From Dimorphilus gyrociliatus (taxonomy: Eukaryota > Animalia > Annelida): DNA of 64,000 nt. The DNA lies in assembly GCA_904063045.1 (NCBI GenBank), contig CAJFCJ010000002.1, positions 1,168,185-1,232,184 on the forward strand, read 5' to 3'. The notes under the pieces were generated by a model. That model made no database searches and had not been told where the DNA came from. It saw only the letters and a list, made by a program, of their open reading frames with translations. The position numbers and the translations under genes are program-made. Each line of letters begins with the position of its first letter. Positions within the stretch are counted from its first letter, which is position 1. Below, piece by piece: positions 1 to 64,000 of the stretch.

Positions 1-1530
1 AAATGGAAGAGCTGCAGTTCGAAATTCAATAGTTCTCGGTTCATTGACTATTGGAGATATAAAATCAATTTTTACAGAAGCTGAATATCTACATGCGGGA
101 AACAGCTTGATAAATGTTGTATTGAGTTTAGATGTTTTTTCACTTCTATCCAAATCAGATATATCATATTTTTTTATTAAACATTCAATTAATAGAACAG
201 AGACTTCATAAATCATTTTTTCTGAAGTAGGTAAATAAGGTAATTTCCAAGAAATTGAAGCAGAATTATAAGATACGTTAATAATATTTATTTGATGTAT
301 TTTAGGAGATTTAATAAATATATCTAAAAGTTTTGTCCATGAAGAATCAAATTGACTCATTTCCAATATAATCTAATATATTTTCAAAAGGAAAAGAGAA
401 ATAATTGTAAATTATGTAATCTAATTGAACTATGCTTTATTTCATTTTTATTCCATACTCTTTGATCAAATAACATCTTATGAACAATAAAGCTCTTGGA
501 TTTTATTGCAACGTCCGAAAATGTCTGCGATACGCATGGTCTGTTGCAGTTTATCCTTAAGTTAATTAATGGACTTGTACAATTCTTTATCTAATTAATA
601 AATATATGAAAATTACGAAAATACACAATTACTTTTAGCTTCATTAATTATATACATACTATCCATCTAAACTGCAATGAAAAGAATCCAGATTTTTGTA
701 CTTGCTTCACATGATATGAAACATTTTTTGGAAGGTCATAATCTAATTAAAAGAAATATTACTTAGAAGAAATTCACTAATGGAATTGATTAACTTGCTA
801 CTGCAATCTTGTTTGTTTTCATTAAAGAAGTTTTTCCTTCTTTCTTGCAGTTGAGGTGTTATAGATCTTGATGGTTTACTTGCCATTGATACATACAATT
901 TGTTGGTTGTTTTGTCTAAATAGACAATTTTAACTCGAAATCTTTAAAGGGATATATTACTACCTTTGTTTTTAGGATATCGTTTCTACTACCTATATTG
1001 AACATCTGGCCTTGAAATATAAGATATTCTATAAGGAGCATTTGGATAATGTCTCATTCGGGAATATTCTTGCCAGGATTTCCCATTAATTTCCTATTGT
1101 TATATTATGTAGTACATACAAATTTGTTTTTGTCTATAGTATATATGATTCATAAAGTTTTACCACTTCTAAGATATATTCTTCTATAGTAAAACCGTTC
1201 GCTACTTTTGATAATCCATCAAATGAGACATCTAACAGAGTTGACCTAATAGTTACCACTTTAGGGAAAATGTCTGATACCGGTTTATCTATACAAAATT
1301 AGTTTATTAATCGAAGGTTGTGACTACTGTATATGTCTTTCTTTACTTAAATAAGTCATTATCTTTGTGAAGTTATTTGGAGAACCATTAGCCAAGCCTA
1401 TAAATATAACAAGAATATTCTTTTATCTTTTCTACCTTAAGCTATACATTGTTTTTTCATAAAATATAAATGTATAGAACTTACTTAAAAATTCATTAAT
1501 CAATATGAATTTTAATATTAAATACATCAT
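1..1530 (-). CDS. Secreted/membrane protein with a fibronectin type III domain; multi-exon, runs off the left edge
   Basis: Hand-spliced exons start with a signal-like MMYLILKFILINEFLSLANG (ATG at 1530). The open exon at 1-372 reads VSYNSASISWKLP...YEV...LFPACRYSASV...EFRT, an FN3 pattern. Introns are GT-AG. Confidence 0.7.
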
Positions 1531-1979
1531 GCTATAAGCTTTTAAGAATTTAAATTGAATATCACGTCATCTAGTGTTCAACATAAATAAAAGAATATAA
1601 AATTAAGAAGAAATCTAGCTATCTAAATTATTCAAGTAGCAGATTATTTGTACGATTTTAAGAGTTCTCAAGAATAAAAAATCGATTACTTTAATTAAGT
1701 ATCAGAAAGTATTGGTATCATGATTTAAATATACAAAGAAAATTACCATTATGTATATTGATTAGATAAAAACATGAAGATATATTTAATATGGTGTATT
1801 AAATAACATTAGAATTTATTAATAAGGGAAATAAGTTATAGTGAATTTTGCTTTAGTTATGTGTTAAATATATATATAATTTATATTAATAGTTTAATCA
1901 AGATATACCCAGTTTCCAGTCATATTGGTACACATGTGATAAAATACAAACAGGACTTAGGAGGCGGAATTATAATTTA

Positions 1980-2901
1980 TTATGAGCGTACTATAGGTGC
2001 TATCAATGCCAATAACAAAGCCATTACAAATAAACCATAAAAGAATAAAATATAAGTGGCAGAACTTCCAATCTGATAAACAGTGGCAAAAAGAAACATT
2101 TTATATTCTTTTAGTTACTATAATAATCTTATAATATTCTATTTTAACTTTCCTATTTAAATAGTTTAATGTTCGTACCTTATAATTTCTTGATTTATTT
2201 ACTGTTTCTTCGTTTTCATTGTCAAATTGAACGTGAGGAATTGAAGCTAGTTTTTATTTTTTTTCAAGTGTTAATTCTTCTATTTAAAGTAATTTTATTT
2301 TAATTATAAAACTTACTCCTTTCGGCTCTTATTTTTATAAATAATAAGGTTATTTCTGTAAGAATGTGAAATATTGCATAAGTTACTATAATCCATCTAT
2401 TCCATTCCGGCATATATGATTTTGGTGAATAAGTCATGATAAATGCATTAGAGACTGTTTGAGAAAATAAACATTTATATTTACAACTGTTACTCTGCAT
2501 TATTTTTTATTCATGTAAGATAAAAGTTTACCTGCTCCTAAATGACATATAATACCAATCGGCCTATGTATATTGTTAAAAATTATCCTTCTCTTGTGCA
2601 TAGGAGGCGGTCGAAACACAGCTATTATAGGCTGAAAAATCTTAATAATAAGTAATCAGGTGATTTTCTGATATGTAACGATTACGTTTAAAATACTTAG
2701 GCATGTTACAATTATTCCAATTATAGGGTGAGCAACTGCAACCCCTGATAAATCTTTTGAATACCCCTTAACTTTAATGAATATTAGTATAAAAGCAATA
2801 CAGCCCAGTATCGTTGCTGTTATCATTAAAGCTCGATGGACCTAAAAGGTTAAAGTACTCAAAGTTAGTACATCGACAACCACTGACTAATATATATATA
2901 G

Positions 2902-2934
<33 letters not shown>

Positions 2935-3775
2935 CCAGAAACCAGGTATGCGTTGATCGGAATTGTCCAAAGAAAGATTTGCAATATCTTGCAACAAGCA
3001 TTCCCGAACTTCCGAGCAAGAGCCACGCAATTAGCATAAATGATCCATGTAAAAGTACAAGAGTATCTTTTTTTAGTCCAGTTATATCAACAAAAGTCAA
3101 TAGATTCATTTTTTCTGGTGACATAAAAGGAGATACTGTGTGCTTATGCTTTACTCCTTTTTTCGTTGTAGGACCTCTAGCCAGAAGCAAGTAATATTTA
3201 CTCTTAAAATTTGGAGTATATTTAGCTCCTGTCGTTGTTACGTGCATACTAAAAGTACATTGAATAAAACCATCACTATAATTTGCTTGAAACGGTTGCG
3301 ATAGATCCATTCCTGCATATTTATCTTTCAAAACTCTATTACCAGTTCTCCGTCCACCTGAATTTAAATAATTCCAGGATCTTTGAATTAAGGCGTTGCT
3401 TGATGATTGATTATAAAGACAATCTACTACGTAATTATCTCCCTGAAAATATTATTAAACACTCTTAAACATACTACTAAAGCTATTGGCTAAGGTGCAA
3501 ACCATTTGAGCTTCGTCAGAGAATCCAACAGATGTCCAATGAATACCTGACAAGGCTTGTGATTGCATTTCAAATAAAATAGTATCTGTAGCTTTATGCC
3601 ATCTAAAAGTAATTAGAGATAGGCAGTTCCTTCCATTGCAATTAGGTGGCATTCTGTAGCAACCTTTAATTGAGCCACATCCTTTTGTACTAATAGAAAC
3701 AAAACTACCACCTATAAATTCCAAATAAGGAAGAATTAGAACCAAAACAAAAAGAATTCTTCCCCTTTCTTTCAT
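1980..3775 (-). CDS. DOMON + cytochrome b561 protein (ferric-chelate reductase 1-like, no Reeler domain)
   Basis: Signal peptide, then DOMON (GCYRMPPNC...WTSVGFSDEAQM). The b561 helices carry four His (LHGSFM, VHRALM, AHPIIG, IHRPIG). The last exon ends APIVRS* at 1980. Confidence 0.85.
2890..2928. repeat. (TA)n microsatellite, intronic
   Basis: Direct reading of the sequence. Confidence 0.9.
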
Positions 3776-4440
3776 AATCCTTTATTAACTGTATAATTTC
3801 TGATTGCACTAATACTACTGTAATACGAACCGCCCATTAATTTCAGATAACTCAACTGCAGGCTGATTTTTTTGTCCTAATTGAGGAAAATTTCTCCGTT
3901 TACGTAATAAAGATAATACTAATAAAATGAATAAAAATCTATTGCATCAATTTAGCTAGAGACGTTCTCTTATCACTAGATGAGTAACATTCAACTGAGA
4001 ATTAGACCATCCCTCACGCCTAATAAATCATGAAGCCTCTTGTAGGCTGAAATAGTTTACTTAATAGCAAGATGCTTTGATAAGATTTTTTTATCTCTCG
4101 AGTTTAAAAATATAGTCGTTTAATAGTGACAATGGCGTTTGATATTTAATCTTTTGCCTAATTTGCATATAGCTACTCAGAAATACGCACTATTCGTTGA
4201 TAATTTAATTTCTACTTCTAAATTATGTCAAGTGATATCAATTCATCCGTAATCTTAATATGTACATTACAGGTTAAGTTGAACAAGTAGATCGTTAAGA
4301 TAGCGACCATTTATTTAGGACTAAGTGAAACTCTTATCGTCCACGAACCTCAGTCAGCATAGAGCAATCTTGCCGGGACTTCTACAAAAAAAAAAGAAAA
4401 AAAAGTCAAAGAAACCACTGTAGAAGGAAAAACAACTCTC

Positions 4441-7400
4441 ATGGATAAATTTCTCAAGCTGATCGCTCTCATCAGTTGCTTTTTGCATACAGATAGCACA
4501 AGCAGGGGAGGTATTTCTTTTAATTCCTTAAATAATTTACTTTTCAACTTTTTTGTCTACTTTGCATTTAGCTCCGGAAACAGCTTGTGACGATATGATT
4601 CCACAGCATGTCGTACCACCTCAGACAAGCCCGTTTCCAATGGAATTAACACTCTCTTCGTATATATACAATGAAGGAACAACTATAGACAGTGAGCTAT
4701 CTCCCCGCCAACTTCTGACAAAGAGTTATTAACAAAGAATTCTGTTTATTTCTATTACAGTTACCTTAAAACACAAGAATAATACACCAATTGCTGGAGT
4801 TTTTGCACAAATGAGAAGAGCCAATAGCCCAAATACAACACTTTATGGATCATTTGAAGGAGACAATGACAATTTCAGGACAGCTTGCAATGAAAGTCGG
4901 GCGATTACTCATAGCAAGAGGCTAATCAGTTTAAACGAAATTAAATTTACATGGAAACCCCCTCAAGATAATGCTGATTCTGGTCCTTTGCAACTTTGGA
5001 TTTCAATTGTTCAAGACTTTACAACATTCTGGGTTCAACAGAAATCAAACGTGATAAACTATGTAAGCTTGTCTTTTCGAAACAAAACTATCTTTTATTA
5101 TAATCAATGAAAATTTTATTAGAGTAATGCTTTACCACCAACGCAAGAGATAAGTCTAGCTGACTGTAGCACGACAAAAGACTGTTTTAAAGTACCCGAA
5201 AATTGTGGTAAAGAAGCAGATTGTGATTACTTGTTAACTTGGAGACCTGACAATCAGAGAGGACTTATTAATTTTGAGATAAGTGCAAAAATACCTACAG
5301 ATCAGTTTTGGACAGCAGTAGGATTTTCCAAAGATCTCGATATGGTAATTTTAATTTAAAGATAATAAAAAAAGTATTCAAACTCTTTAATTATTATTAA
5401 ATCACTTAAAAAGGGAGAAGATTCCGTTATTGATTGTTTGGTTAATGCCTCTACAAGTCTAGTTGAAGTTCAGGCGTCCTGGAACGAAGGGAGAACTAAT
5501 GAAGTCCTTAATAATAAGGTGCTTTCGTACATTCAAACTCTAGAAAGATAATATTTTTTGACTGATAATAAACAACAGCTTTTAGGATTAATCCCAGATT
5601 CGATATCAGGGGCTAGGGTCAACGATCGACTTCGATGCCGTTTTCAGAGACAAATCACGATTGCCAGATCAGACACCAATAAGATATACGATTTGAATAC
5701 TGAATATTACGTCTTCCTTGGAAAAGGCATAGTTTTGCAAGATAGTACTAAAATGCAACATTCACAAATTCCTGAAAAGTCAGCTTCAAAGCTATTAATG
5801 ACAACTATAAGAAATGGAACAACAAGACCAGTAATTATTACTTTTTAACTAATGAAGTATATCGGGCTACAAGACTTTAAATTAACTAAAAAACATAATT
5901 TGTAAAAAAGACTTGGCATATCTTCATAAAGAGTGCAACCAAATTTTATAATAGTGTTGATATTGTATTGTTTTATTTACAAATGTATAACAAGTTACTA
6001 TAGATATTATCTTATTTTTTACTCACTAGACCTCTGACCCAAGCCAAGGAATCGATACTCGTCGCTGTGGGTCAGAAAAAGGTTGCTACCGTTATCCCGA
6101 AGGGTGTGAGGAGAGTGTTTGTCACTATTTGCTAACATGGAAACCTAGTGATAACAAGGAAAAGATCGAATTTGAGATAAGCGCTGACGATAGCGATTCT
6201 AAAACAGATTGGACAAGTGTTGCCTTTTCAGAAGATACTATTATGGTTTATACGCAAATAATTATATACTTAACGAATTTATAGAATTCGTTTTCTTCAT
6301 AGGGAGATGACAGTGTCATTGATTGCCTCTATAATTCGGATGATGTTTCTATAAACATTCAAGCATCGTGGAATCGTAGAGTTAAAGATAATGAAGTTTT
6401 AAATAACAAGGTCTTTTTAAAATATATTACAAAGTTTTTATTAATACATTATAACAAATATCTCTATTCGTTAATAGCTTCTAGGATTGGACCAAGATAC
6501 TTTTTTTGGATCAAGAGTTAATGGTCGCTTAAGGTGTAGATTCACAAGATCTGTTAAAGTAGCTAATGATGATCCTGAAGCAAGCAGGGTTTTCGACCTT
6601 TCAGAGCAGTATTACGTATTTATAGGAAAGGGTTCCGCCGTTCGAGGCATAAAGATGAAACACACTTCAATTCCAGTAATATCTCCAAGGAAAGTTCCTC
6701 TAACTGAAATTGGCGATGTCTCTGGATTAGCTAAATTTCCTTTGGTCAAAGCCCATGGCATTTTGATGATTGTTGCTTGGTCATTTTTCGCTAATATAGG
6801 ATTGCTCTTGCCAAGATATTTTAAATTATGCTGGAATAAATATCAATTGTTCAACGAAAAGATCTGGTTTCAAATTCATAGAATGTGTATGATAACTGTA
6901 GTTTTGTGCACTATAACTGCATTTATTGTTATTTTCGTAGAAGTTAAAGGTTTTAGTCAAGGTTCTAAACCTATTATTCATGCCATAATAGGAATCATTG
7001 TAACAGTTCTATGTGTTTTAAATCCTATAATGGCCGTATTTCGTCCACCTCCTAAACATCCAAAACGGCCAATATTTAATTGGCTACACTTTTTAGCCGG
7101 ACAAATTGCTCATATTCTTACAGTACCAATGATATACTTAGCATTCCCATTCGGAAAAGTCTATGCTCCTTCATGGCTAAAATGGGTCTATACAGCAATA
7201 ATAATTCAACACATTTTCGTTGAAGTTCTTTTATTTCTATACAAATACGTGAAAATTTCCCCAAATTCAGGTAAGATAATCATACATATTACATATAAAT
7301 GTACTTATTAAGCTGTAATTTTCTTCCTGAATAGTAAATCCATTGAATGGTAAAGATTCTGACAATCAAGTAGTTGCCGAAGAGGAAACTAAAGTATTTA

Positions 7401-7552
7401 CTCTTTTTCTATTCAATTTATAACCTACTTAATAATCATTTTTTTCTCAACAATTACAGCCTGACAACGTTCCCACTGCAATCATCATGACCTATTTTTT
7501 TATTTTACTTGCCCTAGTAACAACGATTGTTATCACCTTAGGAAGAGCATAG
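4441..7552 (+). CDS. FRRS1: Ferric-chelate reductase 1-like: Reeler + two DOMON + cytochrome b561
   Basis: MDKFLKLIAL signal, Reeler (ACDDMIPQH...ITHS), DOMON1 (WTAVGFSKDLDM), DOMON2 (WTSVAFSEDTIM), b561 (AHGILM, IHRMCM, IHAIIG, LHFLAG). Stop TAG at 7550-7552. Confidence 0.9.
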
Positions 7553-7604
7553 AAAATCTTTAATTATATGCATATGGACGTATATATTAGTATATACAGT
7601 ATAA

Positions 7605-7606
<2 letters not shown>

Positions 7607-7648
<42 letters not shown>
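7607..7648. repeat. (TA)n microsatellite
   Basis: Direct reading of the sequence. Confidence 0.9.
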
Positions 7649-7652
<4 letters not shown>

Positions 7653-8898
7653 TTATATAAATATACGTTCGTTGCTAGATGATTATACAGTTTATTGATT
7701 AGGTTACTTGTGTATTTTATACAAATTTATGTACTTTATTGTATTTTTTACAGAACAATATAAAAAATTTATTCTACGTTGAAGATAACCACTTGAACAA
7801 TTATTAAATCCATTTCTTTGCTTTCCTCCTTGTTTATTAAGATAATAAGAGGTAATGCAAGACAGTATATATATATATATATATAGATATATACAGTATA
7901 TACTGTTATACGTATATATAATACATATATAATTATTAAGGTAACGATATTTATAAAGTAAAAAGATAATGCTAAATTGGCACATCGCCATCTGGTGTTC
8001 TCGACTTGTAAAATAATACAAATACATCCATCAATTCCATTGTAGAATGTCTATTGAAGAACACCTGTAAGTACATCAACTTTTTTACTCAATCTACTAA
8101 AATAAATATATAAATTTAAGGTAATGAGGTCTTTTATGTATAATACATCACGAAGAATTTATAGAAATTGAGATGTTCAATCGAGACTCTCACCTTGAAA
8201 TAACATATTCGATTATTATTTATATAAGTATATTATAATGTTTAATTGATAAAACTAACTAAAGAAAATGAAATTTGAATAATAACAACCATTACGCTTT
8301 TATTAGATTATATAACTACACAGTTCCGTAAGTCGGAGAGCTTATTCAATGAAATATTTAAGCGTAATTCCGTTTGTTATAAATGCTGCATGAATTATTA
8401 ATTATCGAGTTAAAAATTGATTTGCAAAAGTACCCTCCCACCTTTAAAATAATATAGTGAAATTATGCAAGTTGTGGTTATTTATAATACATAAAAATTC
8501 GTAAGAAAATAAAAGGTTATTTTATACTAGCCAAGATTACTAATAATTTTTCATTAATATTTAAAAGAAAGCATAATTAGTCGTTAGAAAAATTTAATTA
8601 TGTTTTTGCCGTGAACTCTACCTTTGTGTTATTAGTTTTACAATGTTTAATACATTTGAAAGGTAAGTCTAGGATAACATTGATGCGTTGTTGCTATGGA
8701 TGCAGAGCAAACGAGACAAAGTAGAAAACCAGAGTTTGCCTAAGATATTGAACGTTTTATATGCAGCGCCACGTTCACTTTTCTATTCATACATCATTAT
8801 TACAAATATTGTACATTTAAATGTGTTAAAAGTCTCATATGGCAATTAAAGGGGTCAAATGACGTTTTGAAAGAATATGAAAAGCGACTGCGTTTCAT

Positions 8899-9390
8899 AT
8901 GGAAGACGAAATCGATCGTGAGCCAGTGAAACTAACCGATAAGGCGTCGTTTCGCGACGAATCGGAATCAATCAGAAGGGCTTTGGAAGAGACTAGGAGA
9001 CGACACACAAAATCTTTACCGTCCGCTAGCGGAAAATCAAAACCAGGACAACTGCAGCAACTACCTGTAACTCCCCATTTACAACCAGAAATGCACAGCA
9101 GACAGCTAAACAGGGCTCAAGTAGGCGATGTGGAGAAGAAGAAATTAGAACCACTTAACAAAGAAATGAAAGTTATGCTCCCTACTATCAATACGTTCGA
9201 TGGACCTCAGTCTGCAAGAACTACTCTACCACCGGTAAGTCCTTCTGATAAAAGAAAATTGGAAGAATTGTCTTACAAAGACAAAGTCAAGTTGCATAAT
9301 AGTGCTCCCAACAGTCCACTTGTAGGAAGATCTCCTTTGAAAACGAAAATTACTTTGGACAGTTCTTCTTTACTGTCACCGAGAAAATAA
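8899..9390 (+). CDS. Uncharacterised 163-aa, probably disordered S/P/K-rich protein (single coding exon)
   Basis: ATG-initiated 163-codon ORF, GC-richer than its flanks, followed by an AT-rich 3' region. No recognisable domain. Confidence 0.65.
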   Translation: MEDEIDREPVKLTDKASFRDESESIRRALEETRRRHTKSLPSASGKSKPGQLQQLPVTPHLQPEMHSRQLNRAQVGDVEKKKLEPLNKEMKVMLPTINTFDGPQSARTTLPPVSPSDKRKLEELSYKDKVKLHNSAPNSPLVGRSPLKTKITLDSSSLLSPRK

Positions 9391-9495
9391 TGCGTTTCAC
9401 TTTGCATTTATTTAACAAAACACGCTTTTTGAGTATAAAAACTATAGCTAAAAACATCAAGTTTACAAGTGGGTAAGAGAAATGAACGGCAAATG

Positions 9496-11881
9496 CTAAG
9501 ATTGATTCTGTATAGCTTCCTCTGTCTTTTCTTCCATGTTGACGTCGCCGTTTCCATTCACAGCTTCTCCATTTTCCTTTCCAGTATCCGTTCGAATCTT
9601 TTTCACAGGAGATTTATCGGTTACGGAATTATCCTCCTCGTCCGGTTTGCGCTAAAAATCGATTTTTATTATTATTATTATTGTTTTTAAATGAAGTCTT
9701 AAATTACCTTTTTAACGAGGTGAGAAACGTCATTAGCTCTCTTTGGTTGAAGAGTTTTCACGGGTGGGTCAGAAGTAGTCATAGGAGTACCAAAACCAGT
9801 ACTTGTTGCTCCGAGCTGTACAAATGAAATTATTTACTAAATATATAAATATATATATAAGTGACTAATGTGTTGCTTACATCAGGGGTAACAGCATCTT
9901 TTACAATTTCCTTAACTCTATCTTTTTCTTTTTGCTCAATGAGAGTTTCATCGATCTAATGAGTTAGTCAATCAATTAGTATTAAATATTCGATAAATTT
10001 AGAGAGGAATACCTTTCGTTGCAGATCTGGAATTAGATCTTCCAATTCCTTAATTTCATCTGAGACACTTTTCCCATCCTTCTCTTCTTCCTTTTCAGCT
10101 ACTTCTTTTTTCAAAATATCTAATGGACATAACAAGTCAGAGGAGTATAATAAAATGCAAGTCTACACACCAATTTTGTTTTGCAGAACTTCAACAGATA
10201 GTTTCAAATACTTTATAGCAGAGTCGTAATCGTACGAGTTAATGTGGCAATTTCCCAACCACAAATATCTATTATAAACAAGATTATAATTTTATTAAAA
10301 ATTAATGCTAGGTATTAAAATCAAATGAACATACGTCTCGGAAATTAATCTGGCATCAGCCTTTTCACTTTCAAGTATTTCTAGACTTTTCTTAAAATCA
10401 TTACTGGCATTTTCATATGAATCTGGATAAGTTAGTAAAGAAAATAAATATCCTGGACGAAAGTTTTATTCAAGATGACATGCCTGACTCCATGCTGATT
10501 TCTCCAAGTTTCAAGTGACATTCGGCAATGTTTAGTTTAGCTTCTCGGTTATCTTTTCTGAAAAAAATTCGTATTAAGACTGAATAATTTATCATTGACT
10601 GTTCTTACTTCGCAAAAATTAGCTTGGCTAATTCTATCATTTCCCAGGCAAGCTGAATATTGCTGACTTCATTTTCATCTGGCTGTCAAATATTGAAAAA
10701 TCTAACCAAATTTTTACTTAAACATATTATCACTTACACAATCATCCTGCTCATCAGACTCTTTTCCATTTTCTTCTTGTTCTTCGTCCGCAATATCCTC
10801 GTCATCATTTTCCTCAACTTCGTTTGATTCTTCCATCGCTTCTTCATTGTTTTCAGTTGTCTCAGTCTCTCCCTCAGTTGTTGATGCTGATATCAAGATT
10901 TAAAGTATTGAGAAGTATAAAATATAAACATATACATACTGGGCTCTTTCTCAGACACGTCTTGTTTTTCTGATGTTTCAGGTTCCTTAGTTTTTTCCAC
11001 CTCTTTAGCCGCTTCAGCTTCTGCGTCTTTGTCAGTGTTATCTGTAGGCTTTTCTTCACATTTTTTCTCCTCTGTAGATTCTTTATCTTCAACCTTTTTC
11101 TCTTCTGTAGGTTTCTCGTCATCCTTTTTCTCCTCTGTAGGTTTCTCGTCGTCTTTTTTCTCATCAGTGGATTTCTCTTCATCCTTTTTCTCCGTTTCTG
11201 CATCCATACTTTCACTCTCCTTTCCATTTTCCTCTTTCTTTGTGACTGGTTCTTTCTCAATCATGGCATCTATGACGTCATCAGCAATCTTTTCTTTTTC
11301 TTCTTCCGTCACTGTATCAGGAGTTTCAACTTTGGAATCCGTATTTTCTTCCTCTTTAGCTTCCTTCAGTTCTTCTAACTTTTCCTCAACTAGCAAAAAG
11401 TGTTAAAATTACATAACATGAATAACAGAATTTATTCGATATTATTACCTCCTTCCAATGCCTTTCCTAATACAGAGCTCTCCATTCTCGATAGGTCCAA
11501 GAGGGCCTTGCCATAGCATAAGTAAGCATCAGCACACTCGTCCGCTAGGTCCCCACAATGTTTCGCTCTAAGAAAATAGCCGGCTTACAAAAAACATTCA
11601 ATTTTCATGAAAATAACTTACATAAGTCGGCAAGCTTCTTGCAGTTGTCCACAAGCTTCTTTAACTTCACCGCAAATAAGGTTTCTCTTACCCGTGTTCA
11701 GTAATTTAAATGCCTCGACCGTATTTTTCTTGCTGTAAAAACGTTACTTTTTGAAGCGCGCGAAAGCAAGCAGTTAAAAAATGAAAGTGTTCCTGTCTTT
11801 TAACTGTAGTTTTTAATTAAGAGTATTCTGGAAAACTTACTTATCTTCCATCGTACTCGTGCTTGGTTCTTCAGACGACAT
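9496..11881 (-). CDS. NASP: Nuclear autoantigenic sperm protein (H3/H4/H1 chaperone, SHNi-TPR)
   Basis: ADAYLCYGKALLDLSRMESSVLGKAL, a long acidic insert, IQLAWEMIELAK, LKLGEISMES, DVSHLVKK-RK tail. Confidence 0.95.
11044..11193 (-). repeat. 30-bp coding tandem repeat (about 5 units, EKKDDEKPTE) in the NASP acidic insert
   Basis: The units tctgtaggtttctcgtcatcctttttctc recur at 30-bp period. Confidence 0.85.
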
Positions 11882-12219
11882 TACGCTGGTGATTAACAGA
11901 AAGGTTAAAAAAATGAGTGAGGGTTTGGCGCCTTGAACCAAATAATTGAGAGTGACGTCATTTCCCTTTCTCCCAAGTATTCACTTTAAAATATTTTTTT
12001 CTGTCTAACAAAATCTTCCAAAAAATTTCTTTCTGAACAGCTTATTAAAATTAATATTTTAATATTAAGTAAAATGGAAAATTCAAGAACGGTATTTTAA
12101 ACACAAAAAATGAAATATGTGTGAACCGGAAATTTCAACCACGTGATTTTCTTTCGGCAACAGCCATTTTTGCTACGGCGTGCTCTCAGAGTTGAGAAGA
12201 CTGAACTCCATAAATACCG
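11882..12219. promoter_or_regulatory. Bidirectional promoter NASP/BTF3 including the non-coding first exon of BTF3
   Basis: TGACGTCA (11953), CCGGAAAT, CACGTG and GCCATTTT motifs; donor gtgagt near 12219. Confidence 0.55.
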
Positions 12220-12319
12220 TGAGTTTCGATTTATTTTGCATTAAAAGTAATTGTAAATAATTAGTATAGCATTACTGAATGTTATTAATATAATATTTTA
12301 TTCATTTATGTAGTTGAAC

Positions 12320-13158
12320 ATGAATACAAAAGAAAAAACACCTCAAGAACAGGCGCAGGAAATATTCCGCCAAGAAGCCCTTAAGAAACTTCAAGCACGT
12401 GGAGGAGCCGACAAAGTCCGAATTGGTGGCAAGGTACGCAATATTTTAAAAAAAATTTATAATGACATTCAAATGACCATGATGATACCAAAACCATGCC
12501 TGACTGCTACACCATATAATAATGGAGGCACAGCTCAACAGGACTGATATTAATTTATCTATTATAGGTTGACTACTAAGTAACGACATGATTTTAACGA
12601 ATTTCTTGTGTTTTTATAGGGTTCTGCCAGACGTAAGAAGAAGGTAGTGCACAAAACCGCCACCACCGACGATAAAAAACTTCAAGCATGCTTAAAAAAA
12701 CTTAGCGTAAATAGCATACCCGGCATTGAGGAAGTGAACATGATAAAAGACGATGGAAATGTAATACATTTTAATAACCCAAAAGTACAGGCATCTCTGG
12801 CAGCGAATACCTTCGCCATTACCGGCCATTCGGAAATAAAACGTGGGTCCGCCATTTTTTTTAGTAATTTTTTTTTTAATTTTTTTTAATTTTTCAGCCA
12901 TCACCGAAATGCTACCAAACATCTTACACCAATTAGGAGCTGACTCAATTACGAGCCTTAAGAATCTGGCAACCCGAGTAACTAGTTCTGCCAGTAAGTA
13001 AACTAATATTTATATTTAGGAAAGATTTTTAATTTATTTCTATTTTTGCAGACGCGAGTGGAGAAAATAAACCCACAGCAGAAAACGATGAAGATGATGA
13101 AGAAGTCCCCAACCTCGTCGGAAATTTCGACGAACCATCAAAAACTGAAACGTCTTGA
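12320..13158 (+). CDS. BTF3: Transcription factor BTF3 / NAC beta subunit
   Basis: [28 protein letters not shown]...IPGIEEVNM...[20 protein letters not shown]; [10 protein letters not shown] tail. Confidence 0.97.
12475..12551 (+). ncRNA. Intronic box C/D snoRNA candidate with a guide for LSU rRNA
   Basis: Box C ATGATGA at 12479-12485, D' CTGA at 12500-12503, box D CTGA at 12544-12547. The 11-nt guide AGCTCAACAGG is complementary to conserved 28S CCUGUUGAGCU. It lies in an oversized 186-nt intron. Confidence 0.8.
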
Positions 13159-13287
13159 ACATAACTAAAATATGTCATTTTTTCTTTATACATTTAGTTT
13201 TGATCAAGTTTGTTGGAATTTGAGTATGGTTTTTAAAGTTTGCAGTCATCAAATCATCAAACTATTAATAAATAATAAACGCTTTGA

Positions 13288-14012
13288 TCAAGAAGTTAAA
13301 ATATCTTCGGCCTCATATTTGAAATCGTCTAATACAGTCGTTATTTTCTCATTTATAAGTTGCATTCTGAAAAATAAAATTTTGTTATTAAAGAGAACTT
13401 TTAATGGTTATATATAATTAACCGTTTTTGTAATTCCCCTAATTCTTCTTCGCTCATCTCCTCATCGTTCACACTTTTCTGCTGAATTTGTAGATCTCTT
13501 GTCTGTAATAATGCTGACTTTATAGAGTGAAAATGATAGGCCCTATAGATCTTACCAAGCCTAGTTTTTCAGCTTCACTTTCCTGAACTATTCTCATACA
13601 TTTGACTATCTGTTCACAACCACTTTGAGACTCAAAGAAGTTAATTATATCCATAATCTGAATAAAATAATTTCGATGAACATGTCAATGATGTAGACCT
13701 GAAACAAACCTGAGTTGAAATATCATTGAAACGTTCAGTGATTTGGTGGACAACTTGTTTGTAGCTCTCGAAATTATAATCTGGAGATGTCTTTAAGTAA
13801 TCCTCGAAGCTTCTACAATTAGGTTTACCGCATTCGGCGGTATTTTGATAATAAATCCTAGCTTTATGATTGCAAAAATAATCTTAACACGAAACCTACT
13901 TGTTTAAGGTATTGTATGCTTCCACTCTGTTTGTCTGCAAAGCAAGAAAATTTCGAACAGCAGATTTTGGAGTATAGTTTTGTTCATTTTGCTTCGAAAC
14001 TGTCTCCGGCAT
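13288..14012 (-). CDS. REX1BD: REX1-B domain protein (C19orf60-like)
   Basis: FLALQTNRVEAYNTL...YNFESYKQVVHQITERFNDIS...QESEAEKLGL...VLDDFKYEAE; five exons. Confidence 0.75.
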
Positions 14013-14269
14013 GTTTTTCACGCATAAAAAGACCAACTGAAAAGAGTTAACAGTAAATAATAGTATAAAATGTATTCTGGACACGAGGCGCCCTCTACAG
14101 TTGAAATTCAAAGAAAACAATAATGCATTTCATTCGTACTTAAACAATATCTAGATATCTGCACATCCAAATTTACAGTAAAATATGTAACATTAATTTA
14201 AATCCTCTCCAACAAAAAAAACAGAAAGGGAACAAGTGTAGAATATATTGACAATTCTTTGACTAGCGT

Positions 14270-15410
14270 CTACATAAATTTGCTGTTATTCTGCAGCCTC
14301 TGAACATGTGTATAAATTTTGAGTGCAGGCCCCAATTTCAAGGACAATCCAGACAGAACATCAGACCTTTTGAGCAACAGCAAGGACTTTCCATCTATTT
14401 CCTGCTCACGAAAAACTTCTGCCTGGGCTTGGAATCCCACGTCTTTAAAGAACTTTACCACGTCTTCTATTGTCCAATCAAACGCGTCGGGTATCTGCTA
14501 CAATTTTAGACGTTTAATTTTATTTGAATCAGAAAGAAAGTAATTCTCACATCTGTTGACAAGACATTGGCTATAATTGGAACTTTTGAAGGTAGGGAAA
14601 CGCTTGTCTGATCGAATTGTACAGGGGACTCTGAAGGTGTTGGCAGACAAGACGCACCATTTTCTGAAGTTATTTTTTTAAATGTATTTTATTATTTTGA
14701 ATTATTTGAGCAAGATATAATAATTACCTATTACTAATTTTTCGGCAGACCCTTCAGATTCCTTTTCACATCTATTGCATACCCATTTTCCTGACGGTTT
14801 TTCAACAACCAAAGGTTTGTGACATTCCATATGATAACCCTTATCGCAAGCGTCACAGAAGAGCATAGTGCTCTGAGGAATTTTAGATTTAAAATATTAA
14901 TCTAAAGAAATGGTATTTTTCTTACTGGATCTCCCGAGTCACAGCAGACACTGCAGGTTTTGCAGTCGATACATTGCCAGGGTGAATGACGAGCTCGTTC
15001 TGCCAGAGATTTCGAATAATCCATGCAGGAAGGATGAGCTTCGGGAAGTAAAAATTAATCTTTATCATTTATTTTTACGGCTTATGATTATCTTACCTTT
15101 CGCTCTACAGTCTTTACAGAACAATAGTTCCTCTTTCTCACCAAGTTTATTACAATCAGCAGTTCGTTGGCAGTAATCACACCTATGTCCACTTTTGTTG
15201 TAGGTCTCTAGCATCTCGTCTGATATATCATTTTCCTCACCATCACCATCATTTAATCGAGCTCGTTTAGTTTCATAGTTAGTGTCCTCGTCATAAGGTT
15301 TACGCTAATCATGGATAAATTTCATCTCAATCTGTACCTATAGGCTTAAATCAGTTCCTTACCTTTTTCTTCGTGGTCATAATCTTCTTCCGAGTGCCTC
15401 CACGGTTCAT
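14270..15410 (-). CDS. Double PHD finger + C-terminal SAM domain protein (SAMD1/atherin-type SAM)
   Basis: CDYC...LLFCKDC...AHPSC...WQCIDCKTC...C...[13 protein letters not shown] tandem PHD. The SAM domain reads [33 protein letters not shown]. The start is ambiguous (15410 or 15508). Confidence 0.85.
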
Positions 15411-15944
15411 AACGAGTCTAAATTTTGCATGTATCAATGTATGTCACCGATCAATTAATCTGTAGGATTGCGATACTGTACCATACAATATGACGTTGGT
15501 GGTGCCATCTTTGGGTCGCTTCATCCAAAATGGCGCTATTTTCTTTAGCTCAAATAGACCTAAAAGTCACAATAGCTATTCACAGACTATTAGGCGTCAC
15601 GCTACCATTGTATATTGTTAACACACCTCACTTCAAATAATACTTGTTATGTATAATAATGCGTTATTATGAATCCCCTATAATGTATACCTATTAATTA
15701 TATCTTAAATTTTTAAAAAGAATATCGAAAGTTATCTTATACGTAATCAACATTGTTTTCCACTAAAGTTTAAAAAGCACTTTTTTTGACATCGGTTTAA
15801 ATATCTAAAAAAAAGTGTAGGAAGAAATTGCGCTAAGTGATCGATATAGATCAATTTATTGAAGGGAAAAGAAGCTTGAAAATCAATTTTCAGATGTCGG
15901 CGTTGACCCTAGATGGCGTGTGAAAGAGTCTCTTTGTACTAAAC

Positions 15945-18900
15945 ATGGCGACTGATCGGCTGATTTTTCAACCTTTGCAACGAATTCAAGAAAATGCACA
16001 TGTTAAATCTTTTGAAGAATATAAGACATTACACACTGAGTCTGTTCAAGAACCGAGTAAATTTTGGGGAAAAATTGCAAAACAATTTTATTGGAAGAAG
16101 GAGCCTTCAGCCGAAAAATTTTTACAATACAACTTCGATGTCAAAGAAGGTAGCATATCTATCAAATGGATGGAAGACGGCGTAACAAATGTCTGCTACA
16201 ATATGCTTGATAGAAATGTTAAAAACGGTCTTGGTGATAAAATAGCTTTCTATTGGTATAAATGATATATTATCATCTATAAGAGAATTTATTATTAACG
16301 CAAAGACATTTTTCAGGGAGGGAAACGATCCAGAAGATTGTGGAAAAATTACTTATAAGCAGCTCTTGGAGAAAGTTTGCAAGTTCTCTAACGTCCTAAA
16401 ATCCCTTGGTACTATTTTAATGATTTTTTTTTTATCAGAATACGTGAACTCTATAACTTTATTTTTTGCAGTATATTTTTAAATTTTAAATAACTCTTAT
16501 AAAATATTTTTAGGAGTGAAAAAAGGAGATACAGTTGCCATTTACATGCCTATGATAATTGAATTGACTGTAGCTATGCTGGCTTGCGCCCGTATTGGAG
16601 CAGTTCACTCCATAGTTGTACGTGTTCTTATTTTCCTAATTGAATATTTAATTTAATAATAATTTCTTATTTGAGTATTATTAATAATGTTGTGATGTAC
16701 AAAAAAATATCCAAAAAAAAACAATGTAGTTTGCTGGCTACTCGATGGAATCGTTGGCGGAAAGAATTATAGGATCCTGCTGCAATATTATAATCGTAGG
16801 AGGTACGATAGTAATAATTTTATAGATGAAAAAACACTTTTATCAGAATTCCTGTAGTTAGTCTTATCACGATTCCCTCGATGTAGCTTCAACAGAAGTC
16901 TTGTTTATTTTTAGAGATCAATTTAGTCATCCTACTTTTTTTCTGTTTACGAATTATATTTATTTTACTTAGTTCGGAGGATTTTCCTCTACGTCCTTAG
17001 CTGAGAGATTGATGGATGGAAACTGTCATGTCGTTATTACAGCAGGTTGGACTTATTCATTTAGATAGACATCTTTTATCGTATACATATATTGTTAACG
17101 ATGTGCTCCTTGATATATTTGTAATTGCCGTATGTTATTTTCCTGTCTTATCTATAAACCTTTCTTTTCTTTAGATGGAGTTTGGAGAGGAACAAAATTA
17201 TTGAATCTGAAAGCGATTGTAGATGGCGCTCTTCAAATATGCGAAAAAACGTTAGTTCTACATACTCGTTTAATATGAAACTTAAAATAAATAAGCTCGT
17301 TATAGAAATCATAAAATTGAAAAGTGTGTTGTCGTAAGACACTTATCACCGGATATGGAAAAAATTGTTGCTGATGAGGCTGGGGATTCATCGAACAATA
17401 GCGACGATGATCCTATTGCAAAGCGACCTTGTCGCACGCTAGAGTTAAAATGGAGAAAGGGTCGGGACGTTTGGTGGCATGAACTAATGAAAAATGCTGC
17501 CCCAACGTGCGAGCCAGAATGGCTAGAAGCCGAAACCCCTTTGTTTATGCTGTATACCAGGTAATTAATATCGCTATCCTTATTTTTAATTAACCTATGA
17601 TAATATTTTTTCAAGTGGGTCAACTGGAAAACCAAAAGGTGTTCTACACACTCAAGCCGGATATATGTTATATGCCGCTACAACTTTTAAATACGTTTTT
17701 GATTATCATGCCGAGGATATTTATTGGTGCACTGCCGATGTTGGCTGGATCACAGGACATAGCTATGTGTGTTACGGTCCACTCGCTAATGGTGCAACTA
17801 GTATTATAGTAATTATTCAATAATTAATATTATTATGTTATTATTTATCTGAATTCTTCATTAACTCAGTTTGAAGGAGTACCACTTTATCCTGATCCAG
17901 GACGATTTTGGGCCATTGTTGAAAAATACCAAGTTAGCAAGTTCTATACGGCTCCAACTGCCATAAGAACTTTAATGAAATATGGAGATGATTACGTTAA
18001 AAAGTACGTTTTCCTTTTACCCTTTGGAAGACTTTAATTATTTATTCTAACAAAAAGGTATGACACCACTTCTTTAAAAGTACTTGGAACTGTAGGAGAA
18101 CCAATTAACCCTGAAGCCTGGTTATGGTATTATAATGTTATTGGTAATGGTCAAGCAGCCATATCAGATACTTTCTGGCAAACAGAAACCGGTGGTCACG
18201 TCTTAACGCCCTTACCTGGGGCAATTCCACTTAAACCCGGCTCTGCGGTATAAATTTGTAAGATTTTATCAATTTATTAAAATATATCCTTTTTTCAAAA
18301 TAGACTTTTCCATTCTTTGGAATAATGCCAGAGCTATTGACAGAAGATGGCCAAATCATCACAGAGGCAAACGTTGAAGGCTATTTGGTGAGTTAATCTT
18401 ATTATTTTTTGCTTATTGAATTAGTAGAGTTTTCCTAAGTTTTGGTTTTCCCAAATTACGTCAGGTATTTAAACAACCGTGGCCCGGTATAATGAGAACT
18501 GTATTTGGTAACCATGAACGGTTCGAAACGACTTACTTTAAAAAGTTTCCCGGCTATTATTGCACTGGGGATGGTAAGCAATTAAATATCCAATGCATAT
18601 CGTTATTGAGCTTGTACTGCAGGAGCGAAGCGTGATGAGGACGGATATATTTGGGTTACGGGTAGAATTGACGATATGCTCAACGTTAGTGGTCATCTAT
18701 TAAGTACGGCCGAAATTGAATCCTCTTTAATAGAACATCCTAACATTGCTGAGGCAGCTGTTGTTGCCCGGCCACATGATGTAAAGGGCGAATGCTCTTA
18801 TTGCTTTGTTACACTCTGTGAGGTATGCAGCACTTATGGAAAGTTTTTAAATCTGATACAATAATTTTTTTTCTTTTTTGAAAAGGGAGCTGAATTTAAC

Positions 18901-19131
18901 GAAGAATTGACAAAAGAATTAATTAAACTTGTCAGACAAAAAATTGGACCATTTGCTCAACCTGAATTTATTCAGGAGGCTCCAGGACTACCAAAAACTA
19001 GATCCGGAAAGATAATGAGACGAGTTTTACGGAAAATCGCAGTTAACGATAGAAATTTGGGTGATGTGTCAACTATGGCCGATGAAAGTGTAGTGGAAAC
19101 TTTATTCTCTCTTAGACCGAAAGGAGCGTAA
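15945..19131 (+). CDS. ACSS2: Acetyl-CoA synthetase, cytosolic/nuclear type
   Basis: [33 protein letters not shown], and an ACSS2-type insert AKRPC...DVWWHELM. Contains a duplicated exon pair. Confidence 0.96.
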
Positions 19132-19257
19132 ACTCTCTGAGCTTCGATAATTAGATGATTGTTTTTCTTTAGCTATTATCAAAGAGAAAATAGTAATCAT
19201 TCCGGTTTGATTTAAATACATAGTAGATCGTAAGTGATCGATCAGTAACTCGTTTCA

Positions 19258-20668
19258 AGTGTTGTTCACGAGTGTTGAATTTGGAGTATATTTCTTTTCA
19301 GCGACTTTTTCCTTGTAACTCTATCACAACTTGCAAGAAATATTGCATAGTGTACTCGGCAACTTGTAGAGTCTCAGTAGACATTGCTAGATTCGTTTAA
19401 CGTAATATTACCGTTATTGAAAATACAAAAACAATAGATAAAATAAAACAGAGGCGTAAACTGCAACCTTTGTATAATATCAAGACATACTTTGATAAAA
19501 AACATAGATCTTGCTCTCCATTCCTAGAAAATTTTACTATCATAAGTCACAAAACGATTCCGAGTCGATTTTATTAATCTGGGTTTCAAATATCCAAAAA
19601 GCGTTAAGGATAAAAAGAAGACATTATAAACACGATTGCGTAACAAGATCTTCGACTGCTCTAAATTATTTACTAAAAAGATGCACGCTCATTGCAGGTG
19701 TCCTCTGGATGTTTAATTTTGAAGTTAAATTTTATCCATCTGATCCAGCGGAACTAAAAAAGAATATCACTAGGTTTGTTTTTGTGATTCGACGGATAAC
19801 ACATGCTTTACTTGGATCATATATTGTTCAAGCTGAACTAGGAGATTACGATCCAGCCGAACATGGACATGATTTTAGCTACTTAAAAGATATGAAGTTT
19901 GCTCCTCAGCAGACCGAGGACTTGCTTATCAAAATTTCCGAACTGCATAAACAACACAGGTTCGTTTTGCAATGCTTTGTTAAATCTCATTACATACAAT
20001 TCGTTGTTAATTAAAGAGGTCAAAAGCCGGATCAGAGCGAATTGCATTATCTTGAAAATGCTAAAAAATTGGCTATGTATGGTGTCGATATGCATCAAGC
20101 AAGGGTAATAATATATAAATTTTTTACAACCTGAATTAACATCAGGGAGCAGAATCAATAACGTATTCTCGCCATCTACAGGATTCGGGAAGTGTTGAAA
20201 TCATGTTAGGAGTATGTGCTAGTGGACTCCTAATTTATCGAGATCGACTACGAATCAATCGTTTTGCTTGGCCTAAAATCTTGAAGATTTCATATAAGCG
20301 AAATTACTTCTACATCAAAATTAGACCGGGAGAATTGGATAACATCGAAAATACCATTGGATTCAAACTGGCTAGTCACAAACTAGCAAAACGTTTGTGG
20401 AAAACTGCTGTTGAACATCATACTTTCTTTAGACTGAAAGAAGCAGAACCAATTATGAAAAAAGGAATGGTAATTGGTCCTAATAAATATAGGTTTGTAT
20501 AATCTTAATAGTCTTTCTTCATTGATAAATTGCTTAAAAGTTATAATCAACTTGGTTAATTATAGGTATTCTGGAAGAACGCAATGGCAAGCTATGTCAA
20601 GTGAAGTTGATAGGGAACAACCGGCATTCCACCGAATATGGAAGCATTCTGACAATGGCATCTTATAA
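19258..20668 (+). pseudogene. Partial, internally deleted tandem duplicate of EPB41 (possibly a truncated coding gene, 19709-20668)
   Basis: Segments match 23580-23668, 25000-25537 and 25690-26525. Positions 19801-20636 look identical to 25690-26525 (offset 5889, identical ORFs in the track). Confidence 0.8.
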
Positions 20669-21959
20669 ATATAGTTTTAAATAATCTCTATAATCTTTCT
20701 TTATTGATAAATTGCATAATAATTATATTCAACTTGGATAATACAGGTATTCTAAATATAATGAATATCTGAATAGCTAAACCATTAAAGAAATTATTGC
20801 GATGAGACGATCCGAGCGTGATGTGCAATTTTCTTTTCGTTGTAGTAATACAAAAACTTTGTGCTTTTCTATTTCTACATCTTTTTATCCGTTATGATCT
20901 TTCGCTTTCTTTCTCTCTTTCTCTCTCTCCAGCTGTTTCTTACTCTGTTTCAATCTAATATGAGTAAAGTACCCGTGGGTGGAGAAAGTATGAGTAATAC
21001 TCTAATTACAACGTGGTTGTAAGAGTTATAAAACTGTTTATTTATAGGCGACGTCTGTTATCCTAATTAGGGAGTCTGGTAGTCTGAAGCATCGGACAGG
21101 TTTTGTTATTGTTGCAGGTTACTCATGCACTGATAAAGAAATTAAGAATTTGATATATATCCTTAATCTTTATACAAACTTTGTTGAATAAATAAATGTC
21201 CGGGATAAAAATATACTTAATAACGAAGTGTGAACAGTTTGATATCTAATATAATGATGGACTGTACGAGTTTTTATGGAGACATAGATTTCCTACTAAT
21301 TCTGAAATTTACATGCAATTCATTAATTAAAAACAAATAACTTTATTGGCGGTTCCGATATTATCTATACAATTTATTTTTGCCCTCTTATTGCAATAAT
21401 CATTAATACGGACTTGAGTAAACTAAAAATAATTGTACGAAAAACGACGTATCTGCGCGCCCCCTATTGTTAAATTACAGCTGCATTGCAAGCAGACCGG
21501 AATTTTGCGGTGGGCTGAGTTCCCTGCAGTTGAGTCATTCGCTTTGCAGCTTTATTTCACTGTCGGATATCCTCACGGTAAAGGTTTGTTTGCTTTCATC
21601 GTATTTCTTTATATAGAAGATTCACTTATTCAGTACAAGTACTGTGATAGTGATAAGAAAATTATTACCTCGTACTTATCTTTCTAATGAGCATCAATTA
21701 CATAGGCAGTATTCAAAGAAAAGCGTTAAATTCATAAAAAATATAAACAAATGAATATAAAGCGATAGCAAAGCAGCACTTAAAATTCATAGTCATAAGT
21801 AGATATGGAACAGGAAGAGGCGAATAATTAACGGCCTAAACCGTGTACTGTCGTTTGGCAAATGTTCGACTACGCCGCTTTGGAATAATTAGATCTCGTT
21901 TCCGTCTTTGTTATATCTTTATACTTGCTAATATTCAAAAATTTTCGCTTATTTAAAGG

Positions 21960-24900
21960 ATGACGGACGTAGAGGGTGACAAGGAGAAAATCGAAATGAC
22001 GGAAGTTAATGGAAATGTAAGTACAATTCGTAATTTTCTGCTATTCGTTCGAATTTATATAAACTTCTTGGAATGATTCAATGGATGACCGAGTCATTGA
22101 AATTTTCTGCTTGGTCGGCTATGTAAGATAAAAATACCAAGTATTTTAAGAGAAATTGTTTTCTTTATTTATTACACCGGGTTATTTGATATTAAACTAT
22201 ACGCATACAAAAATGACCTTCGAAAAACAACCTCGTTAATTATCTCTCTCTGAGTATTATAGTCATATTTATACTCCTCAACATCAGTTGTTCGATTATA
22301 CTCAATATACTTTATTACTAAACAATGGATAAAATGACCTCCGACGTTTTGTGTTTGACTCTGTGAGATCCCTGTGGGAAAATGATGTAATCGTGTTAGC
22401 TAGATAGCGTGAAAGTAGTAGTGTTATTCGGACTGAAGTAACAAAAAATGTTTTCTAAACTCTTAACAAAGATGCGTACCATTATAAAAAAAAAACCTCT
22501 GCAGATGGCGTGAGGTATAGGCAAATTATTCGTTCCAGACGCAACTCTGGAATAGACGAGGAATTCCTTGGGAATTACCATTTACTTTGGCGCTTTTGGC
22601 GCTAACCATCTAGGTCGAAATTTAAGCCTAGATGTACAATAAAATTCAAAAAAACCTGTTACATACACGTAACGCCACTAAATAGTTTAGTTAAAAGTAT
22701 GAAAAGTGTCCATGGAGTTACTCCAGATCCTATACCTATGGGCGAGTCTTTCCATCATCCTAGTTTCATTACTGGCAGTGCAATTTTATATGTCTTTGAC
22801 CATGCACCACGAAGGAAAGCAGATGGCAGAGCAATCGCCAGAACACTATGTAATGCAAAGCGAACCGTCACTTGCTGGTGAAGCGTCGATGGAGAAAGGT
22901 GAAGGTCATGCTTCGGGATGCTACGAAAGAAACCATCGACGGCGTCCACAAAACGCGAGAAGTATAAACAACGTCAAGAGTCTGCAGAGAGTACAAGTAC
23001 GCAAGCTTCCGGTTCCATAAGAGAGTTCGAGCTATTCAAGGAGTTTTGTTCTCCAACAAACCAGTATTTGGTTCGTTTCTCCCTCAACTTCTACAGCTGT
23101 GTTGTATTGTATACATCGAACACTAGTGCCTGGCCGGCTGCAATGCGCACATTTTTTTTACGCCAACGCCAAGCGTGCAGAGAACAAGTACACGATTGCA
23201 CGATAGCAAAAATGTTTGGTTTCTTTTTCTGTCTCATTTTTTACACGTACAATTTAATGAAGACTTTGAATTATGTTTTCTTAGGCCTATCTATTATTTT
23301 GTGCACTCTTTTCAGTAACCTTTTATTAAATTATGATTAACAATTAAACCTTATATTCTTCTTTATTTCTATATATTTTATTTTAATACTTAAACATTAT
23401 CAAGTACTTTAGACTATTATGTTCTCGAAAAGTCATAGTTCAAAAAGATTGAAAGCATCGCAAAAATTTTACGATTGTAGCTTTTGTAAAGCTTAAAATG
23501 ATTGGTCAATACGAATTGTATAATCATTGCTGATTGGTTAATGACTAACGGGGTTCGGAAAAGCCCCTGACTTATTACAGGTGTTGTTCAGGTGTGTTGA
23601 ATTTGAAGTTGTTTTTCTTTTCAACGACTTGTTTCCTGGTGACTCTATCACATATTGCTTAAGAAGAATTGTAAGTCAGACTACGCGATCAAGACCTAAT
23701 AATTTTGTAAAATAGTATAAATATAAACTTATTTTTTTGTGAGCGATATTCGAGTGCGGCGTCTATTCAATGGCTGCCGCTGCTACATTTAGGTCATAGA
23801 TATAACTGATAACATTTTTCTCATCGATTCTATCGTAAAATTTGTCAAGAAGCGAATTTCTTAGGATATTTTCGTTATCAGTATTAATCAGGTAAAAAGT
23901 AGTTCTATAGGGTGGCGCGGAAAGCGCTTTGGACTATCAATTTGTTGCTTGAAACTGTGAATCATTTATTATTTAGCCTCCTTGTACATTATCAAGCTGT
24001 TTCGCTTGTATTAACTAGAATTATTAACTAGATAAGGGAATTTTACTTTTTGAGGATACTATTGGATTAAAATTGGCCGCATATTTGCAGTCAATAAGGC
24101 ATTTTTCTGGTATTATTCATAACATTTACTTTTTTCATAAATATTCAATGTGTGATCTTTAGCGGAAGTACATAATACTCATACTAATTTTAACCTCTTC
24201 AGGAAGCACCGGTTGAAGTGTCTGAGAGTCAACAGACCCCAGTTACCACTCCATCCGAGGAAAAGAAGAATTCCACCCTAATTTCAGAAGAAAAAAGCGT
24301 AAAGGATAAAAAGAAGACAATGTCGGGAAAAGCTGTAAAGTGTAGAGTCATTTTACTCAATGGGGAAACTTTTGAGAATGAAATAGACGTAAGTTTCATT
24401 TATAATTAAACATTTCTGCTCCAAGTTCATTTGTGTAATTCGATACATTTGCTCCACTTCTAACAATATTAGTAACAGTCGAAGAGACTGGCCAACCGGA
24501 CTCTATTTTGTTTCAACTGTCATTGAGACCTTAAAGTCTTTTCTACTATTACTTTCAATAATGACCATCGCCTTAAAATACATTTTAGGCACGTTTCCGT
24601 TTAGCAAACACAAAATACACAATATAAAGTATCTATAGTTGTATAAGATAATAACTAATCGATTGTTATATTGATCAATCTATTTATTCCAGAAAAATGC
24701 TAAGGGGGAAGATTTATTGGAGAAAGTATGCTCGCATTTGAATTTGGTGGAGAGGGACTATTTTGGACTGTCGTTTAACGATACACAGAGTGTTAAGGTT
24801 TTCTATTGAAAAAAATTTCTTTACAATATAGTAAACATTTCATATTTTTTCTATTAGATGTGGCTGAATAACGAAAAGAAAATCGCAAAACAAATGCGAG

Positions 24901-27900
24901 GTGAGCGTTTTTTCTATATACAGTATATCCGTGAAAGAGTTTAGGATATTGGTTCGACTTTATTTCGGGTGAGAAACGAACCGTAAAGCCTTTATAAATA
25001 TTGCATACTGTGCTGGGCAACTTATAGGGCCTCGGTAAACATTAGTAGATTCGGTTAATGTAATATTACCGTTATTGAAAGTACTAAACAATGGATAAAA
25101 TAAAACACAGGCGTAAACTTGCAACCTTTGCATATTATCAAGACATGCTCTGATAAAAATCATAGACCTTGCTCTCCATTCCTAAAGCGTTTAACTATCA
25201 TAAATCAATAACGGTTCCGAGTCGGTTTTATTAATCTGTGGGTTTCAAGTATCGAATCTCGTCTGTTTAAATACAATTTCAATCAATTTACCGACATTCG
25301 AAGTAAGCAGTTTTTATTCTTCATAAAACAAACTATTTCTCTCACTGTTATTCTATACTGATATAAACACGATTGCGTAACAAGATCTTCGACTGCTCTA
25401 AATTTTTTACTAAAAAGATGCACGCTCATTGCAGGTGTCCCCTGGGTGTTTAATTTTGAAGTTAAATTTTATCCACCTGATCCAGCGGAACTAAAAGAGA
25501 ATATCACTAGGTTTGTTTTTGTGATTCGACGGATAACGTACTATTCTCATTAACAAATTTACTTTTCAGATACCAATTGGTGTTACAACTTCGATCAGAT
25601 ATTGCAGAGGGAAAGTAAGTATTTCTGTTGAGTGTATTCTAGCAAAGTAAATCTATTTTGTTCGTTAGGTTGCCTTGTTCTTTCGTGACACATGCTTTAC
25701 TTGGATCATATATTGTTCAAGCTGAACTAGGAGATTACGATCCAGCCGAACATGGACATGATTTTAGCTACTTAAAAGATATGAAGTTTGCTCCTCAGCA
25801 GACCGAGGACTTGCTTATCAAAATTTCCGAACTGCATAAACAACACAGGTTCGTTTTGCAATGCTTTGTTAAATCTCATTACATACAATTCGTTGTTAAT
25901 TAAAGAGGTCAAAAGCCGGATCAGAGCGAATTGCATTATCTTGAAAATGCTAAAAAATTGGCTATGTATGGTGTCGATATGCATCAAGCAAGGGTAATAA
26001 TATATAAATTTTTTACAACCTGAATTAACATCAGGGAGCAGAATCAATAACGTATTCTCGCCATCTACAGGATTCGGGAAGTGTTGAAATCATGTTAGGA
26101 GTATGTGCTAGTGGACTCCTAATTTATCGAGATCGACTACGAATCAATCGTTTTGCTTGGCCTAAAATCTTGAAGATTTCATATAAGCGAAATTACTTCT
26201 ACATCAAAATTAGACCGGGAGAATTGGATAACATCGAAAATACCATTGGATTCAAACTGGCTAGTCACAAACTAGCAAAACGTTTGTGGAAAACTGCTGT
26301 TGAACATCATACTTTCTTTAGACTGAAAGAAGCAGAACCAATTATGAAAAAAGGAATGGTAATTGGTCCTAATAAATATAGGTTTGTATAATCTTAATAG
26401 TCTTTCTTCATTGATAAATTGCTTAAAAGTTATAATCAACTTGGTTAATTATAGGTATTCTGGAAGAACGCAATGGCAAGCTATGTCAAGTGAAGTTGAT
26501 AGGGAACAACCGGCATTCCACCGAACAGGAAGCGTTTCCGCAGGTAACGAAAGGCCGTCACGTGTTTCTCGCATACATTCGAGGAGTATTGAAGCTGGTT
26601 TGTATTCATTATCACAAAAAGGAAGAACTACTCTTCGAATGTATGCATTCTACACGTTTTCGTTTGTGGTGTTTTCTTTTTGTAGGCTCTTCGGAACCAA
26701 TGCTGAATTTGACCAGTGATTATACGACACGTAGGTGGTTTCTTGCATGGATTAATGTGCAATATTCGTTGTCAATTTAATTTAATTTTTTTTTGTTCAC
26801 TCATTCATATCTTTTTCAAAATTATAAGTTTCGGATACGAACTGTTTGTGGCTGGTTTTTTAGATCTCATGGAGTCAAGCAGTCTCTTAGCAATTAAAAA
26901 AATAGACCGTCATCGCGTTGCTTTTTTTGTCTAGAAAAGTCTCTTATGACTAGGGTGTCTAATATTTTATGCAAATTTCTACAGGCCACTTAGAAAGAGA
27001 AGAAACTACTATGCCTGCCACTCAAACAAAACCAATGAAACAAATAGGCGTAAGTATTATTATTATGCAGAGAAAATTTCGATAATTTGCATTTGAACGA
27101 CTGGAAATGTTATAAATAATTTTCTACACTCGTATTTATAGAGTTATCGTTCGATTGATAATAGTATCGAACATGTGAATTCAAGCTTTGCATATCGCTA
27201 TGACTCTCCCCAGTCCAAAGCGGATTGCGTCTCCGCTACTTTAAGCGCTCGTTCGTTGGCAGATAGTTGCGTGATGGATCCTTTTACATCTCCGCGAACA
27301 GAAAATTATAAAGAGATAATAGTTGAGGTTTGAAAGTAGTTATTGGTGTGGTTGTCCAAAACGAGCATGGTCCTAATCCTCCATAAAATTGACACTAATT
27401 CTCTCATCAGTGACAAGTGTAGGGAATAAATTTAAATCTATGATTAATGTAACAGGAAAAACGACATTATGCACCTGTAATGAAAGAACTAAATGATACT
27501 TTGAGATCGAAGCATAGTACTCTTCCGCTTGCGCATTCCAGTCCAAATGGATCCATTTTGCGCAAAAAGGTCTGATGTTGGATAAATTTTTTGATTCTCA
27601 GATTCTAACTCGTCGAAAACCTAACTTTAACATATTTTAGGGGATATTATTTTGCATGCAAAAGATGCTTTAGGTTACTAACCATTCAAATGCAATGATA
27701 AAAAAATTAATTAGCGCAACCAGTATAAATAAAACGATCTTTTTATAATAGCATGTTTTATAAGGTAGAGTGAACAAAATTGCTTTTTTTTTCAATTTTA
27801 ATACTTAAGGAAAACGCAGTTTATTAATCGGATGTTTCTTTTATTCAGTCTATCCCACCAAACTCTGAGCAATTTGATAGAGAAAATGTAAGTATCTATA

Positions 27901-29118
27901 TATATATGTATATGGTCTGATTAATAGATTCTAATTTATCATTTGCCTCTAAAACAGTTTGATTTCGATAACCAAATGAATGATGATGGCACGTATGTAG
28001 ATGCTGAGGGAAGATATCGCGATAGAGATGGAAACCTGATTATCAAAAGAAATGTTATTCCCGGACCTGTAAGTATTTACCGTATATAGAAGAGAGATAT
28101 CTGTAAATATTTGCTCTATTTTTTATTCAGCGTCCCACTCAAGAAGACTATAATCAACATCATGGAAATGATGAATATGGAAATCAGTTGTACAATTCAA
28201 ATACTGGAAATTCTATGAGTGACCCCAACTTTGCTAGAGAATATCAGGTAAATACATATGTCATTAAGAGCATCTTGTGCAACTCGCATTTATATAGTGG
28301 AGGTTCCCTTTTTATTATTACTCTAACACTCGCCTTGGTATGTTGCGTAAATTTGCGCCACGCTTTATAACAGCCTCGGGATAACGCTGCTGGAAGAGAT
28401 GATAATTTGCCGTACGTTCGAACGGAAACTAGAACAGTTACTTATTCTCGCGAAAATGGTAATGCTGATAATAACTTTCCCGGAGCGGATCAAATGATTA
28501 CGTCGCAAACCCATTCTACCCGAACATATATGATGGAAACTACGACGGTAGGTGGCTGCGCTTTGTACACCCAAACTAATTTACTACCTCCTCGCATGTT
28601 TTTTGTTTGTTTGTCGATAGTCAATTGTAAATATTCTATTTCCTATAAGGGTTTTTGTTTTTTTTGAAAAGCAGACTCGTTCTGGCCCAACTGGACCATC
28701 GGTAGATCAAGTGGTCGGTATTTTAGAAACAAAAGAAATATTTAACGCCTATCCTAATTAACTTACCCAGCTTTATTTGATTTCACTGATCTAAGATTTT
28801 GATCAGTTTATAGCAAAAAGTTCCTTTACAATCTATTGTCTTCCTTGTCTAGTACAATGATCAATTTCAAAATAATAATTCTCTTCCACATTTTACAGTA
28901 TCAAAGAGAAAGTGGTCAAGTTGGACAACAAGTTAATATTCAATCATACAACGAGGATGATGATGAACAGGTAAGAATACTTAACATTTCCTCTAGAAAT
29001 TGCTAAAAATTACATCTAATCCATTAAATCATTTCAGCAATTATTGGATGCAATCCGTAGTGTTACAGAGCTTAATTCAGATATGACCGTAGAAAAAGTC
29101 GTAGTAAAAGATGGTTAA
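21960..29118 (+). CDS. EPB41: Protein 4.1 / coracle (FERM, FA and 4.1 C-terminal domains)
   Basis: FERM ([57 protein letters not shown]), FA (YSGRTQ), CTD ([22 protein letters not shown]). The first coding exon at 21960 is inferred from a phase-0 join. Confidence 0.93.
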
Positions 29119-31168
29119 GGTAATGAAATCAAATATATAGTTTGAAAGATGACTTCATATATTTTTTTTCTTTTACAGTTTTACCCTGTCAAGTCTTCGT
29201 AGCGTTGCCAATTGTTGTTGCCCAATTTTTTACAAGCCAAATGGTTATAAGTGAACATGAAATTTTTTTTGTTACCGGTTAAATTTTGTATAAAGACTTT
29301 ACGAATTGTTACCTGTACAGACAAGTTATTAAATGCTAATTTTTCTTTGCAAGTGTCTTGTGATTTTGTAATTTGGTGCAGAAAGCGTCAACTGGAAATT
29401 TTTAATCTGTTTTCATACATATAGTCATAATTTTAAGTTAATAATTACTGGGGCAATATTTTTGTATGTATTTGTTAATAGTTGTATGTGGCGACTACAG
29501 CAGGCTTGACTTCGGAGACTCTTGATATCGATAGCCGGCTTAATCGCTTTTCAATGGCCTATATCAAGCGACGGGGTATTGCTTTGCTTACTCTTTTTTT
29601 TTTCTATTTATGTAAATCGTAGTGTACGTCTTACACACAGAATAATTTTTTTTTTTGCAAACATTTTTTAAGCGTCTATTTGAGTTGCGTATATGTTAAA
29701 GAGATGTTTGCTTTCTCGGTGTAGTTGCATTCTTTCCTATACTTGACAAATCTTATGCAAGCTTCCAGTGTCTATTTTTCTCCTTGCGATTTTTGCTTAA
29801 TTATCAATATGAAAAGAATGGTTTAATAAAAGAGAATCCTAATTACCTATTCCTTCTCCAATTGACTATTTGTAAATTCTTCACATTAAAGAATAAACAC
29901 AAAAACAAAAGCCTCTTAGAGCCTATTTTTTCCTAATGACAGGCTTCCGATCAATATAAATCACCAACGATGTAAAGAAATTAAGTTCAGTTTAAAAATA
30001 AATATTAGTACTTTGCAATGTACTCAATCTATATGAAGAACAGACTTTTCTATAGAATAAGCTATCTCTCAGACTTATATCTGATCTTCTATCAAATGAT
30101 ATCTGAAATACAGAAATCAAGTGAAGCGTTTGACTGATTGTACCAAAATTGGTGATATACTTTGCGACACCATTGAATCATGTAGATAAGACTTTACTTT
30201 TCATAATGACATGTTCTGTTTTCTCTTTAGAAATCAAAACAAACTAAACCTGGAATACAGTTGGTATAATCTAATTTCTCTATATTTACCCAACTCCAGT
30301 ATATGATTTATGTATTAAAAATTAGATTACGAATTGGCTAGTAAAGAGAAAAACGTTTTTCACTTGCTAAAAGTCAGAAAGAGAATTATATAATTATATA
30401 AGACTTTAATGATTAAAACATTAAAAGTTCAGAATTGTAGAAACAAGAAAGAAAGTTGTGGCTACTGAACATTTTCAATTATAGATCAGAAATCACATTA
30501 AGCTCGATTTCATTGAACTGAAAATCGGCAGAAATTCTTCAACAACATATTTAGAAAAACGAACGTCGTTCTTCCGATAAATCTTCTATCTAGTAGTCTT
30601 TTCTCTGAAAGAAATTATATAGATTCATGGATTAAAAAATTGATTAGTTAGTATCTCATGTTATATGACAACTATAAATACTGCAAAACTGTAGAGAGAA
30701 ATATGACATTTTTTATCTTCAGCGAAATTTTAAGGAATATCACATTGAAGAATTATGTTATCTAACAACAATTTGCAATTAATTTAGATATAAATAATAG
30801 TTTTAAATAAATTTATATCTCATCTCATACCGCTTAACGCTAGTGTGTCGCCTACATCTAAGATTCCTTTTTAAGAAATATATATAAAGGTTACGAATTT
30901 TTAACCTAGCGATAATTTTTTAATTAGGGTTTGTAATTCCTTTTAAAGTACTAAAGTTTTTTAGTCAAGAATAACCTGTGTTTATACTAGTTTTATGATT
31001 CAGAGTCTGATTACTGGACAAGGAACCCTACTAAATTGACGTTGGAATCACGTGACTGCAATTTTGCAATATGGCTGCGCTCATGCATTGAGAAATGAGA
31101 TGAAAAAACTTTATTGCGATTTTTTTGAATATTTGTCTCTCTAATGAATTGAAAGGCTCGTGAATATT

Positions 31169-34100
31169 ATGCAACAATCTGCCGTCACGAAAAATATGTT
31201 TATCACTCACGCCTTACAGAAGATACTGTCAGATAAGGAAATTAAAAAATCTCATCATTCTCAACTCCGTCGAGCATGTGAAGTAGCCCTCGGTAAGTTT
31301 TTTTTACAAAATAGAGAAAAGAATAAGAATGAGTCTGGTATTTTCAGAGGAAATCAAAACTGACAGCAGCGACACAAAGTTAGTATTGTTTATTTTTTTA
31401 TATATTTAGCAATGTTGCATTATTGTTTGGAATAGTTTTTTGACAACATCCGATTTGTACAAAGTTTTTAAACAGTTTTATTCGCATTAGTGATTAATCA
31501 AAGTTCAAATCTTTAGATTAGAAAATGGAAATTCAACCGCCGTACCAGTACCAAGAGATTCTTCGACCCTTGACGCTGACAAATACTTTTTGCCATTCGA
31601 GTTAGCCTGTCAGTCCAAATGTCCTCGGATCGTACATGTAGCATTAGATTGCTTACAGGTTAGAGCCTATATTGACAAGTTTACATTTTATTAAAAAATT
31701 TAATCAAATAGAAACTGATTGCTTATGGTCATTTGACCGGAAATGCTCCGGATTATGCTAATTCTCCTAATAAAACGCTGATTGAAAGAATAGTTGAAAC
31801 AATATGTGGATGCTTCCAGGTATGTAGAAATCATTCTCCCTAGAATTATTTGTTCAATAATCATTTATGTAGGGTGCTCACACTGATGAAGGCGTTCAGC
31901 TGCAAATTATCAAGGCGTTGTTGACTGTCATGACATCACAAGGATGCGAGGTAATTTTTTAATATATCCTTCAAACAAAAAGAAAAAACATCTCAAATTA
32001 CATAATACTTCATTCAGATACATGAAGGAGCTGTTTTGCAAACTGTTCGAACTGTATATAACATATATCTAGCTTCTAAGTCAGTTGTAAATCAAAAAAC
32101 TGCTCAAGCCGCGCTTACACAAATGTTGAACGTGATTTTCTCTCGAATGGAAAACCAAGCTGTGAGTATTACATGTAATTGCGATCCTATTTGAATGTAT
32201 GTTAATTTCTTTATAGATTGAAGAAAAAAAACAAAGTGACGAAGAGAGTAAGCGATTACAGAAAAGTGAAGAAGATCAAAAAGAAAATAAAGCTGAAGGT
32301 AGTTCGTCAAGTTCATCATTAAATATAGTTATCTAAAAATTAGTTTTACAAACAGAAATCAATGACGAAGATGTGGAGACAGTCGTAGCATCTGTTATGG
32401 ATAATATATTGACTAATTTGACCGGTTAGTTTTTACTAATCATCATTATTCTTAAATGTTTAATTCTTGTTTTGTTTACTTAGGAAATGATCAACTAAAC
32501 GAAGAAATAAAAGAAGGTAATGAAGTTAATAGTAATGGTGCAAATATTGAAGTCAATGACGAAGATTCCTTATCAATTCCTAACCCTTTGGCCGGTAAGA
32601 ATTTCATTCAATTAGTGCTTAACGTTATCAATAACCGCCTATGCTTTATTCAGATGGGAAAAGTGATGTGGAAGAGTCAAATGAAGCTCAGTCAATTTTT
32701 TCTCACATCTTGCAAAAAGATGCATTCTTAGTTTTTAGGAGTTTATGTAAATTATCAATGAAGCCTTTATCTGATGGACCTCCGGATCCAAAGTCACATG
32801 AACTTCGTTCGAAAATACTATCTTTACAGTTGCTTTTGTCCATTTTACAAAATGCCGGAACTGTCTTCAAAACAAATGATATGTTTATCACTGCTATTAA
32901 ACAATATTTATGCGTGGCTTTGAGTAGGAATGGTGTATCGTCGGTTCACGAAGTATTTGAACTCTCCCTAGCTATATTTGTTACTCTCTTATCTAACTTC
33001 AAGCAGCATCTCAAAATGCAGATTGAGGTAAAACCCAACTCGTAGAATAAACATTTTGAAGTATATTTATATGTTTTTTAAACCAGGTATTCTTCAAAGA
33101 AATTTTCCTTTACATTTTGGAAACCCCGAGCAGTAGTTTCCAACATAAATGGATGGTTATTCATGCTCTAACTGTGATCTGTGCAGGTTAGTAAAATATC
33201 TTACAATTTTTAACTTAAGAATCACATTTCGAAATGTTTTATTAGATGCACAATGTGTAGTCGATATGTATTTAAATTATGACTGTGATATGGCGCGAGC
33301 AAACATTTTTGAAAAGCTAGTTAATGATCTTTCCAAGATTTCTCGTGGTCGCCAGGCTATGGAGCTTGGAGTTTCAAGCAATCAAGAAAGAAGTATTTGT
33401 ATTAAAGCTTACAAGTGTTTGGTATCTATTCTTAAATGCATGGTAGAATGGAGTAAAGATTTGTACGTAAATCCTCATTCTCAATCTAATTTGGGAGCTG
33501 AAACAAGACATGATAGAGAAGTTCCAGACGTGGATAGTGGAAACGGAACAATGACTAGCTACGGTAGTGTCAACAGTCTTAATTCTTCATCGTCTACGGC
33601 TGACAAGATGTCATCAAGTGGTCATATTCAAGACAATCCAGAGCAGTTTGAAGTTATTAAACAACAGAAAGAGATAATGGAAACTGGAATAGAGATGTTT
33701 AATAAAAAACCTAAAAAAGGCTTAAGCTATTTACAAGAGCATGTTATGATTGGTCCTACTCCCGATGATGTTGCTGAATTTCTGCACAAAGAAGAGCGCT
33801 TAGACAAGGTATAAACTATTTAATATGAAGTTTTTTGTTCATAAAATATTTTTTTTATAGAGCGCAATAGGGGATTTTATGGGAGAAAATGAAGTTTTCA
33901 ATAAAGAAGTTATGTATGCTTATATAGATCAACTTCAGCTCGAGAATATGGATATTGTTTCTTCCCTTCGTCGCTTCCTAGAAGGTTTCAGATTACCTGG
34001 TGAAGCTCAAAAAATTGATCGTTTAATGGAAAAGTTTGCGGCTAGATATTTAGAGTGCAATCCTAAGTAGATAAGAGAACTTACATTAAGATTTGTATTA

Positions 34101-37100
34101 TAATATTATTTTTTCAGCAACGGGATATTTCTTTCCGCAGACGCTGCTTATGTCTTAGCTTTTTCCATTATTATGTTAACGACCGACTTACATAGTAGTC
34201 AAATAAAACGCAAAATGACGAAAGAAGACTATATTCGTATGAATCGGGGTATCAATGATAATAAAGATTTACCCGAGGAGTATTTGAGCAAAATATATGA
34301 TGAAATTAGAAGCTCTGAAATAAAAATGAAGGCGTCATCAAAGGCGACAAATAGACCCATTGGAAGTTCTCAAATAGCAAGTGCTAAGCAGCGAAAGATG
34401 GTATATAATATGGAAATGGAGCAGATGGCGAGTACAGCTAAAGCGTTGATGGAAAGCGTTAGCCATCTATCCAGCGAATTTACGTCTGCCACTCATTTTG
34501 AACATGTACGACCCATGTTCAAAATTGTTTGGACGCCATTTTTAGCATCATTTGGTGTTGGACTGAATGACTCGGACGACCATGAAATAGCAGCTTTGTG
34601 TTTAGAAGGAATAAGATGTTCAATTAGAATAGCTTGTATTTTTCATATGGAATGGGAACGTGATGCATACGTTCAAGCATTAGCTCGCTTTACTCTGCTT
34701 ACAGCAACCTCCCCAATAACGGAAATGAAAACAAAAAATATCGACACGATCAAAACGTTAATTTCGGTGGCTCATACAGACGGAAATTATTTGGGTCGAT
34801 CGTGGCTAGAAGTAAGCAGTGATACACATAAAATACTCTTAATAAAAAATAATCTTTAAATCACAGATCCTGAAGTGTATATCTCAACTAGAACTTGCCC
34901 AATTAATAGGAACTGGAGTGAAAACAAGATTTATTGGGAGCTCACAGAATCCTCACTCAGTCTTTACGACAGTATTCTCATCTCCAAATACATCTGAAAC
35001 AGCTGAAGTTGACGGTACGGATAAAGTGAAAGTAAAATTATATCTGTATTATCTATTTGCTTGTTAACAGCTCTTACACGAGGCCGATATGATCCGAAAG
35101 CTCTTGCATCAATTCAAGAAACAATGGGAGAAACTTCATCTCAAAGCATCGTTGTTGCAGTAGATCGTATCTTCACTGGTTCCGTCAAATTAGACGGCGA
35201 CGCTATTGGTAAATAGTTCAAAACGTAGCTTATTTACAAGAGAATAATTAAAAATTTTTGTCAGTTGAATTCGTAAAAGCCCTTTGTGCTGTATCCCTGG
35301 AAGAACTGTCTTCGATATCCCATCCAAGAATGTTTAGTCTGACAAAACTAGTCGAGATCTCATATTATAATATGGGCAGAATCAGATTGCAGTGGTCTAG
35401 AATGTGGAAAGTTCTTGGTGATCATTTCAATAAGGTATATAACCAATTGAATTGTACAATTTATTAAGTTTATTATATTTTAACATTTAGGTCGGTTGCA
35501 ATCCTAACGAGGAGATTTCGTTTTTTGCCATCGACTCTCTGCGTCAGTTAGCTATGAAATTTATTGAGAAAGGAGAATTTGCCAATTTTAGATTTCAAAA
35601 AGATTTTTTGAGACCATTTGAATATATTATGAAAAAGAATCGGTCGCCTCCAATACGCGATATGGTAGTTCGCTGCGTTGCACAAATGGTCAACTCACAA
35701 GCGTGCAATGTGAAATCTGGTTGGAAAAACATTTTTAGCGTATTTCACCTTGCTGCTTCTGACCAAGACGAAAGTATAGTTGAGTTAGCCTTTCAAACTA
35801 CGTCCAATATCATTTGTATGTACATAAATTAATATAACAAAAGATAAAAAATGATATTTTCTTTCCATAGCTTGTATTTTCGAAAAATACTTCTCGGCAA
35901 TCATTGATTCATTCCAAGATGCTGTGAAATGTCTTTCAGAATTTGCTTGCAATGCAGCCTTTCCAGACACTAGTATGGAGGCTATCCGCTTAATTCGAAA
36001 TTGTGCAAAATATGTTGCTGATAAACCTCAAGTAAGTAATAAAATGAATAAAGAGTATAAATATCAACTTGTATTATTCATCTTTAGATATTTCGCGAGC
36101 ACGCCGGTGATATAGAGATAAGCTGTGCGGAAGAGGATCGAGCCTGGATGAGAGGATGGTTTCCGGTATTTTTTGAATTGTCCTGCATAATTAATCGCTG
36201 TAAATTGGATGTTCGTACTAGGTATACCGAAATATATTTTTAGACTTTTGGCTTTTGGCTAATGATTTGAATTTTGTCTTATAACAGGGGCTTAACAGTA
36301 ATGTTCGAAATAATGAAAACCTATGGAGATGTCTTTGAGCCACATTGGTGGAAAGATCTTTTCAAAATAGTCTTTAGGATATTTGACACAAGTAAGCTGC
36401 CGGAAACGCAGACGGAAGTAAGTTAAAAACAGTTTATCTTTTTATTGCTTCAAAAATCGCGCATGTTTCACCTGATGCTTGTCCATTATTTCAGAATGAA
36501 AAAGGGGAAAATATAAAGGATTTATATAATTCTGTAAGCTTTGCTTCTACTAAATATACTTTTAACATTAAATATAAGCTATTAATTTTACCTTAAACTA
36601 AAAAACTTCTTCAGAAAGCTGAGTGGATGACAACTACTTGTAATCATGCACTTTATGCAATAGTGGATGTGTTTACACAATATTATGAGGTAAGCATTTA
36701 ATGGCACATAGGTGAAGAGAATTTTATATGATCTCTTGCAGACACTAAATTCTATTCTCCTATCGGAATTCTACGCTCGATTACAATGGTGCGTTCAACA
36801 AGAAAATGAACAATTAGCTCGTTCTGGAACAAATTGCTTAGAAAATTTTGTAATTCCCAATGGACTTAAATTTTCTGAAGAAGTATGGAACGATACATGT
36901 CAGTGCATGGTTTCAGTGTTTAAGAGTACCCTGCCACAAGGACTTTTAACATGGAAGCCTGATCATGAATCAGATAACAGATCAATATCATCAAATCATT
37001 CCGAGTCAGAAGGTTACAGGAGACAGCGAGATGAGAGTATAAGTAGTGAAGCCAGTTTGGATTCGTCTCAAAAATTACCTCGAAATAGTATGCTCATTTA

Positions 37101-38868
37101 TAATTTAATATTTTCGATTTATTCACTTTACATTAAATTTACAGAAGCCACAGAAGATAAAATGTTCGCGTCACTATTAATTCGTTGTGTGGTTCAATTG
37201 GAATTAATTCAAACAATAGATAATGTCATATTTTTTCCAACAACCAGTCGTAAAGAAGATGAATATAACTTAGCTGCGGCTCAGAATGAATCTTGGCAAG
37301 CAGATCGACCCGAGACTGTTACTAACCAGGGAATGTATGAAAACCTCTCAGCAGAACAACTTTTCCTATTAGCTGATTGTCTCATTGAGTCGCACTCTTT
37401 TGCCAAAACTTTCAATTCCAACCATGAACAGCGAAACGTTCTTTGGAAAGCTGGATTCAAGGGAAAAGCTAAGCCCAATCTTTTAAAGCAAGAAACTCAA
37501 AGTTTAGCATGCACTTTAAGAATCTTATTCAAAATGCATGGAGATGAAGGTAGAAGTCAGGTCTCATCAGAAGTTAATAGGCGATTAATAAGTATTGGTG
37601 TTGACGCTCTACGTTATTATTTATTATTGCAATCGGACAGTCATCGAGAAGCTTGGACAAGCTTACTACTATTGTTTTTAACGAAAGTATTGAACATGAA
37701 CGATGAATCGGTAAGTTTCTTTTATTTATAGAGTCGCAAACGGCCCATATTCATGACTCTTTTCCCTTCGATATCCGATTACTGAATATCTCGGTTGTTT
37801 TGTTTTAACAATATTTTGGTTTGGATTATATGTCCCCGGCGCCGGCGTTGAATCCCCTTTCATTGGTAAAAGAATCGTTCCATTAATCCTACTTCCCAGA
37901 GTAAAAGATGGAGCGCTTCGACAGAGTGTTTTAACGTCGTATTGATTAGGTGGTGGGTTATTTTCTTTAATTTTATCGTCTTTTTCTCGTCTGTTTCCAA
38001 TGGAAAATTGTGGAGCTTCTGGAGCATAATTCTGGCTCCTACCAAGAGGAGCCCTTTGCTTATAGTGCACAGGTGATGGCCATTTGCTATCATGTAGAAA
38101 ATCCGTCTTCTGAGTCCATATATTTGGCTGCTGAAACCATGTTTTTTCCCAAGCTGTTCGGCTGCCACCAGCTGAATAAAGGAGATTAAACGCTTCAGTT
38201 ATTAACTGATGTTGTAAAGGATTGGTAGAAGTACTTACGTTTTTCAACAAATGTTCGTCGACCAAAACTCCAACATGGCGAATTAGTTTCTTTTAGTGGT
38301 TTATTTCTTGGAGTGTAAGTCCATGGTGTTGGTCCGTCCATATCAATTCTTAACGGAGGTCTATGATTCGTAGCTTCATCCCAGCCTATGACCTTGTCGC
38401 TATAATTATTTCCGACCACTTTCTTGTTAGCTTGTCGAACTGACACAGTAGGCAATTTATATCGAGGCGGAAATCGTCTGGCGCTAATTCGGCTAGCTCT
38501 TGATTCAACAACATTTGTTCGAAGAGCATGAATTGGTGAAGGTATATGACCGAGCTTTATCGTAACAAATGGACTCTTTGGAGAGGATCTAAGAGAACTC
38601 GCACACTCTTCATCCATTATTAGACGTATACACTGGTTGCGTCGCGTAACGACCGTACACAATAGATTATAATTGTGTAGCAATTGATCGGCCTTGATTG
38701 ATCGTTAATTCTTTGTTGCAGTTCAAGATTCATTCAAAGGAGTACTACCCTCTGCTCTGCGATACATTTCTACATGACCACAAATTAGAACTACGTTCCG
38801 TTCTACGAAAATTTTTCCTGAGAACAGCATCACTATTTAATATCATTACGCCGTCGACTGAACTGTAA
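31169..38868 (+). CDS. ARFGEF1: Brefeldin A-inhibited Arf GEF (BIG1/BIG2, Sec7 domain)
   Basis: DCB, HUS (YLNYDCD), Sec7 ([18 protein letters not shown]; MLTTDLHS) and HDS domains. The last exon 38722-38868 ([13 protein letters not shown]...LRSVLRKFF) follows a 1-kb intron. Confidence 0.97.
37726..38617 (-). CDS. STPG3: Sperm-tail PG-rich (STPG/SHIPPO) repeat protein nested antisense in the last ARFGEF intron
   Basis: [22 protein letters not shown] and PAPGTYNP repeats; [13 protein letters not shown]...QKTDF...KWPSP resembles STPG3. One intron at 38172-38238. Confidence 0.8.
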
Positions 38869-39695
38869 AGCATTCCGTAAATTAACATAATGATTTTGCA
38901 TGTTTTATGTTGGTATACTTATTTCTAAAAAAAAAATAACTGTGTTGTTGGGTCGGTTGATTCGGGATATTTTTTAAGATATTTATCTTCACTATTTTTT
39001 TTATTTAATATCAAATTGATAAAAATAAATTGTTATTACAAGGTCTTATATACACCTAACATTGATTATCTTTTATCATCTCTTATCAGTTGCTACATTG
39101 GCAACTTCTACAGCGGTCAGTTACATTTAAAATCTATTAATTTGGACAACCTAAATAGTTTGGGATAGAAGTTACTTTCTGATATTTATTGACTCCGAAT
39201 TAATATATACAATTGTATGTTTATAGCCAAATAGTAAATCATCTGAATTGTTTGGTTTGATATTAATCATTGGGGAATAAAAATTATAGGTAAGTAGTAT
39301 TGAAAAAAGCCTGGTTACTGTTCATAAATTGACAATGAAATTTCGAGATCGTGAATAGCGTGCTCATGTAAGGCAAATCGTTCTTCTATAGGTTCTGCCA
39401 AAATATAATTGTTGGCCTTTTCGTATTAAAGCCACCTATTTTCTTTATCTCAATACAACAATGGCGATCAATGCTTTAGTATTGAAATATTTCGTGTCGT
39501 ATACTGTATAAAATTGTTGACTAAATATACTTCCTTCTGATCAACGATACTAGTTGATGGGAAGTCTGTGCTCAAGTTATATCGATAAGAGATATATATA
39601 TATATACATATACATATATATATATATTAAATATGTATATATATAATTTATATTGAATTATTACTAGGAAAAAAAACTACTAACGAAAAACAACA

Positions 39696-41399
<1,704 letters not shown>

Positions 41400-42079
41400 T
41401 TTTTCATTATATAAACAATAACAAGAAAAATCTGCTTTCAAAAATCACCGAAAACTTTTAATGGACGCGATTTTTTTGTCTTTCTACGTGATCTTACATA
41501 ATAATTTAGATTTATTAGAAAAGGATATTTTCCGCTTAGAGTATAGATGGATGCTTGCTTCTCTACCTTTCATTGAAAATTTTGGATTACTATGCCTTTT
41601 AATCAGAGTAATGGTTTTGTATCTGTTTCCTTTTTTTTTAAGAGAAAGGACCATGTTTACCATTAACAAATACACAAATAGTATCCTATATGTGTATTTG
41701 TTTATATTTCTTCCATTGTAATTTGTTACAATCTCTTTTCCTATAAGAGACTAATTTAAACAATAATCTCTTCTTCCATACTTATCTTTTCTCAATACAA
41801 TTTTCAATTGTTACATTGAATTCTTTTATTTTTCTTACCTGAATTTTCAATGAATGGCGTATACGGATTTAGAATTTTATAATACATCACTATTCATACT
41901 AGTGTATGACATACTTTCCTAAAAAAAATGTCGTACTTTATTGAGACAATGAGTCATATTCTTTTTATAGCAAAGGGAGTTTACTTTTAATACTAGTTTA
42001 CACGATTCAATGCGAATTATATTGATGTAGGAAATCAACTGAAATCACGAAGCATAAAATAAAAACAATACTTTATTGT

Positions 42080-43567
42080 TCATTCTTTTTTTATATTTCT
42101 TGGAGCTCTACCAGCCGGACCTTTAGGTTTGGCGAATTTTTGCTTAACAATGTTCTTCTTCGGGTGAACTTCGTCGTAGATGAAATCCTTAGTAATTTCT
42201 TCCGCAGCATCAACCTCAATCTGAAAATAGGTTAAAAACATAATTAGAACTGTAATAAAAGTAATATGAGTCAAATTATTTGGTAATTTTATCTACCTTC
42301 TTTATTATTTCCATTCCTAAGCTTTCTTCGATGTTATCGATAAAAGGAGCTTTACAACTACTATATAACATCCTCTCCTTTATAGAACATTTGTAGCCAG
42401 GCATTGAGTAAATGAATACAAATTGCTCTAAGTAGTCTCCTTCGTGCGTATGCTTAAAGAGTAATATATGATATCTAGGACTATCAGATGGAGTTCTAGA
42501 ACGTATTTCGTCTATATCAATTGTCTCAGAATGTTCTAACTCGATTGTTTCCCTTTTTATATCAAGGCTCTATGGAAATTTATCATAATAACATAAATTG
42601 TTTGATACTTATAAAAGAAACTCTAACCAATTGAACATAAGTAATTTCCTTGTGCTTTAGCTTATCAAGAGCTGTAAAGGCACTCTGTGAGATTGGGAAA
42701 GCTACACCAGCTAAAGTCTGATGTTTTGAATCGACGTGAACATTAGCTTGAACTTCGGTTTTTTTTATTTCGGCTAACTCTTCTTCGGCTGCAGTTAATG
42801 GAGGAGCAGCGTCCTGGGAAATTGTATGTCGTTTGTAACCTTGAAGACATACATCTTCCTGAAAATTAATGCAATTAATATAAAAGAACACTATTTCTTT
42901 ATAATTCACCACTATTTACCGTATGAGTTCCAAATAACTCGTCCTTTATTTGACTTGCACCAAATTCTTTTTTTACGGTTGCTCTTGTTGCGGCGTAGAG
43001 CATCTTTTGTCTAACTGGGGAGTTATCCGGAGAATAGGCGATAAACAACCAAGTATATGTATCGTTATCCCTGGTATCCATACGATAGAGGATATAACAA
43101 GGTTGTTTATCCTCAAGAAGAGGCAGTATATACTTGTCGTAATCTGAGAAAGATGAAAGTCTTACAAAAGAGAAAATTCTTCTATTTAAAAAAAATCTGT
43201 TTTGTAAGTAAGTTTTAATATGTGTTCTTTTATATTCTGTTGATTTAGGATGCTATATCATAATTAAACAGTAATTTACCTTCATCCCAAGTCCCGGAAG
43301 CTGGTTCATTATGCTCGAGTTCTAATTGCTCCCGTTCTGATTAATAATTATTTGATTGTTAAATTGAAGAGGAATAGGAATAACACGTATCTTTCAACTT
43401 ACCACTATTAATTGATACTTTGATCAGTCTAATTCTCCCATCCTTTGATTGAGCGAAAAAAGAGCGAAGGGAGTCGCTTGCTGTTGATTAATCAGTGTTA
43501 AAATTAAAAAAAAGAAAAAGTCATTAATATAGTCCAACATACCTATGATACCAGTTTGGTGAGACAT
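42080..43567 (-). CDS. TWF1: Twinfilin
   Basis: [63 protein letters not shown]. Confidence 0.97.
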
Positions 43568-43844
43568 AGTCAAACAGAATGTATTAACACACCAAAGATC
43601 TTATAAAAAAAAGAAGCAAAAACTTAAACAGGAAGTTTTCCTGGTCACATGACCACACGCCGACGATCCCATAATTCAGTTACAATTTAGTGCCATCTCT
43701 ATGAATATATAAACTTTTGATACCTATTTTTCTTACTGAGAAGTATCGTATAATTTCATATTTTCACTTTAACAAAAGACAGCACGATATTGTTCAATTG
43801 TGTATTTAAAAAATAACTATTCACTCTATATTAAAGAAAAACAA

Positions 43845-45074
43845 CTATTCTCTGTTTAAACCCGTCACTTCTTCGCTGAATTTCCATAGTTGTTTACTCT
43901 TTTCATCATCTTCTGCCACCGGAATAGGAGCTTTTACTGCGCAATCGCTAAAAGATGATACATATTTTAAAAATGAAATACTTTCGTCTGCTATATTAAA
44001 GATATTTTCAAACCTGTAATAGAGGCCAGTCTGCGATCCAACTTCGTTGTTAACAGCGCAGAAAATGGTAGTTTGAGCACCTGAAAAGTGAGTGATGATG
44101 TAGAAATTTATGGAAACAAAAAAGAAACAATTGAAAGAGATATCGCTATTTCTTACCACTTTTAACTGTTTTAGCGAAGGGAGTTATAAAGTAGCTGATA
44201 ATAGTACGGAGTATACCACCTGGGATCACTTCCTTTGCCAAATCGGTAAAAATAACGCCAGGATGCAGACTGTAAGTTGTAACACCAGTTCCCTTGAGTC
44301 TTTTTCCTAACTCTCTTGAAAACATGACATTCATTAGTTTGCTATTAGAATAGGCTCTATAAACTGAGTAAAGTTTTTCATTATTTATGTTCTCAATATC
44401 AAATGTTGCTCTCGAATGCGCTCTGGACGAGACTGTAACAATTCTGGCCGGTGATGATTTCTTTAGTGTATCCAAGAGAAGGTTTGTGAGAAGAAAGTGT
44501 CCAAAGTGATTTACTCCTGCTTGACTTTCTATACCGTCCTCAGTCTTTCGGAACGGTGTCCACATAATTCCAGCGTTATTTACAAGAATATGTAAATAGT
44601 TCTCATTGCTCTTATACTCTTTAACAAAACTTCTTATTGATTTAAAAGACGATAGGTCCAATTTCATGACGATTATTTGATCTGGATTAATATGGGAATC
44701 CTTCAATATATCTGCCTTAGCAGCTTCCGCTCTTTCCGCACTTCTACAAGCCATAAACACACGAGCTCCTATTGAAATAGCATATTGTAAGTTAAAAAGT
44801 GTACAATTTTCGCTATTGCTATCTACCCCTTGATGCTAAGTCTGCAACAGTCTCCTTTCCAATTCCTGCATTTGCTCCAGTAACTATTACATTTTTGCCC
44901 TTCAATGTTTCTTTTCCTGCATACTGACATCCTTGGTTGTAGTCTCTATAAGTAGAGAGCGATAATAGAGACGCAATATCAAATTCAACGTTGAAGAAGA
45001 AATAAAAACCTCATAACATATAATCCAATAGCAAGTGGGAAACTAAGAATCGTTATACGCCTAATAAGAGACAT
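43845..45074 (-). CDS. Retinol dehydrogenase 11/12/13-like short-chain dehydrogenase
   Basis: N-terminal anchor, TGANAGIG, LVNNAG, NHFGHFLLT, YSNSK catalytic motif, HPGVI. Confidence 0.93.
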
Positions 45075-45577
45075 AATTGGGAATTTTTTATATCCTTTGG
45101 CGACTAATTCTTAGTGTATAAAATTCAGGCGTGGTGGTGATAAGGTGGATCAAAGTTGTGATTAATCTTTAAATTCGTTTGACAAATCAAAAAGATTTCT
45201 TGCAGAGATTTGTAAAAATATTTAACAGAAATTTTCTTTTTGTGAAAGCATATTACAAATGAAGATTATATATTATGACAATACAAATTAAATAGACAAT
45301 TTACTATAAATTATATGATTATAAGTTTATATACTGTTTAATACAGCACAGATAACTTTTTTCGGCAGGCTTTTTTCTTATCTAGTTTGTATTAAATACA
45401 GATTTTATGATTTTCAATTAAAGATAGATAAGTTATCTTCATTTTAATTTCTGTTAAAAATATCTCGCTCATGCTTAAGTTAAAGAAAAATTTAATTTTT
45501 ACAAAAATAAAAGGGCACCAGTTTTAGGTTATCGGTACCGTATAAATCATACATTTATTAAAGCAAAACGAAAACTT

Positions 45578-46534
45578 TTATTGTTGCATATTGAAATGTT
45601 CCTTTCCTTTCATAATAGCTTCTTTAAATAGTCTTAAATATAATTGTATAGAGTCTTTACTATCGTCGTTACCAGGTACTGGGTATGTTATTAACCTTGG
45701 ATCAGAATTAGTATCTACGATTCCGACGGTTGGTATATTTAATTTTGCAGCTTCTTTTATTGCAACATGCCTTTCCATTATTGAATTATGTGTATATGGA
45801 AAAATCAACAAATCTGGTAAACGTATAGTTGTACCAAATAACACTGTTGAATTTGTAAATAATCCTCCACTCCAATAGTGACAATGGGCGTATTCTCCAC
45901 ATTCTTGCGCCGTCTTTTGAACTAAAGGTGTTGTTTCTCGATGCCTACTTACGAAAAGAATTACTCCCCCTCTTGATGCAATATGGGCAGTGAAGTTTAA
46001 GGCTGAATGAAGTAGCGGCAAAGTTTGATCTAAATCAATAATATCGCACTGCAAACGATTTCCATAGATATAAGGTGTCATATACTGATTTCGAACACCT
46101 TTTTTATGTCCTAAATGAATTCGATTTTCGAAGAGGTCATTCAAAGTTACCATATCTCGAACTTTAAAAAAATCTTCTTCTTCCAAAGGGTTAATAGATT
46201 TTTTTACATTTGCTGAAGACAATGGTTGAATTGAGAATTTTTTTAATGAATATATATTCAATTTTTAATTACACTTACTATCAGTTGCCAATGATGAGTT
46301 TGTTCTATAAACGTTAAATTGTGTCCGGTACACTGCGAAATTAAAGTATTGATCAGAAACATAGCACATTTACATAAAAAATTGCTTCATCCTAGGAAAA
46401 AAGTCGTTTCTTTGTAATAGCATAGGAAAATATATCATTTAAAACCTTAATAAATTGATAAATAGCTTAATTTCTGAAACATTTAATTAAAATTTCCAAC
46501 CTTTTCTACAACATGCCCTTATAGCTGACGCCAT
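45578..46534 (-). CDS. MRPS2: Mitochondrial ribosomal protein uS2m
   Basis: LFENRIHLGHK...IIDLDQT...IPTVGIVDTNSDPRLITYPVPGNDDS; transit-like start MASAIRACCRKVYR. Confidence 0.93.
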
Positions 46535-46827
46535 TTTGATAGTTGTTGATAATGTGCTGCCCTCTGTATTGTTTTTCATATACAAATTTTCACTGATAAT
46601 AGTATCAAAGTTTATTTTTGGAGTAAAAGAGTTATTTCGGACATTGGCATATGTGACATATTAATATCAGAGCATTTACATATAGGCTATATGCACACAA
46701 AAGTTAACAAGCAATTTTTCTTTACTATTAAACAGAATCGTAAGCTGCATCAACTAAAACCCAAAGTTTTCTATATAATCGTTAAAAGTACCAATGTTAT
46801 AAGTTTACCTATGAGATTGAATTGGTA

Positions 46828-48629
46828 CTAGTTCGTACTTGGCGGATAAATTGGACTGTGCGAAGATTGGCGAATTTCACGGCTATCAATTGCAGATTTA
46901 TTCCTGTTAGGAATGAATTCAGAAGCTTCATTTGAAAAATCGTGTGGGTTCTTTGAACTATTCCAATATTTATAATTTCTACCAGTTTGTTCAGTTGTGT
47001 AAGGATGATCTCTATGATACTGGAAATTAGAAGTTGGTTTTTTATAGCCACTATCATAAGAATTATGATATCTCTTTCTGTGATTATATCTGCCATGTGA
47101 GTTAAACATATTTTTATTATTTGAATTGTAATTTTGGCATATTTCAGAGCTGCCATCTTTGGAGGTAGATTGTTGACGAAACATCTCCCTTCGGTTATTC
47201 GTCTCCGTATGAAAGCTATTCTTTTCATATCTAGACTCGAAAGTCACTGTTTGAGTTTCTACGGAAACTTTACTTTTTAACTTTATATTTGTTTCCTTAA
47301 TAATTTGTGAAAGATTTTTCCAAGCTGAACAATATTTGGATTCCCTTCTTATTTGACCAACCGTTGATTTAATGTTATTAAGCTTTCTGGTATTAACAAT
47401 TAGGTTCTGTCTATCAAAAATCTCTACTATGTTTAAAAGACACTTTAATTTTGATTCAATAGAGTACATATAGTGATCTTCTTCAAAATGATCACTTATA
47501 CGATTGATTGCTTTCGAGTAGAACGTTCCACATATTCTTGTATGTTTATAGGTATCTTTCAATTCCTGTTCAATTTCGCTGACAACGTGATCTTGTAAAG
47601 AGTAATAATTATCCATTTTGTTCTCTCTATCATGTTTATTTACTTTTTGCAATTCATCTAAAAATATAATAAATATTTATATGCATTGTTGATTTTTATA
47701 ATTGAGCTCTGTCTACCTGTTCTATTCTTATTCGAATTTGAGCAATTATAGCATAATGAATCTCCATCAGGTTTATTTGATTTTTTTTCTTTATCACTTT
47801 CAATCGACTCCTTTTCAACCTATAATAGAAAGTAATCAAGTTAAAACCATTCTACAATAATTAAATACAGTATTAACTTTCTTATCTTCACTTTGATGAT
47901 TCACTTTTTCTTGAAGCTAACATTAATTAATAAGACATTATTTCTTTTGTAGAAATTCCAATAAAAAATGCTTAAAAACCTTATTACAAGCTTCTAAATG
48001 AGAGGCAAGTATCTCGGGGATGACTATTGCGTCTAGCCTATACAGAAAAAATTATTAGAAAATCTTTAGGGAACGATAAATTTCTCTCGAAAAGAGTTTT
48101 TACTTTTTTGTTTTTGATCCTCCCCGAAAATCCTCCTTTATTATGAATGGGTCGATATCTTCCCGTGGAAATTCAATGGACGTCACAAATTGCACATGAA
48201 ACTTGGTTTTATAGTGATACGGGATAATATGGTGCAAACAAGCTGTGATTGTTTTTCTCAAATGTAAGTCAAAAGCTTCTCTTCATGATGGAAAATAAGT
48301 AAATCGTTATGAATATCATATTTATCAAGGGAACAATGTCTAAGAGAGTGAATTAATTTCTTAGACAAAAGACCTATCGCTTAAAACTTTTTGGCCGATA
48401 ATATAAGTTTCAATTACATCTGAAATTCGAGTAAAAGTGAGAATAATTAAGGTCTTTTTGTACATGAAATACAATGAATAATATAAACTTTAAGATTTAT
48501 GTTCGTCAACCTGCTTGGCAAGTTTTTGCATATCTATTAAGCAAATTAAATAAATTGGTCCTAAAGAACTCGCCTCTTACTAGCCTTTCTTTGAGATTGA
48601 TTATTTAAGTGGTCTTACCTTTTCTCCAT
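46828..48629 (-). CDS. Uncharacterised protein with a C-terminal PAM2-like motif
   Basis: Seven in-frame GT-AG exons reconstructed, plus a long last exon (track ORF of 274 aa) containing FSNEASEFIP. Confidence 0.7.
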
Positions 48630-49193
48630 ATCTGAGCTAAGGAACATAGTAATTTTGTTACAAAGTAGTTTGTAACAGTTTAAAAATGACCTTTCTCAAT
48701 GTTTACCGCGCAGTAATCACTAAAAACAGATAGTATTGTTTGAGCAAAGTGGTAATAACGGCCAGCGCGCCTAGTGGAGATTTTTCAAATTATTTCTGGA
48801 GGTTTCGTCATAGGGTTTCAATTGACGGCTTCTAGAACGGTCTAAAGAAATTGTCCAAATTTACAAATTCATTATTCCCAAATTTTATCTTTCTATCATC
48901 TGATGTTTGCAATTTTCTATGAAAAAAACTTATTTTTCTACGAAAATTCAAAAATGGGCGACGTTGTTGTTTCTTATTCGATACTCAATAAAATGCGATA
49001 ATTTGACAATTTATGAATAATTAAAAATCTGAATAAATGTATAAAATCAAATATGTATGTACAATGCTAAAAAAATGATTTAAAATGAAATGCGATATAG
49101 CTAAAAGCAACAAAAAATAAAAAATAAAAATGTCAAAAAAAAAGGAGTTCGCAAAGGACAATAAAAAAAGGACATAAATGTATAAAAACCTGA

Positions 49194-52100
49194 TTATCTC
49201 TGACTAAAATTTTTGAACAAAAATATAGCTAAAAGAGTTAAAATTAAAATACTAATATTAGAGGCAGTATCAGTTGCAGTATTATAATCCGGACAATACG
49301 GACACTGGAAAGATCCGCAAACTTGGCAAATGTGCAAACCGAATAAACTGTTAGTTTTATACATGCTTAAATTAAACATTCCTGGTTCGTAATAGTCGTA
49401 AATGTGGAGAGAATGTTGAATAGTAACATTGGCAACCGGAAACCATCTATTTGCCGTAAATCGAACACAAGTTGGAACATTCGCTTCTAGAGAATCTATA
49501 TAGAAGACAACCTTCTTATCCAGGTATTCAGCTCTTGCTAAATTTTTTACTGTATGAGATTGAACGTAGGATCGAAGTAGGTCATTCATTATTATATAGC
49601 CTGTTGGTAAATCAACTTCCATTAAAACTAGTCCAGTCTTCTTAGATATATCTGGTCTTGTCCAAGTACCGCATACATCAGCCTCAAAAATTGAGAAATT
49701 TTTACCATATAATCTTAAGTTTTCAAGTTCAATCTGAAAAAATGATTGATTTGGACGGGGAAACTGTTGGAAGCCAAATTCAACGTTCATCTGAGTTTCC
49801 AATTGAATAAGAGCAACTCCAGTTCCTTGGGCTCTTGCTCTTACAGAACCCCATACTTTAGGTATTTCCAGTGTGTGAGTATCAACATAATTAGAGTTGT
49901 TCAGATATACTTCCTTTGTCCAATATTCGGAAGACGTAGATTGGAGAGTAACGAGCATTTTATATAAATGACGATTCGTATCCTTTTTAGATAGATCAGT
50001 AAGAGCCTGTAAAGCAATAGCAGTGTCTTGGGTACCAATAAATCCACCAATGGTATTTCGCATTGTTTGCATCCATTTCATTATTTCTTGAGGTCTAATC
50101 TTTTGATTTAATTTTAAAAACGTCTTTAATGCATAAGAGGTTGCCGCTACAGCAGTACTTTCAGTTGGGTAAATGTTTCTGGGATTTTGGTAAATTATCG
50201 TTGCGACAATCTTAAAAGGATTGCTAGGTATGATATGGTCGGACCAGTATATACCAATACTAGTTTTCTTTGTTGCTTCCAATTGAGATAGACATTCGAA
50301 ACGCATTGAAGATTCACTCTGTGCTAAAGCATAGCAAACAATACACAATTTGAAACTGTCATTTCCATGCTTGACTGTATCATAATTTCGTTCTAAATAG
50401 CTTCGAGCTTTTCGTTTAGCCTGTTCAACATTATTTCTTTCACTTCCAGATATTCCTTCTGCATCATTCAAAGCGATTAGCACATAAGCCGTTAAAGATA
50501 TATTATCTGTATGATTAGACATTCTCTTATCATAAGGTGGTGAAGGATCCACGAAAGATCCGTCAGTTTGTTGTTGCTTTGCTGCCCAATTACCAAGTTT
50601 ATTAATTAGCTCTGGTGGAATATATATATGCAATCGCCAATCAGCCAAATCTGCAAAGTTCAAAGTTTGCAATACGAACGCAGTTAACCAAAGAGAAGGT
50701 GTTCTATTTTCATAATCTCTAAACATTGTAAATGCTCCAATGTCCCTCATATAATAGGAGAATTGCCTTTGCAAAGCAATGTTCACTCCTGTAAGAGCAT
50801 CTTTTAGTACTTCTTTACGAAGTTGATTGGTTTCTTTCAAATATCTTAGATAGTAAATGTTAACTGCAATATTAAATGCATTTTGTTCAGCAGCCCCAAA
50901 AGGTTTTCTCATCATATTCATTGCATTCAAAAAGGGTTTAAAGAAGCCGGTTCCTATTATATCACCAGAAACGGAAACAAAAGCTTTTGCAGATCCAGGT
51001 ACGAAATTATGGTATTGCTGCTCCGGCGTGAAAAAGCGATCAGGGACGATTATCCATAAATCGGGAATAATGTCAGAGCCGGTATTTATCAAGTCTATCA
51101 GGAGTGGAGTATGATAATAGTTTGTTGTACCATCGTATTTTATGTTGAAAGTATGCGATACAGTATCTTTTCCCATGAAAGAGGTTGCGGTCACATAAAC
51201 TGTTACATTTCCCCCTTTAATAGGTGAAATTGGAAAATGAATAGTATACATATCAGAAGCTCTCAAATATATCATTGTTTGGATGTCACCGCGGGTAGTT
51301 CTAGGGTTATACGAATTAACGTAACCATAGTCTTCAACCAGCACAATTCTATAGTCGTCCGAATCGTGAACTGTAACTAGGCATTCCAAATCTTCCGACC
51401 AATAGTTAAATAGAGCAACTCTTAACCCAATTTGTTCACCTCGAATAATATTGACGGGACCTTCGACTTGAATATAAAAGGGTCTTGTACTTTGATGTCG
51501 AGCTGGCATTTCAAGAATTCCTAAACCCTTCTCTCTAGACATTGATACGGCTCCAACAGTCCAGGACATTGGCTCTTTGGGAACGTTAGTTTTCAGATCA
51601 ATCCGTCCATCTGGCTTAACAAAATGAGACATCCATAGCCAGGATCCTTCTTCTTCATAATGCCTATTTAAATGTTTAAAACGATTCAACTCTTTTGTAA
51701 AAATAGAAGGTTCGTCGTTAGGATAACAGCCAAGTTCGTCAACTTCATCAATGCATTGCGACGTATTATCGCATCTTTCGGATATTTTGAAGCAGCTACC
51801 GTCGTTACACGGTAGAAACCCTTGTGTTCTATTACAATTATTTTGTATTCGAGAAACTTTAGCATCGGTGAAAATAATAATTCCTGCGTATTCGAAAGTT
51901 GTGTTAGCATCAACACCGTAGGTTGCAGCTGGGAAATACATTTTTTTGTATATTGCCTCGCCATAATACCAGGTATGACTATCGCTTAGGTTAGCATGCG
52001 AATCGTAAGTTTCAAGTTCTCTTAGAATTTCTGACTCGGTTAAAAATATATTTCCTCCCTTTGACCACATATCATAATCTATTCCAGAAAAGGCAATAAA

Positions 52101-54198
52101 GGAACCGGGATCTGTTATTCCTGTCACTTCTATCGTGTCACGACTAAAATCTTTTCCTTGGTTAATTCGAACTTCGACTGGATTCATTCCAGTTCCATTT
52201 ACAAAGAAGTTTAGTGAATCAACAATTACCTCTCCTTTGTACAAATAGTAGGCAATTATTCTAGAACTAGGGACCATGTCTCTTGATATAGCAACAGAAA
52301 ATGTTTTCTGTTGTGATGACATTTCAAGTGAGTTTGCCGTTTGAATATTTCCACCAGACACAATTTGGTAATAGACTCGATTTACGTACGTACTTAATCT
52401 CACTGTAAACACCATATAATGATCTACAAATGGACGTTCAGTTGTTGTAGATATTTTTATATAATGATTGTTGTATGTGTAGTATTTGGAAAATATGCAC
52501 TCTACTTGATTCGAGAATCCTTGCAGGTCATAATAGGCCTGAAGAGTAATAAATCGTGCATCGGATTCTGCTATGAAAGTATAAGAGACTATTCCATCGT
52601 CTCGAACGACTAGTTTCTCCTCTTCCAATGCAGTCGTTTTTATTCCGTTGTTAACAGATCTCTGCACTGTAACTTGTCGTCGATTTCCATATAGTGGTCT
52701 TCCATCAGCATCTATCACAGCATAGTAAACGTTTACAGGGAAGCCAGGCTTAAATGTTCTTGATTTGTCACCCAGCAACTTCAATTTTACTTTGTTTTCA
52801 TAAATAACACAAACGCCATAACCAATACTTGTCAACGTCAAATGCCAATCATAAATGGTTGCAATTACATGCAATTCTTTATTGGCGATATTTCCAACCT
52901 TGGCCCGAATTTCGTCCATAAAAAAAATAAAATCACTCCTTCCATTAAACTGTTATGAAAAAAAATATGATATAATAAAAACTATAAAATAGAACGCAAC
53001 AATAACGAACGTAAAATATTGGCTTTTCTATATAGTCCCACTTATATTCCTTTCCGTCAACCAGTTTTGTTTTAGGGTCACGGATTTCTAGGCGAACTTT
53101 TCCTTGGCCTTTTGCTGGTCTACCACTAGTATGACTAAAAAAAAGCAAAAAAATGAATAATTCAAACATTTTCAATTGAAATTTTTGTTTAAACCTACTT
53201 GACTGTAATTAGTCCTGCCAATGCAAATGAATCATCCATTAAATAAAGAGGCATGCTGACATTTACAAAAAATCTAGGTGGATCTAAAGAAGGGAAAAAA
53301 TTTTAAAAATCTTTAAGGAATTTTTGTATTATTTTACATACAGTATTCCTCAACTTGAAATTCTTTCTCGTATGTTGCCCCCTCAAAGACTGTCTTTATT
53401 TTCCATACTCCATATCTAGGCTGTGCTGATAGTTGCATTTTCATATCAAGTATACCTGAAACGAATAGTTATATTTTAGTATTGTCTCTTTAAAAATATA
53501 TGACAATTTACCAGCATTTGTCTGTTGATCAAGCCAACGGCGGATTGGCATTCCTGTATTATCAAGCATGTATATGTCCATACTACCGTGAACGGGTAGT
53601 AGGTTAGGCTTCACCGGTATTATTCTGAAGTGAACTATTGGAAAATTCTTGTTAGTAATTAGTAAATACCTGCATTGAGATGACTCACCTGTTTGGCCTT
53701 GACGGTAAATAGGTTTATTGGTTTGAATGAAAACTGAGACTTGTTTCACGTCAAAAATAAGATCTGTTTCGTTCTCAAAAACGTAGCCTGCACCATAGTA
53801 AGCTTCATTAAACGCCTCGATTCTCATAGTATAATTGCCCATATCAGCATTGGTAGGCATCTTCATCTGCACCAAGCGTGTGCCCTCTTCCTCGAAGACC
53901 TCTTTAAAACGTGCAAATTCTTGGGCACCATTTTTTCGTATGTTCCCTCGAACAGTGATTGATTTTCCATACATTTTAAATATGGAAACTTGAACTTGCA
54001 CAACTTCATTTGGATAAACCTTTCTAGGGGCTAATATCATATATGTTCTGTGCATACAAATGAGTTTTAATTGTCGATCACAAAATATTTAAAAAATACA
54101 AACGCATCAGGCTGTAGCTGTTCTTGGGCATTAGCACCAAACATCAAGTAGTAAAGGATGGATAAAAGCAACATAGATAACATTCCACTTATGTTCAT
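49194..54198 (-). CDS. Mcr: Macroglobulin complement-related (Mcr/TEP6-type) alpha-2-macroglobulin family protein
   Basis: Signal peptide, MG domains, an LDLa module (CNDGSCFKISERCD...DELGC), a degenerate thioester PFGAAEQN, GGFIGTQDT, DYYEP, and a Cys-rich hydrophobic tail. Confidence 0.92.
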
Positions 54199-54505
54199 AT
54201 CTATTTATCAAGACTATAACTAGTATTATCAGAAATGATCAAAGATAAGAGCTTGTTGTATGCTGATCTGGTTATGTCGCTTATCAAGACTACTCCAATT
54301 TTCTTTTTACCTGGCCGGCCATGACATAACACCTGAGAATTTTTATTCTGTAGAGGGCACCACCCTTTCTTTTTGACATATATTAAGTGCGAACCTAATT
54401 TTATAAAAAATATACCATTCCTCCTCACACATATTATCGACCAGACTCAGCTTTTCTAGTTAATCGAGCTCTTTTCCCTTGTAAACCAGTAAATTAACCA
54501 GAATT

Positions 54506-54948
<443 letters not shown>

Positions 54949-55093
54949 TTCAATTATGTTACGTTTTATTGAAAATAGGATCAATTATCGTCATGTATAG
55001 TACATTTTTACTTGTTTATATATATTTTACCCGAAAAGATCTGAAATAAACTTTCATATTGTATGTACATTTCTAAAGTTTAGTATATCAACA

Positions 55094-55105
55094 CACTAGA
55101 TGGCG
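55094..55105 (+). promoter_or_regulatory. CTCF-like motif between NEDD8 and SLC35B3 (one of about 10 in the window)
   Basis: CACTAGATGGCG resembles the invertebrate CTCF consensus CCACYAGRKGGCGC. Confidence 0.5.
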
Positions 55106-55356
55106 AAAAATAGCTCGAAATTCCAAGTAAAAGAAAATAATAAATATCTAATTATATTAAGCGTAACTTAATATTACTATTTTCAAGGGAATAGCAATAA
55201 TGCGAATATATTTAATTACTGTTATTGTATTAATACTGTATTTAAGATGACATAAACGAGTGACGTCATTAGTTCACGTGTAGGACGTCTGCTGGGAACA
55301 AAATGTCTAATCTTTAAAAAATTTCACAGTATCTCTTTAATATTGCAATAATACCA

Positions 55357-56811
55357 ATGGGTAAGTGAAGTACTAGCGCATACACACTTTCGTTAAAATT
55401 AAGTGGCGATACTAACCTTGGATTGATGTTTTAGAGGAGAAAAACAGGCCATGCCAATTACAGGAAGTGAGCATAAAAATCAAAGATGAGAGGAAGACGG
55501 AATCTAAGACCGTTGATATTGATATTGGATGCCTGAAATTAACCAACCTACCCCAATCTCAACAATTCCTAATTTTAACAATTGGAGTTATGCTGTTCTA
55601 TTTAATTTATGGTTATTTTCAAGTAATCTATTCAATAACTTGTTTCACTTATGAGATTTACATTAATTATTCATATTCCTGACGAATAGGAATTAATGTT
55701 TAGGCTAGAGGGGTTCCGGCCATATGGTTGGTATTTAACTTTAATTCAGTTTGGCTATTATTCAATATTTGGAACAATTGAATTATATTCAAAAAAGACA
55801 ACGAGAAGGAAAGTTCCTCTAAAGACATATTATTTTCTGGCATTTTTGACAGTAGCCACTATGGGTCTATCAAATTCATCACTCGGCTATTTAAACTATC
55901 CCACTCAAGTAAGTGAAGAGAATGCCACACCCCCATTTTTGTTTAAAACTTTAATTTATAATTACTTTTAGATCATATTTAAATGCTGCAAGCTCATTCC
56001 TGTCTTAATAGGTGGTATAATAATTCAAAAGAAAAAGTATACAACACTTGATTTTGCTGCTTGTGCCTGTATGAGTATTGGTCTCATCTTTTTTACTTTA
56101 GCTGATAGCAGTGTTTCACCCTCTTTTAGCCTTTACGGTATGAAAAATAACCTATAGAATTACTATATATATTTGTATTCATCTTGTATTTGCGCTTTAC
56201 TAGGTCTCATGCTCATATGCTCAGCTTTGGTTGCCGATGCAGTCATTGGAAATGTTCAGGAGAAAACAATGAAAGAGTTCTCATCAAGCAATTCGGAGAT
56301 GATACTCTATTCATATTCAATAGGCTTTGTTTATATTCTTTTTGGTCAATTGGCGACCGGACAATTTTGGAGTGCCTTCTCATTTTGCTGGCAACATCCT
56401 TTTCAAACATATGGTTATGCGCTAATCTTCTCATTTACTGGATATATAGGTCTAGTTGTTGTATTGAGCTTAGTAAAATCTTTTGGAGCGCTTATAGCTG
56501 TAACTGGTAAGTAGTTAAAGATGATATGAATATTTAAGTTTTTGTGCTTTTAGATAATTAGCTAGTAATTTTCGCATTATCTTACAGTGACTACCTGTCG
56601 GAAGGCTATTACAATTATCCTGTCGTTTATGTTCTTTACAAAACCTTTTACACCGCAATATATATGGTCGGGAATAGTTGTTGTTCTGGGTATTTACTTG
56701 AATGTCTACAGCAAGAATAGAACATCTTGGGATCGAGCATTTGTTAATTTCTATCATCGATATTTTATTAGCCGACGAAGCTTTTCAGATTCAGTTCAAA
56801 ATATTGTTTGA
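55357..56811 (+). CDS. SLC35B3: PAPS transporter 2
   Basis: FYLIYGYFQE, GWYLTLIQF, SLGYLNYPTQIIFKCCKLIP, ADAVIGNVQEK, VTTCRKAITI. The first coding exon is just ATGG. Confidence 0.95.
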
Positions 56812-56973
56812 ATATGAATAAGTAACCTGTATAGCACGTTTTCTCAAACGCCTGTGTCTAATATGTATTCTCTATTGAAAAGAAATATTAACATACTACT
56901 TAAATATAATAATCTTGGCCCATAGTATACAAATATTGTATTTACTCAACCCACTCACATGATCAAGTTTTTA

Positions 56974-56983
56974 GTCACGTGAC
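56974..56983. promoter_or_regulatory. Palindromic E-box/CLEAR-like motif 20 bp upstream of the CERK ATG
   Basis: GTCACGTGAC; related motifs occur upstream of ARFGEF (31048) and twinfilin (43643). Confidence 0.45.
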
Positions 56984-57002
56984 AAGCGCCATTTTTCCAG
57001 CG

Positions 57003-57898
57003 ATGGCGACGGAAGAAGTTTTTGAACCTAATATCACGCCGGAACTGATCTTAAAATGTAAAAAACAACAGGTAGTATCTCTTGGCGATCGCCTAACATA
57101 CTTCTCAAAGAATTCAGGAAATAACCGTGAAAAGTAAATTTATTTAAAACTAGTTGAAGCCTATTTTCTTTATCAATTACCGGAAACAGATCTACTATTC
57201 TATATGAAGATCTGTTAGATGCAAAGATACACAAAAAAGAAGTTACGATAGGATTTATTCGACGACATAAATCGAAAAATATCTTAAAAGTAGATAAAGT
57301 ATCATTCCATGAAATTGAGGGTAGCAATGAATGCACTGAGTTTGTTGACAATGTGTTATCTCGAGCTAAAAACTATTGGCAACGTCGACCTACAAAATTG
57401 AAGGTGATAGTTAATCCTCAATCAGGAACCTTAAAAAAGGGTGAGAGAGTTTATAAAGAAGTTGTACAGCCAATCTTTGAATCAGCTCGCATTGTTTGCG
57501 AAACAGAAGGTAAGACGATTAAAAGTATACATTTGTTGTTTTTTTTTTTGCATAAGTTTAGAATTGTTTAAGTGACTCAAAGTCGAAAGCATGCCCAAGA
57601 AATTTTATCAAAGTGCTGTCTAAATGACTTCGACGGGTACGTCGATCTGATGCAGAATTTGCTTAAAGCTTTAACTTTCGCAAAGTCTTTATTTTGTTTT
57701 AATGCTAGAAAGCTAACAATCGCATAAAGTTAATAACATGCCAGTAGCAATATATATATATGTATATAATAGAATAGAAAGATTCTATTTTCATAGGCTT
57801 CTACTTGATTAGATAACTTGTAAAGTTGCACTTTTAACGTCTAGCAGTAATTTATATCTTCTTTTGTTGTTGTTTTTTTTTTCACTCTCTCATTCTCT

Positions 57899-57943
<45 letters not shown>

Positions 57944-59543
57944 TTTCAATTTTGTCAATCAGGCCATAATAGATAAAAAATATAGTTTTATACTACATTT
58001 ATTACGTACTAATTACTAATGATAGGATATTTTTAGGGTTGTATCGGTTGGTGGAGATGGTACCTTTACAGAATGTTATAATGGAATGATATTAAATCAA
58101 ATGGCCTGTGCTAAGCGTGACATTAATGATCGAAGAAGTCAACTTATTAAACCCCCTATACCAATTGGAATAATACCTTTGGGTTAGTTAATTAGGATAT
58201 TATTTAAATCATAGATAATTTGAGAAAATTTTCCCAATTGAAGGAAGCGGCCAAGGGTGCATAAAAATGGCTATCGGAAGTGTTGATGTAGTAACAGCTG
58301 CATTGCATATTGTCATCGGTAGGTACATGTACATATGCGCGTAAATTAGAGTAATGAAAAAATGATATAATTTGACTCTAATTGCGCCTTATATCCAACA
58401 GGTAAATCTTTTTCCGCAAAGGGCTACTCAGTTCACAGTGGAACGAAGCTCGTCTACTACGGGAATCTTTTGTTCGGCTACGGTTTCTATAGTGACCTAA
58501 TTGAGGAAGGAGAGAATAAACGTTGGATGGGTATTCTACGTTACGGTTTTGGTGGTACGAAGGCATTCTTTAAACATCGCTTATTCAAGGCCAAAATACG
58601 AGTTTTACCTTGGGGTTCAACGCCGAAAGATGGCGCTCTAGATTCGAATTTGAACAATGATCACGAAAAAGAATTTACTGACGAATTTTTTAGTGTAGAA
58701 ATGTATCCCTTTCTCTTTCCCCTTGTTGACCGTCAATTGGAAACCTATTCCCTTCCTCTGTGTAGTCTGTATATGCTAAGAAGTTGCTCAAGAATCGATC
58801 ATTTACAGTTGTTGGCAAAGTTAGCTAGAAAAAAGGACGATACTGTAAGTTTATAAAGAGGCAATTACGTGGGCGGTAGATAGATAATTTTTAGCTGCTA
58901 CTAACAAAAAATTTTCACACGCTTATCATTCACAAATTGTAAGATTTATATATATATATATGCAACATATTGTGGAAAGTGTAACACTGGCTAAGCTCAT
59001 TGTCTAAAAAAAAATATATACAGTATATATATTAGTATATATATTAGTATATAAATATATATATGAACACAATATACACAATATATTGTACACATGAAAA
59101 CGCGCCTGTTATGTCGAGGTAGTGGGTTGTATAGTTGACAGAAACATCAAGCATAAGGAGAACCGTACAACCTACTGGCTTTACTTAACTGAGCGTTCCC
59201 TCTTCGGTATTCATGCAATTAAACCAAAACGACTAATTATCTAATCACAATTTCATTAGCGGTAAATATATATTTATATATATATATATATAAACATTTT
59301 TCTCTTTTTTTCTTTTTACAGTACAGTTTTGATTTCGTTAAGTCTTTTGAGGCGGAAGGTTTCAGCCTCGCAATTGAGCCAGATCCAGACAATCGCGAAG
59401 AAAATAATTCCATAATCATCAATATCGATGGCGATCCATTCCCTGTTAAGAGAGAAGACGTAATCCATGTCAAAATGTACGCTGACATGATAGATATTTA
59501 CGGACCTAGCGCCAGCTGGAATGAAATAAAAGAATTGATGTAA
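57003..59543 (+). CDS. CERK: Ceramide kinase-like lipid kinase (PH-like + DAGK catalytic)
   Basis: RPTKLKVIVNP, VSVGGDGTF, IGIIPLG, AALHIVIG, GYGFYSDLIEEGENKRWMGILRY, NIDGD. Confidence 0.85.
57883..57940. repeat. (CT)n microsatellite in a CERK intron
   Basis: Direct reading of the sequence. Confidence 0.9.
59101..59195 (+). ncRNA. let-7: let-7 family pre-miRNA hairpin (intronic)
   Basis: 5p arm CGAGGTAGTGGGTTGTATAGTT (59115-59136) matches let-7 at 20 of 22 positions. The 3p arm CCGTACAACCTACTGGCTTTAC (59163-59184) pairs with it. There is a lower stem and a GGAG in the loop. Confidence 0.93.
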
Positions 59544-60312
59544 TCATTTCAAGATTATTATCGAATAAAATAAGAAAAAGCTTAGATTTAAACATTGTTG
59601 CATGCTTCGTAAATTGATAATTATCTACTCGTCTCAGACATGCGACAAACAGCGGTCGCTCCGACAATTAGCGTTCTTACGGTAGTTGAACGTTAAGCGT
59701 TTCGGACGTCTGTCGCCCTAGTTGGCGCGCGATAAACCTTCAAGAATGGATGTCAGACAAACAACGCAATTAAAAGTTCAGACTAATTATTCCGCTCGAC
59801 GGGAAGCGTTTATTACCTAATCAGTGAGTCTGACGCCCCGGTAAAAACGACAAAAGTAAGTGTATATTTTACGCGCGTGAGTCGGCTTGAAAACAATCAG
59901 AGATGAAGCGCTCTAGGAGAAATCGCATTAGAAAATTGATTGCATTTCGCGCGCTGAAAGCACAGTAATAAAATATCTCGCTTAATCAAGGAGAAGCTTG
60001 TCTATTGACACACTGATCACGCTAGTTGCATTCTTCCACCACTTACCTCTTAATTAACGAACTAATCGCGTTTTAGAAGCAGAATAGAAAATTTAAATGT
60101 TGCGCATTTTGGCGTTTTAGTCCATTTTTGCATCAAAGCACGTAAATGATCAAGCGCTGATTGGCCCGCTTTCTCATTATGCAAGATTTTGGGCGGAGCT
60201 ATCGGAGACGTTTGCACGGTGAAAAAAGAGGAGAGAGTAATTCGTCCGTGATCTGTCTAAATGAACAGCACTTGTTGACTAGCGACGTCTTTTCTATATT
60301 TACTTATTCGCC

Positions 60313-62039
<1,727 letters not shown>

Positions 62040-62214
62040 GAAAATAAGGAAATAGGAGAGGAAGTAGAAGAGAACTTTTACTGTTCATATAAATTGTACA
62101 GAACAATTCCCCCCATAAGACATGCATATCTATATCTTAAAATTATCCTCATATTATGTAATATACGGTGTATATGCTTATTAAATAATCTACCGTGTAC
62201 GATGGAGCATACAA

Positions 62215-62217
<3 letters not shown>

Positions 62218-62256
<39 letters not shown>
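62218..62256. repeat. (TA)n microsatellite downstream of Bsx
   Basis: Direct reading of the sequence. Confidence 0.9.
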
Positions 62257-62259
<3 letters not shown>

Positions 62260-64000
62260 AGATATCTCTATAGTATAAATATAGTTATATAAATATATGT
62301 ATGGTATAAACAAATACAAATATATTTAATACACTTGTTTCAAAAAAACTGTATAATCTTATTAAGAAGGGTGTAAAGTCGATTAGGGACGCTAATTAAT
62401 CGTGAGCTAAATTAATTCCTTCTTTTAACTGTGCATTGTGTACATAAATACATCTACAGGACAATGCTTAGAAGCGGAGTGGTACGATTAAATTAGCGCT
62501 TTTTGCCCGATTCGTCTTTGTTTAATTAGGGAATTTTCTGCGCGATTAAACTAATTAGGACGCGTTTTACGCGGGTGTTCCGCAAAATTACGGTCGTGTG
62601 AAACGAAATCATACATATACATATAAGCACGCAAACTTTTACATAGACATTCGCAATCGTTAATTAGACGTTCAATTACGACACCTAGCGATCGTCGTTC
62701 GAGGACGTTCGTGTCAAGTTGCGTTCGCCTCTTGAAAGGATTCGCCATTTACGGACCGGCGCCTAAGTGAAATGATAATAAATTGCCGTAAATTGGGCAA
62801 GAAGACTCTTGCTCCTTTCTAATAGTTTCTATGTAGGTATTTATAGATTGAATATTCAACTTCTTATATTCTTTCGACTTAAAGGCAGAAAAATCCTATT
62901 GCGATCGCTTAAACGAAATAAACGACAGTAGGGAAAAAATGACAAGTGTACAAACGCCTCAATCAAAGCTTCTAGTCACGCGACCGCCAAGAGCTTCTCC
63001 ATTCTCCGACAAACCTAGTTTACGCAAACTCAATTACTTCTCATCACCGCCATTCACAAAGGCAGTCGCCTACAAAAATCATGAATCGGCCAACGTTTGG
63101 GACTCATCCTCTTTCCTTGTCTTTGTACACACCGCAATTAAGTACGATTATGTTATTTAAAGCAGTAATTGCCTCGTCATTTGTGCGTTGAATTTCTCTT
63201 TGCACTTCCGAGAGAAGAAGTAGCCTTAGGGGTTTTATATATCTATAAAGCAATATATAAACATATGCAGAATGGCTCGTAGAAGAGTTTAATATGCGTA
63301 GAAATGTTAGAAAATCAAATATTACATCTTTTCCGAACGTGTTTTTAGACAATGTACCTCTTTTATTATATGCTACTTAAGTCTTTTCACAACTCGTACG
63401 AGCTTCTCAAGCGCCTTATTCTTATCTCAAGTAAAGCTCTATTCTACTTCATTGTATCTCCTCCTTTTTCTATCTTGATTCCATATAATCTACACGAGTG
63501 TAAGTGAACGTACTAATCCCGTTCAACATTAGGAAATTTACCCACTTTAATAGATCTGCGTTACCAAGTTTTTATAACAGTAATCTTTACGAATTGTATT
63601 ATGCAAACAAGCGTTTTCCCAATAGAAAAACGCAACAGAATCAATTAATTAACAATAATTAGTTAGTAAATACAGTACATATACTTATCATTATTATTAT
63701 CAAATTTGTAAAACTTTTACATTTCGCGTACACATAAACACCCACACGGACGCCATATTTGCATAAATAAAGATATACGTTTGCACTGATAAATGATCTG
63801 TATGTGTATTTAAGTTATTAATTAAACATATCACTCATGTATAATAGTGTTTTTTACATATGTACACAGATAGTTTAAATGCAAAAAATACTATACATTG
63901 TTATATATATAGATATATATATATACTAAAATAGATACTATATTACAATAGAGAATATGTAACTAAACGCATCTACAGATGCGCTATATATTAATATATA

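Follow-up and report, generated by a model that had tools for sequence, protein, structure and literature searches.

A Hairpin in an Intron of a Lipid Kinase Gene

The window, by which we mean the whole stretch of 64,000 nucleotides that was analyzed, contains a protein-coding gene on the plus strand with an intron of 477 nt (58845-59321, GT..AG, phase 0) in front of its last coding exon. Open frames flank it on both sides, the second continuing the first. The exon on its 5′ side (58371-58844, plus strand, 5′ boundary approximate) is predicted to encode the C-terminal half of a lipid kinase of the DAGK fold, and the last coding exon (59322-59543, plus strand, stop codon included) carries on the frame of exon 6 in phase. 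A stem-loop (59099-59197, plus strand) lies within the intron in the orientation of the host's sense strand, so that the intron of about 477 nt and the sense orientation reported in a preliminary description of this DNA are both confirmed. Between the 5′ splice site and the hairpin lie 254 nt, and another 124 nt separate the hairpin from the 3′ splice site; at these distances a mirtron is ruled out.

The host had been described as a ceramide kinase, a class that we define by an N-terminal PH_CERK domain together with DAGK_cat and CERK_C. Pfam searches with single exons recovered DAGK_cat on the exon at 58026-58184 (29.1 bits) and, weakly, DUF7493. The Atlas neighbors of the exon at 58371-58844 are DAGK_acc, YegS_C, and CERK_C, and the Atlas clusters near two of the host exons comprise DAGK_acc, YegS_C, CERK_C, and PH_CERK (scores 0.83 to 0.93), CERK_C and PH_CERK appearing as Atlas neighbors only and at the low scores of 0.83 to 0.86. 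The best solved structure found in a PDB search was sphingosine kinase 1 (E = 0.18). Judged by these matches, the host should be regarded as a DAGK-fold lipid kinase, and this part of the earlier naming stands; ceramide kinase is a plausible identity, which the Pfam, PDB, and Atlas matches leave unproven.

Typical introns of this genome measure about 60 to 100 nt. The hairpin-bearing intron contains an AT-rich simple repeat (59012-59067), and another unusually long intron of the host gene (about 380 nt, 57644-58025) consists of CT/TC-rich simple repeat throughout. Upstream of the host gene lie an exon for a NEDD8-like ubiquitin fold (54784-54948) and, after it, a gene resembling SLC35-type transporters (55467-56811). 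Just downstream lies a homeobox gene (60313-60420 and 61821-62039) with an eh1-like N-terminal motif, FLIDDIL, and a homeodomain ending in RRMKHKK.

Sequence, Fold, and Family Assignment

We assign the stem-loop, which comprises a basal stem, a duplex, and a terminal loop, as the predicted pri-miRNA of a let-7 family gene; the assignment draws on its fold, on a match to the let-7 model of Rfam at 59109-59188, and on its counterpart in a related worm. Placing the ends by the let-7 register, we predict the 5p guide CGAGGUAGUGGGUUGUAUAGUU at 59115-59136 (plus strand; CGAGGTAGTGGGTTGTATAGTT in DNA letters). It is identical to canonical let-7, UGAGGUAGUAGGUUGUAUAGUU, at 20 of 22 positions, the seed being exact (GAGGUAG, in DNA GAGGTAG) and the only changes being U to C at position 1 and A to G at position 10. 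The predicted 3p (star) arm, CCGUACAACCUACUGGCUUUAC (59163-59184, plus strand), pairs with the 5p arm and also starts with a C. Between the arms, the terminal loop (59137-59162, plus strand) carries ACATCA (59144-59149) and a GGAG (59157-59160) that aligns to the GGag of the Rfam consensus. Beyond the hairpin, CTTC at 59202-59205 (plus strand) follows the predicted 3′ Drosha cut by 18 nt and would act as a CNNC-type motif, CNNC 3′ of the Drosha cut being a known processing motif (PMC11701709).

The minimum free energy of the hairpin is −34.5 kcal/mol (z = −3.44 against 200 dinucleotide shuffles with a mean of −23.0), and none of the shuffles (0/200) folded as well. Its pairing register is that of 17 other let-7 hairpins, with covariation in the basal stem, and all 20 duplex pairs of the resulting 18-sequence consensus are formed or replaced by wobble in the window hairpin. 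One such wobble, in mid-duplex, joins G10 of the guide to a 3p U. C1 is unpaired, as is U1 in other 5p guides. The well-paired hairpin and the guide with its kept seed, C1, and G10 were thus correctly recognized in the preliminary description.

The let-7 model RF00027 matches the hairpin over model positions 1-84 of 84 with 47.8 bits (E = 8e-9 for 501 nt searched, 8e-8 for 4.9 kb searched). This is below the gathering score of 53.5, and a scan at the gathering score returned no match in the whole window, nor in 20 let-7 loci from metagenomes. At a permissive threshold, scores of 36 to 48 bits were obtained for seven good let-7 hairpins of other animals, the majority with miR-100 or miR-125 as a neighbor, and the hairpin of the related worm scored 44.9 bits. 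Because genuine clustered let-7 hairpins also fall below it, we consider the gathering criterion too strict here; the 47.8 bits of the window hairpin, at the upper end of the 36 to 48 bits, are therefore typical of genuine let-7 genes of this type.

Two further matches were set aside. A second occurrence of GAGGTAGT, at 28583-28590 on the minus strand, is taken as a chance match (about 0.84 expected; the let-7 model does not match there), and a weaker, minus-strand match to mir-3596 (39.9 bits) reflects let-7 read in antisense.

Conservation of the Stem in a Related Worm

The product of the exon 5′ of the intron has two relatives (P0001 and P0002, 82 to 84% identity), which come from other samples. 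Two Logan contigs of two different samples, L036 (5.8 kb) and L037, contain the host exon, an intron of 402 nt, and the last exon, all from a related worm. The host exon is 84% identical between the window and this worm, the orthologous intron occupies L036:2082-2483, and the last exon, from L036:2484 on, has 76% nucleotide identity. The reading-frame segments on both sides of the intron at 58845-59321 are thus conserved in the relative. Gene order is conserved as well, the homeobox gene downstream being syntenic in L036 (L036:5400-5618, Pfam Homeodomain). We considered whether L036 and L037 could belong to the same species as the window or reflect recent introgression, and an identity of 51% at fourfold sites argues against both.

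The orthologous hairpin lies in the same intron (L036:2287-2385), and its 5p arm reads CGAGGUAGUGAGUUGUAUAGUU. C1 and G10 are both retained; the single change in the guide, G11 to A, gives an A-C mismatch. The preliminary description had named base-call error as one way in which these two letters could mislead. Finding the same letters in the hairpin of the relative therefore excludes such an error, and C1 and G10 are real.

Between the window and L036, identity is 14/16 in the 5′ basal stem, 21/22 in the 5p arm, 20/22 in the 3p arm, and 12/13 in the 3′ basal stem (26/29 for the two basal strands), which amounts to 67/73 (92%) for arms and basal stem, versus 15/26 (58%) in the loop. In the flanking exon, third codon positions are 60% identical and fourfold sites 23/45 (51%). 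An identity of at least 67/73 has a probability of 8e-10 against the third positions, and stem and loop differ with a Fisher P-value of 2.7e-4. Both changes in the 3p arm of the relative keep or improve pairing, one turning a mismatch into A-U and the other U-A into U-G. The CTTC at 59202-59205 is unchanged amid an otherwise altered stretch, and both worms have a U immediately 5′ of C1. For C1 alone, a single site compared between two species, conservation does not reach significance. The pattern is that of a processed microRNA, and we read it as a sign of strong purifying selection on the stem. The hairpin had been suggested to be a relaxed let-7. With the stem conserved between two divergent worms far above neutral sites and loop, we therefore reject this suggestion, and likewise that of a decaying paralogue. 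C1 is probably a derived state common to two dinophilid-like worms.

Positions 10 to 12, which include the site of the G10 wobble in the window and that of the position-11 mismatch in the relative, form a region where bulges, wobbles, and mismatches are known to help position Drosha (PMC11701709).

The GGAG of the loop had been described as LIN28-type. It is present at 59157-59160, but its position is not conserved: at the homologous place the loop of the relative reads TGGGT, and its own GGAG sits on the 5′ side of the loop (within L036:2325-2350). Each of the two dinophilid loops thus has exactly one GGAG, at nonhomologous places, on the 3′ side of the window loop and on the 5′ side of the other. 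The probability of a GGAG arising by chance in the shuffled window loop is 0.106. The presence of the motif in both loops could be coincidental, or the motif may have turned over while LIN28 binding was selected for.

Two other parts of the intron were also compared. Its start (58845-58925, the first ~85 nt) is about 80% identical to L036:2082-2165, versus 51% at fourfold sites, and about 55 nt past the 5′ splice site it has a perfect TACTAAC box (58899-58905). Possible roles for this block are that of a short intron, nested or alternative, and that of an element controlling either splicing or the processing of the pri-miRNA. Toward the other end, ACTAATTATCTAATCACA (59232-59249, plus strand) contains two CTAAT boxes resembling branch points, 75 to 90 nt before the 3′ splice site; it is identical in the relative at 18 of 18 positions and would function as its branch-point-like boxes suggest.

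G10 in let-7 Genes of Other Animals

Metagenome contigs were scanned for the 19-mer GAGGTAGTGGGTTGTATAG, and 35 contigs were returned. In 34 of them (L001-L030 and L032-L035) the 19-mer lies inside a let-7 hairpin with the guide UGAGGUAGUGGGUUGUAUAG, the first letter of which is U in 33 contigs, A in one, and C in none. The remaining contig, L031, has the 19-mer without a visible 3p partner and was taken as a chance match. Many of these contigs, to judge by their names, may be host DNA from projects on the symbionts of marine gutless oligochaetes.

In these animals, G10 is carried by the let-7 with cluster partners. Contig L032 has the full series on a single strand, miR-100 first, then let-7, then a perfect miR-125 (mir-10-family model, 44.7 bits); the cluster spans 3369-9344 on the minus strand. 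miR-125 lies 2 to 4.7 kb downstream of let-7 in L009, L020, L023, and L030 and about 200 nt downstream in L004 and L014, and a miR-100-like hairpin is found 260 to 660 nt upstream of let-7 in L001, L016, and L025. The miR-100-like arm of two of these contigs (L001:7654-7675; L025, minus strand, position 379 of the reverse complement), which lies 260 to 310 nt upstream of let-7, has kept its seed and is changed at positions 9 to 13 (AACCCGTAAAACTGATCTTGTG); from its sequence it looks like a derived miR-100.

The G10 hairpins share with the window hairpin guide positions 2 to 20, including G10, and the same fold, and most of them also share the ACATCA loop motif and a GGAG before the 3p arm. As RNA, the common loop motif ACAUCA supports the homology of the whole precursor. 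The G10 hairpins differ in their first letter (U in 33, A in one) and in standing beside miR-100 and/or miR-125. The host lipid kinase was not found on these contigs by tblastn with the host exons. Their 3p arms also differ, reading ..GCUAGCUUUC or ..GCUAACUUUC where that of the window has ..ACUGGCUUUAC; over a longer stretch, ..CCUACUGGCUUUAC in the window stands against ..CCYGCUAGCUUUC in the G10 contigs. Because of this difference in the 3p arm, G10 may have arisen independently in the lineage of the window.

We conclude that A10G is a widespread state of clustered let-7 in other animals. G10 had been counted as a sign of relaxation, an interpretation that does not survive its occurrence as the normal state in clustered let-7 of at least 34 contigs from other animals. 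A full-text search of one paper library found none in which the G10 guide is printed, as RNA or as DNA.

Absence of miR-100 and miR-125 around the Hairpin

The ancestral cluster has miR-100 upstream and miR-125 downstream of let-7, on the same strand and at distances of a few hundred nucleotides to a few kilobases. No seed-anchored match to miR-100 or miR-125 was found in the window, which covers 59 kb upstream and 4.8 kb downstream of the hairpin, and the mir-10 and mir-125 family models had no match at E ≤ 1 in 1-59011 or 59068-64000. Patterns and covariance models thus agree with the preliminary description, in which neither partner had been found in the window. Neither was found on the 5.8-kb contig L036 of the relative, and there is accordingly no miR-100/let-7/miR-125 arrangement of the ancestral kind at the locus, in the window or on this contig. 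The 4.8 kb downstream of the hairpin are occupied by the last host exon and the homeobox gene, and a primary transcript shared with miR-125 therefore appears very unlikely. The earlier characterization of the microRNA as solitary, following a break-up of the cluster, is established only within 59 kb upstream and 4.8 kb downstream.

Alternative Explanations

Among the alternatives, the one that fares best holds that the locus is a let-7 paralogue with a shifted seed or a changed arm choice. Its guide would start at the U at position −1 (UCGAGGUAGUGGGUUGUAUAG, seed CGAGGUA) or be taken from the 3p arm, and its targets would be changed. The U at −1 is the same in both worms, yet it is variably C, G, A, or T among other let-7 hairpins; mature miRNAs strongly favor U at position 1; and with a lower stem of 14 to 16 nt, a cut one base lower is geometrically possible. 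Against this reading, C1 lies 22 nt from the loop in either species, the CNNC lies at +18 from the cut that a C1 start implies, and C1 is unpaired like the U1 of other 5p guides. A guide taken from the 3p arm, which itself starts with C, would gain no advantage in loading. Moreover, miRNAs with a 5′ C exist. We consider a seed-shifted or re-sorted paralogue unlikely. The same low standing is given to its wider form, in which let-7 of dinophilids has split into several dispersed, intron-hosted paralogues, and the conserved 5′ C after a conserved U brings about either a shift of the seed to CGAGGUA or altered loading or sorting by Argonaute. If true, it would mean sub- or neofunctionalization of let-7 in a miniaturized animal.

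Less probable still is a promoter of its own for the let-7 unit, which would lie inside the intron and make transcription independent of the host gene. Two features are such as a promoter might show: conservation above neutral sites in the first ~85 nt of the intron (about 80% identity to the relative), and, upstream of the hairpin, repeats that are AT-rich and TATA-like. The conserved block, however, has splice-type signals (GTAAGT and TACTAAC), a simpler account of its conservation, and the hairpin lies on the sense strand of the host.

That the hairpin is a nonfunctional, drifting duplicate while a canonical clustered let-7 is active elsewhere is hardly credible, for although the two changes from the canonical guide, the Rfam score below gathering, and the lack of cluster partners nearby would suit decay, the stem is 92% identical against 51% at fourfold sites and 58% in the loop, the 3p substitutions preserve pairing, and the Rfam score is as high as for genuine clustered let-7 hairpins.

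Discussion

We propose, as the likely explanation of these observations, that the locus is a functional let-7 microRNA gene housed in a long intron and oriented like its host, a DAGK-fold lipid kinase gene that is probably ceramide-kinase-like. On sequence grounds, it has the marks of a genuine, intron-hosted let-7 family gene under selection, with a 5′ C specific to its lineage. The hairpin would be transcribed together with the host pre-mRNA and cropped by the Microprocessor, aided by two conserved elements, the basal stem of ~14 nt and the CNNC located 18 nt beyond the 3′ cut. Cleavage by Dicer in the let-7 register would come next, and the 5p arm would enter Argonaute. Since the seed GAGGUAG is unchanged, the usual let-7 targets should be repressed.

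The Argonaute MID pocket should bind a 5′ C less well than U. The 5′ C would not pair with targets, and most likely it only lowers or tunes Argonaute loading. Among mature miRNAs in general, 5′ U is strongly enriched and C disfavored (PMC11701709). MirGeneDB 3.0 covers the species, the miniature annelid Dimorphilus gyrociliatus, from its genome only, as small-RNA reads do not exist (PMC11701709), and the locus is therefore probably already catalogued there.

Compared with canonical let-7 (PMC3384580), the window copy has the same seed, 20 of 22 guide positions, a guide on the 5p arm, hairpin size, and pairing register, and it also has the loop GGAG at the consensus place and an unpaired first nucleotide. 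It differs in having C rather than U at position 1 and G rather than A at position 10, and in lying in an intron of a protein-coding gene with neither miR-100 nor miR-125 in the 59 kb upstream or the 4.8 kb downstream, whereas tight clusters are retained in the annelids Capitella and Platynereis (PMC3384580). Departures from the cluster are known from other animals. It is broken up in nematodes and flatworms, and in chordates, new let-7 loci were established in introns of HUWE1 and WDR82 (PMC3384580). Like the window copy, the chordate loci lie off the miR-100/miR-125 cluster and in introns of coding genes (Hertel et al. 2012, PMC3384580); the host gene is a different one, and the annelid case would be of independent origin. 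The dispersed let-7 genes of nematodes and flatworms are likewise unlinked from miR-100 and miR-125 and carry substitutions outside the seed (Hertel et al. 2012, PMC3384580), while the window guide is changed at only two positions.

let-7 is the textbook invariant microRNA, and its cluster the textbook conserved microRNA cluster. Intronic let-7 copies of chordates keep U or A at position 1. The present locus indicates that clear purifying selection on a let-7 copy is compatible with a first nucleotide other than U, and that such a copy can reside within a protein-coding gene, in one of its introns and at a distance from both miR-100 and miR-125, in an annelid with relatives that have retained the tight cluster. 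With A10 to G widespread elsewhere, position 10 is less invariant than is usually said. The locus thereby refines the known picture and does not imply a new principle. It offers a natural test case for the weight of the 5′ nucleotide in the Argonaute loading of a deeply conserved guide.
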